In this document: piece after piece, positions 1 to 64,000 of the stretch | Layout of the letters: every line of letters starts with the position of its first letter | Numbering within the stretch: position 1 is the first letter of the stretch | Assembly (NCBI GenBank): GCA_041664625.1 | Contig: JBAYKK010000003.1 | Coordinates: 4,331-68,330 of the forward strand | Origin: Minisyncoccota bacterium | Lineage (GTDB): Bacteria; Patescibacteriota; Minisyncoccia; Phycocordibacterales; WO2-35-19 | Reading direction: 5' to 3' | Length of the DNA stretch: 64,000 bases | The notes under the pieces: generated by a model | Seen by the model: the letters and a program-made list of their open reading frames with translations, nothing else | Databases searched by the model: none | What the model was told of the DNA's origin: nothing | Position numbers and translations under genes: made by a program

Positions 1-1058
1 GGTTGGTTTTTCAAACAAATAATCGTATTCATTTGCTTCCAAAATTTCGCTCACTTCGCTCCACCTATGAATTTTTTCTAATATTAATTTCATAAATTTT
101 TCCATGAAAATTTGGTCTTTTATTTTTTCATGACTCCCCCATCTGGTTTTTGAAATTTGGTTTTTGAAATTTGAAATTTTTTCTTCTTCCGGAAGTTTTT
201 TTATGTACTCTTTGTTTAGCCAGTCTAATTTTTCTATATTGAATATACCGCCCTTCTTTTGGACTTTTTTGATATCAAATATTTTGATGAGTTCTGCCAT
301 GCTGAAAATCTCTTGCTCTGTGCCGGGGTTCCAGCCAACCATGGCCAAAAAATTTATGACAGCTTCAGGTAGGTAGCCAGCTTTTTTGTAAAAAGAAACC
401 GAGACTTGTTCACCGTGTTTTCTTTTGGATAGTTTAGTCTGATCAGGAGCAAGCATCATAGGTAAGTGGGCATAGACAGGTCTTTGTGCTCCGATAGCTT
501 CTTGAATCAAGATTTGTCTGGGTGTGTTGGAGATGCCGTCGTCGCCTCTTATCACATGAGTGACTCCCATTTCAAAATCATCTATAATTACCGCCAAGTG
601 GTATATCGGTTCGTCTATACTTTTGGCTATGACAAAATCTTTGAGCTCAGTCGTATCAAATTCGATATCACCTCTAATGAGATCGTTAAATTTTATTTTT
701 TTGTTGGGATTTCTGAATCTGATTACTTCAGCTCTCTGGCCTTCTTCAGTCACTTCTTCTTTTGATAAATAAGCTTTGTCTTCGGCTATCAATTTTTCTA
801 TATATTTTTTGTAGATGCTAGCTCTTTCCGATTGTCTGACAGTGGTCGAAAAATCAGGCTCGATCTGAAGCCATTTTAAATTTTCTATTATGTCCTGGGC
901 GTATTCTTCTTTGGACCTTTCTTTGTCGGTATCTTCTAGTCTGAAAACGATTTGGCCGTCATTTTGTTTGGCAAAAAGATAATTGAAAAGAAAAGTGCGA
1001 GCGTTGCCTATATGGAATAGCCCCGTAGGACTGGGTGGGAATCTGACTATGACTTTTT
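1..1058 (-). CDS. gltX: glutamyl-tRNA synthetase (partial, C-terminus beyond window edge)
   Basis: Edge-truncated minus ORF absent from track; ATG at ~1056-1058; N-term MPNQKVIVRFPPSPTGLFHIGNARTF (HIGH motif) and KLSKR (KMSKS). Confidence 0.85.
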
Positions 1059-1100
1059 GATTTGGCATACCCCAATCTTATCAAAAATTAGGAGTTTTTT

Positions 1101-2234
1101 CTACCCCAATTCTTCGTGAGAAAATACAATAGAGAGAAGTTCCCTAGCGATTTGGTCGGCTGCTTCGGGTTTGAAAAAGTTTTTGGCACTGACTGTCATT
1201 TTTTCTATTATTTCTGGGCTTTCAATAATTCTTTTTATTTCTGCTAAAAGGATATGAGGTTTTAAATTTTCTTCTTGGATCACTGAGCATGCGCCCGCTT
1301 TGGCGTAAGCAAAAGCGTTTTTGGTCTGGTGATTTTCGTTGGAATTGGTGATGGGTATTATGATAGAAGGTTTGCCCCAAGAAGCTATCTCAAATATGGT
1401 AGAACCGGCACGACTTATCACCAAACTAGACACTCCCGCTGCCATACGCATTTCCAAACTATTTAAATAACCAAAAGGTTTGTATCTTTTTTTGTTGGAA
1501 TTTTCCAAGAGAATAGCCGAGGCTGATTCTTTGATCACCTCGATGTTTGCTCCCCCGGTTTGATGTATAACTTGAAAATTTTTGACCAAATCTGGCAGGA
1601 TATCTAAAATAATATTGTTTATTATCTCAGCTCCTTGTGAACCGCCCATAATAAATAGAGTTGGCACACTGTTATCAAAATCAAAAAACTCAGCTGCGCC
1701 ATTATCAAGAGGCGTTAATCTTTCTTGCAAAACTGGTTGCCCGGTGTAAGCGGTTTTTTCTTTGGGGAAATATTCGGCTGCTTCTTTGTATGAAAGGGCT
1801 ACCCGATTGGCAAATTTACCAGCCCATTTGTTGGCTCTCCCGGGGGCCGAGTCAGATTCATGAACAAAAACAGGGATACGCAAAAGTCTGGCCGCCAAAG
1901 TCACAGGGAAACTACCATAACCGCCTTTGCTGAAAACTACATCGGGGTAAATATCAAAAATATCCAAAAGAGCACCCAAGCTCCCCCAAAGGGTTTTGAA
2001 AAAATCAGTGAAATTTAGTATCGAAAAATATTTGCGCATTTTGCCGGCAGTGATTTTTTTGAATTCGATATTATGGTCATAGAGTAGGCCGGGGTTGTAA
2101 GGAGAGGGGGCAAAGAAAAACATTTCCGGTGGTAAAAACTTTTTTTCTTTGGCAATTTTTTGGATCGATTCAGCGACAGCTATGATCGGATAAAAATGGC
2201 CTCCTGTACCTCCGCCTGTAAAAATTATTTTCAT
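1101..2234 (-). CDS. murG: UDP-GlcNAc:lipid I N-acetylglucosaminyltransferase MurG
   Basis: 377 aa; N-term MKIIFTGGGTGGHFYPIIAVAE glycosyltransferase-28 signature; dcw synteny with ftsW/mraY. Confidence 0.9.
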   Translation of the reverse strand: MKIIFTGGGTGGHFYPIIAVAESIQKIAKEKKFLPPEMFFFAPSPYNPGLLYDHNIEFKKITAGKMRKYFSILNFTDFFKTLWGSLGALLDIFDIYPDVVFSKGGYGSFPVTLAARLLRIPVFVHESDSAPGRANKWAGKFANRVALSYKEAAEYFPKEKTAYTGQPVLQERLTPLDNGAAEFFDFDNSVPTLFIMGGSQGAEIINNIILDILPDLVKNFQVIHQTGGANIEVIKESASAILLENSNKKRYKPFGYLNSLEMRMAAGVSSLVISRAGSTIFEIASWGKPSIIIPITNSNENHQTKNAFAYAKAGACSVIQEENLKPHILLAEIKRIIESPEIIEKMTVSAKNFFKPEAADQIARELLSIVFSHEELG

Positions 2235-3370
2235 TTAGTTTCGCGAGTTATTTTTTTGTTACTTCTGGATATATTCATTATAAGTCCGGCTTCAGATAAA
2301 GTGATAAGCAGGGCTGTCCCACCATGGCTTATAAATGGCAAAGGTATGCCTGTCAAAGGTAGGACCCCGATCATCCCGCTTATGTTTATAAGCGCTTGGG
2401 ATATAATAAGTATAACAATTCCCAAAGCCAAAAGTCTACCGAAGTCATCGGGCGCTTTTGATGATATTTTTAAACCTTCTAAACTAAAAATAATGAAAAT
2501 GGCGATGATGCAAAAAGCTCCAACGAAACCAAATTCTTCGGCTGCTACCGCAAAAACTGAATCCCCAACTGGCTCTGGTAAGTAATGAAATTTTTGGATA
2601 CTTTGACCAAATCCCCTACCCCAGATTTGGCCGGAGCCGACGGCGATGAGCGATTGATTCAATTGGTAACCACTCGTCTGACTGTTTATGCTGGGGTGGA
2701 TCATCACGTCAATCCTCTGTTTGATGTAAGGTCTGGTGAAATAAAGAAGCGCCAACATTGTTATGCCTCCTATTACTATAATCAAAATGTGCCGCCACTT
2801 AGCTCCGGCTGTTATGTACATAGCCATAGATGCAAAAATAATAACGGCGTAAGTGTCAGTGTCTGGTTGAGCCAAAAGTAATATTCCCAATATGCCCATG
2901 AATATAGCAAATGGCCAAAACCCCCATGAGAGTGTCCCCACTTTTTCTTTTAACCTGGCTAGCCAAGCGGCGAAATAAACAATAAAAGCAATTTTCAAAA
3001 GCTCGGCTGGTTGAAAAGTTATAAAACCCAAATCAATCCAACGTTTGGCTCCTCCGTGCTCCATGCCTACACCGGGTATAAAAACTAGGAGAGTTAACAA
3101 AAATGAGCCTACAAAAAAAATAAAAGCGTATTTTTTCCAGATGTGGTAGTCAATTTTGGCAAAAAAGAGACAAGTCAAAGAGCCTAAAAATAAACCCCAA
3201 AAAAGTTGGGTTGAAGCTATGTTTGAAAATTTGATCTCGTCTCGAGCTAGTACTCCAAGTGAAGCCGAGCTAAAAATAAAAAAACCACCTACCGCAAGGA
3301 TAATAGTTAAAATCAAAAATGGTCTGCTTATTTTGCCGGTTTTTATAGTCATATGATTTAGCGAAATCAT
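2231..3370 (-). CDS. ftsW: SEDS family peptidoglycan polymerase / lipid II flippase FtsW-RodA
   Basis: 379 aa polytopic membrane protein, 4-nt overlap with murG, between mraY and murG. Confidence 0.85.
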   Translation of the reverse strand: MISLNHMTIKTGKISRPFLILTIILAVGGFFIFSSASLGVLARDEIKFSNIASTQLFWGLFLGSLTCLFFAKIDYHIWKKYAFIFFVGSFLLTLLVFIPGVGMEHGGAKRWIDLGFITFQPAELLKIAFIVYFAAWLARLKEKVGTLSWGFWPFAIFMGILGILLLAQPDTDTYAVIIFASMAMYITAGAKWRHILIIVIGGITMLALLYFTRPYIKQRIDVMIHPSINSQTSGYQLNQSLIAVGSGQIWGRGFGQSIQKFHYLPEPVGDSVFAVAAEEFGFVGAFCIIAIFIIFSLEGLKISSKAPDDFGRLLALGIVILIISQALINISGMIGVLPLTGIPLPFISHGGTALLITLSEAGLIMNISRSNKKITRETK

Positions 3371-3417
3371 GTCGCGTTAACGTCCATTGAAACGCGACCT
3401 TATTTTAACACAAAACA

Positions 3418-4500
3418 CTACCCGATCAGCGCCAAGGTGATGCCGAGAATGGCACAGATGACTGAGATGATCCAATAGCGCATGGTCACTTTGTAAGCCG
3501 GCCAACCGATAGCTTCAAAATGATGATGCAGTGGAGCTACCAAAAATAATTTTTTACCTCGATATTTTTTAGAAAGTACCTGGGTAATGTTAGAAAAAAC
3601 AGTGGCAACTAGAGGCAGAGCGATAATAGGTAAAACCAAAAATCCGTATCCCTCTCCCAATTTATCGGTCATAAAGGCTACGACGGTCAAAGTGATAGTG
3701 AGGCCCATGGTACCGGTTTCAGACATATAAAATCTAGCTGGCGGTATATTGAACCAAAGGAAGGCTAAAATACCACCTACTACCACGGTGCAAAAAGCAG
3801 CCAAGTCGATTTGTTGTTGGTAAAAAGCGATACCACCATAAGCGGCAAACATAGTGGCAAAAACTCCACCAGCCAAACCATCCAAACCGTCTATCACTCC
3901 CCCGGCATAAATGAAAAGTGCGGTAACCAAAAATAGTATTATAAAAAGTGGCCCTAGGAAAAACTCACCACTACCAAATAAAAATGGTAAGCCGATCCCA
4001 GCTACGCCCAGTTTAATATAAAACCAAAAAGCACAAGCCAAAGCGATAACCGATACGATAAGAAGGCGTTTTTTCAAAGAAAGACCGCCTTTACCCTTTT
4101 CTTTTCTTGAACCTTTTATTTCTAAATAATCGTCAATTAATCCGACTAAAGAACCTAATAGTAAAGTAGCCAGAGGTATCCAAGTTTGATTACGAGAAAC
4201 GAAATCTAATTTGAGGGTAGTTTCGCTTGGGAAAAAATAAGCCAAAAGCCAGATGAATATCATCACTCCCACTGAGCTAAACCAGATGATGATACCGCCC
4301 ATTCGGGGCGTGTTTATTTCTTTTTCTTTGTGGAGTTCATTGAAAATCTTGGCTTCAGTGCCGTCTAAGGCGGTCTTGCCAGCTTTGTGTTTCCACATCT
4401 GATGGGCGTATAAATAATTGGTTAAGATGGGCGTTATCAAAACTCCAAGTGCAAACGCTGCGATTGCTGGCAAAAATATTTTTACAATGTCTATTATCAT
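3418..4500 (-). CDS. mraY: phospho-N-acetylmuramoyl-pentapeptide transferase MraY
   Basis: 360 aa, 10 TM, HHHFE motif near C-terminus, DDxxD-like motifs. Confidence 0.9.
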   Translation of the reverse strand: MIIDIVKIFLPAIAAFALGVLITPILTNYLYAHQMWKHKAGKTALDGTEAKIFNELHKEKEINTPRMGGIIIWFSSVGVMIFIWLLAYFFPSETTLKLDFVSRNQTWIPLATLLLGSLVGLIDDYLEIKGSRKEKGKGGLSLKKRLLIVSVIALACAFWFYIKLGVAGIGLPFLFGSGEFFLGPLFIILFLVTALFIYAGGVIDGLDGLAGGVFATMFAAYGGIAFYQQQIDLAAFCTVVVGGILAFLWFNIPPARFYMSETGTMGLTITLTVVAFMTDKLGEGYGFLVLPIIALPLVATVFSNITQVLSKKYRGKKLFLVAPLHHHFEAIGWPAYKVTMRYWIISVICAILGITLALIG

Positions 4501-4511
4501 ATAATCAAAAA

Positions 4512-5444
4512 TTATTGATTAATGTATTCTACACTAGCTTGCATCAATTTTAAAACATCCGTAAACCTACCTTCTTCGCTAGAGCCTAAAACTGAAATAA
4601 TAATAGGCCGATTGAGGCCAGCATCAAAAGCCACTACCAAATTACCCCCAGCCAAATCAGTGTAGCCGGTTTTGGAAGCGATGATGTTTGGTATTTGGTC
4701 TATGATGGTGTTGGTATTTTCTGATGGATAAGTTTTTTGGCTACTTTCAAATTGTAAATTTTTGTAACGAGTGGCTTCTAAAATCTCAGGATAGTTTTTG
4801 AGAGTGTATTGAAAAAGTGTGGTCATGTCTCGAGCTGAGCCGTAAGCTCCGCCTCTATCTACTTGAGTATCTAAACCATGTTCATTAAAAAATTTACTAT
4901 TGGAAAGGCCGATTTTGCTAGCGATGTCGTTCATTTCTTTTATAAATGATGAGTCCCCTTTTACCCCAGCTACTGCCGCTAAAGCAAACGCTCCATCATT
5001 GGAAGAAGTAAGTAATGTAAAATCTCTGAGGTCTTGGGCTTCCCAAGTGTCCCCCACTACCAATTTTGAATCACCTTCTGGGAGCAAATCTCCACTCGTT
5101 ATTTTTATTTTTTGGTTGTTTTCTAATTTACCATTTAAAGTAACGGCCGTCATAACCTTGGTAAGTGAGGCCAAAGGCAAAGGAGTATCTGGATTTTTGG
5201 AAAATAATTCTCGGTTGTTTATCACATCCCAGACCATTACTGCTTTGGCTTCCAAACTTATGTCTTGGAAAAAGTCTGGATTTTGGACTGTCTCCGCCTT
5301 CACTTCTTTATTCAAAGCATTCTCGCCTATGATCATCAAACTAAAAATCAAAATGGAGAAAATAAATAAATAAGAAAGTACATGGACGAAGTATTTTGTC
5401 CTGTTTTCTTTGTTAAATATTTTTTTGAAATTATTCGGTGGCAT
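4512..5444 (-). CDS. D-alanyl-D-alanine carboxypeptidase (peptidase S11, PBP5-like)
   Basis: N-terminal TM anchor; SxxK (ASLTK), SxN (SSND), KTG (KTGYT) motifs. Confidence 0.75.
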   Translation of the reverse strand: MPPNNFKKIFNKENRTKYFVHVLSYLFIFSILIFSLMIIGENALNKEVKAETVQNPDFFQDISLEAKAVMVWDVINNRELFSKNPDTPLPLASLTKVMTAVTLNGKLENNQKIKITSGDLLPEGDSKLVVGDTWEAQDLRDFTLLTSSNDGAFALAAVAGVKGDSSFIKEMNDIASKIGLSNSKFFNEHGLDTQVDRGGAYGSARDMTTLFQYTLKNYPEILEATRYKNLQFESSQKTYPSENTNTIIDQIPNIIASKTGYTDLAGGNLVVAFDAGLNRPIIISVLGSSEEGRFTDVLKLMQASVEYINQ

Positions 5445-5973
5445 TTTGGGTATCTTCGGTTGCTTTTATTTTACTTTTAAACATTTCAAATTCTGGCAAT
5501 TCTTCTACTTTTTTTATTCCTAAATGAGCCAAAAGGTTTAAACTGCTCCTATATCTAAAAACCCGCAGATCTTTGGTATCTGCCTCTTTTTCTACTAAAC
5601 CGCGCACACAGAGGTTTCTCAATATAAAGGTAGAATTGACCCCCCTTATAAAATCAACCTCTCTACGGCTGACTGGCCCATTATATAGCACAATGGCCAA
5701 GGTTTCGAGGCCGGCTTTGCCTATCTCTCGGCTCATTTCGTCTTTGGCTATTTTTTCTATTAAGTCTTTAGTTTCTGATGATGTCGCCAAGCTCACTTCT
5801 TTTTCGGTCTGGACCAAACATAAACCTCGGCCAGCCAAAGACTCCGAGAGTTTTTGCAAAGACTCTTTTATTTCTCCTTCTTTTGTTTCCAAAAGTTCTG
5901 CCAATTTTTTGATTTCGATTGGCTCGTTTTTATAAAAAAGTATGGCTTCTATTTGATTTTCAATTGTGATCAT
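5431..5973 (-). CDS. scpB: segregation and condensation protein B
   Basis: 180 aa, ScpB winged-helix pattern, immediately downstream of scpA. Confidence 0.8.
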   Translation of the reverse strand: MITIENQIEAILFYKNEPIEIKKLAELLETKEGEIKESLQKLSESLAGRGLCLVQTEKEVSLATSSETKDLIEKIAKDEMSREIGKAGLETLAIVLYNGPVSRREVDFIRGVNSTFILRNLCVRGLVEKEADTKDLRVFRYRSSLNLLAHLGIKKVEELPEFEMFKSKIKATEDTQNATE

Positions 5974-5987
5974 GTTTTTTTCTTTCT

Positions 5988-6055
5988 CCCCTCTCCTGCA
6001 TCTAGGCGATTCACCAGAATCGAACAGGCGATGAAGAGGGGTTGGGGGTGAGGTT
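5988..6055. repeat. inverted-repeat copy A (54-nt core 5988-6041), reverse complement of copy B
   Basis: core cccctctcctgcatctaggcgattcaccagaatcgaacaggcgatgaagagggg is the exact reverse complement of 6832-6885; extension ggttgggggtgaggtt overlaps the scpA stop codon. Confidence 0.9.
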
Positions 6056-6791
6056 AATAATAAGTGGGTACTCCTGTGCTTTCACTTTCGATTTCAATAT
6101 CGGCAAAATGTTTGTTTTGATTGACTCGAACCGATCCTTGTTTAACCAATTCTAGCATAGCCAAGAAGCTTACTATAACATTCACCTTTTCTGCTTTGCC
6201 CATACCAGAGAAATCGGAGAAGCTGGTTTTTAGGCTGGTCTTGATACGCTCGGTTAGTTTATCAACCATCTCTTCCAAACTGATTATTTTGCCCACTACC
6301 ACTTTGGGTAACTGCTCTACTTTTTGGGGCATATTTTGCAATACCTCGTGCAAGGCATTTTGCAAAGAAATCAAAGTGATATCAGGAGTCGGTGAAAAAA
6401 TCACTTTTTGGATTTTACTGTCTCTTGCGAAATACAAAAAGTTGCCAAACATATCCCCCAAACCTATCGACAATTCTTTGTATTTTTTATAACTCGTCAG
6501 TCGGTTTTCTAGATCTTCGATACTACCCTGCTCTTCTTCGGTGAGAGGTAAGTTTGGCAAAAGCGATTTGGATTTGATGAGTAGAAGCGTTGAAGCGACC
6601 AAAATAAAATCAGCCGAGTCAGACATCGGGAATTCTTCAAAAGATTTGATATGTTCAATAAACTCGTCGGCGACTTGAGAGAGCGAGATGTCGCTTATGT
6701 GAAGTTTCCTTTTTTCTATGAGCTCTAGTATGAGCTCTAATGGGCCTTCTACCTCCCCTACTTTGACTTTAAAATCTTCTGGCATAAGCAT
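6054..6791 (-). CDS. scpA: segregation and condensation protein A
   Basis: 245 aa; LELILELIEKRKLHISDISLSQVADEF ScpA N-terminal signature. Confidence 0.8.
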   Translation of the reverse strand: MLMPEDFKVKVGEVEGPLELILELIEKRKLHISDISLSQVADEFIEHIKSFEEFPMSDSADFILVASTLLLIKSKSLLPNLPLTEEEQGSIEDLENRLTSYKKYKELSIGLGDMFGNFLYFARDSKIQKVIFSPTPDITLISLQNALHEVLQNMPQKVEQLPKVVVGKIISLEEMVDKLTERIKTSLKTSFSDFSGMGKAEKVNVIVSFLAMLELVKQGSVRVNQNKHFADIEIESESTGVPTYY

Positions 6792-6801
6792 ATTTTAACA
6801 C

Positions 6802-6885
6802 AACCTCACCCCGTTTGCCTTTGGCAAACTGCCCCTCTTCATCGCCTGTTCGATTCTGGTGAATCGCCTAGATGCAGGAGAGGGG
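6802..6885. repeat. inverted-repeat copy B (54-nt core 6832-6885) with extra 20-bp internal hairpin
   Basis: Perfect reverse complement of 5988-6041; left extension aacctcacccc shared; contains gtttgcc-aaa-ggcaaac hairpin absent from copy A. Confidence 0.9.
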
Positions 6886-6946
6886 AAAAATAATGTTTGC
6901 ATTTTAAAACAGAGTATGCTATAATATAAGACAGGAGAGTATAAAC

Positions 6947-7201
6947 ATGGCTAATGTTTGTCCTAACTTGGGCTGTTCAAGTACAAGTGGTGAACCGGGG
7001 TTTTGCTACCGATGCGGTAGCCTAATGATCCCGATGCCGTCGTGCAAATGGTGCAGAAAAGAACTCTGGCCTCATGAACTTTTCTGTCATCGTTGTGGTC
7101 GAGGTCGTCATGAGGCGATCAATGGCAAACCGGAGAAGGAGAAGGAGAAGGAGAAAAAGAAGAATTGGATTCAAAGAATCATTTCCAAAATCATTCACTG
7201 A
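6947..7201 (+). CDS. small double zinc-ribbon protein with EK-repeat tail (hypothetical)
   Basis: 84 aa; CPNLGC...CYRCG...CKWC...CHRCG; (EK)4 repeat; TATAAT at ~6921; RBS aggagag; GC ~52% against ~36% background. Confidence 0.5.
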   Translation: MANVCPNLGCSSTSGEPGFCYRCGSLMIPMPSCKWCRKELWPHELFCHRCGRGRHEAINGKPEKEKEKEKKKNWIQRIISKIIH

Positions 7202-7216
7202 TCTCGTCGTCATCCG

Positions 7217-7259
7217 TCCCCTCTGGCTCTCGTAAGAGAGCCGGTGGGGCGATTTTTTT
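7217..7259 (+). terminator. rho-independent terminator
   Basis: cccctctggctctc-gtaa-gagagccggtgggg stem followed by a T7 run. Confidence 0.6.
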
Positions 7260-7333
7260 ATTTTAATTTCATTACGCAACAAAAATTATCATATGTAAGT
7301 TGTACAATAGTTTTAGAGTAATATACTTAAAGG

Positions 7334-7460
7334 TGAGGAATTGTCAGACAGGTCGATCGGAGCCACTATCCGATGTCGTTAGGCTTCGTCCCCTTTCGAA
7401 CTTTTCTCTAAATTTCTCACGCATGTCCCCCTTGTTTAGGCAAGTGGGGGCATTTTTTAT
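7334..7460 (+). ncRNA. candidate small RNA (unknown family) with own promoter and terminator
   Basis: TTGTAC-16-TATACT at 7300-7327; no ORF >13 aa; internal 9-bp stem cgaucgga/uccgaug; GC-rich terminator 7422-7453 plus T6. Confidence 0.3.
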
Positions 7461-7522
7461 ATAATTATTTATAGCGATATATCGCATGAAATAGAATTTT
7501 TAAATTCAGGGCGTTATTCTTT

Positions 7523-8920
7523 TTATTTGCTTTTCTCTCTGATTTTTATGTGGAGTTCGCGGAGTTGAGCTTCGGAAATTTCAGAAGGGGCGTTCATCAT
7601 AAGGTCCTTACCTTCGCCAGTTTTAGGGAAAGCAATAACTTCTCGGATGTTAGGTTCATTTTGTAAGAGCATCACAGTACGATCAATACCTGGAGCGAAA
7701 CCACCATGTGGCGGTGCGCCGTAAGTGAAAGCCTCCAACATATGACCAAATTTCTTTTGAGTATCTTCGTCAGAAATATTGAGCAGTTTGAAAACTTGTT
7801 TTTGTTCGGCTTGATCATGGATCCTGATAGAGCCCGAAGAAAGTTCATAACCATTTAGAACTAAATCGTAAGAATTAGCTCTAATAGAAAACAAATCTTC
7901 GCCTTTCATAAATTTTTGTTTGTCTTCAGGTTTAATAGAACAAAATGGATGGTGGGCAGCGGCGATAGAACCATCATCTTTTTTCTCAAACATAGGGAAA
8001 TCGGTAATCCAAGCGAAAGCTAGTTCATCTGGATCGTTTTTGTCTTTTCTTAAATCTGGTTTGTCAGTGCCGTATTTTTCCATCACTTGAGCAAAAGTAA
8101 AACGAGGGAAAGGTGTTGCGGTAAACTTTTTTTGGGGGTAAAGAGTTTTTACAAGTTCAATAAACATAGCCTCAGTGTATGAAAGGACGTCTTCTTGTTC
8201 AACAAATGACATTTCAAAGTCTAGTTGAGTAAATTCGGGCTGTCTGTCCCCTCTTGAGTCTTCGTCACGCATACATCTAGCAATCTGAAAATATCTTTCA
8301 AATCCGGCTACCATAGAGAGTTGTTTGAATTGTTGAGGTGATTGCGGTAGGACATAAAATTTGCCGTGGTAAAGTCTTGATGGTACTACATATTCACGAG
8401 AACCTTCCGGAGTTCCTTTCATCATGATTGGAGTTTCAATTTCGACGAAATCATTTTTGTGCATATAATCACGAAAGAAAGAAATTATTTTATCTCTCAT
8501 TCTAATATTATTTTGCATCCTTTGGCTTCGTAGATCTAAGTATCTGTATTTTAATCTAGAGTCTTCGTTTATTTCTTTGGTATCTTCAGAAATATCAAAA
8601 GGTAGAGTTTCGGCTTTGTTCAAAACTTCTATATTTTTGACTTCTAGTTCAATATCGCCGTTCAAAACTCCAGCTTTGATGTTTTTTTCTGGTCTTTTGT
8701 TTACGACGCCAGTGACCGCCAAAACCCATTCGGTACGCATTTCTTTAGCAGTTTCAATCGCGAGACTTGCAGGTAGGACTACACATTGGACCAAGCCAGT
8801 CATATCACGCATATCCATAAAAACCATCTTGCCTTGGTCTCGTCTCACATTGACCCAGCCTTTTATAACCACCTCTTCGCCAACCTTTTCTTTCAAATCT
8901 TTTAAGTATGTTCTTTTCAT
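7523..8920 (-). CDS. aspS: aspartyl-tRNA synthetase, short type without GAD insertion, possibly non-discriminating
   Basis: 465 aa; motif 2 FERYFQIARCMRDEDSRGDRQPEFTQLDFE matches the AspRS FRDEDLRADRQPEFTQ signature. Confidence 0.8.
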   Translation of the reverse strand: MKRTYLKDLKEKVGEEVVIKGWVNVRRDQGKMVFMDMRDMTGLVQCVVLPASLAIETAKEMRTEWVLAVTGVVNKRPEKNIKAGVLNGDIELEVKNIEVLNKAETLPFDISEDTKEINEDSRLKYRYLDLRSQRMQNNIRMRDKIISFFRDYMHKNDFVEIETPIMMKGTPEGSREYVVPSRLYHGKFYVLPQSPQQFKQLSMVAGFERYFQIARCMRDEDSRGDRQPEFTQLDFEMSFVEQEDVLSYTEAMFIELVKTLYPQKKFTATPFPRFTFAQVMEKYGTDKPDLRKDKNDPDELAFAWITDFPMFEKKDDGSIAAAHHPFCSIKPEDKQKFMKGEDLFSIRANSYDLVLNGYELSSGSIRIHDQAEQKQVFKLLNISDEDTQKKFGHMLEAFTYGAPPHGGFAPGIDRTVMLLQNEPNIREVIAFPKTGEGKDLMMNAPSEISEAQLRELHIKIREKSK

Positions 8921-8935
8921 ATAATTTATCGAATC

Positions 8936-9889
8936 TTATAAAACTCCTATGGCTTTTTTAACTTGTAACATTTTTTGACTAGCGACTGCCCTGGCTTGTT
9001 CTTTGCCTTCGGCTAAAATCTTGTTTACAAAATCTAAATCTTGGGCGATCTCGGCTCTCCTCTCTCTTAAAGGTCCAATGAAATTTTTCAAATCTTCAAT
9101 CAAAATATCTTTCAAGACTTTGTATTTGCCTTTATTTTCGGCGTAAATTTTTTGTAATTCTTCTTCCGGTCTAAAAAGTTTGTGAATGGCAAAAACATTT
9201 TTGGGTACTTCCCCATCAGAGTCGGTGACGATGCTCATCACCGCTTTTTCAATCTCGGAGTCAGTGGCAAAAAGCGGGATGGTGTTGTTGTAACTCTTGC
9301 TCATTTTTTGGCCATCAACACCGGGTACAGTTTCTACGTCTTTGATGATGTAAGCCTCGGGTAATTTAAAAGTATCACTAAAAATCCTATTGAATTTTAG
9401 AGCGGTATCACGAGTGAATTCAATATGTTGTTTTTGGTCTTGGCCTACTGGCACAATGTCGGTATCGTAAAGCAAAATATCAGCAGCCATGAGCATAGGG
9501 TAAGTGAATGTGCCGGCGCTGACGTCTTCTTCACTGCCTTTGGCTACTGCGTCTTTATAAGCGTGAGCTCTTTTCAAATATGGCACAGTGGTGATGGTGT
9601 CAAAAATCCAAGCCAACTCGGTGTGTTCAGTAACTTCTGATTGTTTGAAAATCACCGATTTTTGTGGATCCAAACCAATAGCCAAAAAATCGATAGCTAC
9701 GTCCAAACTGAGTTGACGCATTTCTGTAGCATTTTGGACTAGATTCAAGGCGTGGTAATCAACGATTGAAAAATAATTAGTACCGCCTGTGTTTTCATTT
9801 TGCAAATTAACAAACTGGCGCATAGCCCCAAAATAGTTGCCTATATGTGGTCTGCCTGTTGGCTTTACTCCTGAAAATATGGTCTTCAT
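8936..9889 (-). CDS. trpS: tryptophanyl-tRNA synthetase
   Basis: 317 aa; GVKPTGRPHIGNY (HIGH), KMSKS; TrpRS length. Confidence 0.9.
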   Translation of the reverse strand: MKTIFSGVKPTGRPHIGNYFGAMRQFVNLQNENTGGTNYFSIVDYHALNLVQNATEMRQLSLDVAIDFLAIGLDPQKSVIFKQSEVTEHTELAWIFDTITTVPYLKRAHAYKDAVAKGSEEDVSAGTFTYPMLMAADILLYDTDIVPVGQDQKQHIEFTRDTALKFNRIFSDTFKLPEAYIIKDVETVPGVDGQKMSKSYNNTIPLFATDSEIEKAVMSIVTDSDGEVPKNVFAIHKLFRPEEELQKIYAENKGKYKVLKDILIEDLKNFIGPLRERRAEIAQDLDFVNKILAEGKEQARAVASQKMLQVKKAIGVL

Positions 9890-9965
9890 ATCTTAATAGT
9901 AGCAAATATGCCTATAAATTAAAACTGGGTAAAAATTTCATAGTTTATGAATTAAAATCTTTGTG

Positions 9966-9993
9966 TTGACAATTTTTGCATATGTGCTATATT
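9966..9993 (+). promoter_or_regulatory. sigma70-like promoter TTGACA-16-TATATT
   Basis: Near-consensus hexamers ~25 nt upstream of the RBS aaaggtg of the 10017 gene. Confidence 0.45.
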
Positions 9994-10016
9994 CTTTAAA
10001 GAAAAGAAAGGTGTGC

Positions 10017-10607
10017 ATGAAATTATTGATTTTGTTTTCTCTCTATCTTTCTTCGGTCTTTGCCCAAGAAGGGGTGAAGCTGAAGGACGTCACCATGTCT
10101 TACGGGGATTCGGCGTTTACGTCAGGGCTCAATATCGCCACGACGTTCTCACTGAAACCAAATCGGGATCTGGAGCTGGTCGGCAACAGTGAGCGGTTTT
10201 ACACTACTGTGAACTTCAAGACGGCTAGCAATAAGCTTTCGCTCGATGCGACCGCTGGAGCTTTCAAAAAGTTGCCGTGGGTAGGGCCACGAGTGGTCTA
10301 CACTCCGGTCAAGCAAGTGATGGCGATGTACTGGAGTGGGGTTTCGGCCGGACGGGTTGAGGCGATCAGGGCTGAGCCCAAATCGTTCTTTCAACAGCTC
10401 AGCTTTTATGTGTATCCGATTGAGGGGGTCTCTCTGGGGTACACAGCAATCAAAATGGATGTGTACAAAGCCACCATGTTGCCTGAGGTGGCTTACAAGT
10501 TCAAGCTGATGAAAGATCTCAAGATGGGCGTAAGCGCGACCTACGACACGGTCGCCAAGAAGCCGCTTTTTTGCGTCTTCTTGTCATACAGTCCTCCTCA
10601 AAAATAG
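10017..10607 (+). CDS. secreted beta-strand-rich protein with signal peptide (OMP-like), GC-rich, probable HGT
   Basis: MKLLILFSLYLSSVFAQE signal peptide; alternating hydrophobic pattern; GC ~53%; strong terminator downstream. Confidence 0.55.
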   Translation: MKLLILFSLYLSSVFAQEGVKLKDVTMSYGDSAFTSGLNIATTFSLKPNRDLELVGNSERFYTTVNFKTASNKLSLDATAGAFKKLPWVGPRVVYTPVKQVMAMYWSGVSAGRVEAIRAEPKSFFQQLSFYVYPIEGVSLGYTAIKMDVYKATMLPEVAYKFKLMKDLKMGVSATYDTVAKKPLFCVFLSYSPPQK

Positions 10608-10621
10608 TTTGGACAGGTTTC

Positions 10622-10665
10622 GGCCCCGCACTTCAGATGAAGTGTGGGGCCTCGTTTTTATATTT
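10622..10665 (+). terminator. rho-independent terminator
   Basis: ggccccgcacttc-agatgaa-gtgtggggcc stem plus T-run. Confidence 0.7.
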
Positions 10666-10676
10666 TTGAATGCTTT

Positions 10677-10958
10677 TTATTGCTCGTTTTCTGCGTCTTT
10701 CTTTTCATTCAAATGAGCGGATAGTTTCCTTAAAAGGTTAGGTATATCTCCGACTGGAGTTTCTGGAGATATGTCTCCATTTGTTAAAAAATATTCTATT
10801 AAATCAGCCGCGTTTTCTGCACTCAAAACATCATCTTTCAAATCGTCTTCTATCTTAGCTATTTCTTGTGCTATTTCTTCATCTTTTGGAGTTGCTCTTT
10901 CAATTTCTTCACCAATTGCATTTATTTTTCTGTTTATATTTTCATCTTCTAGATTCAT
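10677..10958 (-). CDS. small acidic hypothetical protein
   Basis: 93 aa, highly acidic, helical; no recognisable domain. Confidence 0.4.
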   Translation of the reverse strand: MNLEDENINRKINAIGEEIERATPKDEEIAQEIAKIEDDLKDDVLSAENAADLIEYFLTNGDISPETPVGDIPNLLRKLSAHLNEKKDAENEQ

Positions 10959-10968
10959 GTTTTTTAAA

Positions 10969-11928
10969 TTAATATTTGTAATTTATCCAAATGGCAAAAA
11001 TGGACATGGGCAAAAGTTTTAAATTTTGCTGATTGATAGCTAATTCACCGACCTCGATATTACCCCGCCCGCCATTGCTACGCTCAGGCGTTAGCGGGCA
11101 GGCTCCTAAGTCCTTAGTTATTTCAGAAAGTAAATTGGCTACAGAAATTGATGAAAGCTCAGTTGAATACATATTGAAAATTATAAAGAGTGGGTTTTCA
11201 CTCAAAATGGCTCGGCAAGCTTGCAGGAGTTCTGGTAGTTGTTCTTCTATTTTCCAGACCTCGTCTTTGGGTCCTTTGCCGTAACTTGGCGGATCCATGA
11301 TGATCGCATCGTATTTTTTGCCGTTTTTTGCTTCTTTTTTTATAAATTTGATAACGTCATCTACGATCCATCTGATCGGCGCGTCTTGGAGGCCTGAGAG
11401 TTTTTGGTTTTCTCTTGCCCAATCCACTGATGGTTTGGAAGCATCTACATGAGTGACTTTGGCTCCCCACTTCGCTGAAGCTTCGCGGGACAGGCCCGCT
11501 TTGGCGGCAACTAAACTTGCAATTCCGGTGTAGCCAAATAGATTTAAAATATTTAATTCTTTTTTTTCTTTCCCCTCCTTTTCATTCATACTTCTTAATT
11601 CATAATTCATAATTCTCTCCTCTATCCATTTCCATTGTGGGAATTGCTCTGGGAAAATGCCGATATGTTTGGAAGTATTTTTGAATTTAATTTTGGCTTT
11701 GATTCCCCCAATTCCAATATCTACTACTGTTTCCAGTTCTTTTTTGCATAATTCATGATTCCATATTCTTGCGTCATTTTTCTGCCACCAAGCTCTAGGC
11801 TCATTCCTCACGATTTTGACGCCGTTAATTTCTTCTAGTTTTTGCTTGTTGCCCGAGTCCAATAGTTTGTAACCTCCCATCTCCCCTGTCCATATTTTTA
11901 TATCTTTCATGATTTTACAATACCACAA
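10969..11928 (-). CDS. class I SAM-dependent RNA methyltransferase (RlmI/RlmK-like)
   Basis: LNLFGYTGIASLVAAKAG...VTHVDAS...DPPSY motifs; carries a ~16-aa insert MNYELRSMNEKEGKEK. Confidence 0.6.
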   Translation of the reverse strand: MWYCKIMKDIKIWTGEMGGYKLLDSGNKQKLEEINGVKIVRNEPRAWWQKNDARIWNHELCKKELETVVDIGIGGIKAKIKFKNTSKHIGIFPEQFPQWKWIEERIMNYELRSMNEKEGKEKKELNILNLFGYTGIASLVAAKAGLSREASAKWGAKVTHVDASKPSVDWARENQKLSGLQDAPIRWIVDDVIKFIKKEAKNGKKYDAIIMDPPSYGKGPKDEVWKIEEQLPELLQACRAILSENPLFIIFNMYSTELSSISVANLLSEITKDLGACPLTPERSNGGRGNIEVGELAINQQNLKLLPMSIFAIWINYKY

Positions 11929-11955
11929 AATTTCAAACTATGGTATTGTTATATT

Positions 11956-12506
11956 ATGAAAACTGAATTCGAGACTAGATTTTTGGAAATAGATAAGGAG
12001 AAGCTTATTGCTAAATTAAAAAACTCGGAGCATTTGATGGTGGGGAGACCAGATTGGATGAAGAAATATTTTATGACCAGAAATTGGACTGGCTGAATCA
12101 AAATAAATTTGTAAGACTCAGAAAAAAAGAAGATAAGGTAATACTCACCTATAAACATAATTCTAAACAGAAAGTAGACAGTGCTCAAGAGATTGAATTT
12201 GAAATATTAAATATAAATGCAGCTAGACTTTTTTTGGAAGCTTTAGATTTGATTAGGTACAGACAAATTCAAAAGTACAGACATACTTTCAAATTGGATG
12301 GGGTGACTTTTGATATAGATACTTGGCCCAAAATCCCTGTGTATGTTGAATTAGAAGGAGATTCGGTCGAAGAAATAAAAGTGGTTGCTGAAAAGGTTGG
12401 CTTTGATTGGGAAAAGAGATTTGATAAAGATGCCAGGTATGTTTTTAAGCATTATGGTTACGATTTTGATAAATTAAAAAATGTGACTTTTGATAAATTT
12501 GAATAG
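11956..12506 (+). CDS. CYTH-domain protein (triphosphate tunnel metalloenzyme), interrupted by an apparent -1 frameshift at ~12018-12024
   Basis: Frame-0 N-term MKTEFETRFLEIDKEKL (ExExK motif) stops at 12094; frame-2 IKKLGAFDGG...EIEFEI...YVELEGD continues to 12506; frames join at tta-aaa-aac. Confidence 0.5.
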
Positions 12507-12507
12507 A

Positions 12508-12999
12508 ATGGAAAATATAAGAAATAATCAAGAAGAAAGGAAGCAAATAGAGACTATAAATGAGCCTGAAAATCTAGCTGTGGTGGTTATAAAACCTGAT
12601 GCGGTAGATAGAGCAGATGAAGTCGTCAGAAGATTGGAACATGAAGGATTTTCAATTCAAAAAAGGGTAAGAAAAATATTGCCAGAAAAATTTGTTGATT
12701 CAAGATCAGAAAACTTTCCTCTCGACATCCAAAAAGAAACTGGCAAGTATTTGACCACTGCATCTTCAGAAATAATCTTACTCAAAGGCGGTGATGATAT
12801 TGTGGAAAAACTCAAGTTTGTCACTGGAGAAAATACGAATCCTGGCAAATCTGATAAAGGCAGTATCAGGGCTATTTTTGGGGAACACTTCCCCAGGAAA
12901 ACTGATGATGGGAATGATTTTTTTAGAAATGCCATACATCGCCCAGCAAACGAAGAAGAAAGAAAATCAGATCTCGAGCAATTTAGAGATATTTTATAA
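12508..12999 (+). CDS. ndk: nucleoside diphosphate kinase family protein (divergent)
   Basis: VVVIKPDAV, GFSI, TGENTNPGKSDKGSIRAIFG match the NDK core; His-loop reads NAIHRP instead of NxxHGSD. Confidence 0.5.
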   Translation: MENIRNNQEERKQIETINEPENLAVVVIKPDAVDRADEVVRRLEHEGFSIQKRVRKILPEKFVDSRSENFPLDIQKETGKYLTTASSEIILLKGGDDIVEKLKFVTGENTNPGKSDKGSIRAIFGEHFPRKTDDGNDFFRNAIHRPANEEERKSDLEQFRDIL

Positions 13000-13049
13000 A
13001 CAAAAATCTCGTCGTCTACATTAGACCCTGGGCATCTAGTATAAATTAT

Positions 13050-14693
13050 TTACAAAAATAAGCGGACGAGGCGGAGGTCTTCGTAGGAGTATTTGGCACC
13101 GAGGATTTCTTTGACTGGAGCCAGTCTGTAGCCCTCGCCTTCACCTATGCCGATTTTGCGGAAAGCGTTATAAATCTCTTTAAACTTATTTTTGGTCAAG
13201 TTGTCTCTGAGATTGTAGATATTATAATTTGGGTCTTTCTCTTTTATTTTTTCTATATGATCTAAAATACTGCCGAGCTTGAGTCCCCTCTCTTTGGCTA
13301 TCTCTTTGAGACTTTTGCCATCATCTAGCATTTTTTTGGTTTCGCTCACTGTGTCTAACTTCTTTTCTTTTTTATTTTTACTTTCACCGCTTACTTTTTT
13401 AGCAAAAGTCTCATGCATTTCGGATAGTTTTTTGTCGCCCATAGTTTTGATATGAAAAGCGGATGTTTCTGAAAGTTCTCTAAATTTTTTATCAAATTCC
13501 AAAACCTCTTCGTTCACTTTCAAAGCCATCTCGTTCAAACCTTTGAGGAAAAGCCCTGCTAGTGAGCGTACCCGAGAAAGGGCGACATAACCCATACCTC
13601 TCTCAAAAGAGGCTGATAAGTCGATCTCAGCTGAGTCCAATGACATTCCTTGGCTTTTGTGGACAGTGATTGCCCAAGCCAAACGTAGGGGGTATTGAGT
13701 TATTTCTGCTTTACTCTTACCTTCTTCCTCTATGCGCCAACTTTCTTGTTCTACTTCGATTACTTTGCCAGAGACAGTTTTCACGTGTATTTCATCATGA
13801 GTACATTTCACTACTACCCCCAAAGTGCCGTTGACGAAACCTTCTTCAAAATTATTTTTTACAAACATTATTTTAGCGCCAACTTTTAGACGCAAAATTT
13901 TGGGAGCCAAACAACTTTTTTGTAAATTCTCTATCATGTATGGTCGGCCTTTTTCTTGCATTTCGTATTCAAAAACTTTACCTGAAATTTTTTCAAGTTC
14001 GGTTTCGTTTTCACTGTTCACATCTCGGTTGTGTGAATAGAGTTTGGTCGGTTCAAATTCTGGTTTTTTGTTAAATCGAGTGTTTAAGATTTCTAAAATT
14101 TCATTTGAAACTTTGGCATCTCTAACTGCGTTTAATATTTTCAAATATTCCAAATCATTTTGCCTGTGTTGTTCAGAAAGGTAGCAGATTTTGAGGTCAA
14201 GCTTTTTCCAAGTCTCTGAATGATAAGCAAAGAAAACTTCTGGTTCAAAAGACTTCCTAACTGGTGGTAACTGAAAAAAATCTCCACAAAAAACCACTTG
14301 CATGCCACCAAAAGGTTCGTCTGAATTTTTTATTTTTTTTATTATTTTTTCTATCAGATCTAGTCGGAAATGATGCAACATTGATATCTCGTCTATCACC
14401 AAAACTTTTGCTTCAGAGATGTTTTTCTTTATGTGTTTTTTTTCAGCTATTTCTTCTATATCGCTTTTACTCAAATTGTCTCTGATACCAACTCCACTCC
14501 AAGAGTGGATAGTGGTCCCGCCCATATGAGTCGCGGCTATGCCGGTTGAAGCTGTAATGCCGATCTGGGCATTGAGGTCTCGCAGATAGTTTATGTATTC
14601 TCTTAAAATATGAGTTTTGCCACTACCAGCAGCACCAGTCAAAAATACATTTCGGCCAGTCTTCAATATATTCAAAGCTTCTTTTTGGGTCAT
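13050..14693 (-). CDS. RecD/Pif1-family ATP-dependent DNA helicase
   Basis: 547 aa; Walker A GAAGSGKTH, VLVIDEISM, C-terminal HTH-like extension. Confidence 0.8.
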   Translation of the reverse strand: MTQKEALNILKTGRNVFLTGAAGSGKTHILREYINYLRDLNAQIGITASTGIAATHMGGTTIHSWSGVGIRDNLSKSDIEEIAEKKHIKKNISEAKVLVIDEISMLHHFRLDLIEKIIKKIKNSDEPFGGMQVVFCGDFFQLPPVRKSFEPEVFFAYHSETWKKLDLKICYLSEQHRQNDLEYLKILNAVRDAKVSNEILEILNTRFNKKPEFEPTKLYSHNRDVNSENETELEKISGKVFEYEMQEKGRPYMIENLQKSCLAPKILRLKVGAKIMFVKNNFEEGFVNGTLGVVVKCTHDEIHVKTVSGKVIEVEQESWRIEEEGKSKAEITQYPLRLAWAITVHKSQGMSLDSAEIDLSASFERGMGYVALSRVRSLAGLFLKGLNEMALKVNEEVLEFDKKFRELSETSAFHIKTMGDKKLSEMHETFAKKVSGESKNKKEKKLDTVSETKKMLDDGKSLKEIAKERGLKLGSILDHIEKIKEKDPNYNIYNLRDNLTKNKFKEIYNAFRKIGIGEGEGYRLAPVKEILGAKYSYEDLRLVRLFL

Positions 14694-14695
14694 CC

Positions 14696-14762
14696 CGTAG
14701 TAGATTTTGGCAATGTTATTTAATAACCAATTCCGTAGGAATTATTGCCAAAATTCACTACG
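14696..14762. promoter_or_regulatory. 67-bp nested palindrome (candidate operator) in the divergent helicase/HNH promoter region
   Basis: cgtagt-ag-attttggcaat-[gttatttaataacc]-aattcc-gta-ggaatt-attgccaaaat-tc-actacg; 11-bp perfect arms plus inner aattcc/ggaatt. Confidence 0.5.
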
Positions 14763-14854
14763 GGATCATAGGGACATTCTAGCAGATTTTTACACATTTC
14801 CTTTTTTTAAATATGGGAGTATGCTGTTGATAGAAAAAGAAAGAGAGGTGGTTT

Positions 14855-15343
14855 TTGAGAAGAAAAAAGAGCCCACCTGGTTTCAATATACACCACCGCA
14901 AACCTCGGAGGTTTGGTGGTCAGACTACTGAAGAAAATATCTCGGTAGTGCGTCGGGTCGAGCATAAGGCCTGGAACATTCTCTTTGACAATCTCCCAGC
15001 TCATGATGTGGTCAGATTATTCAGGGAATATTGGGAAATATTTGGAAACGAATCTCGAGTAACCCATGAGATTCGGCAGATCGGTCTTTCGGTACTTGGG
15101 GAAATGGAAAATTTCCAAAAATACAAAGACTTGCTCTCTGAAGCGGAACTGAATCGCATCAAGAGAACTTTGAGTACGGAAAGGTCTAAACTGAGAAAGA
15201 GCCGAGCCTGGGGGGTGCTCTTTAGTGGCCTTTCTTTGGAGCAGATATTAGTCAAAATCAACGGGGTCTGGATTGATCCAGATTACAAGTTGGTTGCTGA
15301 AGTCACCCAAGCCACTAACGTAAAGTTAGAGGCGAGATTTTAA
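14855..15343 (+). CDS. HNH-like endonuclease domain protein (Cys-less variant)
   Basis: TTG start with RBS agaggtgg; NIHHRKPRRFGGQTTEENISVVRRVEHKAWN fits the HNH core HH..P..GG...N...H. Confidence 0.5.
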   Translation: MRRKKSPPGFNIHHRKPRRFGGQTTEENISVVRRVEHKAWNILFDNLPAHDVVRLFREYWEIFGNESRVTHEIRQIGLSVLGEMENFQKYKDLLSEAELNRIKRTLSTERSKLRKSRAWGVLFSGLSLEQILVKINGVWIDPDYKLVAEVTQATNVKLEARF

Positions 15344-15360
15344 AGAAGTATCTACAAAAA

Positions 15361-15386
15361 AGGAGCGCTGGGGTGAGGCGCTTCTT
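15361..15386. terminator. bidirectional terminator between convergent HNH and histidine kinase genes
   Basis: aggagcgc-tggggtgag-gcgcttct hairpin with T-runs on both strands. Confidence 0.6.
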
Positions 15387-15412
15387 TTCATTTTACCTAA
15401 ATGCTTTTTAGT

Positions 15413-17146
15413 TTAGTTAGTTTTGGGTAGTTCAATGATAAATGTAGTGCCTTTGCCCACACCTTCGGAAGAAACTTTTATATCACCACCATGAGCCTCT
15501 ACCATTTTTTTGGCAATATAAAGACCTAGGCCGGTACCAGTAACATTGGTCTTGCCTGCATCTTTGGTCCTAGAAAATTTTTCAAAAAGTTTATTCATTT
15601 CGCTTGGGTCGATGCCAACTCCAGTGTCTTTGACGGCAATCTTTACTTTGCCCGCCGTAGCTTCATGTGAGGACTGAGCTTTGTCTATTTCGTTTGATAC
15701 GGAGATTTTCAAACTACCTTTGAGAGTATATTTGAGAGAATTATCAATGATGTTACCGATCACTTGTTTTATTTTGTTTCGGTCGGCGTTAATTTTTGTG
15801 TCTAAGCCCTGAGGTATGTCAACTTCCAAATTCAATCCCGAGTTTTCAATATTTGGTTTTAATTCGTTGATGACTTCTAAGGTTAATTCAGCTAAATCAA
15901 AATTACTTTTTTCGTATACCATCCGACCTTGTTCAATACGGGAAATATTTAAAAAGTCAGCCACTATGTTTATCAAATTTTGGCAAGATTTCATAATGGT
16001 CTGGACTGAGTCGGTTGCTTTTTGAGGCAAGACTCCAAAATCCCCTTCTAAAAGCATTGAGGAATAGCCCTTGATAGCCGTAAGTGGCGCTCGTATCTGA
16101 TGACTGGCTAACGACAAAAATTCTGACTTCATTTGGTCCAGTTCTTTTAACTTCTCATTGGACTCGGCCAAATCTTGCGCCAACCTTTCAATCTCCTCTC
16201 TTTGGGCAACTTCTTTTTTTACTGAGCGGATGAGAAATACTCCAAATACTATTGATGATACTAGCGTGATGCCAGTGAGTATTTGGTTTGTATTTGTTTT
16301 GATGAAGAAAAATTGAGAACCGATTAAGATCATTAATCCCATCATAAGGATTTGAGCACCAAAAATTTTGATCTTAAAGGTTTTGTATTTCACTATTACA
16401 TAAGTCAGAAATACTAAAAAGATTGGAATACCAAAAATACCATATTGCCCCACTGTCCAACTATAATCTCCAAATATCGAATTAGCATCAAACAAACTGC
16501 CGATTACATTCCCAAAAGAGAAAGCAATAAGGAACCCTAAACTTCCAAAAGTAATTAACGCTATTTTTGGGCGTTTTTCTTTTAATTTATTTTTTATGTA
16601 ACTTTTGATGGCAAAGAAAAGCATCCAGAGTATGAATATACATTCAATAAAATAGCCATAGTATACGAGAGGCCCTTCTACTGCATCCCTATCGCAGTTT
16701 GATATATCGTAGCCCAATAATGTAAATTTGGTGGAAGCCAAGATTACAGTGGGCGTCAATAGTGTAATGATGATTGCCTTTTTTATAAAAGATATATCTT
16801 TTTCGTCAATAAATAAATAAAGAAAATAAAGTAAGCCCGCATAGACCATCGGTTCAACCATATTTATAATTGTCCAAACATACATAGTGACTGAGGGTTT
16901 GTCGGTAGCCCAAAGTATTAAATCCCCCAAAAGCCATATACCTAAAGTAAATACGGTGGCTAAAAGTATTTTTGTGGCTGGAGTTTTATTGCTTTTGACA
17001 TACAAAAATATCACTAAAATAAGGGAAGATATCAAAGGGAAAAGGTGTGAATAGTAAATAATCGGGTCAAAAACATTAGTAGAAAAAATCAAAAATTTAC
17101 TTGATCCCCATTCGCAGGCCGAAATTAAATTTTGTATCTCGTTCAT
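15413..17146 (-). CDS. sensor histidine kinase with N-terminal ~8-TM sensing domain (no adjacent response regulator)
   Basis: 577 aa; H-box SHQIRAPLTAIKGYSSML; HATPase N/G boxes; polytopic N-terminus. Confidence 0.8.
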   Translation of the reverse strand: MNEIQNLISACEWGSSKFLIFSTNVFDPIIYYSHLFPLISSLILVIFLYVKSNKTPATKILLATVFTLGIWLLGDLILWATDKPSVTMYVWTIINMVEPMVYAGLLYFLYLFIDEKDISFIKKAIIITLLTPTVILASTKFTLLGYDISNCDRDAVEGPLVYYGYFIECIFILWMLFFAIKSYIKNKLKEKRPKIALITFGSLGFLIAFSFGNVIGSLFDANSIFGDYSWTVGQYGIFGIPIFLVFLTYVIVKYKTFKIKIFGAQILMMGLMILIGSQFFFIKTNTNQILTGITLVSSIVFGVFLIRSVKKEVAQREEIERLAQDLAESNEKLKELDQMKSEFLSLASHQIRAPLTAIKGYSSMLLEGDFGVLPQKATDSVQTIMKSCQNLINIVADFLNISRIEQGRMVYEKSNFDLAELTLEVINELKPNIENSGLNLEVDIPQGLDTKINADRNKIKQVIGNIIDNSLKYTLKGSLKISVSNEIDKAQSSHEATAGKVKIAVKDTGVGIDPSEMNKLFEKFSRTKDAGKTNVTGTGLGLYIAKKMVEAHGGDIKVSSEGVGKGTTFIIELPKTN

Positions 17147-17363
17147 TATATTTTGGTAAAAATATTTTTTATAGGGTCAAAACTACCGGGAATGTTTTCT
17201 GGGTCAGTGAAAAAGTTTATATCCTCTAAATATATATATTTATAAAAAGAAAAAGATATAGAAAATAATATCAATAAAATAAAACACACAAACAAAACTT
17301 TAGACTTTTTGTCCATATTGGTATTATAACATATTTTATTTTGTAGTTTGTTAAATAAGAAAT

Positions 17364-17386
17364 CCCCCCGCGCGAATCGCAGGGGG
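17364..17386 (-). terminator. terminator of small peptide gene 1
   Basis: ccccccgcg-cgaat-cgcaggggg hairpin followed on the minus strand by a T-rich run. Confidence 0.6.
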
Positions 17387-17397
17387 ACTCTGGTTGC

Positions 17398-17523
17398 TTA
17401 GTTGTCCTTGTCGTCGCTGTCAGCATCGCTATCAGCGTCGTAATTACCGGACACAACAGAATCGTCGTCGCCACAACGGTAGATGATACAACGATCGTCT
17501 GGCACAGTGGAATCACCGTACAT
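17398..17523 (-). CDS. small acidic peptide, paralog 1 (41 aa) MYGDSTVPDDRCIIYRCGDDDSVVSGNYDADSDADSDDKDN
   Basis: Below track size cutoff; RBS aggaaaggag 6 nt before ATG; own terminator; conserved core PDxRCI(I/V)(Y/F)RxG(D/S)DD shared with 18948-19067; ~50% GC. Confidence 0.55.
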   Translation of the reverse strand: MYGDSTVPDDRCIIYRCGDDDSVVSGNYDADSDADSDDKDN

Positions 17524-17628
17524 ATTTTTCTCCTTTCCTCAAGAAGAGCCTAGCTAGCTGCTCTCCCATCCAAAGTACTGGGTTTGCCTGTCTGTGTTTA
17601 GTATGGTCTTAAAATACTTTTTGTCAAT
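17524..17628 (-). promoter_or_regulatory. conserved promoter plus ~70-nt 5' leader of peptide gene 1 (copy 1 of 2)
   Basis: ~85% nt identity to 19068-19172; TTGACA-16/17-cATAcT; leader hairpin GAGAGC...GCUCUU. Confidence 0.6.
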
Positions 17629-17648
17629 AGTGTGGTATTCTTAGGGGT

Positions 17649-18896
17649 ATGTTATTCCCTGAAATAAAAATTGAAAAAAATACAATTAATGGTGCTATTG
17701 TGTATAAACTTTATAAAAAAGATGCTCCTTTGGCCATAAGGTTTACTTTTTTTGCTGGTTCTCGTTTTGATGAAAAACCCGGAGTGGCTCATTGTCTAGA
17801 ACATTTATTTGTAGCTTCTACTTCTTTTTTTAAATCAAAAGATCAGATAGCTAAATATTTGGAACAATTTGGTGGAAATTTTTCAGCGACAACAGGTAAT
17901 GATGTTTTAAGAGTAAATATTGAAATTTCTGATAAAGAAGATATTGAAAAAGCTCTTTTGTTAATGAAAAGTTTTTTAGATAGAAGAATATTTGATAATA
18001 ATGTTTTTGAAAATGAAAGGAAATCTATTTTGTCAGAATTTCTAGAAAAGAAAAGTAATCCGTCTAAATTTGTTTGGGAATTACGAAGGAAAAATTCTTT
18101 TGCAGGAACACCTCTAGAGAACTCTATAATTGGTACAGAACAGGAGGTATTAAATATAACTGTTGACGATGTGATTAAACATCATGATAAAAATATAACA
18201 TCAGGAAAACTAAACATAGTAATTGCTGGAGATTTTGAAGAAAATATTGTTGATAACATAAAACAAAATTTACCTGAAATAAAAATTGAAAAATACTTAG
18301 GTCTGGATAATATTTTTTTTCCAAAAATGTTGCCAAATAAAAATCGCAATAAAATAATTGAAAAAAATATAGCCGACGGAAAACAGGCGTACACCGTTTG
18401 TAGTTTGGCTATATTTGACAAATTATCTGTAAAAGAAAAAATAGCTTTAAAGATATTCAATAATATATTTGGAGTGGGTCGCGGTTCTGTTTTGTTATCA
18501 AACCTTAGATACAAAGAGTCTTTTGTATATTCAGCTTTTTCATCGTTAAATGGGGGCTATGATTGGAGTATTTTTGATATTTATTTTTCTTCAAATTATC
18601 AAGACATTAATAAGTGTATTGAGATAATAAAGCAACAAGTAATAGAAATAAAAAATGGTAAAATCAGTAAAGAAGAATTTGAAAATGAAAAAAATAGAAT
18701 TATTAAAAATTTAAAAAGAGAATTGCAGACAACAAATGATCTGGTCAATTTTTGTGAACAGCTTTTTATATTTGAAGAAAATCTTAGTCTTAAAATGTAT
18801 AAAGACGCATTCGATGATTTAAAATTGGAGGATTTCTTGATTGTTATTAATAAATTTGTTAAAGAAGATCAATTTAACGTTGCAATTTGTAGATAA
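17649..18896 (+). CDS. M16 family zinc metallopeptidase (pitrilysin/insulinase-like)
   Basis: 415 aa; inverted zincin HxxEH motif (AHCLEHLF); M16 N/C domain lengths. Confidence 0.7.
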   Translation: MLFPEIKIEKNTINGAIVYKLYKKDAPLAIRFTFFAGSRFDEKPGVAHCLEHLFVASTSFFKSKDQIAKYLEQFGGNFSATTGNDVLRVNIEISDKEDIEKALLLMKSFLDRRIFDNNVFENERKSILSEFLEKKSNPSKFVWELRRKNSFAGTPLENSIIGTEQEVLNITVDDVIKHHDKNITSGKLNIVIAGDFEENIVDNIKQNLPEIKIEKYLGLDNIFFPKMLPNKNRNKIIEKNIADGKQAYTVCSLAIFDKLSVKEKIALKIFNNIFGVGRGSVLLSNLRYKESFVYSAFSSLNGGYDWSIFDIYFSSNYQDINKCIEIIKQQVIEIKNGKISKEEFENEKNRIIKNLKRELQTTNDLVNFCEQLFIFEENLSLKMYKDAFDDLKLEDFLIVINKFVKEDQFNVAICR

Positions 18897-18901
18897 TTAA
18901 G

Positions 18902-18928
18902 GAAGCCCCTCAAACTGCAAGGGGCTTC
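18902..18928. terminator. bidirectional terminator between M16 peptidase and peptide gene 2
   Basis: gaagcccct-caaactgca-aggggcttc perfect 9-bp stem. Confidence 0.65.
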
Positions 18929-18947
18929 TGTTGGGTTATTTCGGCAA

Positions 18948-19067
18948 TTAGTCGTCCCCGTCCTCGTCGTCGTCGCATGGTTCGTCTGGGTAATCATCGC
19001 TTCCCGCACGAAAAACAATACAACGATAATCGGGAATAGGTTCCTGGATTTTTTCCAGTGTTTGCAT
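18948..19067 (-). CDS. small acidic peptide, paralog 2 (39 aa) MQTLEKIQEPIPDYRCIVFRAGSDDYPDEPCDDDEDGDD
   Basis: RBS gaggaaaggg; conserved core with 17398-17523; synonymous-type nt differences in the core (gac/gat, atc/att, ggc/gga). Confidence 0.55.
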   Translation of the reverse strand: MQTLEKIQEPIPDYRCIVFRAGSDDYPDEPCDDDEDGDD

Positions 19068-19172
19068 GGTATTATCCCTTTCCTCAAGGAAAGCTCAGCT
19101 GGTGCTCTCCTATCTAAAGTACAGGGGGTTGCCTGTCTGTGTTTAGTATGGTATTAAAATATTTTTTGTCAA
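19068..19172 (-). promoter_or_regulatory. conserved promoter plus 5' leader of peptide gene 2 (copy 2 of 2)
   Basis: Near-identical to 17524-17628, including TTGACA, the -10 and the leader hairpin (GAGAGC...GCUUUC, stem kept by G:U/G:C swaps). Confidence 0.6.
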
Positions 19173-19667
19173 CTATGTATACTCTGGTTTTATTTTGTGG
19201 TTTTTGAGGTATAAGGTCCTAAAGTAAGTTGGTATGTATGGAAAATAACGAGAAAATTGTTTAGTTGGCAAAAATTGAATAGATTTGATTATTTTTCGGC
19301 AATTTTTTTCTCCACAAGCGCATTTCATGGACCATAATTGATCAGCTTCTATTATAGAATAATCAGTGGTTGTCTCGTCACCTTTTTTGATATCTTTTAG
19401 AGCAACAACTTCGACTTTTCCTTTTATACCGCAATTTGGATTGCAAGAATGATTTAAATATTTATAGGGTGGGATAGGGTCAACCCAATTATTCATCTTG
19501 AAACCAACCCAGTCAGGATGTGATAGTGCGTCTTTTTTGCCGTTGTTTACCTTAAACATTCTAGGGCCTTTTATTATAAAAACAATCTCTCCTTTCGCTA
19601 TATCTCTAGTTGCAAATATTCCTTTGCCATGAATTCCGCTTTTACTAACCGTTACTTTAGTCGACAT
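19173..19667 (-). CDS. SET-domain protein lysine methyltransferase
   Basis: 164 aa; GKGIFATRDIAKGEIV, NHSCNPN, TTTDYS, post-SET CACGEKNCR. Confidence 0.75.
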   Translation of the reverse strand: MSTKVTVSKSGIHGKGIFATRDIAKGEIVFIIKGPRMFKVNNGKKDALSHPDWVGFKMNNWVDPIPPYKYLNHSCNPNCGIKGKVEVVALKDIKKGDETTTDYSIIEADQLWSMKCACGEKNCRKIIKSIQFLPTKQFSRYFPYIPTYFRTLYLKNHKIKPEYT

Positions 19668-19671
19668 AAAT

Positions 19672-20250
19672 TTATTTTTTTATATTAATTTTTCTAAATA
19701 AAAGTCCTGTTATTACCCCGTCTATTAGGAATGTGTAGACTGGGTATATTATAACACCAAATATAATCTTGTCAATCGCAAACAAATTAAACAAATTACC
19801 GGTCTGGGTGAGTGACCAAGCGAAACGGTCCTCTTCTTCTGGGGTGGTCCATGATTTTTTTATTGTAGGTATGGCCGCAAAAAAATCTATAGCCAAATTA
19901 GCGACCAGAGCTACCACTGGTGAGCCAAAAACCCACCAAAGAACCAGGCTGAATAAAGCTCCTACGAAGGCAATGATGTCTATTTTTTCAGTTCCACCCA
20001 CGCCGTATTTTATGGCAAGCAAGGCGATGATCGTAGGTGCGATCGCTTCACTAACCGCTACCCAAATAGTATCTTCGGCACCGGAAGCTCGGTAGCTTAT
20101 AGCCAAGATGATGCCGATTATGGCCCAAATGAACCAAGTGGCTCGGCTGGGTTTGGTTTTGCCTTTGAGTATTGCGACTATATAAAATAAATAAGCAGAG
20201 AAAGAAAGTATCCCGGCCATTATTCCAAAAATTCCAGTAAAGCCAAACAT
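19672..20250 (-). CDS. 6-TM integral membrane protein (hypothetical), likely co-transcribed with the SET gene
   Basis: 192 aa, six hydrophobic helices, 4-nt gap to SET gene start. Confidence 0.5.
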   Translation of the reverse strand: MFGFTGIFGIMAGILSFSAYLFYIVAILKGKTKPSRATWFIWAIIGIILAISYRASGAEDTIWVAVSEAIAPTIIALLAIKYGVGGTEKIDIIAFVGALFSLVLWWVFGSPVVALVANLAIDFFAAIPTIKKSWTTPEEEDRFAWSLTQTGNLFNLFAIDKIIFGVIIYPVYTFLIDGVITGLLFRKINIKK

Positions 20251-20285
20251 GGTGTGATTATACTACAAATTTTGAAATACAAATA

Positions 20286-21392
20286 TTAAATGCCCTCTTC
20301 GCGGAGTTTGGTGATAGCTTCACGAGCAGATTTGGAAAGTTTTTTGGGTAAAGCCACTTTGATATGGATCAAGATGTCACCTCGGCTTCGGTTTTGATCA
20401 GGCACCCCTTTACCCTTAATCTGTAAAATATCGCCAGTATTTATACCTTCTGGAATATTGAGAGTAGAAAGTCCGTCCAAAGTTTGGATGTCTATTTTGG
20501 CCCCCAGTAAAGCGTCTGACAATTTAACGTCTAATTTCATTATCAAATTGTTACCTTCTTTGCTGAAAGTTTTGTGTTTTTTGACATGGGTTTTGATATA
20601 AAGATCGCCCGATGCCCCGCCCTTTACGGCTTCACCTCCACCAGAGAGACGGATCATTTCACCGTTTTCTATGCCGGCGGGGATTTTTATTTTTATTTCC
20701 TCTTCTTTTTTGAGGACTCCTAAGCCATCACAAAAATTGCATTTTTCTTTGGGTATTTTGCCAGTGCCTGCACAAGTTTCGCAAGTTTTGGAAACTTCAA
20801 TGGAACCAAAAATAGTCCTTTTCATTTCTCTGATCTTGCCTTTGCCGTTGCAGGTTTGGCAGTTTATGTTTTCAGTCCCTTTTTTGCCACCAGTGCCATT
20901 ACAAACTTGGCAAACTGATATTTTGTTTAAAAGAATATTTCGATCTACTCCGAAAACTGCCTCTTCAAAATTAAGCTCTATGTCGATGGATATGTCGCGA
21001 CCCCTTTTGGCTTTACTTCCACGGTTACCGCCAAAGAATTCACCAAAAATATCTCCCAAATCAAAACCTTCGGCTCCAAAATCAAAACCGTTTTGACCGG
21101 CAAAATCTTGCCAATTACCTTGAAAACCATTGAATCCTTGACCAGGGTTTGCTCCAGCAAAATTTTGACCATACATATCGTACTGAGCTCTTTTTTGATC
21201 GTCAGAAAGTACGCTATAAGCCTCGCTAGCTTCTTTGAATTTTTCAGCGTTTCCGCCTTTTTTGTCTGGGTGGTATTTGTGAGCTAACGCTCTAAAAGCC
21301 TTCTTTATATCGTCTTTTGAGGCTTTTTTGTCTATACCAAGTATGTCGTAGTAGTTTTTCATGGCGTGATACCAATATACGAATTCATTCAA
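20286..21392 (-). CDS. dnaJ: chaperone DnaJ
   Basis: J-domain HPD motif, G/F-rich region, four CxxCxGxG zinc-finger repeats. Confidence 0.9.
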
Positions 21393-21442
21393 ATGATGCG
21401 AATGACTACGAATATTGAATTTAACTCAATTATATCAGAAAT

Positions 21443-23338
21443 TTAGCTCTTTGTCTCGCCTGTATTTTCTCCAGAATTTTCTTCTTTTGGTTCTTCTGGT
21501 TTCTTTTTCTCACTACTTGATGCTGACTGCTGGCTACTATTCTTCTGCATATACTCCCCTATTTTTTGAATTTCTTTGGAAAGGTTTTCGGTTGCGGTTT
21601 TTATTGCACTCATGTCGTCTTTATCTTTTACTTCTTTTAGTTCTTTCACTTTTTCTTCTACCCCTTTTTTGATTTCGTCTGAGATTTTACCTTCTGCATC
21701 TTTTAGGGCTTTTTCGGTAGTGTAAATGATTTGCTCGGCTAGGTTTTTGGTCTCCAATAATTCTTTTTTCTTGGCGTCGTCGCTAGCGTGAGTTTCAGCG
21801 TCTTTTTGCATTTTTTCAATTTCTTCTTTTGAAAGACCACTTGAACCTTCTATCTTGATAGATTGTTCTTTGCCCGATGATTTATCTTTGGCTTTGACAC
21901 TCAAAATACCGTTGGCGTCTATGTCAAAAGTAACTTCAATCTGAGGTACTCCTCTTGATGCTGGAGGGATGCCGTCCAAAATAAACCGACCGAGAGTGCG
22001 GTTGTCTGTTACCAATGCTCTTTCGCCTTGAACTACATGTATCTCTACACTAGTCTGATTATCAGCGGCAGTTGAAAAGGTCTGAGATTTGGAAGATGGG
22101 ATCGTGGTGTTGCGATCAATGAGTTTGGTGGCTACTCCACCCATAGTTTCTATACCAAGAGAAAGTGGTATGACATCCAAAAGCAAAATATCTTTGACAT
22201 CGCCACCGATGATACCGCCCTGGATGGCCGCACCGAGAGCCACCACTTCGTCTGGGTTGATACTCTTATTTGGTTCTTTGCCAAAAAACTTTTTGACTTC
22301 TTCGATTATTTTTGGCATACGAGTTTGGCCACCGACCAATACGATTTCTTCTATCTCATTAACTTTGAAAGGTGAAGATTCTATGGCACGTTTGGTGATC
22401 TCCATCGCTCTTTGGATGAATTCATCAGAGAGTTCTTCCAATTTGGCGCGGTTCATTTTGATAAGTAAATGGCGAGGGCCAGAAGAGTCAGAAGTGATGA
22501 AAGGGATGTTTACTTCAGTGTCGGTAGCTGTAGAGAGCTCAATCTTGGCTTTTTCAGCGGCTTCATCCAATCTTTGTAATGCCAATGAATCTTTGGTGAT
22601 ATCTATACCCGATTCTTTTTTAAATTCGTTAGCCAACCAATGTATAATCTTTTGATCAATGTCTTTACCGCCCAAGTGTGAATCTCCATCAGTAGCTTTG
22701 ACTTCAACTACGTCATCCCCTACTTCCAAAATAGAGATATCAAAAGTTCCGCCTCCAAAATCGAAGACCGCTATTTGTTCGTTTTTCTTTTTGTTGAATC
22801 CATAAGCGAGAGCGGCGGCTGTCGGTTCGTTTATGATTCTCAAAACATCCAAACCAGCGATTTGACCAGCGTCTTTGGTGGCTTTCCTTTGGGCGTCGTT
22901 GAAATAAGCTGGGACGGTGATGATGGCTTGAGTCACTTTTTCGCCCAATTTGGCTTCAGCGTCAGCTTTGAGTTTAGAAAGTATCATAGCCGATATTTCT
23001 TCTGGTCGGTAAATATGATCGTTCATTTTGACTTGGACACTGCCAGTCGAGGATGCTGAAATTTCAAAAGGCACTGTGTCTTTATCTTTTTGGACTGCTT
23101 CTTCTTTGAAATCGTGACCGATAAATCTTTTGATACCAAAAACTGTGTTGGTTGGGTTGGTGACGGCTTGTCTCCTTGCCAAAAGTCCCACTAGTCTTTC
23201 GCCGGTTTTTGAAATAGCTACGATAGAAGGTGTGGTCCTTGCCCCCTCGATGTTTTCGATTATTTTAGGGTTTCCACTCTCCATGACAGCGACAGCGCAG
23301 TTGGTAGTTCCTAAATCTATTCCTATGATTTTTGACAT
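21443..23338 (-). CDS. dnaK: chaperone DnaK (Hsp70)
   Basis: 631 aa; [22 protein letters not shown] Hsp70 signatures. Confidence 0.95.
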
Positions 23339-23434
23339 AAGTTTGAAAGTTAAATAATAAAAGTTTTAATTTCGCGTCCCCAATTATACATCCGCTCCTC
23401 TCTTTTGTGCACTTGACAAAAATAGTTTTAGCTT

Positions 23435-24022
23435 TTATTTGTCAGACTTACCTACTTTGACTTTAGGTGCTCTGATTATTTTGTTTTGCAATTTGTAGCC
23501 GACACTTAGGACTTCAACTATTTTACCGTCTTCTTTTTCATTTTCAATTGCTACATTTTCTATAGCATCATCACGATTAGGATCAAACGCTTCACCAAGT
23601 GGGTTTATGACTGAAACTCCATGGTTAGCTAAGACGTTTATAAGTTGGGCATGGATGTACTCTACTCCTTTGCGCCAATTTGCATCAACTTTCTCCCAAG
23701 CTTCTTTGTTTTTGAAAGCCGAATCAAATGAATCTAATACGGTTATGATCTCGGTAGCGATGTCTTCTTTGGCGAATTTGGCAAAATCCTTTTTTTCTTC
23801 TTCCAATCTTTTCCTCAAATTTACCCCGTCGGCTCTCTCTTTTTGCCAACCTGTCAAATATTCCTGATTTTTTTCTGTCAATTCTTTTATTTTTGCTCGT
23901 AGTTTTTTGACCAATCCGGCTTGATTGGTTTGCCCTTCTTCATCTATCTCTTCATCAAAAGAGACTTCATCAGTCTCTTCTAATTCCTCATTTTTGTTTT
24001 CGTCCTCGTTCATAGGGCTCAT
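23435..24022 (-). CDS. grpE: nucleotide exchange factor GrpE
   Basis: 195 aa, acidic N-term, GrpE C-terminal beta-domain pattern, upstream of dnaK. Confidence 0.85.
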   Translation of the reverse strand: MSPMNEDENKNEELEETDEVSFDEEIDEEGQTNQAGLVKKLRAKIKELTEKNQEYLTGWQKERADGVNLRKRLEEEKKDFAKFAKEDIATEIITVLDSFDSAFKNKEAWEKVDANWRKGVEYIHAQLINVLANHGVSVINPLGEAFDPNRDDAIENVAIENEKEDGKIVEVLSVGYKLQNKIIRAPKVKVGKSDK

Positions 24023-24093
24023 TATAGTGATTTTTGAGGAAAAATCAATAATTTAATAAAAGAAAAGGGCGAAGGAAAATCCATCGCACCTTT

Positions 24094-24786
24094 TTATAAA
24101 TAGATCTTATCGAGGACGCCTTCGTGGTTTTTTTCGATCCAGAAAGGCAGATCATCGATGGACCGCAGTATGTTGCCGAGCTTTATGGGGTATTGATTCA
24201 CATGCTCGATCATATACGGACCAGTCTGGACCACTAGTGTCTCCAATCCGGCCGCGTGACCGGCTTGAGTGTCACTCGGAGTATCTCCAACGAAAATACA
24301 ATTTTCCTTGGCGATCCCCAACTCCTCGAGGCGCTCTAGAGCATACCTGAAAACTCTTGGGTCCGGTTTGTGGTGCGGGCAATCCTCTTTGGCCGTTATC
24401 ACTTCGAACTTGTTTAACAGGTCGATCTCGTCTAGAAGCTCGGTGAGCCACTTTTTGTGTCTTGAAGTGATGAGAGCCAGCTTAAACTTGTTATGTCTAA
24501 GCCACAGCAATACTTCACGAGCACCCGGTATGAGTTGCGGCCTTTGAGAAGTGTCTAGGGTTTCCCATACTCGATTCATTTCTTTTGCCAGCGATTGATT
24601 CACTCCCAAACAATGCGTTAGAAGTTCAATGGCTGGCATGCCCCAAGCGTTGGTAAGTTTGGTGCGAGTTTCTCGACCGTACGGTACCTCATGCATGGCG
24701 CAGAGTATGTGTATTTTTTGAAGACCGCTCCGGAATGTATCCAGGAGGACTCCATCGAGATCACACAGAACCGCTTTAACTATCAC
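24094..24786 (-). CDS. HAD-superfamily hydrolase (beta-phosphoglucomutase/phosphatase subfamily)
   Basis: DLDGVLLDT motif I, HAD motifs II-IV; GC ~50%, atypical for the locus. Confidence 0.7.
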   Translation of the reverse strand: MIVKAVLCDLDGVLLDTFRSGLQKIHILCAMHEVPYGRETRTKLTNAWGMPAIELLTHCLGVNQSLAKEMNRVWETLDTSQRPQLIPGAREVLLWLRHNKFKLALITSRHKKWLTELLDEIDLLNKFEVITAKEDCPHHKPDPRVFRYALERLEELGIAKENCIFVGDTPSDTQAGHAAGLETLVVQTGPYMIEHVNQYPIKLGNILRSIDDLPFWIEKNHEGVLDKIYL

Positions 24787-24895
24787 AAGCCCTCCTTTCT
24801 AGGATTTTCGGTCTGCCACATTTATACACCAAACAAAACCCTTTGTAAAGCTTTACAAAAGATTTTGTTAATTGTGTAAATTTAATGAGAAATCC

Positions 24896-25330
24896 CTACC
24901 TCTTGCTCCATTGTGGAGATTTGCGGGCTTTTTTGAGGCCGAATTTACGTCTTTCTTTGGAGCGAGGGTCGCGCTTCAAGAAGCCGGCGGTTTTCATTTT
25001 GGTTTTGGTGGAATCATCGTATTTAACCAAAGTTCTGGCTATGCCATGACGGACAGCTTCTGCCTGAGAATGTATGCCGCCCCCTTTGACGTGTATAGTA
25101 ATTTCAAAAGTGCCCTCTTTCAATTTGGCAGTGGCTTCTTCTACGATCTTGCGAAGTTCTGCGGTTGGGAAATATGAGGCCAAATCTCGGCCATTTACTT
25201 TGAAACTATTTTTGGAAGCCGGAGTGATGCGTACTCTAGCTGATGCAGTTTTTCTTCGGCCGACGGCTTCGGTGTATCTCCCATCATTTTTTTCGGTTTT
25301 TTCTTTTGTGACTGGCATTTTAGTTTCCAT
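24896..25330 (-). CDS. rpsI: 30S ribosomal protein S9
   Basis: C-terminal ...KARKSPQWSKR S9 signature. Confidence 0.9.
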   Translation of the reverse strand: METKMPVTKEKTEKNDGRYTEAVGRRKTASARVRITPASKNSFKVNGRDLASYFPTAELRKIVEEATAKLKEGTFEITIHVKGGGIHSQAEAVRHGIARTLVKYDDSTKTKMKTAGFLKRDPRSKERRKFGLKKARKSPQWSKR

Positions 25331-25674
25331 TATTTCGTAATTAATAAATTTTTCATCATTCGGTCTCTTAATTTGTTTTTTGGCAACATACCTTTGATGG
25401 CAATCCTCAAAACCTCTTTCATACCAAAATCTTCTACCACTTTTTTCATGGTTCTTTCTCTCAAACCACCTGGATAGCCAGAATAATTTTTGTAAACTTT
25501 TTCCAACATTTTTTTGTTGCTGGTCTCTATTTTGGAAGAATTTGTTATTTTCAATTTTACTTCTGGGATAGCGTTCCGCACAAAATCAACTCTATTTTTG
25601 CCCATCAAGATAGTTGCCGCTTCCGATGCGAGTCTACCTAATTTTTTACCTTGTGCGTCTATAATGTATTCCAT
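25330..25674 (-). CDS. rplM: 50S ribosomal protein L13
   Basis: 114 aa L13 pattern, directly upstream of rpsI. Confidence 0.85.
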   Translation of the reverse strand: MEYIIDAQGKKLGRLASEAATILMGKNRVDFVRNAIPEVKLKITNSSKIETSNKKMLEKVYKNYSGYPGGLRERTMKKVVEDFGMKEVLRIAIKGMLPKNKLRDRMMKNLLITK

Positions 25675-25679
25675 AAATT

Positions 25680-26030
25680 TTATTTTACAAATTCAATAAT
25701 TGCCATTTTACTGCCGTCTGACATTCTTCTTCCTGATTTTATGATCCTAGTGAATCCGCCTTTTCGGTTTTCGTATTTTTTTGAAAGTGTGTCAACCAAA
25801 ATTTTTGAAGCTTTGGGGCCGATTTTTTCGCTCACTGATCTTCTGGCTGCCACAGTTTGCAACTTGCCTTTGGTTATGAGTTTTTCTATGAAAGGTCTCA
25901 ATTCTTTGGCTTTTGGTTCGGTAGTTTCCATTTTTTCATGCAATACCAAAGATCGAGCTAGAGAATTAATCAAAGCTTTTCTAACTTTAGTCACTCTGCC
26001 AAATTTTCTGTTGTGGTTGTTGTGTCTCAT
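25680..26030 (-). CDS. rplQ: 50S ribosomal protein L17
   Basis: 116 aa, MRHNNHNRKFGRVTKVRKAL L17 N-terminus, downstream of rpoA. Confidence 0.85.
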   Translation of the reverse strand: MRHNNHNRKFGRVTKVRKALINSLARSLVLHEKMETTEPKAKELRPFIEKLITKGKLQTVAARRSVSEKIGPKASKILVDTLSKKYENRKGGFTRIIKSGRRMSDGSKMAIIEFVK

Positions 26031-26031
26031 C

Positions 26032-27015
26032 TTACTTCAATGTTATACCATGTTCTCCTAAAACTCTTTTGATTTCGGCTACACCTTTAGCTCCAAGGCC
26101 TTCTACTTCCAAGATGTCTTTTTCTTTCTTTCGGGCCAAACCACCGATGGTTCTGATATTGGCACTTGATAAGGCGTTTAGGGTTCTGGCTGAAAGGTTT
26201 AGGTTTTCGATACGAGTTTTGAGGAATTCTGGGTCTAATTTTTGGTTTTCTTCATTGTTTTCTCCTTGCATTTCTTCATCTGAAATATTTGAGTCTACTG
26301 AGCTCTCTTTTTCTTCAAAACCGGTTATAGCTTTCAATTGGCCGATCATTATGTTGATAGATTTTTCAAGAGATTCTTTTGGGCTCAGGCTGCCATCGGT
26401 TTCTATAAGGATTCTTAGACGATTAAAATCAGTTCGGTCACCAACTCGCATGTTTTCTACTTCGTAACTAACTCTTCTGATTGGGGTGAAATTGGCGTCC
26501 AAAACAATAGTACCAATATCAACTTTGTTTTTACCAAGACTGTCTCGGCTCACGAATCCCAAACCTTTTTCTACTGTCATTTCGATATTTAGATTTGAAT
26601 CTTTATCTGTAAGGGTGGCGATGACTAACTCTGGGTTTATGACTTCTACTTGGCCAGGAGTCTCGATATCTTTTGCGGTTACTGTCTTTACACCTTTGGT
26701 TTTGATAGTCAAAATCTGAGGTTCGTCAGAAAGTATTTTGAGTCTTAATCTTTTGATATTAAGCATTATCATTACTACATCTTCTTTGACTCCTTTGATT
26801 GAAGAAAATTCGTGCTCTACACCGTCAATTTTGACTGAGGTTATAGCTGCTCCAGGCAAGGAAGATAAAATAATGCGACGTAAACTATTGCCTATAGTAA
26901 ATCCGTAGCCAGGATAAAACCCGTCAATTTCATAAACACCTCTGTTGCCTTCTTCGGAGACTATCCTAGGTTTTGAAGGTAATACGATTGTTTTATCAAA
27001 ATTTTCCATTGTCAT
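26032..27015 (-). CDS. rpoA: DNA-directed RNA polymerase alpha subunit
   Basis: Start chosen at MTMENFDK (27015) to avoid overlap with rpsD; alpha NTD/CTD pattern. Confidence 0.9.
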   Translation of the reverse strand: MTMENFDKTIVLPSKPRIVSEEGNRGVYEIDGFYPGYGFTIGNSLRRIILSSLPGAAITSVKIDGVEHEFSSIKGVKEDVVMIMLNIKRLRLKILSDEPQILTIKTKGVKTVTAKDIETPGQVEVINPELVIATLTDKDSNLNIEMTVEKGLGFVSRDSLGKNKVDIGTIVLDANFTPIRRVSYEVENMRVGDRTDFNRLRILIETDGSLSPKESLEKSINIMIGQLKAITGFEEKESSVDSNISDEEMQGENNEENQKLDPEFLKTRIENLNLSARTLNALSSANIRTIGGLARKKEKDILEVEGLGAKGVAEIKRVLGEHGITLK

Positions 27016-27052
27016 AATATTAAAAGTTAGAATTAAATTTTTTTGTATAAAA

Positions 27053-27661
27053 TTATCTTTGGTAATATTCAATAACTTGACCAAGATCAAACATCAAATC
27101 AGATTTTTCAGCGAAAGAGCTGTTTTTTATGGTAAGCTCTTTGGTTTGGCTGTTCCACGCGATCCATTCTGGTGATTTGGTTTCTATTATTTTATTATCT
27201 AATTCGGTAAACATTTTGCTGTTTTTGCTACCTTCTCTGATTGTGATTTTATCGCCAGCTTTTACATTAAAAGAAGGCACGTAAACTTTTTTGTTGTTTA
27301 CCAAAAAGTGGCCGTGACTGACTGCTTGTCTGGCGTAAAGGTGGGTTGGCAAAATGCCTGCTCTCCAAATAACATTATCAAGACGGTGTTCTAAAGATTT
27401 CAGAAGAGTTGTTTTTGGGGAATCTGTTTTTCTTTCTAGAGCTTGTCTTACATATTTGGCAAATTGTTTTTCAGTAACGCAATAAAACATCCTAGCTTTT
27501 TGTTTTTCATTCAATTGAATACCAAAATCAGTCTTGGGTTTATTAAAAGATTTCTTATTTTTTTTGCGGTCTTCTCGAAGTGCATATTTTTGAGTTTGGG
27601 TTTTTTCAAAAATTGGAGCTTTGAGACGACGTGCTATTTTGTATTTTGAGCCTATTTTCAT
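27053..27661 (-). CDS. rpsD: 30S ribosomal protein S4
   Basis: 202 aa S4 N-terminal pattern and S4 domain. Confidence 0.9.
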   Translation of the reverse strand: MKIGSKYKIARRLKAPIFEKTQTQKYALREDRKKNKKSFNKPKTDFGIQLNEKQKARMFYCVTEKQFAKYVRQALERKTDSPKTTLLKSLEHRLDNVIWRAGILPTHLYARQAVSHGHFLVNNKKVYVPSFNVKAGDKITIREGSKNSKMFTELDNKIIETKSPEWIAWNSQTKELTIKNSSFAEKSDLMFDLGQVIEYYQR

Positions 27662-27673
27662 ATATTTTTAAAA

Positions 27674-28108
27674 TTATACTCTTCTTGGTTTTTTGGGTTT
27701 TGGACCGTTATGTGGTACTGGTGTTGCGTCTTTTATAGAAGTTATGTTTACCCCTTTGGATATAAAACCTCTTATACCCGACTCTCTACCTGAACCTACT
27801 CCTTTGACCACGACTGACACTTCTTTGACTCCCAAGGTCTGGGCTTTGATAGCCAAGGTTTCGCCCACTTTGGCAGCTGCGAATGGAGTACCTTTTTTGG
27901 CGCCCTTGAAACCTAGTTTACCGCTTGATTCAACTGCCATGACGTTACCTTTTTTGTCGGTCAATATTAATTCGGTGTTGTTGTATGTTGAACGAACAAA
28001 AAGTATGCCAGCGTCTAATCTTTTTCTATTAGAAATATTCTCTGTGTTTGTTTTGACACCTTCTGCTTTTGTCTCATCTTCTGTTTTTACAATTCTTTTT
28101 TTACCCAT
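27674..28108 (-). CDS. rpsK: 30S ribosomal protein S11
   Basis: 144 aa, S11 signature, alpha-operon synteny. Confidence 0.9.
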   Translation of the reverse strand: MGKKRIVKTEDETKAEGVKTNTENISNRKRLDAGILFVRSTYNNTELILTDKKGNVMAVESSGKLGFKGAKKGTPFAAAKVGETLAIKAQTLGVKEVSVVVKGVGSGRESGIRGFISKGVNITSIKDATPVPHNGPKPKKPRRV

Positions 28109-28133
28109 TTTTGATATTTAAATATTTAAAATT

Positions 28134-28514
28134 TTATTTCTTTTCTACTGCTCTCCTGCCTGTACCCATAGTCTTCCTGGTGTTACCTCTGCGTGTTCGG
28201 GAATTGGTTTTGGTCCGCTGACCTCTGACCGGTAATGATCTGCTGTGTCTGACTCCTCGATAGCATTTGATATCTTTGAGCCTTTTTATGTTACCAGAAA
28301 CCTCTCTTTTCAAATCCCCCTCGATTTTTAATGCTTCTATGATTTTCTTTATTTCGTTTTCTTTTTCTGGGCTTAAGTTTTCTGCGGTAGTAGCCCAATC
28401 CACTTTGGCTTTATCTAAAATCTTTTGAGCGCGTGATCTACCAACACCAAAAAGGAAAGTCAGCCCGATTTCGAGTCTCTTTTTTTCTGGTATTGTAATG
28501 CCTAAAATTCTCAT
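28134..28514 (-). CDS. rpsM: 30S ribosomal protein S13
   Basis: 126 aa, basic C-terminal tail. Confidence 0.9.
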   Translation of the reverse strand: MRILGITIPEKKRLEIGLTFLFGVGRSRAQKILDKAKVDWATTAENLSPEKENEIKKIIEALKIEGDLKREVSGNIKRLKDIKCYRGVRHSRSLPVRGQRTKTNSRTRRGNTRKTMGTGRRAVEKK

Positions 28515-28537
28515 TTTATTATTTTTTATTTATATAT

Positions 28538-28654
28538 TTATCCTTGTCTTTGTTTGTGTTTTGGGTTTCCACTGCAAACCACAAATAAAACGCCTCCTCG
28601 TCGGACCATTTTACATTTTGGGCACATTGTTTTTATTGAAGCTTTTACTTTCAT
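28538..28654 (-). CDS. rpmJ: 50S ribosomal protein L36
   Basis: Not in ORF track (38 aa): [38 protein letters not shown], CxxC...C...H zinc ribbon, between infA and rpsM. Confidence 0.85.
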
Positions 28655-28663
28655 TTTTTCTAT

Positions 28664-28894
28664 TTATATTGTTTTTCTACTATCCAGTCTTCGGATGATT
28701 CGGCCCTTGCCCCCATATGGATCAAGCACTACTTCCACAGAATCACCAATGATGACTTTGATTCTGTTTAATCGCATCTTGCCCGATAAATAGGCCAACA
28801 ACTCTTCATCTTTTAATTTGACACGAAAAAACGCATTCGGAAGCGCTTCCGTTATCAGACCAATTTTTGTTTCCAACCTCTCTTTATCTGTCAT
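28664..28894 (-). CDS. infA: translation initiation factor IF-1
   Basis: 76 aa S1-like fold, ...HISGKMR.N.I...GD.V pattern. Confidence 0.85.
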   Translation of the reverse strand: MTDKERLETKIGLITEALPNAFFRVKLKDEELLAYLSGKMRLNRIKVIIGDSVEVVLDPYGGKGRIIRRLDSRKTI

Positions 28895-28941
28895 TTGAAC
28901 AATAGGAAAAGGTTAGCATATAAGCCGTATAAGTGTCAAGT

Positions 28942-30363
28942 TTATTTATGGGTGACGGTTTGCACGTAGATTTTGGAAGGACTGGTTGGGAAAGATTGCT
29001 TCCAAATAGGTTTTATAATAGATGTTATACCCGAAATACCATTGTACTCTTTGATAAGTTGGGCAGCGTCTTTTTTGGGAGCGCCTAGTAATCTGGTTTT
29101 TATGGCATCTGTATCAATATCAGCTATGACTTCTGCTGGACCGATTATTTCAAGATTTAACCTTGTATTGTTATCAAAATTTTGAGGAGGGGTTTTTATT
29201 TTTAAAAGAGAGAAGTCGCTCACTATAGATCTGATATTTTGCCAATCAGGAGATTTGGAAATGTATTGTTCGGTTATTATTTTTGATAAATCTTGTTTAT
29301 TTAACATTATTGCGTAAGCTGTTATTTCTTTGCCTACCACTACTGATGAAGATTCGTCTTTGGTTGCTAACTCTTTGGAATTGAACACGATAGAACCTTC
29401 TATCACTGTAAGCCCTTCAGGTATTTTAGCAGTTAAACTTTTTTTGAGGTTGATTTGAGCTTCGGAATCTATATTGGTCAAAGCGGCTTGTTTCGCGGTT
29501 GGATCAGCGATTTTCTTTTTGCCTATAAAACCGCCAGTCATGTCGGTAGTGGATTTGGCATAAAACTTTTTGAAACGTGTAGCATCGCTTTTAAAACCTG
29601 GGATAGTGAAATCAGTCTTTTTGATATTATATTTTTCTCCGGCTTCATCGGCAAAGATCTCTACCTCGATGCTTCCTGGGGTCTCAACCCCCGCTTTGAT
29701 AGTTTTACCTGGAATGATGACGGATTCTGCTATTCTGAAAATAAAACCATCTGGATTTTCAAATCTAGTGCGAACTATAAGTCTTTGTGGTTCGGCAGAA
29801 AAATCATTGTAAATTATGATTTTGCCCGAAGCTTTTAATTCCACGGCTTGTTCGTCAGTAGTAGGTATTGATGCGGTTTTTGATTCTGATAATTTGAGGA
29901 TTTCGTATCTCACTGTGTTTTCTGCCAGCTCCCCTGCCACTCCCACTATCTGTGTATCTACTTCAACAGTTTGAGATTTGGGAGTTATACTTATGGTTGC
30001 TGAAGCAAAAACCGTCATCATCAAAACAACAAAAACCCCTACCAGAGCGACGGTCAGTGCTCCAAAAAATAAAGGTTTTTTGGATTTTTTAGGAAAATTG
30101 TCGATTTGTTTGGGTTCAGTTTTTTCCTTTGGGTAGTAATACTCGTATGGGCCTGTCTCTGTGCTATCAACTGGTTTAATCTGTTCTGGTTCTTTCTGAA
30201 AAACTGGCTCAATTTTGGTTATGTTTATTGATCCAGGTTTATTGACCGGAGTTGGGACTTTCCTTTTGCCACTATTTGGGATAGGAATATCGCGGATACT
30301 TCTTCTGTTGTCGGGTGGAGTGACATCGCTAAATTGTATTCTAGGCATACATATATTATACAC
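28942..30363 (-). CDS. membrane-anchored hypothetical protein (cytoplasmic N-term, single TM, large extracytoplasmic domain)
   Basis: 473 aa; TM at ~aa 95-120; no recognisable domain. Confidence 0.5.
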   Translation of the reverse strand: MYNICMPRIQFSDVTPPDNRRSIRDIPIPNSGKRKVPTPVNKPGSINITKIEPVFQKEPEQIKPVDSTETGPYEYYYPKEKTEPKQIDNFPKKSKKPLFFGALTVALVGVFVVLMMTVFASATISITPKSQTVEVDTQIVGVAGELAENTVRYEILKLSESKTASIPTTDEQAVELKASGKIIIYNDFSAEPQRLIVRTRFENPDGFIFRIAESVIIPGKTIKAGVETPGSIEVEIFADEAGEKYNIKKTDFTIPGFKSDATRFKKFYAKSTTDMTGGFIGKKKIADPTAKQAALTNIDSEAQINLKKSLTAKIPEGLTVIEGSIVFNSKELATKDESSSVVVGKEITAYAIMLNKQDLSKIITEQYISKSPDWQNIRSIVSDFSLLKIKTPPQNFDNNTRLNLEIIGPAEVIADIDTDAIKTRLLGAPKKDAAQLIKEYNGISGITSIIKPIWKQSFPTSPSKIYVQTVTHK

Positions 30364-30408
30364 CTACTCTTTGCATTTTGCGCAAGAAATATGTGGAAAA
30401 ATGGGTTA

Positions 30409-32253
30409 TTATTGGAGTACAGCTTTTATGCGGCGGACGCCGGCCGAGACCGCTTCTTCTTTTATTATTTTGAAAACTCTTTTTTTACTCTTATCCCTTG
30501 GGTTCTCCTCTGGACCTTCAATACTGGCTAAGTCGCCAGTATTTACGGCATGAGGTCCACCACAAAACTCTCGACTGAAAGGAGATCCTGAGGTATCCGA
30601 AGGGTTTGGACCAATTACATAAATACTTACTTCATCGCCATACTTATCACCAAAAGCATGTACTGCTCCAGTTTTTTCGGCATCAATTTTTTTCATCACT
30701 AGTTTGATCACTGGTAGTTTCTCGGCAATTTTTTGATTGACTAGGTCCTCTACTTTTTGTTTTTGTTCATCAGTGAGTTTGCTGTCGTGGTTGAAATCAA
30801 ACCTTAGTCGTTCAGCGGTGATGTTGCTACCCTTTTGCATGACTTTTTCTCCCAAGACAATTTCTAGGGCTTGACGCAAAAGATGAGTAGCGGTGTGGAG
30901 TTTTTTGGTTTCTTCACCAGCGTCTGATAGCCCACCTTTAAACATACCACTACCTGCGGTGCGAGAAAGTTCTTGGTGTTTTTTTAGTTCTTCATTAAAT
31001 TTGTTTTCGTCTATCTCGGTCCCATTTTCTTTGGCTAATTCTTTTGTTAATTCTAGAGGAAAACCGTAAGAAGTGAAAAGAGTGAACGGGTCGACACCTT
31101 TCTCAAATTCTTTCAGACCATTCTCCAAAGTTTTTTCAAATTTTTCTTCTTCTTGTTGCAAGTTATTAAAAATAAAATCTTGGTTCCTTTCTAATTCTGG
31201 ATAAACTGTTTTGTATATTTCTATCACCACTTTTGTTATTTCTTTGGTGAAATTTTTAATACCTAGTTGTTTGCCGTACCTAACCGCCCTACGGATAAGT
31301 CTACGCAAAACATAACCCTGACCGGTGTTGCTTGGAGCGATACCCTTTTCGTCTCCCAAAATAAAGACGCTCGCTTTCAAATGGTCAGCGATGATACGCA
31401 TAGCTTTCAAATTTTCTTCATATTTTTTGCCCGAAAGTTCTTCTACTTTTTTTATAATTGGCCAAAAGAGCTCGGTTTTGTAATTGTCGTCTAAACCGTT
31501 TATGACGGCGAGAGTGCGTTCAAGTCCCATACCAGTATCTACATTTTTTTGGGTGAGTGGTACAAATTTGCTCTCGGCTGTTTTGTTGTATTGCATGAAA
31601 ACATCGTTCCAGATTTCCAACCATTTTGAATTATCGTCATTGAAACTTTCTGGGGTTTCTTTGGGGTCGCCCGTCCAATAAAACATCTCGGTATCTGGTC
31701 CGCAAGGTCCGGTCTCACCGGCAGGTCCCCACCAATTATTTTTCTTTGGTAATTTAGCTATTCTTTTTTCTGAAATTCCAAGAGATTGCCATTTTGCAAA
31801 AGCTTCTTTGTCTTCGTTAGCATCTTCATCTCCTATAAATATAGAGACAGCTAGTCGGTCTTTGTCGAGGTCTAGCCACTCTTTGGAAGTTAAAAATTCA
31901 AAGCTATATTCAATGGCTTCTTTTTTGAAATACCCGCCTAGCGTCGACGAGTCTCCGTTAGTCGAGGCTGGACCTCCCAGAGACCAGTTGCCGAGCATTT
32001 CAAAAAAAGTATGATGGCAATAATCCCCCACTTCATCTATGTCTCCCGTGCGGATACATTTTTGAACATTGGTCAGTCTGGAACCTAATGGGTGTTTTTC
32101 ACCAAGTAAGTAAGGTACCAACGGGTGCATCCCCGCCGTAGTGAAAAGTACCGAAGGATCGTTTTCGGGTATGAGCGAAGCGCTCGGCATCACCTTATGC
32201 CCTTTGCTCTCAAAAAATGCCAAATATTTTTTTCTAATTTCGTTTGAGGTCAT
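30409..32253 (-). CDS. alaS: alanyl-tRNA synthetase, short form lacking C-Ala domain
   Basis: 614 aa; class II catalytic core plus editing-domain HxxxH/CxxxH (HTATHLL...CGGPH). Confidence 0.9.
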   Translation of the reverse strand: MTSNEIRKKYLAFFESKGHKVMPSASLIPENDPSVLFTTAGMHPLVPYLLGEKHPLGSRLTNVQKCIRTGDIDEVGDYCHHTFFEMLGNWSLGGPASTNGDSSTLGGYFKKEAIEYSFEFLTSKEWLDLDKDRLAVSIFIGDEDANEDKEAFAKWQSLGISEKRIAKLPKKNNWWGPAGETGPCGPDTEMFYWTGDPKETPESFNDDNSKWLEIWNDVFMQYNKTAESKFVPLTQKNVDTGMGLERTLAVINGLDDNYKTELFWPIIKKVEELSGKKYEENLKAMRIIADHLKASVFILGDEKGIAPSNTGQGYVLRRLIRRAVRYGKQLGIKNFTKEITKVVIEIYKTVYPELERNQDFIFNNLQQEEEKFEKTLENGLKEFEKGVDPFTLFTSYGFPLELTKELAKENGTEIDENKFNEELKKHQELSRTAGSGMFKGGLSDAGEETKKLHTATHLLRQALEIVLGEKVMQKGSNITAERLRFDFNHDSKLTDEQKQKVEDLVNQKIAEKLPVIKLVMKKIDAEKTGAVHAFGDKYGDEVSIYVIGPNPSDTSGSPFSREFCGGPHAVNTGDLASIEGPEENPRDKSKKRVFKIIKEEAVSAGVRRIKAVLQ

Positions 32254-32289
32254 ATATATAAATTAACATATTTAATCACTATTTTGGAC

Positions 32290-32317
32290 TTGACATAATC
32301 TGTAGATTTGCTATACT
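32290..32317 (+). promoter_or_regulatory. near-consensus sigma70 promoter TTGACA-16-TATACT
   Basis: Divergent from alaS; drives a short transcript ending at the 32370-32399 terminator. Confidence 0.45.
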
Positions 32318-32323
32318 TATGAC

Positions 32324-32399
32324 ATAAGTGCCTTCGGGCTCGCCTCCGCAAGGGGTCAAAAAGACAAAAACCATCAAAGATTTATTTTGATGGTTTTTG
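32324..32399 (+). ncRNA. candidate ~75-nt small RNA
   Basis: No ORF; internal GC hairpins; terminator accatcaaa-gatttat-tttgatggt plus T5. Confidence 0.3.
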
Positions 32400-32556
32400 T
32401 TATCTTGTTAAAAATATCTTTATCCAAAAAACCTAAATAAAGTTTACTTTCTCCATTTTCGTGGATTATTTTTTTATTTTTATTCCAACTATCAAAATCC
32501 TTTTGCATTTTGTTCAAAATCTAAAAATAGTGGTGCGTAACATCAACTCCATATTG

Positions 32557-33072
32557 TTATTTTATATATTTTTCTTTGTTAAGTATTTTAGCGAAGGCAA
32601 TTTGAATTGCTTGCGAAAGAATATCTTCTCTTTTAATCATTCCTCCAGAAAAATATTTTCCAGTATCTTTTTCGGAGTCACCAGATAATCTTTTGGTTAT
32701 TTCTCCACCTTCTGTGTCTCTTTCTTTTATTTCCTCTATTACCCAATCTGGTATAGAAATCCCTGAGCTAAAAGTTATGGATTCATCATTCGCTTTCGTT
32801 TTGATATAAATACAAGCAATATCAAAATAATTTCCCTCAATTTCAACTAATCCATTTTCTATACCGACTGTAAAATCTGAGCTCGTTTCGTCGAGAGCTT
32901 GTTGTGCTCTGTTTTTGGCCCCTATTATCATTTCTCCATAACCGAATGGCTGTTTTGATATACCAGAGTCAGCCTTTACAGGTAAAACATTGGCTTCTAT
33001 TTGGATATTATCAAGAGCATTTTTCAACGCCCGCACTTTTAATCCACTTGTTGTACCTACGGCAATTTTCAT
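32557..33072 (-). CDS. non-canonical purine NTP phosphatase (inosine/xanthosine triphosphatase, YjjX-like)
   Basis: SGISKQPFG and GAKNRA match the YjjX motifs SGVPEQPFG / RAGARNR. Confidence 0.6.
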   Translation of the reverse strand: MKIAVGTTSGLKVRALKNALDNIQIEANVLPVKADSGISKQPFGYGEMIIGAKNRAQQALDETSSDFTVGIENGLVEIEGNYFDIACIYIKTKANDESITFSSGISIPDWVIEEIKERDTEGGEITKRLSGDSEKDTGKYFSGGMIKREDILSQAIQIAFAKILNKEKYIK

Positions 33073-33509
33073 TTTGTTTGATTTTTAATATTTTCTAAAT
33101 CTCCATGAAGGCAAATTGGGTCCATTGCTATTATTTCATCAGAATAGCTCAAATCCATCGGTATGTCATTAAACAAAAAAATCTTTTTATCGTTTACAAA
33201 CGCTTGACCCATTTCTATTAAAACATTTCCACCAATATAATTTTTTATGTCTTTTTTCTCATTATTTATAACAAGAATAGCATCACTTTCCAGTATATTT
33301 TTATAATGGGCTCGGAAGTAGTCGTTCTTTCTTCTATGTTCTGAATCGTCCCCTGGATTAATAGTTTCAACAAAAGCTAATTTTTCTCCTCTGACATGAG
33401 CTTCATAATCTGGGTGTATGTGGCCTTCATATCCTAGTTTGCACAAAAGGTTTTTGGATTCAACCATATGATTTACAAAACTATTGCTTCCTAAGACATA
33501 TATTTTCAT
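33069..33509 (-). CDS. nucleoside 2-deoxyribosyltransferase-like protein
   Basis: MKIYVLGSNSF N-term (YLAGPFF-like), conserved Glu in ...LIEMGQAF; 4-nt overlap with the YjjX gene. Confidence 0.4.
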   Translation of the reverse strand: MKIYVLGSNSFVNHMVESKNLLCKLGYEGHIHPDYEAHVRGEKLAFVETINPGDDSEHRRKNDYFRAHYKNILESDAILVINNEKKDIKNYIGGNVLIEMGQAFVNDKKIFLFNDIPMDLSYSDEIIAMDPICLHGDLENIKNQTK

Positions 33510-33603
33510 TCATCCATTTTACAACAAAGAAGGTTGGTTTCCAATTTGATTTTAGGGGAATTTAAGGTTATATTTGTGGAACTATTACTTTAAATTTATA
33601 AAA

Positions 33604-34872
33604 ATGAATTACAAAAAAAAGGTCTTAAAAAATGGTTTGCGGGTTATAGCTGTGCCGATCAAAGGCTCACCTTCAGTCACAGTGATGAGTTTGGTAGAAG
33701 CTGGCTCAAAATATGAAAACAAACAAAACAATGGTATCTCCCATTTTTTGGAGCATATGTGTTTTAAGGGTACAAACAAAAGACTTAAGGCTATAGATAT
33801 TTCTAGAGAGTTTGATGCTATGGGTGCTCAAAACAACGCTTTCACTTCTGAGGAAGTGACGGGTTATTGGGGCAAAGCTTCCAATAAACACACTGATAAA
33901 CTTTTGGACATTATTGCTGATATGTATTTGAACCCAACTTTGCCGGCTGATGATTTGGAAATTGAAAAAGGCGTGATCATAGAAGAAATAAATATGTATG
34001 AAGATTTGCCTCAAAGATTGGTGCAAGAAGTTTTTAATGGGCTCTTATACGGTGATCAGCCAGCTGGTTGGTCTGTGGCCGGCACCAAAGAAAATGTGCG
34101 CGGTTTTAAACGTGAGGATTTTGTAAATTATAGAAAACAAAATTACGTAGCTTCGGCCACTACTATCGTCATAGCTGGAGACGTTGAAGCTTCTGATATT
34201 TTCAAAAAAGTAGCAAAAGCTTTTGCTGGTATACCGACTACCAAAAAATTGGCTAAGAAAAAAGTGATAGAAAAGCAAAGTGAACCGCAAGTTAAATTGA
34301 AATTTAAAGAAACCGATCAAACTCATTTGGTTATTGGGGTGAGAAGTTTTGATTTGTATGACAAAAGAGCACCAGCTTTGAGATTGCTTTCAGTGGTGCT
34401 TGGTAATGGCATGAGTTCTCGACTTTTCCAAAAAATGAGAGAGGAACTTGGTATTTGTTATTACGTGAGATGTTCGGCTGATAGTCTGACTGATCATGGA
34501 GTGTTTGCAATCTCAGCCGGAGTTGATTCAAATAGAGTAGAGCAAGGTATCAAAGGTATTTTGGAAGAGCTTATAAGAATCAGAGATGAAAAAATACCAG
34601 AAGCAGAGTTGCGCAAAGCCAAAGATTATTTGATTGGTAATATGTATTTGGGTTTGGAGTCCTCCGATGCGCAGGCCAACTTTTTTGGTTTTCAAGAAAT
34701 AATGAAAGAAAAAATAAAAACTCCTAAAGAAATAGAAAAAGAAATTGAAAAAATCACGGCTTCTGATATTGCCAAATTAGCCAAACAAATTATCGTAAAC
34801 AAAAATCTCAATATGGCGATCGTCGGCAAGTATCAAGACGATTCTCGTTTCAAAAATATCTTGAAGGTTTAA
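33604..34872 (+). CDS. M16 family zinc metallopeptidase
   Basis: HFLEHMCFKGT (HxxEH) plus downstream Glu; ~420 aa two-domain M16. Confidence 0.7.
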   Translation: MNYKKKVLKNGLRVIAVPIKGSPSVTVMSLVEAGSKYENKQNNGISHFLEHMCFKGTNKRLKAIDISREFDAMGAQNNAFTSEEVTGYWGKASNKHTDKLLDIIADMYLNPTLPADDLEIEKGVIIEEINMYEDLPQRLVQEVFNGLLYGDQPAGWSVAGTKENVRGFKREDFVNYRKQNYVASATTIVIAGDVEASDIFKKVAKAFAGIPTTKKLAKKKVIEKQSEPQVKLKFKETDQTHLVIGVRSFDLYDKRAPALRLLSVVLGNGMSSRLFQKMREELGICYYVRCSADSLTDHGVFAISAGVDSNRVEQGIKGILEELIRIRDEKIPEAELRKAKDYLIGNMYLGLESSDAQANFFGFQEIMKEKIKTPKEIEKEIEKITASDIAKLAKQIIVNKNLNMAIVGKYQDDSRFKNILKV

Positions 34873-35502
34873 TTACAAATCTTTCAAAATTTCAAAGTCG
34901 GCTTTGAGGATGTCTAAAGTGTGAGAGTTGTAGACGGCTACACAAGGGTGGTAGAGCGGTATCACTTTTATTTCACGATTTTTCCATCCCCACTTCGCTA
35001 AAGCTTCGTGGGGCATAGCAAAAACTCGGCCGTGCATTTTGCCTATCGGAAGTAGCTCTGACTCCAAACCGAGTTTTGGCATGATATAACTCATGGCGTA
35101 GCGACCGAGAGTGGCTATCACTTGCGGTTGGACTATTTCAATTTGCCTATCCAAAAATGGTCCGTAAATTTCTATTTCTTCGGGTAGTGGGTCTCGGTTT
35201 TTGGGTGGGCGATCTTTGACTATGTTGGTGATGTAAATCTCTTCTCTTTTTAAACCAGTAGAATTTAAAAGTTCGTCCAATATTTGCCCTGCCCGACCGC
35301 AAAAAGGTCGACCGGTCTTGGCTTCGTTTTTACCGGGAGCTTCACCTATAAACATTATTTTGGCGGAGTGGCTACCATCACCGATGACTGGTAGATTTTT
35401 ATTTTCAATCCTGAATTTATAAAGTGGCGAATTTTTCAAGGCCACCACTTCATCTTTTATTTGCCTCATCATTTCTTTTCGCTCATCTATATCTCGTGAC
35501 AT
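34873..35502 (-). CDS. uracil-DNA glycosylase, family 4
   Basis: MFIGEAPGKNEAKTGRPFCGRAGQILD = family-4 UDG GEAPG / FxGxAG motifs. Confidence 0.8.
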   Translation of the reverse strand: MSRDIDERKEMMRQIKDEVVALKNSPLYKFRIENKNLPVIGDGSHSAKIMFIGEAPGKNEAKTGRPFCGRAGQILDELLNSTGLKREEIYITNIVKDRPPKNRDPLPEEIEIYGPFLDRQIEIVQPQVIATLGRYAMSYIMPKLGLESELLPIGKMHGRVFAMPHEALAKWGWKNREIKVIPLYHPCVAVYNSHTLDILKADFEILKDL

Positions 35503-35586
35503 AAGGCAATAATATCACAGAGCTGACTGGTTACTTAATCTTGTTTTATATCAAATATTTATTATAATACGAAACTGGGAGTTGCT

Positions 35587-35880
35587 ATGAGAAATGAATT
35601 GTTAGTAGCCCTAGTTAGAGCGGATGCGTCTCTGTATCATGATGCCAAAAGAGGGCTCGCAGTGCCGAAGACCAAACCCTGCAGGCTCCTTGCGTATGAA
35701 ATCAGATTTTCCAACAAGAAAAATCATAGATTTACTGCGAGGAGTGACCAAGAAGCTCGGTTTTTCGCCAAGGATATCATGGGTATCAACAACAATTTAA
35801 CGGTGGAAAAATTCCACAAAAAAGGTGGTGTCGCTATCTTTTGTGGCGATAGACAGATTTTCCCACCGTTGAGGAAATAA
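35587..35880 (+). CDS. hypothetical protein
   Basis: 97 aa ORF, slightly GC-enriched, terminator follows; no domain recognised. Confidence 0.35.
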   Translation: MRNELLVALVRADASLYHDAKRGLAVPKTKPCRLLAYEIRFSNKKNHRFTARSDQEARFFAKDIMGINNNLTVEKFHKKGGVAIFCGDRQIFPPLRK

Positions 35881-35902
35881 AAACAGAAACAGAATAAGAA
35901 TT

Positions 35903-35930
35903 AAAACAGAAATTGTTTTGAGGCGGGGGC
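35903..35930. terminator. GC-rich hairpin terminator
   Basis: gcggggg-cctt-cccccgc followed by a T-run. Confidence 0.65.
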
Positions 35931-35943
35931 CTTCCCCCGCTTT

Positions 35944-36684
35944 TCATTTTATAGAATTATTGATGGAATTTATGTATTTACAATAATCGCAATTAGGAGA
36001 AGATTTGGGTAAGTCGTCCGAGTCCAAACACTTTTTCATATCGTGCAAAGTTTTTTCTACCCACTTGTCTGAGCCGGTATAAGGAATTATTTTTATATCA
36101 AATTCAAGTTTGCCGTCAAAAGCTTCCCTATCTCTCTTGCCATTACAATAAACAAAATAACCAGTATCAGAAACTTTTAAATCATTGTGACGCAGGAGCC
36201 ACTGGTACACTTCCATCTGTCTTTTGTAACCGTTTTGCCATTCTGCGTCCAGACTTACCTCTTCGTCTTTGCTGGTGGCTTTGTAGTCTACTACTACCAG
36301 TTCACCATCTGAAGTTTGCCAAATATCATCAACTGCTCCAAAAACAATGAAGTTGGTTGGTTCGTGAAAAGCTTCTACACCGGTGAAATTTTCTCGCCAT
36401 TTTTCCATTCGCGGATCGTCAAATGGCACAGCTTCTATGCCGTATGAGTCCATCAAAGGGTGTGGAGTTTTTTGTTTGCGATGGACATCAAATTCTTTTT
36501 TGAGCAAAAGGTCTACTGCACTGTTTAAGTTGAAGGGGAAACCTTGAGGTCGTGAGACCCCTACTCGCCTATCCAAATAAAAACAGCGTGGGCATTCTAC
36601 AAACAAATCTATTTTGGATCTGCTGACTTTGAAAGCCTCCTCTGCTTTTGGGTCGTATAATTTTTTGCGGTAAAAAGCCGTCAT
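35944..36684 (-). CDS. Cas4/RecB-like PD-(D/E)xK nuclease with Fe-S cluster cysteines (no CRISPR context)
   Basis: N-term CPRC, VVVDYKAT (D-x-K), C-term C...CDYC cysteine cluster. Confidence 0.65.
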   Translation of the reverse strand: MTAFYRKKLYDPKAEEAFKVSRSKIDLFVECPRCFYLDRRVGVSRPQGFPFNLNSAVDLLLKKEFDVHRKQKTPHPLMDSYGIEAVPFDDPRMEKWRENFTGVEAFHEPTNFIVFGAVDDIWQTSDGELVVVDYKATSKDEEVSLDAEWQNGYKRQMEVYQWLLRHNDLKVSDTGYFVYCNGKRDREAFDGKLEFDIKIIPYTGSDKWVEKTLHDMKKCLDSDDLPKSSPNCDYCKYINSINNSIK

Positions 36685-36694
36685 AGTTTATAAA

Positions 36695-37531
36695 TTAGGA
36701 TTTTTGAATCAAATCTATTTCGGCTAACATATCGGCGATTTTTTCATCTGAGAGGCCGGCTTGTTTCAAAATATCTGGATTTTCGCGAGCTTGACGACAG
36801 AGCACGATGCCAGCTTGCATCAAAAGTCTTTCGTCGCTAGGAGTGCTTGAGTTGAGACAAGTGATGGGGTGCAAATGAGCTGCTTCAATCAAATCTTGCA
36901 AATTGCCTTGCTCGGGATAGTTCCAACCAACCAATTTCATATTGCGACATTTGGCATAATTTATAGCTGACTCAGAAAATTTGGTATTGGTCACTAGCCA
37001 ACCCTCATCAAGTTTGCGTTCTTTACCAAAATCAAAAATACTGTTAATCAAATCGTCCCATCTGGCTTTGACATAAAGAGCCACTTTCAAATCAGATTTG
37101 ATACCAAGTTCATTATGGAATTTGGCTTCTACCATTATGAGTTTTTCTGTATTCCAAGCAACTATATCTACTTCGTGTTCGGCGCATTCACCTTGAGCGA
37201 TGAAGTCGGTAGTAGTTTCAAAACCTTTGGCGCGGAAAATTTCAGCCACGAATTGTTCAAATGGAAATCCGGTAGGTCCTAACTCCATCACTGCTCTACG
37301 AAGCGAGTATCTAGCTGCGGCTGGTATTTCTTCTTTGCCTAAAAGCATGAAGGCTCGACGATAAATGTCTTTAGTTGTGTCCCCTTCTTTAAGTTCATCT
37401 TCTATTTGGCTGATTACTTTTTCTGATGATTCTATACTTGCGCCAGCTCTAGCCAAAGATTCTCTTAATTTTTGGGGATTGAATTCCTCTTTTTCGCCGG
37501 TCGCTTTGATTATATAAATTTGTTTTTGCAT
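36695..37531 (-). CDS. ATP-cone domain fused to Mrr-like restriction endonuclease (PD-(D/E)xK) domain
   Basis: N-term IIKATGEKEEFNPQKL...ARYSLRR (ATP-cone incl. Y..YR-like end); GFPFEQFVAEIFRAKGF...VDIVAW...MVEAKF (Mrr_cat). Confidence 0.65.
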   Translation of the reverse strand: MQKQIYIIKATGEKEEFNPQKLRESLARAGASIESSEKVISQIEDELKEGDTTKDIYRRAFMLLGKEEIPAAARYSLRRAVMELGPTGFPFEQFVAEIFRAKGFETTTDFIAQGECAEHEVDIVAWNTEKLIMVEAKFHNELGIKSDLKVALYVKARWDDLINSIFDFGKERKLDEGWLVTNTKFSESAINYAKCRNMKLVGWNYPEQGNLQDLIEAAHLHPITCLNSSTPSDERLLMQAGIVLCRQARENPDILKQAGLSDEKIADMLAEIDLIQKS

Positions 37532-37570
37532 ATTCCTATTTTATACTAGATGCTTGTTGCTGGCTACTTA

Positions 37571-38740
37571 CTACTTGATAATGCCACCACCGAGGCAAGT
37601 CTCGCCATCACCTGCCTTGCCGGCAGGCAGGTATAAAACCAAAGATTGACCAGGCGCTACACCGTTTTGAGGTTTGTCAAAAGTCACTGATATTTGGTTA
37701 TTTTCTTTTGAAATACGACAAGCGATTTTTTCTTGACGGTATCTCACTCGGCATTGAATCTTTTTGTTTGGGATTTCGCCACTAAGATTTACATCAGTGA
37801 GAATTACTTTTTGTGGAGTATCACTAGTGCTACGGAACTTCTCGGCAACTGTTATAGTATTTTTTTTGATATCTTTAGCTATCACATACACAGGGCTACC
37901 CTGTGCGGTTTTTTGAAGTATGGTGAAGCCGTGGCGTTCGCCAATAGTAAAAAATAAAGCACCATTATGAAAACCTATTATTTCTCCTTTTTCATTCAAG
38001 ACTTTCCCTTCTTTTTGAGGCATGTAGCGAGATAAAAATTCTTTCATATCGACTTTACCCAAGAAGCAAAGGCCTTGGCTATCTTTGCGAGTTTCTTGTG
38101 GCAGGCCAAATTTACCCGCCAATTTACGGACTTCTGATTTTTGCAGATGACCTATGGGGAATAAAACATGTTTGAGCTGATCTTGGTTTAGGGTCCAGAG
38201 GAAGTAGCTTTGATCCTTGTTCGGATCAGCTCCTTCCTTAAGTAGCCAGTAGTTAGTAGCCAGTAGCCAGGGTTCTAAATTTGTTTTTTTATTTTTACTA
38301 GATGCTAGATGCTTACTACTAACTACTTTTTTACAAGCGTAGTGTCCAGTAGCGACAAAATCAGCACCATTTTTTAAAGCAAATTTCAAGAAGTGACCAA
38401 ACTTGATTTCTTTGTTGCACATCACATCTGGGTTGGGAGTGCGACCGATTTTGTATTCAGCTATCATATAATCCACTACTTCTTTTTTGTATTCTTTTTC
38501 TAGGTCCAAGGTGATAAAAGGAATATCCAAAATAGCCGCTACTCTCATAGCGCTTCGGCGGTCTTCTTTCCAGGTACAAGGATAACCTTCGGGTGTCCAA
38601 GCTTTGATGAATACCCCAGTTACCTCGAAGCCTTCTTTTTGAAGCAAGGCAGCGCTCACCGCACTATCTACCCCACCCGAAAGCCCGACAAATACTTTTT
38701 GGCTGTTTGTTTTTTTGTTTTTTATGTTTTTCACTTTCAA
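37571..38740 (-). CDS. mnmA: tRNA-specific 2-thiouridylase MnmA
   Basis: PP-loop SGGVDSAVSA; catalytic Cys pair; carries a ~20-aa low-complexity insert (SSKHLASSKNKKTNLEPWLLATNYWLL). Confidence 0.85.
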   Translation of the reverse strand: MKVKNIKNKKTNSQKVFVGLSGGVDSAVSAALLQKEGFEVTGVFIKAWTPEGYPCTWKEDRRSAMRVAAILDIPFITLDLEKEYKKEVVDYMIAEYKIGRTPNPDVMCNKEIKFGHFLKFALKNGADFVATGHYACKKVVSSKHLASSKNKKTNLEPWLLATNYWLLKEGADPNKDQSYFLWTLNQDQLKHVLFPIGHLQKSEVRKLAGKFGLPQETRKDSQGLCFLGKVDMKEFLSRYMPQKEGKVLNEKGEIIGFHNGALFFTIGERHGFTILQKTAQGSPVYVIAKDIKKNTITVAEKFRSTSDTPQKVILTDVNLSGEIPNKKIQCRVRYRQEKIACRISKENNQISVTFDKPQNGVAPGQSLVLYLPAGKAGDGETCLGGGIIK

Positions 38741-38760
38741 ACCTTACAACATTTTTGGTT

Positions 38761-39834
38761 TTACCTCAAATACGCTTCTCGGTTGGTTTGGTGGCCTTCG
38801 AAATTTTTGGCGTAATACATATTGCCGGATTTATCAGACATAAAATATAAATATTCGGTTGGAGTGGGAGTGATGGCGGCGCGGATCGAGTCTATCCCTG
38901 GGTTAGTGATAGCGGTTGGTGGTAAACCTTTGTTAAGGTAGGTGTTGTATTCGTGGTCTTGTTTCAGATCTTCTTTGGTTAAAGTGTAAGAATTTTTACC
39001 ATTGTAATATTGAAAAGGCGCATCGACTTGTAAAGGCATTTTCATACGCAACCTTTTCCACAAAATTCCTGACACAATTCTTTTGGATTCCAAAGTCCTG
39101 TTGGCCTCATCTTCAATTATGGAAGCCATAATGATTATTTCGTTGAGAGGTTTTTGGAATTTTATAATATCGGCTTCATAAGGTTTGGTTTGTCTGGTGA
39201 AGTTTTCGCGCATCATTAGTATCACATCGCTTGCTTTGACGTTTGGAGTCAAAAAATAAGTATCAGGAAACAAAAATCCCTCGTAATTATTATCAGCCAC
39301 TTCTTTTTTGAAATCTTCAGCATTGAAATTTGGTAATTGTTTTTTTAAAATTTCAGCCATCTCTATCGAAGAAGAACCTTCTGGCAAAGTGACTCTCAAA
39401 GCGATCAGACCGAATTCGCCTTTGTGGATCATTTTTGCCACTCTGAAAATGTTGGTAGCAGTTGGGAAATAATAATCGCCGGCAACTACTCTCTTTTCAC
39501 CACCTAAAATAACGATAAAAGTTTTGAGCCAAAAATCCGAACGGATGATGTTTTTTTGTTTGAAAGAATTGGCTACTTGAGTCAAAGACTCACCCCTCTC
39601 GATAGTGATCAGGGCTTGTTCTGGGAAAGGACTCGGTGCTCGCCAACTAAAAATATAAAAAATACTAAATAAAAACAAAACCAGAGCAACTATCGCTGTT
39701 ATTCGTAAAATATGATTGTCCAAAAAAATTAAAACTTTGGTTATCCGGTCTCGCCAAGCCATAAGTCTTATGTGTTGAGATTCACGCTCAAGTAAATCCG
39801 CTACCTTTTTTTTAAAGTTTAACCAAAAATTCAT
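38761..39834 (-). CDS. mltG: endolytic murein transglycosylase MltG (YceG family)
   Basis: N-terminal TM, YceG domain length and motifs. Confidence 0.8.
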   Translation of the reverse strand: MNFWLNFKKKVADLLERESQHIRLMAWRDRITKVLIFLDNHILRITAIVALVLFLFSIFYIFSWRAPSPFPEQALITIERGESLTQVANSFKQKNIIRSDFWLKTFIVILGGEKRVVAGDYYFPTATNIFRVAKMIHKGEFGLIALRVTLPEGSSSIEMAEILKKQLPNFNAEDFKKEVADNNYEGFLFPDTYFLTPNVKASDVILMMRENFTRQTKPYEADIIKFQKPLNEIIIMASIIEDEANRTLESKRIVSGILWKRLRMKMPLQVDAPFQYYNGKNSYTLTKEDLKQDHEYNTYLNKGLPPTAITNPGIDSIRAAITPTPTEYLYFMSDKSGNMYYAKNFEGHQTNREAYLR

Positions 39835-39839
39835 AAGGG

Positions 39840-41081
39840 TTATATAGGTAAGTTAGCCGGAGCTTTAGATTTAAGTGAAGGTACTCTTTCAAATGTTGGA
39901 GTAGAAGCGACTGATCCAGGGAAGTGGAAAATAGTGGCCAATTCTTCGACATTCAAAACGAAAGGTTTGGTATAAAACTTTTTGCCTATGTAGGGCGAAT
40001 AAAAATATCGACGGAGTTTGTATTCCTCCAAAATTTTTGGTTTCAATTTTTCTTTTTTACTACCCCATTCTTGCCAAGGGTAATCAAAAATACCAAACCA
40101 ACCGGCCGGTTTGAAACCGTTTAAATTGAGTGAGCCGTATTGTTTGAAACAGCCACCGATACCACCACCGCCGTTGCCCGAGTTGAATTTATCTTTGTCA
40201 GCTATGTAGATACCGCGAATGCCGACGTCAAAAGGTATTTTGGAAACGCTACGCTCTAACGCAGCTATCATATCAGCTTCACCTTTGCTTGGTATCCTAG
40301 GGAAACCACCTTCTTCTTTGGCCACTTTCAAATCTTTTAAGATTTTTTCTTTGGCGGCTTTGGCTTCATCTGTCCAAGAATCTTCTTTTTCACTAAAAAC
40401 GTCGGCCACTCTTCTTTTTTTGTGAGCACGGATAAGTATTTGGATCCAAGCGTTGTGGCCAGAAGTAAGTGAGCCCAAAAATTCTATAAGCGGGGTCATT
40501 GGGTCGATTTTGAATTCTTCTTTGGGGTCCTTATCAAGTCCATAATCTATGTAAGTTTTGATTGGGAAAGGGTCAGCTTTGGTCAAAGCAAATTCACAAC
40601 CCCAAAGCCCGTATTTTTCAGGATCGTAATAAAAAGGTTTGGTGTAATCTTCGGCTTCATAAATCTCTACCCCTGGGTATTGAGAATAAATTTGTGATTC
40701 TATAATGTTGCGATGTTTGGGTTTGGTCCAGATAAAAAATTTGATATTACCGCCGATCGAAACTATCTCCAAAGAAAACCAACTACGAGTTTGGCCATTC
40801 CAAATGCGGTCTACCCAAGTACCTTCGCCACCAGGTTGATGCAAAGCGTTCAAAACTATTTCCATCGCTACTGGTGATTTGGTGATTTCTCGAGGTAGCC
40901 TTATTTCCAGAAGTACTGAACCTTCTTTTTGCCAAAATTTGGTGCGTTGGTAATAAAGCCAAGCATTAAAAAGCGCCACCAAAAAGGCGACTGGCAACCA
41001 TATAGGCATTCCCAAATAAACATATTTGAATGCCAAGAGTAAACCATCCCAAACTTCAGTAGGTATAAAACCAAAAACCAT
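39840..41081 (-). CDS. hypothetical membrane protein
   Basis: 413 aa, N-terminal TM helices, Gly-rich segment GNGGGGIGG; no domain recognised. Confidence 0.45.
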   Translation of the reverse strand: MVFGFIPTEVWDGLLLAFKYVYLGMPIWLPVAFLVALFNAWLYYQRTKFWQKEGSVLLEIRLPREITKSPVAMEIVLNALHQPGGEGTWVDRIWNGQTRSWFSLEIVSIGGNIKFFIWTKPKHRNIIESQIYSQYPGVEIYEAEDYTKPFYYDPEKYGLWGCEFALTKADPFPIKTYIDYGLDKDPKEEFKIDPMTPLIEFLGSLTSGHNAWIQILIRAHKKRRVADVFSEKEDSWTDEAKAAKEKILKDLKVAKEEGGFPRIPSKGEADMIAALERSVSKIPFDVGIRGIYIADKDKFNSGNGGGGIGGCFKQYGSLNLNGFKPAGWFGIFDYPWQEWGSKKEKLKPKILEEYKLRRYFYSPYIGKKFYTKPFVLNVEELATIFHFPGSVASTPTFERVPSLKSKAPANLPI

Positions 41082-41142
41082 ATCAATATTTTATCATTAC
41101 TATTATAAAAAAGAAAACTGATTTTTGAACAACAAAAAATGG

Positions 41143-41165
41143 CCAGAGTGGGCCATTTTTTGTTT
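41143..41165. terminator. bidirectional terminator
   Basis: aatggcc-agagt-gggccatt with A/T runs on both sides. Confidence 0.6.
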
Positions 41166-41180
41166 AGTTGATTTTTTTGT

Positions 41181-42269
41181 TTAAGCGGCTGTGTATAGTC
41201 CTTGTTTGTTTTTCTTGAAGAACTTTGGATTTTGTAAGTTGACCATCACGGTGTTGGCTTTGACGTAACGTTCTTTCATCACTTTTTCTAAAACTTGTTC
41301 TTTGGAAAGTGGGCCATCTTTTTTGATAATTTCAGCGATCACATCTCGGACTACGCCAGTTGAATAACCCCATTCTTTCAAAGCATAAAGACCACGACCA
41401 ACCAAAACGAAACGAGGGTCTTTGATGAGTTCGTTGTGAGTGGTAGCGACATGGGCTTTTTTCTTGAAAACTTCACCTATGAGTTTGGCTACTTCTCTGA
41501 AGTGGATTGGTGAACCATGTTTGCGTAAAATCAAATATGCGTAATCACGAACTCCTTTGGTCTTGATATTTGAAGATTTAGATTTGCCCCATTCGCCCAA
41601 TGGATTTTTGGAAATATTTTTGGAAATAGAGAGCCAACGAGTGAGTATCTCATCTTGTTTGTATTCGTCGGAAACATTTTTTAAATGTTCCAAAAAGGAA
41701 TTAACAATTTCAGCTTCTGGGATTATTTCATCATCGCCCAAACCGATATAGAGTTTGCGTAAAGCCTCGTGGATTTTTTCGGCTAAGCTGCCGTCTACGT
41801 GCCAACGATGTTTGAATTCTATGTCTTCTTTGATTTTGCTGAAATCATCACCAACTACCAAAAGGAAATGGATGTATTTTTTGGTGACTGTGTCTTTACC
41901 CAAATGATTTAGCAAATCATCTTCAGAAACTACACCACCCATTTGGTTCATTATATTTTTTAATTCATCAAAAACGGCTCGCTCTTTTTCATAAGTATCA
42001 GCTTTCCTGATGTGGTTTATGGCGTAATTTTCAATCTGACGGACTCTCTCTCTGGTGATACCGTATTTTTTGCCTATTGCTTCAAGAGTCATTTCTTCGC
42101 CATTTTGATTCAAGCCAAAACGGCCCACGATCACATCTTGAGCTCGGTCTGGGAGAGAACCAAAAAGTCTCTTAACCACTTGCTTGGGGTTAAAAGAAAG
42201 GACGAATATTTTGTTTTTTGAAGCTTCTTTTATCATATAATTTATTAAATTAATTATACCCGCCCGCAA
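41181..42269 (-). CDS. sigma-70 region-4-like HTH protein with a long C-terminal extension (putative transcription factor)
   Basis: N-terminal LPDRAQDVIVGRFGL...EEMTLEAIGKKYGITRERVRQIENYAINHIRK matches sigma70 region 4, here placed at the N-terminus. Confidence 0.5.
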   Translation of the reverse strand: MRAGIINLINYMIKEASKNKIFVLSFNPKQVVKRLFGSLPDRAQDVIVGRFGLNQNGEEMTLEAIGKKYGITRERVRQIENYAINHIRKADTYEKERAVFDELKNIMNQMGGVVSEDDLLNHLGKDTVTKKYIHFLLVVGDDFSKIKEDIEFKHRWHVDGSLAEKIHEALRKLYIGLGDDEIIPEAEIVNSFLEHLKNVSDEYKQDEILTRWLSISKNISKNPLGEWGKSKSSNIKTKGVRDYAYLILRKHGSPIHFREVAKLIGEVFKKKAHVATTHNELIKDPRFVLVGRGLYALKEWGYSTGVVRDVIAEIIKKDGPLSKEQVLEKVMKERYVKANTVMVNLQNPKFFKKNKQGLYTAA

Positions 42270-42272
42270 CGA

Positions 42273-42320
42273 TTCGCAAACTCATCTTGCGATTCGGGCG
42301 GGCCACATTATTATAACACA
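42273..42320 (-). terminator. long imperfect hairpin (probable leuS terminator)
   Basis: cccgcccg/cgggcggg outer stem with inner cgattcgcaa/ttgcgattcg stem. Confidence 0.5.
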
Positions 42321-42368
42321 TTTGACACTCTCTACAATATCACATCACACTTTTTTGTCAAATCTTGA

Positions 42369-44828
42369 TTAGATCACGAAGTTTATTATCTTGTTTGGAA
42401 TAAAAATGATTTTTTTGGGCTCTTTCCCTTCTAGCCATTTTTGGGTCTCTGGCAGGCTTAAAGCCTTTGTTTTGGCCTCATTTTCGGATATGCCCACCTC
42501 TGCTTCAAATTGAGATCTGATCTTGCCGTTTATCTGCACTACTATAACAGTATTTGTTTCTTTGATTTTTGAACTATCAAAAATAGGCCATTCTTCCAAA
42601 TGAATTGAAGAGTCATGCCCCAGGTTAGACCAAATTTCTTCTGTCATATGTGGTGCAAAAGGTGCTAATAACTTCAAAAATGTCTCAAAGTTTTCTTTAG
42701 CTACTAGCTGCTGGTTGCTGGCTACTTCCTTTTCGAGTTCATTTAGCAAAATCATCATGGCCGAAATAGCAGTATTGAATTTATAATTTTCAATATCCTC
42801 GGTTACTTTCTTTATAGTTTTATGTAATAGATTTTCAAGTTTTTGGTTTGGTTTTTTTGCGTCTGATTTTTCTTCAATTAATTCATGATTCATACTTCTT
42901 AATTCATTTCCCATTTTCCACACTCTTTCCAAAAATCTTTTTATGCCCACTACCCCACCTATGTCCCACGGATACTGACCAGTCTCATTGTATGGTCCGA
43001 TAAAAGCGAGGTACATCTTGACTGTATCTCCGCCAACTTTTTCTACTAATTCATCTGGGTCTATCACGTTGCCTTTACTCTTGCTCATCTTTTGACCGTC
43101 AGGTCCCAAGATCAATCCTCTGTTCATTCTTTCTGTGAATGGTTCGGCTTCGTTTACCAATCCCATATCAAAAAGAGCTTTGTGGAAAAATCTGGAATAC
43201 AAAAGATGCATATTGGTATGTTCGGCACCACCCGAATATCTGGCAACTGGCATCCAGTTTTTCATTTTTGCTTTGTTGGCGAATTCTTTTGAGTTGGTTG
43301 GGTCGGTGTAGCGGTTGAAATACCAAGAAGAATCTACGAATGTGTCCATTGTGTCGTATTCAGGTGTCCAACCTTTGCCAAATATTTTTTCTACTCGGTT
43401 TTTTAATTCTTTGGAAGTAGTGAGCGGTGAATCCCCTTTTGGGCTAAAATCTACATCTTCGGGTAAAAGCCAAGGTAAGTGCTTATCGGGAATCATGTAA
43501 GCTTGACCTTGTGGATCATAAACTACCGGTATAGGGCAACCCCAGTATCTCTGGCGACTCAAGAGCCAATCACGTAATTTAAATTTAGTTACTTTTTGGC
43601 CAAACTTTTCTGTGATTTTCTCTCGCGCTTCTCCACTCGACATTCCATTAAGCTCACCAGAATTTGTGTTAATTCCCTCATCAATAAAAGCTTTATTAGA
43701 AATGTCACCACCGCTTATTACTTCAACTATTGGTAGGTTGTATTTTTTGGCAAATTCAAAATCGCGGTCGTCATGAGCGGGCACAGCCATCACTGCGCCG
43801 GTACCATAATTACCCAGCACATAATCAGCTACGAAAACTGGCACTTCCTCTTTGTTGGCTGGGTTTATAGCGGTCACTCCTTCCAATTTTACTCCCGTCT
43901 TTTCCTTCTTGGCGTCAGTCCTTTCTATTTCTGTTCTATTTTTTGTTTTTTCTGCGTATTCTTTGACTTTTTCATAATTCCTAATTCCTAATTCATGATT
44001 CAATATTTTCTTTACTATTTCGTGTTCGGGGGCTACCACTAAATAAGTAACACCAAAAAGCGTATCGGCTCTTGTGGTGAAGACTTCTATTTTTTCCCTT
44101 ACTACTGTCTGCTTACTGCTTACTACTTCAAATTCCAATTCCGTCCCTTCTGACTTCCCTATCCAATTTCTTTGCGCCGTCTTTATTTCTTCCGGCCACT
44201 TCAAATCTTTCATATCAGAAATCAATCTCTCGGCGTAATCAGTAATTTTGAAAAACCATTGTTCCAAGTCTTTTTGAATAACTTCGCTATCACATCTCTC
44301 GCACTTGCCATCTTTGACTTGTTCGTTGGCCAGCACAGTTTGGCACGAAGGGCACCAATTAACAGAGGCCTTTTTTTTGTAAGCTAAATCTTTTTTATAA
44401 AATTGTAAGAATAACCATTGGGTCCATTTATAGTATTCAGGGTCGGCGGTGATGATTTTGCGGGACCAATCAAAAGAGTTGCCCATACTTTGGAGTTGTT
44501 TTTCCATGTAGGTAATATTTTCGTAAGTCCATTTTTTGGGATCCAAACCTCTTTTGATGGCAGCATTTTCGGCCGGTAGCCCAAAGGCGTCAAAACCGAT
44601 TGGCAGCATGACATTGTAGCCTTGCATTCTTTTGGTACGCGCAAAAATATCTGGCAGAGCAAAAGCGTACCAATGGCCGATGTGTAAATTGCCAGATGGA
44701 TAAGGGAATTCCATCAAAGCAAAAATATTTTTTTTACCAGGCACCTCGTCGGCAGTTTTGTATAAATTATCTTTTTGCCATTTTTCCTGCCACTTTTTTT
44801 CTATTTCTTTATGATTGTATGATTCCAT
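42369..44828 (-). CDS. leuS: leucyl-tRNA synthetase
   Basis: 819 aa; HIGH (PYPSGNLHIGH) and KMSKS motifs, CP1 editing domain. Confidence 0.95.
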   Translation of the reverse strand: MESYNHKEIEKKWQEKWQKDNLYKTADEVPGKKNIFALMEFPYPSGNLHIGHWYAFALPDIFARTKRMQGYNVMLPIGFDAFGLPAENAAIKRGLDPKKWTYENITYMEKQLQSMGNSFDWSRKIITADPEYYKWTQWLFLQFYKKDLAYKKKASVNWCPSCQTVLANEQVKDGKCERCDSEVIQKDLEQWFFKITDYAERLISDMKDLKWPEEIKTAQRNWIGKSEGTELEFEVVSSKQTVVREKIEVFTTRADTLFGVTYLVVAPEHEIVKKILNHELGIRNYEKVKEYAEKTKNRTEIERTDAKKEKTGVKLEGVTAINPANKEEVPVFVADYVLGNYGTGAVMAVPAHDDRDFEFAKKYNLPIVEVISGGDISNKAFIDEGINTNSGELNGMSSGEAREKITEKFGQKVTKFKLRDWLLSRQRYWGCPIPVVYDPQGQAYMIPDKHLPWLLPEDVDFSPKGDSPLTTSKELKNRVEKIFGKGWTPEYDTMDTFVDSSWYFNRYTDPTNSKEFANKAKMKNWMPVARYSGGAEHTNMHLLYSRFFHKALFDMGLVNEAEPFTERMNRGLILGPDGQKMSKSKGNVIDPDELVEKVGGDTVKMYLAFIGPYNETGQYPWDIGGVVGIKRFLERVWKMGNELRSMNHELIEEKSDAKKPNQKLENLLHKTIKKVTEDIENYKFNTAISAMMILLNELEKEVASNQQLVAKENFETFLKLLAPFAPHMTEEIWSNLGHDSSIHLEEWPIFDSSKIKETNTVIVVQINGKIRSQFEAEVGISENEAKTKALSLPETQKWLEGKEPKKIIFIPNKIINFVI

Positions 44829-44875
44829 TTTTCCTGTTTACCCAGCGTAGCTTTAGCGAAGTTGGGCATAATAAA

Positions 44876-45835
44876 TTACCCTCTCACCTGTGTTGGGTAT
44901 GTGACTGGGTCAATGACGCGAGTGAAGCACTGCCTGCCCATCTTGTGGTTCCAGTTGTCGTTTTCAATCGTTCCGATTTTGCCTGGGTAAGTGACTTGCA
45001 TCATACCTTGGTATTGATTTTGGCTCATCATGTTTTCTTTATTGAAGTTAGTGCATATTTCAAAAGTCATTTCTTTAGTTTTTTTGTATTCGTAATCGGC
45101 CATGTTGATACCAGTCAAACAATAATTTTGAACACAATAAGTCTCTAATGCGGGTTGAGATTGTGGCAACATACCGTTCATCTGCCAATAACTTATGACT
45201 TGCCACTGGATATTTTGCAGGTCAGTTATTTTTTGATTGTCTGCACGTATAAGCCTCTGGGTTTGAGGTGAGCCGAGTACTACAAAGCCCCAAATTATAG
45301 TTGCCAAAATGATAACGCTTACCACTATTGGTCTCGTCTTCATACATTTAGCTGAGACTCTGTCGCGAATATCTTGGAGATAATGAGCAAAAATAGCTCC
45401 GGCTACCAAAAGTACAGCTAGCGCTTTGAGCAAGAAGGCTGCGGTCAAATCTTGGCCATCTAAAAATTTATAGAGCACTGTTACCAAATCCCCTGCCAAA
45501 AGTAGGCCAGCTACGAAAAGAGTGATGTAAGTTAGCCATTTGCGGATACCCAAATCTTTTTTAACTGGGTTTTCGATGTAAATTTTGTTTACGAAATAAG
45601 ATAAGAGGATAAACAAAGGGAAAAAAATAATGAGGGTAGCTACCGGCATACTGATTTCGGATCCACCACCCCAATTATAAATATTTTGAGCGACTTCAGG
45701 GAAAGCCTTATTTATTATTTTGAAAATTAGATTTAAGAAACTGACGGTGGCGGTATATAAAGCCACCATCGCTCCCAAATGCAAAAAGAAATCTTTAGCT
45801 GTGGTTTTTTGTTCCATGTGATTTTGCGAAATCAT
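44876..45835 (-). CDS. hypothetical polytopic membrane protein
   Basis: 319 aa, ~6 TM helices then a Cys-containing extracytoplasmic tail; start could be the internal ATG at ~45817. Confidence 0.45.
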   Translation of the reverse strand: MISQNHMEQKTTAKDFFLHLGAMVALYTATVSFLNLIFKIINKAFPEVAQNIYNWGGGSEISMPVATLIIFFPLFILLSYFVNKIYIENPVKKDLGIRKWLTYITLFVAGLLLAGDLVTVLYKFLDGQDLTAAFLLKALAVLLVAGAIFAHYLQDIRDRVSAKCMKTRPIVVSVIILATIIWGFVVLGSPQTQRLIRADNQKITDLQNIQWQVISYWQMNGMLPQSQPALETYCVQNYCLTGINMADYEYKKTKEMTFEICTNFNKENMMSQNQYQGMMQVTYPGKIGTIENDNWNHKMGRQCFTRVIDPVTYPTQVRG

Positions 45836-45904
45836 GCCGTCCCAACGTCCATTAAGGGGCGGCTAATCCCAATTAGTATTAATAATCTAATTATACCATA
45901 AAAA

Positions 45905-46909
45905 TCAGATTTTAAACTCTAAAATGTCGCCATCTTTTACGATGTATTCTTTGCCTTCGGTACGGAGGAGGCCCTTTTCACGAGCGGCACCATATGAGCC
46001 GACTTCAAGTAGTTTGTCCCATTCTATAACTTCGGCTCGTATAAATTTATCTTTGAAATCAGTGTGTATGGCCATACCCGCGACAGGTGCTGTCGAGCCT
46101 CTCTTCACGGTCCAACCACGAGTCTCGTCTTCACCGGTAGTGAAATAAGTGATGAGGTCCAAAGTTTCGTAAGCTTTTTGGATCAAATCGTTCAGACCTT
46201 TTTCAAAAATCGGGTCAACTTCAACATAAGGGCCTGGCAAATTTTTTTCAATTCCAGTCTGATTTTCGGAAACTTCAGAAGTATTCAAAACATATAAAAC
46301 TGGCTTCATAGTCAAAAGTTGCATATTTTTAACAAATATTTTTTCTTCTTTTTCTAATTCTTCAAATATTTTTGATGCAAAATTTTCAGCCTCTAGAGTT
46401 TTGCTGACTTTTTCTAAAGCACTTTTTTCAATCAAGGCTTCCTTCACTCCTTTTTTGACATCTTTTTCTAGGCTACCTAGTCTTTTGTTTACGGTTTGTA
46501 GGTCTGCCAAAATTAATTCTAAATTTATAGTTTCAATATCCGAAAGTGGGTCCACTCGACCCTCAACATGCAAAATTTCTTTGTCTTCAAATATGCGCAC
46601 TACTTGCGCGATGGCGTCGCATTCTCTTATATGTTGCAAAAAAGCGTTGCCCTTGCCCTCGCCTTTGGATGCGCCTTTGACTAGACCCGCGATATCGACG
46701 AATTCTACTACTGCCGGTACTTTTTTTTTGGACTTAGAAAATTCATTGAGTTTTTCGAGCCGTTCGTCCGGCACAGGGATGATCCCTATGCTCGGGTCTA
46801 TAGTACAAAATGGGTAATTTTCGGCCGGTACACTTTTTTTGGTAAGTGCGTTGAATAGTGTGGACTTGCCCACGTTTGGTAGCCCGACGATACCGATACT
46901 TAAACTCAT
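45905..46909 (-). CDS. ychF: ribosome-binding ATPase YchF (Obg family)
   Basis: GIVGLPNVGKSTLFNALT Walker A, C-terminal TGS domain; strong similarity to YchF N-terminus. Confidence 0.9.
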   Translation of the reverse strand: MSLSIGIVGLPNVGKSTLFNALTKKSVPAENYPFCTIDPSIGIIPVPDERLEKLNEFSKSKKKVPAVVEFVDIAGLVKGASKGEGKGNAFLQHIRECDAIAQVVRIFEDKEILHVEGRVDPLSDIETINLELILADLQTVNKRLGSLEKDVKKGVKEALIEKSALEKVSKTLEAENFASKIFEELEKEEKIFVKNMQLLTMKPVLYVLNTSEVSENQTGIEKNLPGPYVEVDPIFEKGLNDLIQKAYETLDLITYFTTGEDETRGWTVKRGSTAPVAGMAIHTDFKDKFIRAEVIEWDKLLEVGSYGAAREKGLLRTEGKEYIVKDGDILEFKI

Positions 46910-46935
46910 ACTCTATTTATAACACAAAAACTCCC

Positions 46936-46962
46936 CGTGAGGGGAGTTTTTGGAGACAAATT
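46936..46962. terminator. perfect 10-bp hairpin, bidirectional terminator
   Basis: aaaactcccc-gtga-ggggagtttt. Confidence 0.65.
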
Positions 46963-46968
46963 TATTTT

Positions 46969-47148
46969 TTAATATTCAGAATATATTTGTCGATGCGAAG
47001 AAACTTGTCGCTTCATGCGACGAGCAGCTTTGCGTAGATAATGTTGGATGTCTAATCGTCGTGGCATTGAATCCACCGTCCTGCCATCACCATACATCAC
47101 CCAATTCTTGTCCCTTGCGACATTTATGTCGCGTGTTTGTGTGCTCAT
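46969..47148 (-). CDS. possible small basic protein (59 aa), uncertain
   Basis: Minus ORF MSTQTRDINVARDKNWVMYGDGRTVDSMPRRLDIQHYLRK... ending at the hairpin terminator; weak RBS; region is GC-enriched with palindromes. Confidence 0.25.
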   Translation of the reverse strand: MSTQTRDINVARDKNWVMYGDGRTVDSMPRRLDIQHYLRKAARRMKRQVSSHRQIYSEY

Positions 47149-47214
47149 GATATTAATTGTTAGTTATTAATACACCTTTATTTTTTATGAACTAATTTGT
47201 TTTGCCTTTGAGTT

Positions 47215-47400
47215 TTATCTGATATTGCCCGTCAGAAGAGAACTATTTTCAGGGTAAGTGACATTGGTATCGCTTGTTACAGATGAATTTTCAGTTGATA
47301 ATGTCTGGACAGAAGTAACATTTTTTTTGATAAACAAAGAAACGATTAAAATAATTGGTAATATCACAATCATTCCTAACATGGCGATATTTTTGTTCAT
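47215..47400 (-). CDS. small membrane-anchored protein
   Basis: 61 aa, single N-terminal TM, ATGA overlap with the upstream PAS gene (translational coupling). Confidence 0.35.
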   Translation of the reverse strand: MNKNIAMLGMIVILPIILIVSLFIKKNVTSVQTLSTENSSVTSDTNVTYPENSSLLTGNIR

Positions 47401-47978
47401 ATTATTTTTTTTAGTCCATTAATCTCTTTTTCTAATTTTTCGATATAAACTTCCAGTTTGTTTGCTCTCTGAGCCATCGTTTCTTCAAATTGCTTGGTGT
47501 GACGAGCCAGCATTTCTGCTACATCCATCATTTCGGTGACGTCTTCCATGGCTAGTAGTATGATGGGCGGGAATGACGCCGAGCCGGTCTCTCCTTGGAT
47601 ATAAATTTGCCGAGCGTTGAGGATCATTATTTTATTTCCAATAAGCGGAAACTCGTGAGTAACTTCGAAACCTTTGAAAAAGGTGTCTTTTGATAATATG
47701 TCTTCCAGCAATTTTTTGAGCGAAGGAATGTTCCATTGGCCGTTTCCTAGTTGGTACACGATTTTGTTTTCGGTGTCTTTGGGTTTTACTTTGAAAGTCA
47801 GATAAAAAGGTTCATTGGCTACCATAACTCTGAAGTCTTTATCAAGAATCAAGACTGGCTCCCGTACAACATCTACTACGCTTTTGATGTATGTCCAACT
47901 TTTTTCCCATAGATGATCAACAAAACTGCTGTTAACAGATCTAAGAATTTGTTTTGCTTTATTTTTTGTTATTTCCAT
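47397..47978 (-). CDS. PAS-domain protein with C-terminal coiled coil
   Basis: 193 aa; PAS-like core (VLILDKDFRVMVANEPFYLTF...); heptad-repeat C-terminus. Confidence 0.5.
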   Translation of the reverse strand: MEITKNKAKQILRSVNSSFVDHLWEKSWTYIKSVVDVVREPVLILDKDFRVMVANEPFYLTFKVKPKDTENKIVYQLGNGQWNIPSLKKLLEDILSKDTFFKGFEVTHEFPLIGNKIMILNARQIYIQGETGSASFPPIILLAMEDVTEMMDVAEMLARHTKQFEETMAQRANKLEVYIEKLEKEINGLKKII

Positions 47979-48005
47979 ATAAATAAAACCGTTTGGAAAT
48001 CAAAA

Positions 48006-48227
48006 TTATTGCAAAACAAGGTTAGATTCTGTTTCGTATTGAGCTTGATCTTGCTCCATACATGCTAAACATTCTGTGAAATGCACAGGCACTTCTACCT
48101 CATCATTTTGGTCGAGGTATTTGGGTCTTTCAAGATGCCACGAATTTTTATAATAAAAGGTTAAGCATTTTTTACACATGGTTAAGCCTTTAAAATTTCG
48201 TCCGATAGATAATATTTTTTTAAACAT
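48006..48227 (-). CDS. small zinc-ribbon protein
   Basis: 73 aa; CKKC...CLAC pairs. Confidence 0.4.
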   Translation of the reverse strand: MFKKILSIGRNFKGLTMCKKCLTFYYKNSWHLERPKYLDQNDEVEVPVHFTECLACMEQDQAQYETESNLVLQ

Positions 48228-48233
48228 ATATTT

Positions 48234-48269
48234 TTTTTAATTATTAATATTATATTAAACTTAATATAA
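48234..48269. promoter_or_regulatory. perfect 16-bp inverted repeat (candidate operator)
   Basis: attaatattatattaa-ac-ttaatataatattaat immediately upstream of the Zn-ribbon/PAS operon. Confidence 0.4.
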
Positions 48270-48381
48270 TATTAATATTGTATTATCAAAAAAACATAAG
48301 TCAATACAAAATATACCTATATTGTATGAATAAGGTGTTTATAATCTGTTAGTAATTTAATGTAAGCTTAATATACGGAGT

Positions 48382-49620
48382 TTACACCTTATTTACTGGT
48401 AAAATAACACTAAAAACACTTCCTTTGTTTTTTATACTTTTTACGTTGACTTTGCCTCCATGAGCTTCCGCTACCCATTTCACGATGGATAATCCCAGAC
48501 CCGTATTTTCATGACGACCATGAGATTTATCTGCCATATAAAATCTTTCAAATATACGAGGTAAATCTTCTTTTGCAATACCGATACCATTATCGGTTAC
48601 GTTTATTATGATAAATTTGCCTGACTGTTTGGCTGAAATTTCAGTGTGTCCTCCGATCTTGCCGTAAGTGACAGAATTTTTGGTGAGATTGGTTAGCATC
48701 TTTTCCAAATACGTCTCATCTCCCCAAATCGTAATGTTTGGTATTTTTTTTACGATTATGGAAATTTTTTTCTTATAAGAAATTGTTTTAGATTTTTCAG
48801 CAACATGATTAATCAAAGATTTTAAATTTACTTCTTTAAAAATGATTTGGTCTTTCAAATTTTCGGCTCCTGAGGTTAGTATACTCAAATCGGAAATTAT
48901 TTGAGATAAATGTTTTATCTCGTGGTCAATAGAGTGCAAAGCACGCTCAGGTTTTATTTTTTTAAAACCACTTTTGAGGGCTAGATCTACGTTGCCTTTT
49001 ATTATGGCGATTGGGGTACGGAGTTCATGAGTGGCATTAGCGATGAATTCCGTTTTTATCTTTTCTTGCTGGAGAAGTTTCCATGTGTATTTAAACATCT
49101 CCGTTCTTTTGAGGTTATCGTATTCTTTTTGGGTAAAATCGCGGATAGTGATAGCTTGGGCTGTGATGTTACCCAACGAAATAGACAATTCTTTGTCGCC
49201 TTCAGTGAAGATATGTTTTTGTTTGTAGCATAAAATCAAATTGCCATATAAGTATTTGTTGTATGTAATAGGTATTATCACATAACTTTTCATATAGGGA
49301 CTGACATCATATTTTTTTTCATAATTTTCTTTTTTTACATTTTCGACAAATATCGGAGTTCTGTTTTTCATAGCCTCAAAGTTACCACCTCTTTCTCTTG
49401 GTAATTGGGGAATGTATGGCAGATCGGCACTTTTATAAGCTAAGTGATACTCCTCGTTTTCAGTTGAAGTTTTCCACCAAGCAAAACCAAAATCTGCTTC
49501 AAAAATTTTTAAGCCGACTTCAGTAAATTTCTCAATGATTTTTAGATTATCCAATTCTGTCAATGAGTCCAACATTGTTTGATTCAGAAGAGTGATTTTT
49601 TTTAGTATTATTTGATCCAT
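48382..49620 (-). CDS. cytoplasmic sensor histidine kinase
   Basis: H-box ATHELRTPIAIIKGNVDLAL, HATPase_c; ~190-aa N-terminal sensor (GAF/PAS-like); no TM. Confidence 0.8.
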   Translation of the reverse strand: MDQIILKKITLLNQTMLDSLTELDNLKIIEKFTEVGLKIFEADFGFAWWKTSTENEEYHLAYKSADLPYIPQLPRERGGNFEAMKNRTPIFVENVKKENYEKKYDVSPYMKSYVIIPITYNKYLYGNLILCYKQKHIFTEGDKELSISLGNITAQAITIRDFTQKEYDNLKRTEMFKYTWKLLQQEKIKTEFIANATHELRTPIAIIKGNVDLALKSGFKKIKPERALHSIDHEIKHLSQIISDLSILTSGAENLKDQIIFKEVNLKSLINHVAEKSKTISYKKKISIIVKKIPNITIWGDETYLEKMLTNLTKNSVTYGKIGGHTEISAKQSGKFIIINVTDNGIGIAKEDLPRIFERFYMADKSHGRHENTGLGLSIVKWVAEAHGGKVNVKSIKNKGSVFSVILPVNKV

Positions 49621-49647
49621 ATACTACAAAATAACAAAAACTGTACC

Positions 49648-50316
49648 TTACTCTTTTAAAGTGAAACCTACACCTCTGATAGTGTAGATTAGGGGTTTGT
49701 TTTTTTCCCCGTCAATTTTGCGACGAAGGTATCTGATATGAACATTGAGTTCATGATTTGGTTCTTTAAAATTTGGCCCCCATGCGTAATCAATCAATCT
49801 CTTTCTGTTTATAGCTTCTCCTTGATTGGATATTAGTATATCCAAAAGTTTGTATTCTTTTGGAGAAAGAGAAATGATTTTGCCAGCTCGGGTAACTTCG
49901 TGCTTCTTTTTGTCCATTATCAAATCAGCTATTTTAACAATGTCTGAATCGGTTTTTTTACGACGACGCAAAACGGCGCGGATCCGAGCAGATAACTCTT
50001 TTAGGTCAAAAGGTTTTATAAGATAGTCGTCAGCACCAGCATCAAATCCAGCTACCCGCTCTCCTATACTATCCATGGCAGTGATCATGATAATTGGAGT
50101 GTGGATTTGGTGTTCTCTAAGTTCTTTACAGACAACAAGACCATCCTTTTTGGGGAGCATTATATCCAAGAGGATCATACTGTAATTGTTGGTCATGGCT
50201 TTTTGCAAACCGTCTTCTCCGTCGTAAGAGACATCGACAGAATAGCGCTCATTTTTTAGCGCCCTTTTTAATATATCTACCAACTTCTTTTCGTCTTCAA
50301 TGATTAATATTGCCAT
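49648..50316 (-). CDS. OmpR-family response regulator
   Basis: REC domain (D...D...K) plus C-terminal winged-helix trans_reg_C. Confidence 0.85.
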   Translation of the reverse strand: MAILIIEDEKKLVDILKRALKNERYSVDVSYDGEDGLQKAMTNNYSMILLDIMLPKKDGLVVCKELREHQIHTPIIMITAMDSIGERVAGFDAGADDYLIKPFDLKELSARIRAVLRRRKKTDSDIVKIADLIMDKKKHEVTRAGKIISLSPKEYKLLDILISNQGEAINRKRLIDYAWGPNFKEPNHELNVHIRYLRRKIDGEKNKPLIYTIRGVGFTLKE

Positions 50317-50427
50317 AGGTTTAACAGTAGTGTAGCGCTTGTGGTGGAATTTGCAAGATATATTAACATAATATTAAATTATACACAATTTATAAACAAC
50401 TTACAAACATTGTAGCGCAATGTTTAT

Positions 50428-50456
50428 TTGACATTGATTAATTGTGAGATTAATAT
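50428..50456 (+). promoter_or_regulatory. consensus-like sigma70 promoter TTGACA-17-TAATAT, preceded by 7-bp palindrome aacattg-tagcg-caatgtt (50405-50425)
   Basis: Hexamers and spacing read directly from the sequence, upstream of the ECF sigma gene. Confidence 0.45.
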
Positions 50457-50512
50457 TATTAAATTATTATTAAATTCTGTAATAAGCCCATAATATTAAT
50501 AGCTTATAATCT

Positions 50513-51049
50513 ATGACTCAAAAAAAAGAAGCTCAACTAAATGCAGTATTGACCAATGCACACCGTGAATATGGCACAGGGCTTAATGCTTATGCTTTTT
50601 CCAAAGTTCATAATCAAGGAATGAGCGATGATTTAGTTCAAGATACTTTTATAAAAACTTGGCGTTTCCTTGTCAAAAAAGGCAAAGTGCATATGATGAA
50701 AGCTTTCCTTTATCACGTTTTGAACAGGTTGGTGATTGATGAATACCGGAAACGCAAGATCGCTTCTCTTGATGTCCTTACAGAAAAAGGCTTTGAACCA
50801 AGTATTGATGATTTAGAACAACATTTTGATGTTTTGGATGGGAAAATACTAATAACATTGATTGATTATTTACCAGAAAAATATCAAAAAGTCATGAAGA
50901 TGCGGTATATAAAAATGTTTTCACTCAAAGAAATATCTCTTATTACTGGAGAAACCAAAAATACCATTGCTGTACAGATACACCGAGGACTTAAGAAACT
51001 CAAATTTTTATATGATAATTCCCTCTCCTCTGAAGTGGCCTCCAAGTAA
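50513..51049 (+). CDS. ECF-type RNA polymerase sigma factor
   Basis: Region 2 (DLVQDTFIKTWR) and region 4 HTH (LKEISLITGETKNTIAVQIHRGLKKLK). Confidence 0.75.
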   Translation: MTQKKEAQLNAVLTNAHREYGTGLNAYAFSKVHNQGMSDDLVQDTFIKTWRFLVKKGKVHMMKAFLYHVLNRLVIDEYRKRKIASLDVLTEKGFEPSIDDLEQHFDVLDGKILITLIDYLPEKYQKVMKMRYIKMFSLKEISLITGETKNTIAVQIHRGLKKLKFLYDNSLSSEVASK

Positions 51050-51106
51050 TTATTTTTTGTCTATCTTGGTCTGAAGGATCCTCTCGAGTATTCAAGGTAT
51101 TTCTTA

Positions 51107-51679
51107 TCATTTTTTGGATTTGTTTTCACTTAGCTCACCAGTTATGGGGTTAAACTGGATCCAAACACTTTTGCCAACCGAAGGCGAAACTGTCATGGGC
51201 TCACTGACTCCGCGTTCGGCGAAATTGGCTACCGCTTGGCCATCTATTATATTTATATTTTGAGGGGCTATACGATCACCCAAAAATAAAGCGCTGGTAC
51301 CTTTGTATATACCGTTATAATTTATAGCTTCAACTACATAAAAAAACGTACCACTACCGCCAGTTTGTCGAGTAATAAACATTACTGCGTCTTCCAATTT
51401 GTCGCCCGTGAGATCTCCGTAAACCGGTTCCCCAAAAACTCTGACTACTTCTTTTGAGACTGAACCGGGGGCTCCCGGTTTTTGCACTTCACCATTTTTA
51501 AAAGTATAAATTTGTCCGTCGATGGTGAAAGAAATATTTAGTGGATCATTTTTAATGACTTTTTCTTCGGTTTGGCGCAATATAAAATTGACCAAAGGGT
51601 TTACCCAATATTTTTGAGTGAATATTAGTCCGAGCCCAATAATAATAAGTATGAGTAATATGATCTGGATAGTTTTCAT
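51107..51679 (-). CDS. membrane-anchored/secreted hypothetical protein
   Basis: Start at MKTIQIILLILIIIGL (signal/anchor); beta-rich; convergent with the ECF sigma gene. Confidence 0.45.
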   Translation of the reverse strand: MKTIQIILLILIIIGLGLIFTQKYWVNPLVNFILRQTEEKVIKNDPLNISFTIDGQIYTFKNGEVQKPGAPGSVSKEVVRVFGEPVYGDLTGDKLEDAVMFITRQTGGSGTFFYVVEAINYNGIYKGTSALFLGDRIAPQNINIIDGQAVANFAERGVSEPMTVSPSVGKSVWIQFNPITGELSENKSKK

Positions 51680-51774
51680 TTGATTAGTCTTAGTAAAATA
51701 GGTAAAAGAAAAATTAAAAATAATTATACCACTGTTTGTAGATTTAAACATTCTACTTGTGTTAATATATTTGT

Positions 51775-52422
51775 ATGAAATATTTTATCTCTACTTTGCC
51801 TAAAAATATTGCCAAAAGTTTTAGGGGTAAAAATCTTTATTGGCACATTTTGGCTATCATTGCTACGGCCCTGATCGTCACTTCTGGTTTTGATTGGTAT
51901 TACTTTGTGGAAACCCGAGGTTTTTATTTGGAAAAGTTTTTTTCACCCGCTATCGCTATTGGTGCCATCTTGCCTATGTTTGGATTACCTATTTTGCTCT
52001 TGATTGGCTGGATTACAAAAAACAAACAGACAAGAATATTGGCTTGGGTTTTGGGTCAGGCCGCTTTCGCTGGGTGGTTCGTTTCTTCTGCTTATAAAGC
52101 TTTGACTGGGCGTATCCAACCCCCAACTTCAACTCTTTTGGATATTAGTCGTCAATTTAATTTTGGTTTTTTTAAAGAAGGGGTTTTTTGGGGTTGGCCA
52201 TCGTCGCATACTACGGTTGCTTTCGCTATGGCTTTTGCTTTGATCACTCTTTATCCTAAAAATAAAGTAGTGGTAGTATCGGCTGTTCTTTATGCTCTGT
52301 ATATAGGTATTGGCATCTCTTTTGATATTCATTGGTTTTCCGAATTTATAGCCGGTGCTATCATCGGTACTGTTATTGGTATAGTAGTGGGTAAAAATTT
52401 TGACTCTAAAACTTTTAGTTAA
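51775..52422 (+). CDS. PAP2-family phosphatase (membrane)
   Basis: GWPSSHT (PSGH motif), SFDIHWFSEF (SR...H...D motif); 5-6 TM. Confidence 0.7.
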   Translation: MKYFISTLPKNIAKSFRGKNLYWHILAIIATALIVTSGFDWYYFVETRGFYLEKFFSPAIAIGAILPMFGLPILLLIGWITKNKQTRILAWVLGQAAFAGWFVSSAYKALTGRIQPPTSTLLDISRQFNFGFFKEGVFWGWPSSHTTVAFAMAFALITLYPKNKVVVVSAVLYALYIGIGISFDIHWFSEFIAGAIIGTVIGIVVGKNFDSKTFS

Positions 52423-53200
52423 TATCTTTCAAATAAGCGAGTGCGCCGTAGAGCCCACCAAAATCGCCAAGCTCTGATTTTTTGATGAGTGGCAATTCGG
52501 GGAAAATTTTTAAAATTTCTTTCAAATAATTTTCAGTTTTATCTAGAGGTATAGCTGGATTGCCAGTGATCATCGAACCACCCAAAACGATACAATCTGG
52601 TGACCACTCTACTATTATATTGTTTAATCCTATTGCCAAAAATTTAGCATGTTCTGTCCAAACATCTTGGTCAGTGATTTCTTTTGGGTGTTTGCCTGTC
52701 TTTTTTTGTAAAGCTTTACCAGAAATCATTTCTTCTAAAGTTTTGTTTACTCCGTTTTCAATATCTATGATTTGGTGCCCAGGTTCAAAACCAATAGCTC
52801 TTTCGTCTATTTTGCCATTTACAATCCTTACTCCACCAACACCAGTCGAAACCGTGATGTAAGCTACTATTTCAAAACCCTTACCAGCGCCCCAACTAGC
52901 TTCGCCCAGACCAACTATAGCCGAATCGTTTTCTATAAAAACATCGCCACCCAATCTTTTACTTAAGTCTTCTTTTAATTTTTGCTCGTTCCAATCGGCG
53001 ATACTGCGACTCATACCACCCACTATTTTTTTGATTTCTCGGCCTTGAGCTAAATCTTGTGCGGTAGCTACAAACAAACTCACAATCTCTTCATAATTTT
53101 GGACAGTAGTAAAAACTTTGGGTTCTTCAAAAGTTTCGCCATCTGCTGAAAAAGCTATTCTGGTTTTAGTCGCTCCGATATCAAAGAGGATTGAGTTCAT
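52415..53200 (-). CDS. BadF/ROK-type sugar kinase (putative glucokinase/GlcNAc kinase)
   Basis: N-terminal LFDIGATKTRIA phosphate-1 motif, ASKHA-fold length; downstream of pgi. Confidence 0.55.
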   Translation of the reverse strand: MNSILFDIGATKTRIAFSADGETFEEPKVFTTVQNYEEIVSLFVATAQDLAQGREIKKIVGGMSRSIADWNEQKLKEDLSKRLGGDVFIENDSAIVGLGEASWGAGKGFEIVAYITVSTGVGGVRIVNGKIDERAIGFEPGHQIIDIENGVNKTLEEMISGKALQKKTGKHPKEITDQDVWTEHAKFLAIGLNNIIVEWSPDCIVLGGSMITGNPAIPLDKTENYLKEILKIFPELPLIKKSELGDFGGLYGALAYLKDIN

Positions 53201-53204
53201 ATTT

Positions 53205-54221
53205 TTATTGTGATTTGCTAATATTTTTTTTGTATTCTTCTACTGCGGGCTGATCGTAGGGATTAATCTCAAGTAGTTTGGCCAACTCCAAAGTCACGTT
53301 TATCATAAAAGCCATAAAAATCCCCAATTCTCTTTCGGTTATTTTGTCCATCTCATATTTCATAAATGGTAAACCGGCTTTGTCATAAGCTTCAGAAACA
53401 TTTTTGTAAGCCACTGCGCTTATACTTCCCTCGATTTCATTTTTGGATTCTATAAAGACAGTGAATCTATTTTTGGGCCCACCCAAATAAAGCTCGAGCA
53501 TTGAATGTAAATCAGTAGGGCCGATAGAAACTGTCGGAGTGATGAGCGACAAACTTTCGGCAATGAGTTGGCGGCACCACTTACCCAAATCTTCGAGTTC
53601 AGAATTGAAAATAAAAAAATCTAAAATATTTAAACCTTGTTTGTAGTTATCAAAAATATTTTGAGCAAGTTTTTCTTGCTCGTCCCGCGAAGCTTCAGCG
53701 GAGTGAGACCCTTCTATAAAATCTTCAATATTTAAACCCGCAATAGAGAGTACGGTAGTATGAGCTATAGTAAAAGCGCTGAAACGTCCACCCACTTCAC
53801 CTTCCCCGCCTGCTATGCCAGCTTGGCGGGCAGGCCATTCCTTTTTTTCAATTTCTTTTTCTTCGGCTATTTGCCAAAGCGGACTATTTTTGGTTGTTAT
53901 GATAAGGGTTTGATTTTTTATTAATTCATCAAATTTTTGGTATAAAATATCAAAAATCTTTTTAAAAGTTTCTAGAGTCTCTACGGTTTGGCCAGATTTG
54001 CTGATCGCTATTAAAACTATTTCTGACAAATCGTTTATTTCATTTTTGACAATGCTCTCTATTTCTTCATATTCACGTGTATCGGGAGATTCGAGGAAAA
54101 ATAATTTTTTGTCGACTTCGGGTTTGTGCAAAGTCATCGCGTTCCATACCGCTTTGGAAGCCAAATCAGATCCACCGATACCAACTACAAATATAAATTT
54201 AGAATTTTTGTATTTTTCCAT
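53205..54221 (-). CDS. pgi: glucose-6-phosphate isomerase, short SIS-type (PGI/PMI)
   Basis: GIGGSDLASKAV and EVGGRFSAFT PGI signatures. Confidence 0.7.
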   Translation of the reverse strand: MEKYKNSKFIFVVGIGGSDLASKAVWNAMTLHKPEVDKKLFFLESPDTREYEEIESIVKNEINDLSEIVLIAISKSGQTVETLETFKKIFDILYQKFDELIKNQTLIITTKNSPLWQIAEEKEIEKKEWPARQAGIAGGEGEVGGRFSAFTIAHTTVLSIAGLNIEDFIEGSHSAEASRDEQEKLAQNIFDNYKQGLNILDFFIFNSELEDLGKWCRQLIAESLSLITPTVSIGPTDLHSMLELYLGGPKNRFTVFIESKNEIEGSISAVAYKNVSEAYDKAGLPFMKYEMDKITERELGIFMAFMINVTLELAKLLEINPYDQPAVEEYKKNISKSQ

Positions 54222-54277
54222 ATAGTTTATAATAACTCACCCTATCATCTCTTACAACCAGAGCGGGAAAAATGAAA

Positions 54278-54301
54278 GGGCCGTCGCGTTAGCGACGGCC
54301 C
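54278..54301 (-). terminator. perfect 10-bp GC hairpin terminator
   Basis: gggccgtcgc-gtta-gcgacggccc followed on the minus strand by TTTCATTTTT. Confidence 0.65.
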
Positions 54302-54512
54302 ACGGATTATGCCCTTGTATCTACTTGTTTTCCTCTCCTTTTTTGGGAGGCGAAGTTTTTTGCACGTCATCATCCGACGATGCCTGGGTTTTCGGAAATG
54401 CACTCGGCAAGTCCTGGACCCTGGTGGTCTTAATGGGGGTCGTTCTTGCCCCCCAAAACACACTGAAACTCGGCGGACTTTGCAATGAGCCTTTCATCTT
54501 CTCTTTTCCTTT

Positions 54513-54980
54513 CTAGTGAACACTCGAGGTGGAAACCTCGAAAAATTCGAGCTTGCCAGTCTTTGGCCGGTTCTTGATGACGATCACCTTCTCGCTCACG
54601 ATCGGGCAATAGAAGAAGATCTTGAAGCTCAACCCCAAGTTTGGGAAGCGCTTCCTCAGGGCGTTGTGAATCGTATTATTGACCGATTCCTGCTCGCCTC
54701 TGTTCGTTATGCCCGGACAGAACAAGATTAGGGGCTGACCCTTCTTGTTCTCGGACAAGAACATCCGGAAGATGTCTCCCATACTGATCTCCCTCCGGTG
54801 GTTGACCACCTTCGGGACGACGGCGACCACCTCCGGCTTGAACGCCGGCAACTTGGTGGACGACCTCAAGGTCGCTCTTGAAATACCCGCTGTAAAAGTT
54901 GACACTACTCTTACCTCTTGTTTGGAATAGAACAGAACCTGAAATAAAATATTACACTCATTAAAATAGAAGTCAAGCAA
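54513..54980 (-). CDS. hypothetical protein in GC-rich island (probable horizontally acquired gene or gene remnant)
   Basis: ~52-55% GC; strong G/C bias at codon third positions over ~54513-54900 in this frame; no domain recognised; AT-rich N-terminal part may not belong. Confidence 0.35.
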   Translation of the reverse strand: MLDFYFNECNILFQVLFYSKQEVRVVSTFTAGISRATLRSSTKLPAFKPEVVAVVPKVVNHRREISMGDIFRMFLSENKKGQPLILFCPGITNRGEQESVNNTIHNALRKRFPNLGLSFKIFFYCPIVSEKVIVIKNRPKTGKLEFFEVSTSSVH

Positions 54981-55086
54981 GGCAAACTGGGGATTACCCA
55001 GTAGTAGATTTTGGTATTATGCTTCGCATTTGCACAAAGTGCGATACCAAAATTCACTACTGGGATTACTCAGGCTTAATTTGGGG

Positions 55087-55692
55087 CTATTTTTTGTATT
55101 GCATGATGCCGGCTCCCTTGATCTCAGTTTGGCCCGCTTTGCGTATAAATTTTTTATTGACTTCGGGTACGAAATTGAAATGCGGTGAACTGTCCAAAGC
55201 CTCGGCAATTTCATCCAAATCTTGTTCGGCTGTCACCCAAGCTGTGCCAAATTTTTTCCAAATATCAAATGGTTTGGAAAAAGATTTCAAAGTTTTTTCA
55301 CCCGAATCTAAAAAATATTCATGATAAAAAGACAAAGCTAGTTCGCGAGGATTTTGGTAAATCGGATCACGGAAACGCAAGACTGAGTGATTGGTTTTGG
55401 AAATCGCTCCCCAAAATCCATTTATTTTGAAAACACACAAAACATGGTCGTAATCTTTTTTTAAATCCTTAACTTTCAAGTCTAGCAAATAGTTTTCTAT
55501 TTTATTTTGTTGTAAACACAGGCAAGCCAAAATAGCTCCTTCAAAGCAGTGCATCCTTCCTGCTTCCAAAACTCGCTTGGGCGACATATAAGTCTCTCCC
55601 CTTTTTTCAAAATTGAAAGGGGTTTTGTCCAAAAAATCCTGCACCTTGGCCGGCGTGTTGAGTTTTTTTATTATTTTTGGCAGTTTTTTCAT
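55087..55692 (-). CDS. transglutaminase-like cysteine peptidase fold protein (putative)
   Basis: Start at MKKLPK; GRMHCFEGAILACLCL fits the GxCxxFAxxL catalytic-Cys motif, later DHVLCVF (His) segment. Confidence 0.4.
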   Translation of the reverse strand: MKKLPKIIKKLNTPAKVQDFLDKTPFNFEKRGETYMSPKRVLEAGRMHCFEGAILACLCLQQNKIENYLLDLKVKDLKKDYDHVLCVFKINGFWGAISKTNHSVLRFRDPIYQNPRELALSFYHEYFLDSGEKTLKSFSKPFDIWKKFGTAWVTAEQDLDEIAEALDSSPHFNFVPEVNKKFIRKAGQTEIKGAGIMQYKK

Positions 55693-55698
55693 GTTTGT

Positions 55699-55743
55699 CC
55701 TCACCCCTTATCCCCTCTCCTTGGCAAGGAGAGGGGGCGAGCA
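55699..55743 (-). repeat. promoter-hairpin-RBS cassette, copy 1
   Basis: cctcaccccttatcccctctccttgGcaaggagaggggGcgagca; 2 mismatches vs 56521-56565; supplies a GGTGAGGA Shine-Dalgarno 5 nt before the ATG. Confidence 0.8.
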
Positions 55744-55744
55744 C

Positions 55745-56161
55745 TTATCGCATTATTTCAGGTATTTTATTACGAGGAATTTTTCTTACTTTAATTTTAT
55801 TGTGACCCCCAAGGTAAAGCTTTGCTAGGCGATGCAATCCATCAAGAATACGCCATCTACCTTTATTCTCCATAATATCAATTGGATGGTTTATATCTGC
55901 CTCTTGTATTTTACGAAAGTGAGTTGGTTCATTTTCCGGGTATTTTATAACTTCCCAGGGCGTTAAATTAAATTCTGTTAAATTAAATTTATTTTTGCCT
56001 CCCCTGTCCCAAAATGGAATATCAAAATGCCAGATTAATTCCTGAATATCTATTTCCGTCACCGGTTCATTAAGTTTCCAAACTTTCTTTGGATTCCAAG
56101 CGGTGCCGATACCAACATCTTTTATTATTTGTGGTATTTTGTTGTTTTTATTGTTTTCCAT
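55745..56161 (-). CDS. ParB/sulfiredoxin-like nuclease-fold domain protein (putative)
   Basis: 138 aa; GRWRILDGLHRLAKL resembles the ParB-like DGxHR motif. Confidence 0.4.
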   Translation of the reverse strand: MENNKNNKIPQIIKDVGIGTAWNPKKVWKLNEPVTEIDIQELIWHFDIPFWDRGGKNKFNLTEFNLTPWEVIKYPENEPTHFRKIQEADINHPIDIMENKGRWRILDGLHRLAKLYLGGHNKIKVRKIPRNKIPEIMR

Positions 56162-56513
56162 TATTTATTTCATTATAAATCTTTTTCAATACTTTTTCTA
56201 TGTCATTTTCTACCTCCTCATTTAAAAATCTAATTGTTGTGTATTCAAGTTCTTTAAAAAATTTGTCTCTCACCGCATCGTATTCTTTTGCTTCTTTGGT
56301 ATTATGTATTTCTCCATCAAGCTCAATGATTAATTTTTTCTTGGCGCAATAAAAATCCAAAATATAACCACCGATGCTGTATTGTCTTTTAAATCTAAAA
56401 CCTAGTTTTTGATTTCTTAATTTCTCCCACAGCAATTTTTCTTGAGGGGTAGCTCTTTTGCGTAATTCTTGTCTCCTGTCTCCTAATTCAAATATGTTGT
56501 GAATTAATCTCAT
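56148..56513 (-). CDS. DUF559 / Vsr-like PD-(D/E)xK endonuclease domain protein
   Basis: GGYILDFYC...LIIELDGEIH core typical of DUF559; start taken at the internal ATG (MRLIHN). Confidence 0.6.
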   Translation of the reverse strand: MRLIHNIFELGDRRQELRKRATPQEKLLWEKLRNQKLGFRFKRQYSIGGYILDFYCAKKKLIIELDGEIHNTKEAKEYDAVRDKFFKELEYTTIRFLNEEVENDIEKVLKKIYNEINNGKQ

Positions 56514-56520
56514 AAAAATC

Positions 56521-56602
56521 CTCACCCCTTATCCCCTCTCCTTGACAAGGAGAGGGGACGAGCAGTATCTACATTATACTAAAATCTAGATTGGGGTGAG
56601 GA
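56521..56602 (-). repeat. promoter-hairpin-RBS cassette, copy 2, with distal inverted ggggtgagg partner
   Basis: cctcacccc(56521)...cccctctccttgacaaggagagggg hairpin...TATAAT (as tacattatac on +)...ggggtgagg(56594). Confidence 0.8.
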
Positions 56603-56638
56603 CTTTTTGGAGTAAAATTATATGTTATATTATACACA

Positions 56639-57673
56639 ATGTTATATCAAAAAATCCTAAAACCTCTGCTTTTTAAGTTTGATCCGGAAAAGGTCCATGA
56701 TTTTTTTGTTTATGTCGGCGAAGCTCTTAGTAAGTTTGGATTCTCTAGGAATTTGGTGGCTCTTTCTTTTAGATATAAAGGCAAAGATATTTCCAAAACC
56801 GTAGATGGTTTGACTTACCAGACTCCTTTTTTGCTTTCAGCTGGGTTTGATTATAATGGTCAATTAATTAATATTTTGCCAGAAATTTCATTTGGTGGAG
56901 TAGAAGTGGGCTCGGTCACGGCTCGGGTCTGTAGCGGTAATCTGAAACCGCGTCTCACCCGCCTGCCCAAGTCGCACAGCATCATAGTCAACAAAGGTCT
57001 GCGTAATGATGGGGTGGAAGTTGTTATTGAGCGATTGAAAAAATATCCCGAAAAGAAAAATTTTGTCGTAGGAGTTTCTATCGCTCGCACTAATGATATA
57101 AAATGTGTTTCGGTGGAAGAAGGTATAGCTGATTATTTTCAGAGTTTCAAAAGATTGAATGAAGAAAATGTAGGTGACTACTATACTTTGAATATTTCTT
57201 GCCCCAACGCTTTTGGTGGCGAAACTTTTGCCAATCCGGAGAGGCTGGAGTCTTTGCTTACCAAAATTTCTGAAATCAAGTGTGATAAGCCGGTTTATAT
57301 CAAGATGCCTATCAATTTGGAGTGGTATGAGTTTGATGGTTTACTCAAAGTGATAAAAAACTTTCTTTTAGTTAAAGGTGTGATCATTGGTAATTTAAAT
57401 AAAAATTATAATGATCTGGATTATAGAGATGAAGCACCGGGAGAGTACGCTGGTGGTTTAAGTGGCAGGCCTTGCTTTGAACTTTCTAATCAGTTGATCA
57501 AAAAAACTCGAGAAAATTACGGCACAAGATTCACTATCATTGGTTGTGGCGGTGTGATGTCGGTCCAAGATTCTCGAGCAAAATTTGCAATGGGAGCAGA
57601 TTTGGTTATGCTTATAACGGGCATGATTTTTAATGGCCCAGGTTTTATAAAAGAATTAGCTAAATCAGTATGA
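56639..57673 (+). CDS. pyrD: dihydroorotate dehydrogenase (quinone), class 2
   Basis: LNISCPN, GGLSG, IIGCGGV motifs; collinear with E. coli PyrD. Confidence 0.8.
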   Translation: MLYQKILKPLLFKFDPEKVHDFFVYVGEALSKFGFSRNLVALSFRYKGKDISKTVDGLTYQTPFLLSAGFDYNGQLINILPEISFGGVEVGSVTARVCSGNLKPRLTRLPKSHSIIVNKGLRNDGVEVVIERLKKYPEKKNFVVGVSIARTNDIKCVSVEEGIADYFQSFKRLNEENVGDYYTLNISCPNAFGGETFANPERLESLLTKISEIKCDKPVYIKMPINLEWYEFDGLLKVIKNFLLVKGVIIGNLNKNYNDLDYRDEAPGEYAGGLSGRPCFELSNQLIKKTRENYGTRFTIIGCGGVMSVQDSRAKFAMGADLVMLITGMIFNGPGFIKELAKSV

Positions 57674-58425
57674 ATAAAAAAATAATGCTAGTGTCTGGGA
57701 TTTTAGTGGTTATTTTGGGTGTTTTTTTGGTTGTAAAAAATGTTTCTTTGGCACCAACGCCCGAAGAAAATCAAAGCAATTCTCAATCTTCCTCCACTGA
57801 AAATTCATTGGGTAAAATAAAAATTGATCCAGTCGTGAATACGCAGACTTTGCCATTTTCTGATAGTCCCAAAGATGTTGCTTGGGCGGTTTTTTCAAAA
57901 TATCTGGCTTTCAATAAAGAGCAAAATTTGGCAGGAGTCAAAAGTGTAGTTTATAAAATCAATCCGGTTTGCGCTGACGAGATCACAAGTGTTGATTGCA
58001 AAGCGCGGATGGATTCGGCCTATTCTTATGGTAGTGCTTTAAAAAAAGCAGATTTTGTAAATATTTGGAGTGACGAAAAGCAAATGATTTTGACTACTGA
58101 TTTTTGGTTAGAATCATCCAAAGAAATGGATCAGTACGGCCGGTTCAGAGGCATTATATTTTTTGTGAAAGGCGAGGCAGGTTGGAAACTTTTGAGTTTT
58201 TCTCCAACTAAAGGTGGTGCTACCAATAAAGGGTTGGCCAGTCAAGAAGAAATCGATACTCGAATCATCCGCTACACTGAAGACCAAGACTTTGATGGGT
58301 TAGCTGATTATGAAGAAGAGTGTTTGAACAAGCCCAACGATAATACTTGTATCAAAACCTCTCCCAAACTCCGCGACACCAATGGCAATGGCCTCTGGGA
58401 TGGTGTAGAAGCTTTGATGAAATAA
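57670..58425 (+). CDS. membrane-anchored extracytoplasmic hypothetical protein with C-terminal Ca-binding-like DxDGDG motif
   Basis: N-terminal TM; DTNGNGLWDG near C-terminus; ATGA overlap with pyrD. Confidence 0.45.
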   Translation: MNKKIMLVSGILVVILGVFLVVKNVSLAPTPEENQSNSQSSSTENSLGKIKIDPVVNTQTLPFSDSPKDVAWAVFSKYLAFNKEQNLAGVKSVVYKINPVCADEITSVDCKARMDSAYSYGSALKKADFVNIWSDEKQMILTTDFWLESSKEMDQYGRFRGIIFFVKGEAGWKLLSFSPTKGGATNKGLASQEEIDTRIIRYTEDQDFDGLADYEEECLNKPNDNTCIKTSPKLRDTNGNGLWDGVEALMK

Positions 58426-58433
58426 CGTTTTGC

Positions 58434-58463
58434 TTGACAAAGTAGGGTGTTTGGGTGTATAAT
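58434..58463 (+). promoter_or_regulatory. consensus sigma70 promoter TTGACA-18-TATAAT
   Basis: Both hexamers perfect; 32 nt upstream of the 58496 ATG. Confidence 0.5.
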
Positions 58464-58495
58464 GTACACAGGAAATATACAAAGGAGTTTTTACA

Positions 58496-58630
58496 ATGTG
58501 GCAGAGACTTGGAAACTACGAGTATGAATGCGAAGGACACACCTACACCGGTTGGTGCAGGTGTGTCAATGGCCAGATGGCCAATGGTCACTGGCCCGAA
58601 TTCAACTACCGCACGGGTGAGCAAAGATAA
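58496..58630 (+). CDS. small Cys/Trp/Tyr-rich peptide (44 aa) MWQRLGNYEYECEGHTYTGWCRCVNGQMANGHWPEFNYRTGEQR
   Basis: Below track cutoff; RBS aaaggag 8 nt before ATG; consensus promoter; GC ~55%. Confidence 0.4.
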   Translation: MWQRLGNYEYECEGHTYTGWCRCVNGQMANGHWPEFNYRTGEQR

Positions 58631-58723
58631 TCACTTTCCGCCACCCGGATAGCCGTCGCTCCTCCAACTACGCCGCAAGGCTTCGCTGGGCGAGCTGGGC
58701 GGCTTTCTTTTTGTAAAAAAATC

Positions 58724-58750
58724 ACAATTACAATGGCCGTCATTGTAATT
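58724..58750 (-). terminator. typA terminator
   Basis: caattacaatg-gccgt-cattgtaattt followed on the minus strand by a T7 run. Confidence 0.6.
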
Positions 58751-58775
58751 TTAAGTGTGGTGTAATTTGAAGTAT

Positions 58776-60554
58776 TTATTTCTTCCCTGCTTTGGAGCGT
58801 TCGAGTTCGGTTAGGAGTTTTTTGCGCAAACGAGCAGATTTGGGAGTGATTTCTAGATATTCATCTTCGGCCATTATTTCCAAACCACTTTCAATGCTGA
58901 TAGGAGTAGGTGGTGCCAAATATATTTTGTCATCTGAGCCGGAAGCTCGCATGTTGGTCAATTGTTTGCCTTTGGTTGGGTTCACGGTCATATCATCCCC
59001 TTTTGATGTGTTGCCGATAACCATACCCTCATAAACTTCGATAGCGGGGCCGATATAAAGTGTGCCTCGAGTTTGTAAGTTGTCCAAAGAGAAAGCCAGA
59101 ACTTTGCCAGATGCCATAGCGATCATTGAACCAGTTGGTTTCTTTTGGATTTCACCGGCGTAAGGTTTGAAACCGATCACTCGACTGGCAAAAACTCCTT
59201 CACCTTTGGTGTCAACAACGAATTGATTGCGGTAACCCAAAAGTCCACGAGTTGGTCCTTCAAAAATAAATCGTAAGTGATTGTTGTGAGATTTGGTGCT
59301 AATCATTTGAGCTCCTCTTTTACCCAATTTTTCGATGACTACTCCTTGCATTTCAGATGGCACGTCGATAGTGATTTCTTCAAAAGGTTCACTCTTTTTA
59401 CCGTCTATTTCTTTTATGATGACTTGAGGTTGTGACACCTGCATTTCAAAACCTTCTCTTCTCATATTTTCCAAAAGGATAGCGATATGCAATTCTCCTC
59501 GGCCAAAAACTTTCATGTTGTCGCCGTCAAAATCTACTTTGAGTCCGACGTTCACTTCCAATTCTTTGACCAATCGGTCTCTGATTTGTCGGCCAGTGAC
59601 AAATTTACCTTCACGGCCAGCAAATGGTGAATTGTTAACCAAAAAATCCAAAGCGATAGTCGGTTCATCTACTTCGATGATAGGCAAACTCTCGGTGTCT
59701 TTGTCATCCGTTATGGTGTCTCCAATATAAATATTTGGTAAGCCGGCGATCATCACGATGTCTCCAGCTTGTGCCTCAGCTATTTCTTTGCGAGCGATAC
59801 CTTCGAAGGTGAATATTTTGGTGATCTTGCCTTCTTCGATACCACCTCCGGTTTTTTTGACGTAAACTTTTTGTCCATCTTTGAGACTGCCTTCATAAAC
59901 CCGAGCGATCGCCATACGACCCAGAAAGTTGTCGTAAGCCAAATTGAAAGGCTGAGCTTTTAGAGGTAATTCGATATTTTGTTTGGCTGGCGATACTTTT
60001 TCCAAAATAGTATCAAGTAGTGGAGTGAGATCAGTGCTTTCATCGCCCAAATTTTTCATCGCCACACCATTTTTGGCGATAGCATAAACGGTGGTGAAAT
60101 CGAGCTGTTCTTCGGTGGCGCCAAGATCAAAAAATAATTCAAAAATTTCATCGTGAGCTTTTTTGGGATCAGCCGCTTTTTTGTCTATTTTATTTAAAAC
60201 TACGATTGGTTTGTGGCCGATCTCCAAAGATTTTTTCAAAACGAAACGAGTTTGAGGCATCGGACCTTCTTGAGCGTCAACTACCAAAAGTACCGAATCA
60301 ATAGAACGCAAAATACGTTCTACTTCTGAACCGAAATCGGCGTGCCCTGGGGTGTCTACGATATTGATTTTGGTGTCTTTGTATAAAACACTCGCATTTT
60401 TGGAATAAATAGTAATACCACGCTCTTTTTCGAGCGCGTTAGAATCCATGGAGACTCCTTCTTTTTCAAAACCGGTTTGACGCAAAATAGCGTCTGTCAG
60501 CGCTGTTTTGCCATGGTCCACATGGGCTATGATTGCTATATTGCGTATTTCCAT
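58776..60554 (-). CDS. typA: translational GTPase TypA/BipA
   Basis: [14 protein letters not shown]1, DTPGHADF G3, EF-G-like domain order, 592 aa. Confidence 0.9.
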
Positions 60555-60631
60555 CCTCTTAAAATTTTACGAATTAAAAATCCCCTAGGGGAAGTTCCTT
60601 AACTATACACTATTTTTTAAATAAAACAAAT

Positions 60632-61099
60632 TTAATACTCAATCGTAAATGAGAAAGAAATAGAGGCGTCGTTTTCGGGCAGGCCGGAGGGATTGTCTTT
60701 GTGCAAAACTAAAGTGGCGGGGCCGATATAGGTCTGCGGTATCTTGATGAGAGCCTTGAAGGGCACGAAATTTTCGGTCATCCAGTTGATTTCGCCGGTT
60801 TGGGGGTCAGGCTCCGCTTGAGCTATGCCTTTGGCCAAAACTTGGCCTTTTTCATCCAATACCTCTATAGGGAAAGAAGCTTCAAAAAACCAAAATCCAC
60901 GAGCCTGCCCTATTACACTAAATTCTTTGCCAGTGACAGCTCCAGGGAAAGGTAATTCTACTTTTATCAAATCGACAGTCGCATTTTTATAGGTGATGGC
61001 TTGGGCGGGTGCTTTTGGACTGTTTGAAGTAAAACGTATCGCGAATATTATGGCGATGAGAATTAGTAACATTATACTTATTAAATATACTTTTTTCAT
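60632..61099 (-). CDS. secreted hypothetical protein (Ig-like/Gmad2-like fold suspected)
   Basis: Signal/anchor MKKVYLISIMLLILIAIIFA; beta-rich. Confidence 0.45.
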   Translation of the reverse strand: MKKVYLISIMLLILIAIIFAIRFTSNSPKAPAQAITYKNATVDLIKVELPFPGAVTGKEFSVIGQARGFWFFEASFPIEVLDEKGQVLAKGIAQAEPDPQTGEINWMTENFVPFKALIKIPQTYIGPATLVLHKDNPSGLPENDASISFSFTIEY

Positions 61100-61111
61100 T
61101 ACTTCATTTTA

Positions 61112-61158
61112 ACACAAAACAAAACCCCACGTCTGAAGTGGAGTCTTGTTTTGAATTT
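61112..61158 (-). terminator. terminator after the SWIB gene
   Basis: ~14-bp imperfect stem caaaacaaaaccccac/gtggagtcttgttttg plus T-rich tail on the minus strand. Confidence 0.5.
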
Positions 61159-61170
61159 AAAAAATTTAAA

Positions 61171-61425
61171 TTAGGAAAGGTGTTTGGAGAGGTGTCCGGC
61201 CATTTTCATCATGTGGACCACTTTTTCACCGTTGAAAACTTTCAAAAGCTTTTCATCTGAATTGATGAGTCTTTTGTCTTTTGGATCTTGAAGATTGTTA
61301 GCTTTGATATATACCCACATTTTAGAAACTACTTCTGATCTAGGCATTGGGCCTTTACCTACGACTGCTTCTAATTCGGGGCTTACATTCATCGGCTTCA
61401 TAAAAGCGGAATTTGTTTTTGCCAT
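61171..61425 (-). CDS. SWIB/MDM2 domain protein
   Basis: 84 aa; KMWVYIKANNLQDPKDKRLINSDEKLLKVF matches the SWIB core. Confidence 0.7.
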   Translation of the reverse strand: MAKTNSAFMKPMNVSPELEAVVGKGPMPRSEVVSKMWVYIKANNLQDPKDKRLINSDEKLLKVFNGEKVVHMMKMAGHLSKHLS

Positions 61426-61572
61426 GTTTTTTATTTATCTCGAATTTAATTTATCGAGTGGTTATTAATAAATACTTGGTAATTATATCATTAAATTAAA
61501 ATAATAGCTACAACAAAAAACCATCATTTTTGAGGTGATGGCTTTTTGTTGTTTTTTCTAAAATTTTTAGAA

Positions 61573-61779
61573 TTAAGCACGAGCGACGTTTACAGCTGAT
61601 GGGCCTTTGCCACCCTCTTCAGCTTCTTTGGTTTCAAAAGATACAGAGTCTCCTTCTCTCAATTCTTCAAAAGTGACACCTACTAGTGCGCTTTTGTGAA
61701 AAAAGAGATCACCGCTTTGACCTTCTTGACTGATGAAGCCAAAACCTCTCTCGTTCAATTTTTTTATTGTTCCTGTCAT
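61573..61779 (-). CDS. cold-shock protein (CspA family)
   Basis: 68 aa; GFGFI RNP1 motif, FFHKS RNP2-like. Confidence 0.85.
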   Translation of the reverse strand: MTGTIKKLNERGFGFISQEGQSGDLFFHKSALVGVTFEELREGDSVSFETKEAEEGGKGPSAVNVARA

Positions 61780-61874
61780 GATATTATTTTTTTGCTTATT
61801 TTATTTAATGTATAGATAGAACCTCGACTTTATTTGTCTTCTTCTAATACCCATCTATTATACCTTATCCAAGC

Positions 61875-63155
61875 TTAGTTTACAAACGTCAAAGCTTTGC
61901 CGAGTTTACCTGCTCTGCCGGTCCGGCCGATACGATGGACGTAATCGTCGTGAGTGGCTGGTATGTCGTAATTTATAACGTGGGAGACATCAGCGATATC
62001 CAGTCCCCTAGCCGCGACGTCGGTGGCTACTAGTATTTTTACGTTGTTTTCTTTGAATAATTTCAAAGCTTGTTGACGTCTGGCGTGATTTTTGTCGCCA
62101 TGGATTGATTCGGCTTTGAATCCTCTTTTGCTCAAAACTTGAGAAAGTTTTTCTACGCCGTGTTTGGTGCGTCCAAAAATCAGAACTTTGGTTAGTTCTT
62201 TTTGGTTCAACAAATCATGCAAGGTGTCTATTTTTTCGCTACCCATTTTGACTCGGACGATATCTTGGTCTACGTTTTTGGAGGTGTCAGAAGTTTTGAC
62301 GGAAATACGAATTGGTGAACGCAAAAATTCACTGATTAGTTTTTCAACTTCAGGCGAAAGTGTAGCTGAGAAAAATAAAGTCTGACGACTTTTGGGCATG
62401 CCGGCCATGACTGCGCGCATGTCATTTACGAAACCCATATCGAGCATACGATCAGCTTCATCCAATACGATTGTGTTAAATTCAGAAAGAATAATGAGTT
62501 TGCGATCAATCAAATCTTTCAATCTCCCAGGTGTACCGATGATGAAGTTGTATTGATATTTCAAATCTTTTATTTGTTTGCCGATCGGTGCACCACCAAC
62601 ACAACAAACCGAGAATATTTTCATACCTTGAGCAAATTCTTTGAGCTCGCTGTCTATTTGGATAGCGAGTTCGCGAGTTGGGACTATCACCATCACTTGT
62701 TCTTTGCGATTTTGCAAGATCTTGTGCAAGAGTGGCAAAAGGAAAGCGGCAGTTTTGCCGGTCCCGGTGTTGGCGATACCCACTAGGTCGTTACCCAAAA
62801 GTACTTGAGGGATAGCTTTGTCTTGTATCGGAGTTGGCAAAACGTAACCCTTGGCGATGATAGAAGTTTTTAATCTTTCGTCTATCAAAAAATCTTCAAA
62901 TTTATTTGTGGGTACGAAATGTGCCACTTCTTCAGTCACTGTAACTTTGTTTATAAAACGTGATATATCTATCCTTTCGCTTTTTCCGCGTCTGCCTGCG
63001 CCGGCAGATCTGCCTCCTCCTCGGCTTCCACCAAAGCTTGGCCTTCGACTATTAAATGAACCACGGCTAAAACTCCCTGTTCGAGGGCTACTGTTTGGTC
63101 GCGCACCAAAGCGCGACGGTGTTCGTGTTTTTGTATACATACTATAAAAGGCCAA
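61875..63155 (-). CDS. DEAD-box ATP-dependent RNA helicase with RG-rich N-terminal tail
   Basis: Q-motif, GTGKTAAF (motif I), DEAD, SAT, HRIGRTGR; R/G/S-rich N-terminus. Confidence 0.85.
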   Translation of the reverse strand: MAFYSMYTKTRTPSRFGARPNSSPRTGSFSRGSFNSRRPSFGGSRGGGRSAGAGRRGKSERIDISRFINKVTVTEEVAHFVPTNKFEDFLIDERLKTSIIAKGYVLPTPIQDKAIPQVLLGNDLVGIANTGTGKTAAFLLPLLHKILQNRKEQVMVIVPTRELAIQIDSELKEFAQGMKIFSVCCVGGAPIGKQIKDLKYQYNFIIGTPGRLKDLIDRKLIILSEFNTIVLDEADRMLDMGFVNDMRAVMAGMPKSRQTLFFSATLSPEVEKLISEFLRSPIRISVKTSDTSKNVDQDIVRVKMGSEKIDTLHDLLNQKELTKVLIFGRTKHGVEKLSQVLSKRGFKAESIHGDKNHARRQQALKLFKENNVKILVATDVAARGLDIADVSHVINYDIPATHDDYVHRIGRTGRAGKLGKALTFVN

Positions 63156-63308
63156 AAGCCTATAACTTTTGGTCTTTATATCCCGATTATATTAAGGGAG
63201 GGGCGACCAATGCGTCCCAAGTAGTGAATGTAAAACAAAAACTAGTGAGATCAGAGTTATAATATAAGTATATACCAAAACCAATATCTTGTCAAGAAAA
63301 AATATATA

Positions 63309-63331
63309 AAGAAAAAGCGGCCCCAATTGCA
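63309..63331 (-). terminator. terminator of the ABC transporter gene
   Basis: gcggcccca-attgca-tggggccgc; T-run on the minus strand. Confidence 0.6.
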
Positions 63332-63351
63332 TGGGGCCGCCCGGAATCGGA

Positions 63352-64000
63352 TTACACAAAGATCTGCTTGCGGGTCAGGCGCTGATAGATCTCGCAACTT
63401 GTCGCGAGTTCTTCGTGGGTGCCTTGACCCACGATCTTGCCCTTGTCGAAAACGATCACTTTGTCCACGTTTCGGATCGTGCTGAAACGATGGGCAATGA
63501 TGATGGTCGTCCGACCACGAGAGGCTCTCTCGATGGACTCTTGGATGAGACTCTCGTTCTCGGAGTCGAGGCTACTGGTCGCCTCGTCAAAGATCAGGAT
63601 GTCTGGTTCTTTGATAAGCGCTCGAGCGATACCGACTCGTTGCCGTTCGCCACCACTGAGCTTCACTCCCCGCTCGCCGATATGGGTGTCAAACCCCTTT
63701 TCCAGCCGACCAAAAAATCGGTCGATGCAGGACATCTCAGCGATTCTGTGAAGTTCCCTGTCGCTGATTTCGGTCGCTCGGCCATTGAGACCGTAAGTCA
63801 TGTTGTAGCGCAATGACTGATCAAAAAGCGCTACGTCTTGATCCACGATCCCGATCGATGATCGGAAATGCTTGAGATCAAGCAACCGCAGGTCATTGCC
63901 GTCTACGATGATTTGGCCAATCTCCGGATCTTGCGCCCGGATGATAGCTTTGACCAAAGTAGACTTACCGGCACCGGACTCGCCCACGAAGGCGACGGTC
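63352..64000 (-). CDS. ABC transporter ATP-binding domain (exporter type; N-terminal part beyond window end)
   Basis: Walker A GESGAGKST at the window edge, LSGGERQR signature, Walker B ILIFDEATS, H-loop; GC ~55% (foreign-looking). Confidence 0.8.
   Translation of the reverse strand, partial: TVAFVGESGAGKSTLVKAIIRAQDPEIGQIIVDGNDLRLLDLKHFRSSIGIVDQDVALFDQSLRYNMTYGLNGRATEISDRELHRIAEMSCIDRFFGRLEKGFDTHIGERGVKLSGGERQRVGIARALIKEPDILIFDEATSSLDSENESLIQESIERASRGRTTIIIAHRFSTIRNVDKVIVFDKGKIVGQGTHEELATSCEIYQRLTRKQIFV

What the first reader, a model, noticed from the sequence alone, without database searches (positions are those of the whole stretch)
35944..37531. ATP-cone-fused Mrr-like nuclease plus Cas4-like Fe-S nuclease: candidate nucleotide-sensing defence/repair module
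Two adjacent co-directional genes, 10 bp apart and ended by a strong terminator, encode (i) an N-terminal ATP-cone (ATP/dATP-sensing, as in NrdR and RNR) fused to an Mrr-type PD-(D/E)xK restriction-endonuclease domain, and (ii) a Cas4/RecB-like nuclease with the N-terminal C and C-terminal CxxC cysteines of the 4Fe-4S cluster. No CRISPR array or cas genes are present. An allosteric nucleotide sensor fused to a nuclease, paired with an end-processing nuclease, is the logic of several phage-defence systems. I am not aware of this exact pairing being described.
Basis: partly seen in the sequence, partly recalled or inferred. Interest (0 to 1): 0.65.

Follow-up and report, generated by a model that had tools for sequence, protein, structure and literature searches.

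The report
ATP-cone nuclease beside Cas4-like nuclease
Two real neighbouring nuclease genes in a Patescibacteria genome look like slowly evolving housekeeping genes rather than a phage-defence pair, and the first belongs to a widespread, unstudied family in which an ATP/dATP-sensing domain is fused to a DNA-cutting enzyme that in other phyla sits in nucleotide-recycling operons.

Summary
Gene A (36695-37531, minus strand, 278 aa) is an ATP-cone fused to a Mrr-type PD-(D/E)XK nuclease. Gene B (35944-36684, minus strand, 246 aa) is a RecB/Cas4-fold nuclease 10 bp downstream.

The defence reading is not supported:
- The pair sits in a housekeeping block (sigma-like, orf413, MltG, MnmA, A, B, UDG) that is syntenic across CPR relatives.
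- Both proteins evolve as slowly as MnmA.
- Neither matches a phage record or a defence model, apart from generic Cas4 profiles.

The pairing is facultative. B lies downstream of A in 35 of 71 CPR loci and is directly adjacent in 21. B also occurs without A, and A without B.

Gene A belongs to a fixed-architecture family (448 clusters at E<=1e-30) found in CPR, Bacteriovoracaceae, Bacteroidota and a chlamydia. Outside CPR it is followed by a beta-CASP nuclease (34 of 34 predator loci). In 5 of 9 other contexts an archaeal-type nucleoside/NMP phosphorylase and a PRPP-synthetase-like gene come next, often with PPK2.

My best reading is an adenine-nucleotide-gated endonuclease for nucleic-acid turnover and nucleotide economy, with B as an optional exonuclease partner. 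No biochemistry exists for the family, and I found no paper describing it.

The parts
36695..37531 (-). Gene A: 278-aa three-domain protein (ATP-cone, AF1548/Mrr-type PD-(D/E)XK nuclease, AF1548-like C-terminal domain)
   Evidence: ORF. Pfam ATP-cone and Mrr_cat both above gathering cut-offs. PDB 1Y88 at E=9e-32 over residues 93-272. AF2 pLDDT 92.5. Foldseek matches to 1Y88 and NrdR cones. A 100 %-identical protein is on record in a Paceibacterota MAG.
37271..37531 (-). ATP-cone domain of gene A (residues ~1-87)
   Evidence: PF03477 28.9 bits against cut-off 25.8. Sub-threshold NrdR and RNR hits on the same residues. 81-column superposition on NrdR cones at rmsd 1.8-2.0 A. K9, A10, G12 and K21 invariant in CPR plus Bacteroidota homologues.
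36917..37270 (-). PD-(D/E)XK nuclease core of gene A (residues ~88-205). Catalytic D122 (37166-37168), E135 (37127-37129), K137 (37121-37123)
   Evidence: PF04471 36.9 bits. D122, E135, K137 and H139 invariant. Same 13-residue D-to-E spacing as the D38/E51/K53 triad predicted for AF1548 in PMC1821046.
36695..36916 (-). C-terminal helical domain of gene A (residues ~206-278, AF1548-like_C), plus stop codon
   Evidence: Aligned to AF1548 residues ~126-192. PF22357 recorded for many homologues. Helical in the model. A DNA-binding role is my inference.
36685..36694 (-). 10-bp spacer between gene A and gene B
   Evidence: Coordinates. In relatives the spacing ranges from 0 to 1556 bp.
35944..36684 (-). 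Gene B: 246-aa RecB/Cas4-fold PD-(D/E)XK nuclease with a CxxC...CxxC four-cysteine site
   Evidence: PDDEXK_1 52.1 bits; Cas4 models below cut-off. Invariant C31, C34, C232, C235, D119, D120, D133, Y134, K135, Q156, Y160. Model matches AdnAB, MGME1, Cas4, EXO5 and RecE.
35920..35943 (.). GC-rich hairpin directly after gene B's stop codon. Canonical terminator for the plus-strand ORF; hairpin without adjoining U-tract on the minus strand
   Evidence: Terminator scan flags it on the plus strand only. Sequence read. Folds at -17.8 and -17.9 kcal/mol, z about -2.6, on either strand.
35587..35880 (+). Convergent 97-aa ORF between gene B and UDG (context, function unknown)
   Evidence: ORF. No Pfam or PHROG match. 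TATAAT-like box and GGGAG before the ATG, read from the sequence. Partial homologue at the same position and orientation in L002.
37571..38740 (-). mnmA (tRNA 2-thiouridylase), the conserved upstream neighbour (context)
   Evidence: Pfam tRNA_Me_trans 237 bits. Upstream of gene A in 65 of 71 CPR loci.
34873..35502 (-). Uracil-DNA glycosylase superfamily gene, a frequent downstream member of the block (context)
   Evidence: PF03167 113.9 bits. Downstream of gene A in 39 of 71 CPR loci.

Best explanation
These are two separate, slowly evolving housekeeping nucleases of a Patescibacteria genome, not a dedicated defence system.

Gene A is a cytoplasmic endonuclease. An intact D-ExK PD-(D/E)XK active site of the AF1548/Mrr type is coupled to an N-terminal ATP-cone and a C-terminal helical domain that probably binds DNA. 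By analogy with ribonucleotide reductase and NrdR, binding of adenine nucleotides (ATP versus dATP) to the cone would change the oligomeric state and so switch cleavage on or off. That would tie nucleic-acid breakdown to the nucleotide or energy pool. The fragments would then be trimmed to mononucleotides by a second nuclease: the beta-CASP enzyme encoded next to gene A in other phyla, and possibly the Cas4-like gene B here. The products would feed nucleotide salvage.

Gene B is an autonomous RecB/Cas4-family exonuclease stapled by a four-cysteine metal site. It lies next to gene A in roughly half of CPR relatives as part of a conserved synteny block.

Shown: domain architecture, conserved catalytic and sensor residues, phyletic spread, gene contexts and conservation level. 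Inferred: the ligand, the direction of regulation, the substrate (DNA or RNA), and any cooperation between A and B.
For: Architecture and intact motifs: for gene A; for gene B.

The family has a fixed architecture and is sizeable. It has 448 clusters at E<=1e-30 and 847 at E<=1e-10, and most of the top 150 are about 265-295 aa and match end to end.

It occurs in CPR, Bacteriovoracaceae, Bacteroidota and Criblamydia.

Outside CPR, gene A is immediately followed by a homologous beta-CASP/RMMBL nuclease in 34 of 34 Bacteriovoracaceae-type loci. In 5 of 9 other contexts the order is gene A, beta-CASP, a TIGR02645-type phosphorylase (579.8 bits against cut-off 434.6; AMP phosphorylase 486 against 535), then a ribose-phosphate diphosphokinase. 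PPK2 and a P-type ATPase follow in 4 of 9.

Recurrent accessory neighbours are metabolic or stress genes, not defence genes: Usp, 2-hydroxyacid dehydrogenase, PFK, PEPCK, MazG-like, AAA_28.

In CPR the context is housekeeping. MnmA is upstream in 65 of 71 loci, and sigma-like, orf413 and MltG lie further upstream. An NTPase_I-T nucleotide-sanitising gene lies 2.9 kb away in the window.

Over 33 loci, mean identity to the window is 59 % for gene A and 65 % for gene B, against 56 % for MnmA and 53 % for MltG.

Gene A has no match in phage records or IMG/VR contigs. Gene B has none in phage records. Only 2 of 72,556 plasmids carry gene A, both inside the salvage-type operon.
Against: - No member of the family has been assayed. 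Nuclease activity, ligand and substrate are all inferred.
- The ATP-cone carries an invariant Lys-Ala where, from my memory of RNR and NrdR cones, Lys-Arg is usual. ATP/dATP binding is therefore not assured.
- The window and the CPR loci contain no beta-CASP, phosphorylase, Prs or PPK2 gene. Transferring the salvage context to CPR is an extrapolation.
- In CPR the downstream genes are DNA-repair flavoured: Cas4-like, an MGMT-like DNA-binding protein and UDG. That fits repair equally well.
- The beta-CASP partner belongs to the CPSF/RNase-J-like branch, whereas gene B's structural relatives act on DNA. The two partners may not be functionally equivalent.
- The A-B adjacency is interrupted by unrelated genes in many loci.
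- The loci are not phylogenetically independent, and the scans were seeded from the query.
Confidence: 0.45

Rival explanations
1. DNA-repair block. Gene A is a damage- or structure-specific endonuclease whose action is licensed by the dNTP/ATP pool through the ATP-cone. Gene B resects the nicked or broken DNA. Both work alongside the neighbouring alkyltransferase-like protein and uracil-DNA glycosylase in a compact CPR repair cluster.
For: In CPR the order MnmA, A, [Cas4-like], [MGMT-like DNA_binding_1], [UDG] recurs: Cas4-like in 35, MGMT-like in 25 and UDG in 39 of 71 loci. Gene B's structural relatives are repair or resection nucleases (AdnAB, EXO5, MGME1, RecE). One locus has an ExoX-like DNA exonuclease in gene B's place. 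Both genes are strongly conserved.
Against: Outside CPR, gene A is never seen with these repair genes. It is seen with a beta-CASP nuclease and nucleotide-catabolic or energy genes. The CPR block also holds unrelated housekeeping genes, and unrelated membrane-protein genes are often inserted after gene A, so shared ancestry could explain the order. No lesion-recognition domain was detected in gene A.
Confidence: 0.25
2. Gene A is mainly a nucleotide-sensing DNA-binding regulator, a functional analogue of NrdR. Its nuclease fold and C-terminal domain bind operators, and it controls the operon it heads (beta-CASP, phosphorylase and Prs elsewhere; gene B here).
For: It shares its sensor domain with NrdR, and its models match NrdR cones. 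It is the first gene of the operon in every non-CPR context that has partners. It is small and has a uniform length.
Against: The catalytic D122, E135 and K137 plus H139 are invariant across phyla, which is not expected of a fold recruited only for binding. There was no hit to a helix-turn-helix or other regulator family.
Confidence: 0.1
3. One reading: a two-gene phage-defence module. Gene A senses infection-induced changes in ATP/dATP and cuts DNA, and gene B processes the ends.
For: Sensor-plus-PD-(D/E)XK nucleases are used in immunity, and the gene A model shows distant fold resemblance to Can2, Cdn1 and MspJI. Weak PADLOC hits for gene A to Mrr-like modules, E of 1e-3 or worse. Solo gene B orthologues (61-65 % identity) sit next to OLD plus UvrD, HerA, or a PHP/SMC-like ATPase with an integrase on some contigs.
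Against: No defence genes lie around the pair in the window or in 71 CPR loci. Conservation is at housekeeping level. Synteny with MnmA and MltG is stable. Gene A is absent from phage and IMG/VR records and nearly absent from plasmids; gene B is absent from phage records. The pairing is facultative in both directions. Non-CPR contexts are metabolic.
Confidence: 0.07

Closest known systems
AF1548 of Archaeoglobus fulgidus (PDB 1Y88), a structural-genomics protein of unknown function
   Same: The nuclease core and C-terminal domain are homologous: E=9e-32 over residues 93-272 and Foldseek E=6.6e-15 at 38 % identity. The D...ExK spacing matches the catalytic triad predicted in PMC1821046.
   Different: AF1548 (199 aa) has no ATP-cone. 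Its function has never been tested either, so it gives no functional anchor.
ATP-cone of NrdR and ribonucleotide reductases
   Same: Same sensor fold (Pfam above cut-off; 81 columns at 1.8-2.0 A to NrdR cones). Conserved K9, G12 and K21. Likely the same logic of nucleotide-dependent oligomerisation, which is my inference.
   Different: The output domain is a nuclease rather than a reductase or a zinc-ribbon repressor. Lys-Ala is invariant where, from memory, Lys-Arg is usual. The ligand has not been determined.
Mrr, a type IV modification-dependent restriction endonuclease
   Same: Catalytic domain family PF04471 with the D-ExK motif.
   Different: No Mrr N-terminal winged-helix domain for sensing modified DNA was detected. 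No restriction or defence context. Conservation is at housekeeping level.
Ligand-gated PD-(D/E)XK nucleases Can2/Card1 and Cdn1 of type III CRISPR/CBASS-like signalling
   Same: Works alike in outline: a nucleotide-binding sensor domain fused to a PD-(D/E)XK nuclease. Distant fold matches at E about 1e-3 to 2e-2.
   Different: Their sensor is a CARF/SAVED-type domain binding cyclic oligoadenylates, not an ATP-cone. There are no CRISPR or cyclase genes here. Not homologous beyond the nuclease fold.
Cas4, AddB/AdnAB nuclease domains and EXO5 (iron-staple RecB-family nucleases), for gene B
   Same: Fold, the D...D/ExK and QxxxY motifs, and a four-cysteine site joining the N- and C-terminal helices.
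   Different: Cysteine layout is 2+2 (CxxC...CxxC), not 1+3. Below the curated Cas4 cut-offs. No cas1, cas2 or CRISPR array. No fused helicase.
Archaeal/CPR NMP-degradation (pentose bisphosphate) pathway centred on AMP phosphorylase
   Same: In Bacteroidota and Criblamydia, gene A heads an operon containing an archaeal-type phosphorylase close to AMP phosphorylase (486 bits against cut-off 535) and a Prs-family enzyme.
   Different: No RuBisCO or ribose-1,5-bisphosphate isomerase was seen in those loci. None of these genes is in the window. The link to nucleases has not been described in the papers I could search.

Membership tests
ATP-cone domain (PF03477) | Profile match above the curated cut-off | tested here: met
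   28.9 bits against 25.8, residues 5-56. The precomputed PF03477 label appears on most homologues.
ATP-cone domain (PF03477) | Four-helix bundle capped by a beta-hairpin, superposable on known cones | tested here: met
   AF2 model has strands 6-8 and 14-16 followed by helices 19-87. NrdR cones align over 81 columns at rmsd 1.8-2.0 A.
ATP-cone domain (PF03477) | Binds ATP and/or dATP through conserved basic residues | tested here: inconclusive
   K9 and K21 are invariant, but position 10 is an invariant Ala where, from memory, RNR/NrdR cones carry Arg. Binding cannot be tested in silico here.
Mrr_cat / AF1548-type PD-(D/E)XK nuclease | Profile match plus a D...(D/E)xK catalytic motif | tested here: met
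   PF04471 36.9 bits against 21. D122, E135 and K137 invariant. 1Y88 at E=9e-32.
Mrr type IV restriction enzyme | N-terminal winged-helix domain that recognises modified DNA | tested here: not met
   The N-terminus is an ATP-cone and no Mrr_N hit was found.
CRISPR-associated Cas4 | Score above the curated Cas4 cut-offs | tested here: not met
   TIGR00372 38.8 against 65; PF01930 21.2 against 22.7.
CRISPR-associated Cas4 | Located with cas1/cas2 and a CRISPR array | tested here: not met
   No repeat array in 64 kb. The neighbours are MnmA, UDG and similar genes.
CRISPR-associated Cas4 | One N-terminal plus three C-terminal cysteines binding a 4Fe-4S cluster | tested here: not met
   The invariant cysteines are C31, C34, C232 and C235, a 2+2 layout. 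Whether the metal is Fe-S or Zn cannot be determined here.
RecB/Cas4/EXO5 nuclease superfamily (PDDEXK_1) | Fold and catalytic motifs | tested here: met
   PF12705 52.1 bits against 22. Foldseek matches to AdnAB, MGME1, Cas4, EXO5 and RecE at E 2e-5 to 5e-4. D119/D120, D133-Y-K135 and Q156...Y160 invariant.
Known anti-phage defence systems (PADLOC-DB) | Significant match of the components to a defence-system model | tested here: not met
   Gene A's best hit is E=1.4e-3. Gene B matches only generic Cas4 models.
Defence island or mobile defence module | Variable, defence-rich or mobile context; presence on phages or plasmids; fast evolution | tested here: not met
   Housekeeping synteny in 71 CPR loci. 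Gene A has no phage or IMG/VR hit, and gene B has no phage-record hit. Gene A is on 2 of 72,556 plasmids. Identity to the window is at least that of MnmA. Caveat: solo gene B orthologues do sit next to OLD plus UvrD or HerA on a few contigs.
Gene A - beta-CASP - phosphorylase - Prs operon (unnamed, seen in Bacteroidota and Criblamydia) | Gene A followed by a beta-CASP nuclease and nucleotide-catabolic genes | tested here: not met
   None of these partner genes is in the window or in the CPR loci. The window's gene A is an orthologue of the first gene only.

The most novel reading that the evidence does not exclude
The ATP-cone/AF1548 nuclease is the allosteric gatekeeper of a cross-phylum pathway that converts intracellular or imported nucleic acid into nucleotides and ribose phosphate. 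The steps would be endonuclease, then a beta-CASP or Cas4-like exonuclease, then an NMP/nucleoside phosphorylase, then PRPP. It would be a salvage-side counterpart of the ATP/dATP control known from ribonucleotide reductase and NrdR. In host-dependent Patescibacteria and predatory Bacteriovoracaceae it would control how scavenged nucleic acid is turned into building blocks.
Probability: 0.3. Interest if true: 0.7.

Novelty: new variant of a known kind. Interest (0 to 1): 0.45.

Why it matters
As far as I know and could find, ATP-cones have been studied experimentally only as regulators of ribonucleotide reductase and its repressor NrdR. A conserved family in which the same sensor is fused to an intact nuclease would extend ATP/dATP allostery to nucleic-acid breakdown.

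The family spans at least four phyla. Outside CPR it is wired to a second nuclease and to nucleotide-catabolic genes.

For Patescibacteria, which are widely reported to depend on scavenged nucleotides, it would name a candidate control point of that economy.

The result also shows that 'sensor plus nuclease' is not enough to call a defence system. Context and evolutionary rate argue otherwise here.

Tried and rejected
**Literature.** Searches for AF1548, 'ATP-cone' with 'restriction endonuclease', 'Mrr', 'REase' or 'nuclease/Patescibacteria', and for the operon's gene names found no description of the fusion or the operon. The Pseudomonas metalloproteome paper that held both terms was irrelevant.

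**Defence checks.** All were negative for gene A:
- PADLOC.
- Phage records.
- IMG/VR: gene A none; gene B on 7 contigs, at least three of which carry a cellular MltG homologue.
- CRISPR-like repeats: only one 24-nt pair, probably chance.

**RNA genes.** There is no tRNA or Rfam match in the window, so the 440-bp gap after gene B holds no known RNA gene.

**Non-homologous displacement of an exonuclease partner within CPR.** I considered this and rejected it as weak. Only 1 of 71 loci has an ExoX-like gene in gene B's place. The slot is otherwise often filled by a small membrane protein (probably MgtC/SapB-like by eye; no Pfam scan was run), by UDG, or by unknown genes.

**Secreted nuclease attacking host or prey DNA.** Rejected. 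The N-terminus is the folded ATP-cone hairpin and has no signal-peptide-like segment.

**Degraded MGMT-like gene in the window.** None found.

**Cysteine geometry.** I could not measure Cys-Cys distances because model coordinates are not exposed to scripts.
Full report
**1. What is in the sequence**

Two co-directional minus-strand ORFs occupy the stated coordinates. Gene A is 36695..37531 (278 aa) and gene B is 35944..36684 (246 aa), with 10 bp between them.

Gene A passes Pfam's curated cut-offs for ATP-cone (28.9 bits against 25.8, residues 5-56) and Mrr_cat (36.9 against 21, residues 88-201). Residues 93-272 match the Archaeoglobus protein AF1548 (PDB 1Y88) at E=9e-32. AF1548 includes a C-terminal domain, Pfam AF1548-like_C, which is recorded for many homologues.

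An AlphaFold model built on 30 homologues is confident (pLDDT 92.5, pTM 0.86). Foldseek finds 1Y88 first (E=6.6e-15). NrdR ATP-cones superpose on the N-terminus over 81 columns at 1.8-2.0 A. There is also distant resemblance to sensor-plus-PD-(D/E)XK nucleases such as Can2, Cdn1 and MspJI.

Across CPR, Bacteriovoracaceae and Bacteroidota homologues, several positions are invariant. These are the cone residues K9, A10, G12 and K21 and the nuclease residues D122, E135, K137 and H139. The D-to-ExK spacing equals that of the triad predicted for AF1548 by Yooseph et al. (PMC1821046).

Gene B passes PDDEXK_1 (52.1 bits against 22) but not the Cas4 cut-offs (TIGR00372 38.8 against 65; PF01930 21.2 against 22.7). 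Its model (pLDDT 86.1) matches AdnAB nuclease domains, MGME1, Cas4, EXO5 and RecE.

Gene B's nuclease motifs are invariant (D119/D120, D133-Y-K135, Q156...Y160). So are four cysteines: C31, C34, C232 and C235. That is a CxxC...CxxC arrangement, not the one-plus-three pattern of Cas4 and AddB.

**2. The terminator**

The GC-rich hairpin at 35920-35943 begins one base after gene B's stop codon. Its T-run is on the plus strand. On the gene A/B strand it is followed by CUCAAAACAAUUUCUGUUUU. It folds equally well on either strand, at about -17.8 kcal/mol with z about -2.6.

It is therefore the canonical terminator of the convergent 97-aa ORF at 35587..35880. By inspection of the sequence, that ORF has a TATAAT-like box and a GGGAG ribosome-binding site. 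It also has a partial homologue at the same place and orientation in locus L002. The hairpin may act in both directions, but that is an inference.

**3. Host and context**

A 100 %-identical gene A protein is on record from a Paceibacterota MAG. The window's neighbours are housekeeping genes:
- AlaRS, by inspection of the translation.
- An NTPase_I-T.
- An M16 peptidase.
- UDG.
- MnmA.
- MltG/YceG.
- A conserved protein with no Pfam match.
- A Sigma70_r4 plus HARE-HTH protein.
- LeuRS, by inspection of the translation.

There are no tRNA genes, Rfam matches or CRISPR-like repeats.

**4. Is the pair a module?**

I fetched 51 loci from species-representative genomes and 80 from metagenomes. Among 71 CPR loci with at least 1.5 kb downstream of gene A:

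| Feature | Loci |
|---|---|
| MnmA upstream | 65 |
| UDG downstream | 39 |
| Gene B downstream, same strand | 35 |
| Gene B within 150 bp | 21 |
| MGMT-like DNA-binding gene downstream | 25 |
| ExoX-like exonuclease downstream | 1 |
| beta-CASP gene | 0 |

The first ORF after gene A is distributed as follows:

| First downstream ORF | Loci |
|---|---|
| Gene B | 24 |
| Small membrane protein (probably MgtC/SapB-like by eye; no Pfam scan run) | 14 |
| UDG | 12 |
| Unknown secreted protein | 6 |
| MGMT-like | 2 |
| AlaRS-like | 2 |
| ExoX-like | 1 |
| Singletons | 10 |

Conversely, seven IMG/VR contigs carry gene B orthologues (61-65 % identity) with no gene A within 6 kb. There, gene B sits next to an OLD-family nuclease plus UvrD helicase, a HerA helicase, or a PHP/SMC-like ATPase with an integrase. 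Three of those contigs also carry an MltG homologue, so they may be cellular rather than viral.

The two genes are therefore separable in both directions.

**5. Evolutionary rate and mobility**

Over 33 loci that hold full-length MnmA, gene A and gene B, the mean identities to the window proteins are:

| Protein | Mean identity |
|---|---|
| Gene A | 59 % |
| Gene B | 65 % |
| MnmA | 56 % |
| MltG | 53 % |

Gene A has no match in 50,697 phage records or in IMG/VR. Gene B has none in the phage records. Only 2 of 72,556 plasmids encode a full-length gene A homologue. PADLOC gives nothing with E below 1e-3 for gene A and only generic Cas4 models for gene B. PHROGs give only the ATP-cone of phage RNRs for gene A and Cas4-like or exonuclease families for gene B.

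This is the profile of core genes, not of a defence system.

**6. What gene A does elsewhere**

The family is uniform. It has 448 clusters (at 50 % identity) with E<=1e-30 and 847 with E<=1e-10. Most of the best 150 are about 265-295 aa and align end to end.

It occurs in CPR, in Bacteriovoracaceae at 35-44 % identity, widely in Bacteroidota, and on a Criblamydia plasmid.

In all 34 Bacteriovoracaceae-type loci, gene A is immediately followed by a ~431-aa beta-CASP/RMMBL metallo-beta-lactamase nuclease. That protein is homologous (31-36 %) to the one that follows gene A in Bacteroidota and Criblamydia.

In 5 of 9 other contexts the order is gene A, beta-CASP, a ~506-aa phosphorylase, then a ribose-phosphate diphosphokinase (L052, L053, L056, L145, L148). 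The phosphorylase meets TIGR02645 (579.8 bits against 434.6) and nearly meets the AMP-phosphorylase cut-off (486 against 535). In 4 of 9 a PPK2 and a P-type ATPase follow.

Neighbours recurring across phyla are Usp, 2-hydroxyacid dehydrogenase, AAA_28 and P-type ATPase. Also seen are PFK, a GAPDH-like gene, PEPCK, MazG-like, phosphoketolase, acetate kinase and Crp/FNR-like regulators. None is a defence gene. Two contexts show gene A alone or with only an ATPase.

**7. Interpretation**

The strongest and phylogenetically broadest association of gene A is with a second nuclease and with enzymes that process nucleotides. This supports a role in regulated nucleic-acid turnover feeding the nucleotide pool. 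The ATP-cone would couple cleavage to adenine-nucleotide levels, as it couples activity to ATP/dATP in RNR and NrdR (established knowledge of those families).

The direction of regulation, the ligand and the substrate are all inferred:
- **Ligand.** Lys-Ala is invariant where, from memory, Lys-Arg is usual.
- **Substrate.** The beta-CASP partner belongs to the RNase-type branch. Gene B's relatives act on DNA.

For the window itself the salvage partners are absent. The local neighbours are repair-flavoured (gene B and UDG; an MGMT-like gene in relatives), so DNA repair is a serious rival.

A regulator role analogous to NrdR is possible, but the invariant catalytic residues disfavour it. Defence is the least supported reading.

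**8. Caveats**

- The scans are seeded from the query, and the loci are not independent lineages.
- Conserved order in CPR can reflect ancestry rather than function.
- My ORF calling for the neighbourhood statistics was a simple longest-ORF procedure.
- The 'viral' label of the IMG/VR contigs is unverified.
- Nothing here has been tested at the bench.

**9. Verdict**

The defence-module interpretation is not supported, and the pairing is facultative.

What remains of interest is gene A's family. It is an uncharacterised, cross-phylum ATP-cone-gated nuclease, and I could find no paper about it. I rate it a new variant of a known kind (ligand-gated PD-(D/E)XK nucleases, or ATP-cone allostery with a new output), with interest 0.45.

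Noticed in passing
window 35587-35880 (+) and hairpin 35920-35943: A convergent 97-aa ORF with no family match. It has a TATAAT-like box, a GGGAG ribosome-binding site and a canonical terminator. A partial homologue (46 % over 57 aa) lies at the same position and orientation in L002 11646-11816.
   Followed up: partly
L052 6995-11602; L053 1972-6597; L056 7001-14855; L145; L148: A conserved operon in Bacteroidota and Criblamydia: ATP-cone nuclease, beta-CASP/RMMBL nuclease, TIGR02645-type (near-AMP) phosphorylase, Prs-like kinase, an unknown ~229-aa protein, PPK2, then a P-type ATPase. It looks like an undescribed nucleic-acid-to-nucleotide catabolic or salvage cluster within metabolic and stress islands (Usp, PFK, 2-hydroxyacid dehydrogenase, phosphoketolase, acetate kinase).
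   Followed up: partly
L060 1803-6762 (also L062, L063); L064 2-2384; L058 3177-8194: Gene B orthologues (61-65 % identity) without gene A. They lie directly downstream of an OLD-family ATPase/TOPRIM plus UvrD helicase pair (Gabija-like), of a HerA helicase, or of a PHP/SMC-like ATPase followed by an integrase. The Cas4-like nuclease may team up with different motor proteins, or its locus may be an insertion hotspot.
   Followed up: partly
window 36695-37531 (gene A residues C116, C195, C225, C245): Four cysteines in gene A are invariant or nearly so across CPR and Bacteroidota. Three are also present in AF1548.
   Followed up: no
window 39840-41081 (-) and 41181-42269 (-): A 413-aa protein with no Pfam match and a 362-aa protein combining Sigma70 region 4 with a HARE-HTH domain. 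Both are conserved in the same order upstream of MltG and MnmA in most CPR loci (33-86 % identity).
   Followed up: no
window 32557-33509 (-): An NTPase_I-T (inosine/xanthosine triphosphatase family) gene overlaps by 4 bp a 146-aa ORF that has no Pfam match. Together they may form a small nucleotide-sanitising pair, 2.4-3.4 kb from gene B.
   Followed up: no
L013 10687-11121 and 13 other CPR loci: A ~145-aa membrane-protein gene is inserted between gene A and gene B or UDG in 14 of 71 CPR loci. By eye it resembles the MgtC/SapB family, but no Pfam scan was run on it. It shows that the slot after gene A tolerates unrelated insertions.
   Followed up: partly
window 36594-36617 and 36700-36723: A 24-nt imperfect direct repeat (79 % identity, 106 bp apart) straddles the gene A/gene B junction. 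It is the only short-range repeat in the window and is probably chance.
   Followed up: no

What the first reader, a model, noticed from the sequence alone, without database searches (positions are those of the whole stretch)
58434..58630. 44-aa Cys/Trp/Tyr-rich peptide under a textbook sigma70 promoter
TTGACA-18-TATAAT (both hexamers perfect) and the RBS aaaggag precede MWQRLGNYEYECEGHTYTGWCRCVNGQMANGHWPEFNYRTGEQR. It has 3 Cys, 3 Trp and 5 Tyr and is ~55% GC. It is too short for the ORF track. The aromatic/Cys-rich composition and strong expression signals resemble RiPP precursors or small toxins/bacteriocins, and two M16 peptidases are encoded in this window. It could also be a spurious ORF inside a GC-rich sRNA.
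Basis: seen in the sequence. Interest (0 to 1): 0.55.

Follow-up and report, generated by a model that had tools for sequence, protein, structure and literature searches.

The report
Unannotated conserved 44-residue protein gene
The flagged short ORF is a real gene with its own promoter and terminator, encoding a folded 44-residue protein of a conserved but uncharacterised family found in ultra-small bacteria, an archaeon and large phages; it is not a modified-peptide precursor, toxin or non-coding RNA.

Summary
A perfect TTGACA-18-TATAAT promoter, an AAAGGAG ribosome-binding site, a 44-codon ORF (58496-58630) and a hairpin plus U-tract terminator form a GC-rich island (56% against 38%) in a Patescibacteria (Paceibacteria-like) genome.

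The ORF is protein-coding.
- Metagenomic homologues keep the frame, length and stop codon, and their differences fall mainly at third codon positions (dN/dS about 0.3 against the closest relative).
- More than 130 database proteins of about 45 aa share the pattern WQxxGxYEYE…YTGWxRCxGGRLADGRWPEWNxxTGExRY(S).
- AlphaFold2 with a 52-sequence alignment gives a four-stranded beta fold at pLDDT 96.7.

The family has no Pfam, NCBIfam, PHROG, PADLOC, PDB or literature match. Members occur in CPR bacteria, an archaeon and viral or phage-like contigs, in varying gene contexts.

In the window the roughly 350-nt stretch carrying the cassette lies between two convergent housekeeping genes. Those genes are only about 25-45 nt apart in related species, so the cassette looks like an acquired, moron-like unit.

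The RiPP, bacteriocin and M16-peptidase idea is not supported: only one Cys is conserved, there is no leader/core split, no maturase lies nearby, and the M16 genes are 24-40 kb away.

Biochemical function is unknown. My best guess is a small binding module. Interest is moderate to low.

The parts
58434..58463 (+). Sigma-70-type promoter TTGACA-18 nt-TATAAT. The inferred transcription start is near 58470.
   Evidence: It scores 12/12. Two perfect matches occur in the window against 0.08 expected. The -35 to -10 stretch, spacer included, is nearly identical in the orthologous locus L083, although synonymous sites between the two genomes are saturated.
58481..58487 (+). Shine-Dalgarno sequence AAAGGAG, 8 nt upstream of the ATG.
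   Evidence: Read directly. Purine-rich GGAG-type sequences also precede the homologues in L083, L085, L094, L099 and L101.
58496..58630 (+). CDS of a 44-aa protein (the end coordinate includes the stop codon). It belongs to an uncharacterised family of about 45 aa with the pattern WQxxGxYEYE…YTGWxRC…GRLADGRWPEWN..TGE.RY.
   Evidence: The ORF is listed. The family HMM hits this frame at E = 1.4e-23 and nothing else in the window at a significant level. phmmer and profile searches are. Against L083, dN is 0.26 and dS is 0.83. AF2 pLDDT is 96.7.
58651..58712 (+). Intrinsic-terminator-like element: an imperfect GC-rich hairpin (58651-58704) plus the U-tract UUUCUUUUU.
   Evidence: Fold. Homologues in L083 and L085 carry different hairpins followed by a U-tract at the same position. 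The simple terminator scanner missed it because of internal loops.
58715..58749 (-). AT-rich hairpin (58727-58749) plus a T-run (58715-58721) on the minus strand. This is probably the terminator of the convergent typA gene and marks the right edge of the cassette.
   Evidence: Fold z-score is -2.8. The typA stop codon ends at 58776.

Best explanation
The region 58434-58712 is a self-contained, single-gene transcription unit: a consensus sigma-70 promoter, a 5'UTR of about 25 nt with a strong Shine-Dalgarno sequence, a 44-codon ORF and an intrinsic terminator.

It encodes a cytoplasmic, compactly folded all-beta mini-protein. AlphaFold2 predicts a three-stranded meander plus a short fourth strand. 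I infer that the Trp/Pro-rich loop packs over one face of the sheet.

The protein belongs to a conserved but undescribed family of about 45 aa that is patchily distributed in CPR/Patescibacteria, at least one archaeon, and large phage or viral contigs.

In this lineage the cassette sits between the convergent genes for a 251-aa protein and TypA/BipA. These genes are nearly abutting in related species. The cassette therefore behaves like a phage 'moron': an acquired promoter-gene-terminator module with composition unlike its flanks.

Shown: the expression signals, coding constraint, family membership, confident fold, absence at the syntenic site in relatives, and the variable gene context.

Inferred, at about 40% confidence: at 44 residues it has no obvious room for a catalytic site, so it most likely acts stoichiometrically as a binding module. 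By strand alternation, the conserved residues E9/E11/T18/W20/R22 would lie together on one face of the sheet, and that face would bind a protein segment or nucleic acid, much as WW or SH3-like mini-domains do. It would be an accessory, horizontally mobile gene rather than part of any pathway encoded nearby.
For: - Promoter, SD and ORF are present.
- The terminator folds as described.
- Homologues from a metagenome scan have the same length, no indels and the same stop position. Differences from L085 by codon position are 13/10/25.
- Window against L083: TypA dS is 1.5, yet the peptide has dN 0.26 and dS 0.83, and the promoter is conserved.
- phmmer against 1.84 billion representative proteins finds about 35 full-length small homologues. 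Profile searches find 58 and then 137 proteins, all unnamed or 'hypothetical', including Berkelbacteria and Patescibacteria MAG entries.
- Invariant or near-invariant residues W2, G6, Y8, E9, T18, G19, W20, R22, C23, G26, G31, W33 and P34 span the whole length.
- AF2 gives pLDDT 96.7 and pTM 0.72.
- The cassette is absent where the p251 homologue and TypA are adjacent in L004 and L005. There is no family hit in any of the 80 TypA loci.
- GC3 is 0.64 against 0.36 +/- 0.05 for the genome; P = 0.0004 given the amino-acid composition.
- Contexts: the archaeal locus L093 carries RpoN and archaeal DnaG above the NCBIfam cut-offs. The phage-like locus L092 carries T4_Y16D and Phage_ProQ_C_like. IMG/VR contigs of 138 and 89 kb carry the gene.
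- There is no recurrent neighbour across 13 loci.
Against: - There is no expression or proteomic evidence, and the biochemical function is entirely inferred.
- No significant structural neighbour exists. The best Foldseek E-value is about 2, to a primase Zn-ribbon and to WW, Tudor and SH3 domains. The 'binding module' idea therefore rests on size and residue pattern only.
- High GC3 is maintained in both the window and L083 despite saturated synonymous divergence. The CDS of the four closest members folds unusually stably (z = -3.8, -3.6, -3.0, -2.3). Simple horizontal transfer does not explain this, and it hints at an RNA-level constraint that I cannot account for.
- Gain of the cassette, as opposed to loss in relatives, is inferred from only five related loci.
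Confidence: 0.8

Rival explanations
1. RiPP precursor or bacteriocin-like peptide. A modified, secreted Cys/Trp/Tyr-rich peptide, possibly processed by the M16 peptidases encoded in the window.
For: It is small and rich in aromatic residues and Cys, with strong expression signals. Two M16 peptidase genes are present in the window.
Against: - The M16 genes are 24 and 40 kb away, are not adjacent to each other, and are absent from the neighbourhoods of all 12 homologous loci.
- No rSAM, YcaO, lanthipeptide, lasso or transporter gene lies next to any member.
- Only C23 is conserved; C12 and C21 vary.
- Conservation is uniform, with no leader/core split, no signal peptide and no double-glycine leader.
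- The predicted fold is compact at pLDDT 96.7 rather than a disordered substrate.
- No NCBIfam or Pfam precursor model matches, even at E <= 10.
- The family also occurs inside phage gene arrays and in an archaeon.
Confidence: 0.03
2. A GC-rich structured small RNA, with the ORF either spurious or secondary (a dual-function RNA).
For: - It is a GC island in an AT-rich genome with its own promoter and terminator.
- The transcript folds with z = -3.9.
- The CDS of the window, L083, L091 and L099 folds with z between -3.8 and -2.3.
- GC3 stays high in two lineages despite dS above 0.8.
Against: - No Rfam hit at gathering threshold or at E <= 10, and no tmRNA or tRNA.
- The frame, length and stop codon are conserved across homologues while their nucleotide sequences have diverged widely.
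- More distant homologues have z near 0.
- The RNAalifold covariation term is +0.14, so there is no support from compensatory changes, and hairpin registers differ between relatives.
- The 3'UTR hairpins are not alignable.
- A purely non-coding reading is excluded. A lineage-specific extra RNA role is not excluded.
Confidence: 0.05
3. A small metal-binding (Cys/His) protein. In the window sequence, C12-x2-H15-x5-C21-x-C23-x8-H32 would form a zinc-knuckle-like site.
For: - The window, L083, L091 and L099 all carry Cys or His at several of positions 12, 15, 21, 23 and 32.
- The best, though non-significant, Foldseek hits include primase CHC2 zinc-binding domains.
Against: Across the family only C23 is conserved. 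Position 21 is mostly Tyr and position 32 mostly Arg. C21 does not co-vary with H32. The fold is predicted with high confidence without a metal.
Confidence: 0.07
4. Type I toxin or small membrane protein.
For: Its size, stand-alone arrangement and strong promoter.
Against: The sequence has no hydrophobic stretch. It carries 5 Glu and 4 Arg, is rich in polar residues, and is predicted all-beta and soluble. No antisense RNA signal was seen, and there is no PADLOC match.
Confidence: 0.01

Closest known systems
Phage 'morons' (independent promoter-gene-terminator cassettes inserted between conserved genes, as described for lambdoid phages; recalled from my own knowledge)
   Same: It has its own consensus promoter and its own terminator. 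It lies between two genes that are adjacent in relatives. Its base composition is unlike the flanks. Homologues are present in phage or viral contigs.
   Different: Here the cassette sits in a cellular chromosome between housekeeping genes (pyrD and the 251-aa gene on one side, typA on the other), not in a prophage. No integration scars or repeats were found.
WW domain (eukaryotic three-stranded proline-peptide-binding mini-domain of about 35-40 aa)
   Same: Similar size and a three-stranded antiparallel meander. A Trp sits at the start of strand 1, aromatic residues in strand 2, T-x-W in strand 3, and a later W-P. Weak Foldseek alignments give rmsd 2.3-2.9 A over 26-31 columns.
   Different: The E-values of 7-9 are not significant. 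No Pfam WW match was found. This protein has an extra loop of about 12 residues and a fourth strand. Homology is not supported and the ligand is unknown.
Bacterial SH3 (SH3b), Tudor-like small beta-barrels and the CHC2 primase zinc ribbon
   Same: All are small all-beta folds. A faint sequence match links an SH3b segment of dipeptidyl-peptidase VI (GWYEI…YTGWV) to the family profile at E about 1. The top Foldseek hit is 1d0q, with a query-normalised TM-score of 0.54.
   Different: All matches are at chance level. The family has no conserved metal ligands and too few strands for a barrel.
RiPP precursor peptides (for example PqqA, lasso peptides or rSAM-modified peptides)
   Same: Similar length, richness in aromatic residues and Cys, and a stand-alone short ORF.
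   Different: There is no maturase context, no leader/core architecture, a folded domain is predicted, and the Cys residues are not conserved.

Membership tests
Uncharacterised ~45-aa 'WQxxGxYEYE…YTGWxRC…GRLADGRWPEWN..TGE.RY' family (database 'hypothetical proteins') | Full-length match to the family profile, with the invariant residues W2, G19, G26 and P34 | tested here: met
   HMM E = 1.4e-23 for the window ORF. Identity to members is 41-68% over the full length.
RiPP precursor | Gene neighbourhood contains a cognate modifying enzyme, protease or exporter | tested here: not met
   The window neighbours are pyrD, a 251-aa gene with no Pfam match, typA and a Gmad2-domain protein. In 12 homologous loci no maturase or transporter recurs.
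RiPP precursor | Two-part leader/core conservation, or a match to a known precursor model | tested here: not met
   Conserved positions are spread over residues 2-44. NCBIfam and Pfam give no hit at E <= 10.
M16-peptidase-associated peptide system | M16 peptidase genes adjacent to, or in an operon with, the peptide gene | tested here: not met
   The M16 genes are at 17649-18896 and 33574-34872, which is 24-40 kb away, and they are not paired. None lies near any homologue.
Structured non-coding RNA | Match to an Rfam family, or a conserved secondary structure supported by covariation | tested here: not met
   No Rfam hit. The RNAalifold covariation term is +0.14. Fold z-scores are near 0 in distant homologues.
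Structured non-coding RNA | Relatives conserve the nucleotides but not the reading frame | tested here: not met
   The opposite is seen: the frame, length and stop are kept while third positions diverge.
Phage moron-like cassette | Own promoter and own terminator flanking a single gene | tested here: met
   These are predictions from sequence, not transcript mapping.
Phage moron-like cassette | Inserted between genes that are adjacent in related genomes, with base composition unlike the flanks | tested here: met
   In L004 and L005 the p251 homologue and TypA are about 25-45 nt apart. GC3 is 0.64 against 0.36 for the genome.
Phage moron-like cassette | Located within a phage or prophage genome | tested here: not met
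   The flanks are housekeeping genes. It therefore works like a moron but is not filed as one.
WW domain | Match to the WW profile and a significant fold match | tested here: not met
   No Pfam hit. Foldseek E-values are 7-9.
Type I toxin / small membrane protein | A hydrophobic transmembrane helix | tested here: not met
   The sequence is polar and charged throughout and is predicted all-beta.
Known anti-phage defence components | Match to a PADLOC model | tested here: not met
   0 of 52 members match meaningfully.

The most novel reading that the evidence does not exclude
The family is a previously undescribed mini-fold of about 45 aa that moves horizontally between CPR bacteria, DPANN-like archaea and their large phages. 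It acts as a stoichiometric modulator of a target common to both domains, such as a nucleic acid or a universally conserved machine. It would be a phage-derived accessory or takeover factor that has been domesticated in episymbiont genomes under a very strong promoter. In the window's subclade it might also carry an RNA-level function, which would explain the maintained high GC3 and the stable mRNA fold.
Probability: 0.2. Interest if true: 0.6.

Novelty: new member of a known kind. Interest (0 to 1): 0.35.

Why it matters
Small proteins are systematically missed in CPR and DPANN genomes, and this one is not on record as a called gene for this organism. The gene belongs to a conserved family that crosses domains and phages, is predicted with high confidence to fold, and matches no Pfam, NCBIfam, PHROG, PADLOC or PDB entry. 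It therefore adds a concrete and cheaply testable target, since a 44-mer can be made synthetically, to the poorly understood accessory gene pool of ultra-small symbionts. It also gives a reasoned negative result: an aromatic/Cys-rich short ORF with strong expression signals need not be a RiPP. As it stands it is a hypothetical small protein without a demonstrated function, so its immediate importance is modest.

Tried and rejected
- Rfam at gathering threshold on the whole window, and at E <= 10 on 58380-58790, found nothing relevant. ARAGORN found no tRNA or tmRNA.
- The word-indexed protein search with the single peptide found nothing. The exact-sequence look-up of the peptide and of TypA was not on record.
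- blastn and nhmmer of the element against 80 TypA-linked loci from GTDB species found no copy. A six-frame family HMM search of the same loci also found none.
- Pfam, NCBIfam, PHROGs and PADLOC on the peptide or the family gave no meaningful hits. A PDB sequence profile search gave E >= 0.85.
- tblastn against GenBank phages with the peptide and with a family consensus found no match.
- A literature motif search returned 0 papers.
- phmmer hits to long Listeria-Bacteroides-repeat (Flg_new) and other repeat proteins, with E down to 6e-16, were examined and rejected. They are summed local matches of repeats to window-specific residues (HT.TG.C..VNGQ..NG). The family profile shows no relation by hhalign, with probability 0.2%.
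- L088 from the metagenome scan is a chance match interrupted by a stop codon.
- A recurring-neighbour search across 13 loci found only lineage synteny. The dnaX/holB proximity seen in three CPR loci was judged post hoc and inconsistent.
- The lasso-peptide reading (Thr at -2, Gly1, acidic residue at core positions 7-9) was checked by eye and does not fit.
- The Cys/His metal-site idea was rejected at family level.

Full report
**1. Observation.**

- TTGACA (58434-58439), an 18-nt spacer and TATAAT (58458-58463) form a 12/12 promoter match.
- The exact pattern TTGACA-N16-18-TATAAT occurs only twice in the 64-kb window, against 0.08 expected from shuffles.
- AAAGGAG (58481-58487) lies 8 nt before the ATG at 58496.
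- The ORF 58496-58630 encodes the quoted 44 residues.

There are two small corrections. The peptide has 4 Tyr plus 1 Phe, not 5 Tyr. The CDS is 52% GC. The whole block 58496-58712 is 55.8% GC against a window mean of 38.4%, which puts it in the top 0.26% of 217-nt windows.

Downstream, an imperfect GC-rich hairpin (58651-58704) is followed by UUUCUUUUU. On the other strand, an AT-rich hairpin plus T-run (58715-58749) looks like the terminator of the convergent typA gene. Promoter, SD, ORF and terminator therefore form a complete single-gene unit of about 240 nt.

**2. Organism and locus.**

TypA relatives place the window in Patescibacteria, near Paceibacteria. The flanking genes are pyrD, a gene for a 251-aa protein with no Pfam match ('p251'), and on the other side typA, which converges on them.

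In two species-level relatives, L004 and L005 (TypA 80-82% identical), the p251 homologue and typA are convergent with only about 25-45 nt between them. The window has about 350 nt there.

No copy of the element or of the peptide family exists within the 80 TypA-linked loci that I fetched. A metagenomic contig, L083 (TypA 87% identical), has the same gene at the same place under a near-identical promoter. L083 also has an extra ORF of 169 aa with a weak Cas2-like hit. The p251/typA gap is therefore a variable spot. The cassette appears to have been gained in the window+L083 lineage, or less parsimoniously lost in the others.

**3. Coding or RNA?**

Rfam finds nothing, either at gathering threshold on the whole window or at E <= 10 locally. 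There is no tRNA or tmRNA.

The transcript does fold better than shuffled controls, with z = -3.9. But the homologues answer the question in favour of coding:
- The window, L083 and L085 (a 58%-GC bacterium) share an ORF of the same length, with no indels and the same stop position. Differences between the window and L085 by codon position are 13/10/25.
- Between the window and L083, TypA has dS = 1.5, which is saturated. The peptide gene has dN = 0.26 and dS = 0.83.
- RNAalifold on six homologous CDSs gives a covariation term of +0.14, so there is no support from compensatory changes. The hairpins differ in register between relatives, and the 3'UTR hairpins are not alignable.

**4. The family.**

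- phmmer of the 44-mer against 1.84 billion representative proteins finds about 35 small proteins (42-66 aa) aligned over the full length.
- Profile searches find 58 and then 137 proteins.
- All are unnamed or 'hypothetical protein', including entries from Candidatus Berkelbacteria and a Patescibacteria MAG. None has a Pfam domain.
- The consensus is MxxWQxxGxYEYExxxxGYTGWxRCxGGRLADGRWPxWNxxTGxxRY(S).
- W2, G19, G26 and P34 are invariant. G6, Y8, E9, T18, W20, R22, C23, G31 and W33 are at least 90% conserved.
- Of the window's three Cys, only C23 is a family feature.
- Pfam, NCBIfam, PHROGs, PADLOC, a PDB sequence profile, tblastn against GenBank phages and a literature motif search all came back empty.
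- The very significant phmmer hits to long repeat proteins, such as Flg_new, are artefacts of repeat summation on window-specific residues.

**5. Structure.**

AlphaFold2 with the 52-sequence alignment gives pLDDT 96.7 and pTM 0.72, with every residue above 90. The predicted strands are 2-5, 8-13, 16-23 and 35-37.

The protein is thus a confidently predicted, compact mini beta-domain with at most a WW-like topological resemblance. From strand alternation, E9/E11 (strand 2) and T18/W20/R22 (strand 3) would share one face, while Y8/Y10/Y17/C23 together with W33-P34 would form the core. This is inference only, because coordinates were not inspected.

**6. Distribution and context.**

- The family occurs in CPR-like bacterial loci: L091, L094 and L099, alongside the window and L083. 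Several of these are stand-alone with their own promoter and terminator. L094, for example, has TTGACT-17-TAATAT.
- L085 is a GC-rich bacterium in which the start codon overlaps the stop of a pentapeptide-repeat gene as ATGA.
- L093 is an archaeon, with RNA polymerase subunit N and archaeal DnaG above the NCBIfam cut-offs.
- L092 is a phage-like contig of 111 kb with T4_Y16D and Phage_ProQ_C_like. There are also two IMG/VR contigs of 138 and 89 kb.
- L100 carries a divergent tandem paralogue.
- An all-against-all comparison of neighbours across 13 loci finds no recurrent partner gene.

This pattern is patchy, crosses domains, includes phages and varies in context. It is what one expects of a mobile accessory gene and not of a pathway component.

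**7. Composition puzzle.**

The gene's GC3 is 0.64. The genome's is 0.36 +/- 0.05, and 0.43 +/- 0.07 is expected from this gene's amino acids under the genome's codon usage (P = 0.0004). L083, L091, L099 and L100 show the same excess over their AT-rich hosts.

This fits acquisition from a GC-richer source, since family members exist in 55-58% GC organisms. But the excess persists in the window and in L083 despite saturated synonymous divergence. The four closest CDSs also fold unusually stably (z = -3.8 to -2.3), whereas distant ones do not. The putatively highly expressed csp gene has GC3 of 0.29, so general translational selection does not explain it. I leave this unexplained. A lineage-specific RNA-level constraint, such as mRNA stability, remains possible.

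**8. Interpretation.**

My best explanation is a moron-like, independently transcribed gene for a folded 44-aa protein of an undescribed conserved family. It most likely acts by binding rather than by catalysis. Confidence in the coding, family and cassette parts is high. Confidence in the binding-module mechanism is about 40%.

The RiPP/bacteriocin/M16 reading is not supported:
- The M16 genes are at 17649-18896 and 33574-34872.
- No maturase lies near the gene or near any homologue.
- The Cys residues are not conserved.
- There is no leader/core split.
- The product is predicted to be folded.

The pure-sRNA reading is refuted. A zinc-site reading is unlikely at family level.

**9. Verdict.**

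This is a real small gene, not on record as called, and a new member of an uncharacterised 'hypothetical protein' family. It is useful as a small-protein annotation and as a candidate for structural and functional work. It has no demonstrated or strongly implied unusual mechanism. Interest is 0.35.

Noticed in passing
window 58457 (contig ends of L001 and L002): Two Logan contigs from different SRA runs carry a 100%-identical p251 gene, and both end exactly 32 nt after its stop codon, inside the promoter spacer. This suggests a branch in the assembly graph, possibly an allele or a presence/absence polymorphism of the cassette.
   Followed up: partly
window 19748-19775 (-): This is the only other perfect TTGACA-N16-TATAAT in the window. 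It lies about 80 nt upstream of a SET-domain protein gene (19173-19667).
   Followed up: partly
window 54235-54948; also 10039-10566 and 63300-63876: These are other GC-rich islands (52-57% GC) in the 38% GC window. The island at 54235-54948 holds only a TTG-start ORF of 155 aa with no Pfam match, and has no Rfam hit. It is unexplained.
   Followed up: partly
window 1-64000: There is no tRNA gene and no Rfam gathering-level hit anywhere in the 64 kb.
   Followed up: no
window 58496-58630; L083 2983-3123; L091 6061-6201; L099 4013-4159: The CDSs of the four closest family members fold much more stably than dinucleotide shuffles (z = -3.8 to -2.3). They also keep high GC3 in AT-rich genomes. More distant members do not. 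No covariation was found.
   Followed up: partly
L083 3282-3791 (-): An extra ORF of 169 aa with a marginal Cas2-like NCBIfam hit (25.7 bits against a cut-off of 24.5) lies between the small gene and typA in the closest relative.
   Followed up: no
L084-L087, about 85-160 nt downstream of the small gene: A tandem array of roughly ten 8-nt units (GGGAGTTA / GGGGGTTA) lies immediately after the small gene's terminator. The array length differs between contigs.
   Followed up: no
L100 3795-3977 (+): A divergent tandem paralogue of the family (HMM E = 8e-8) lies directly upstream of the family gene.
   Followed up: partly
L085 5010-5013: The small gene's ATG overlaps the TGA stop of an upstream pentapeptide-repeat protein gene as ATGA. 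This suggests translational coupling in that organism, unlike the stand-alone arrangement in the window.
   Followed up: partly
window 41181-42269 (-): An ORF combines sigma-70 region 4 with a HARE-HTH domain. This is an unusual architecture, seen during the Pfam survey.
   Followed up: no
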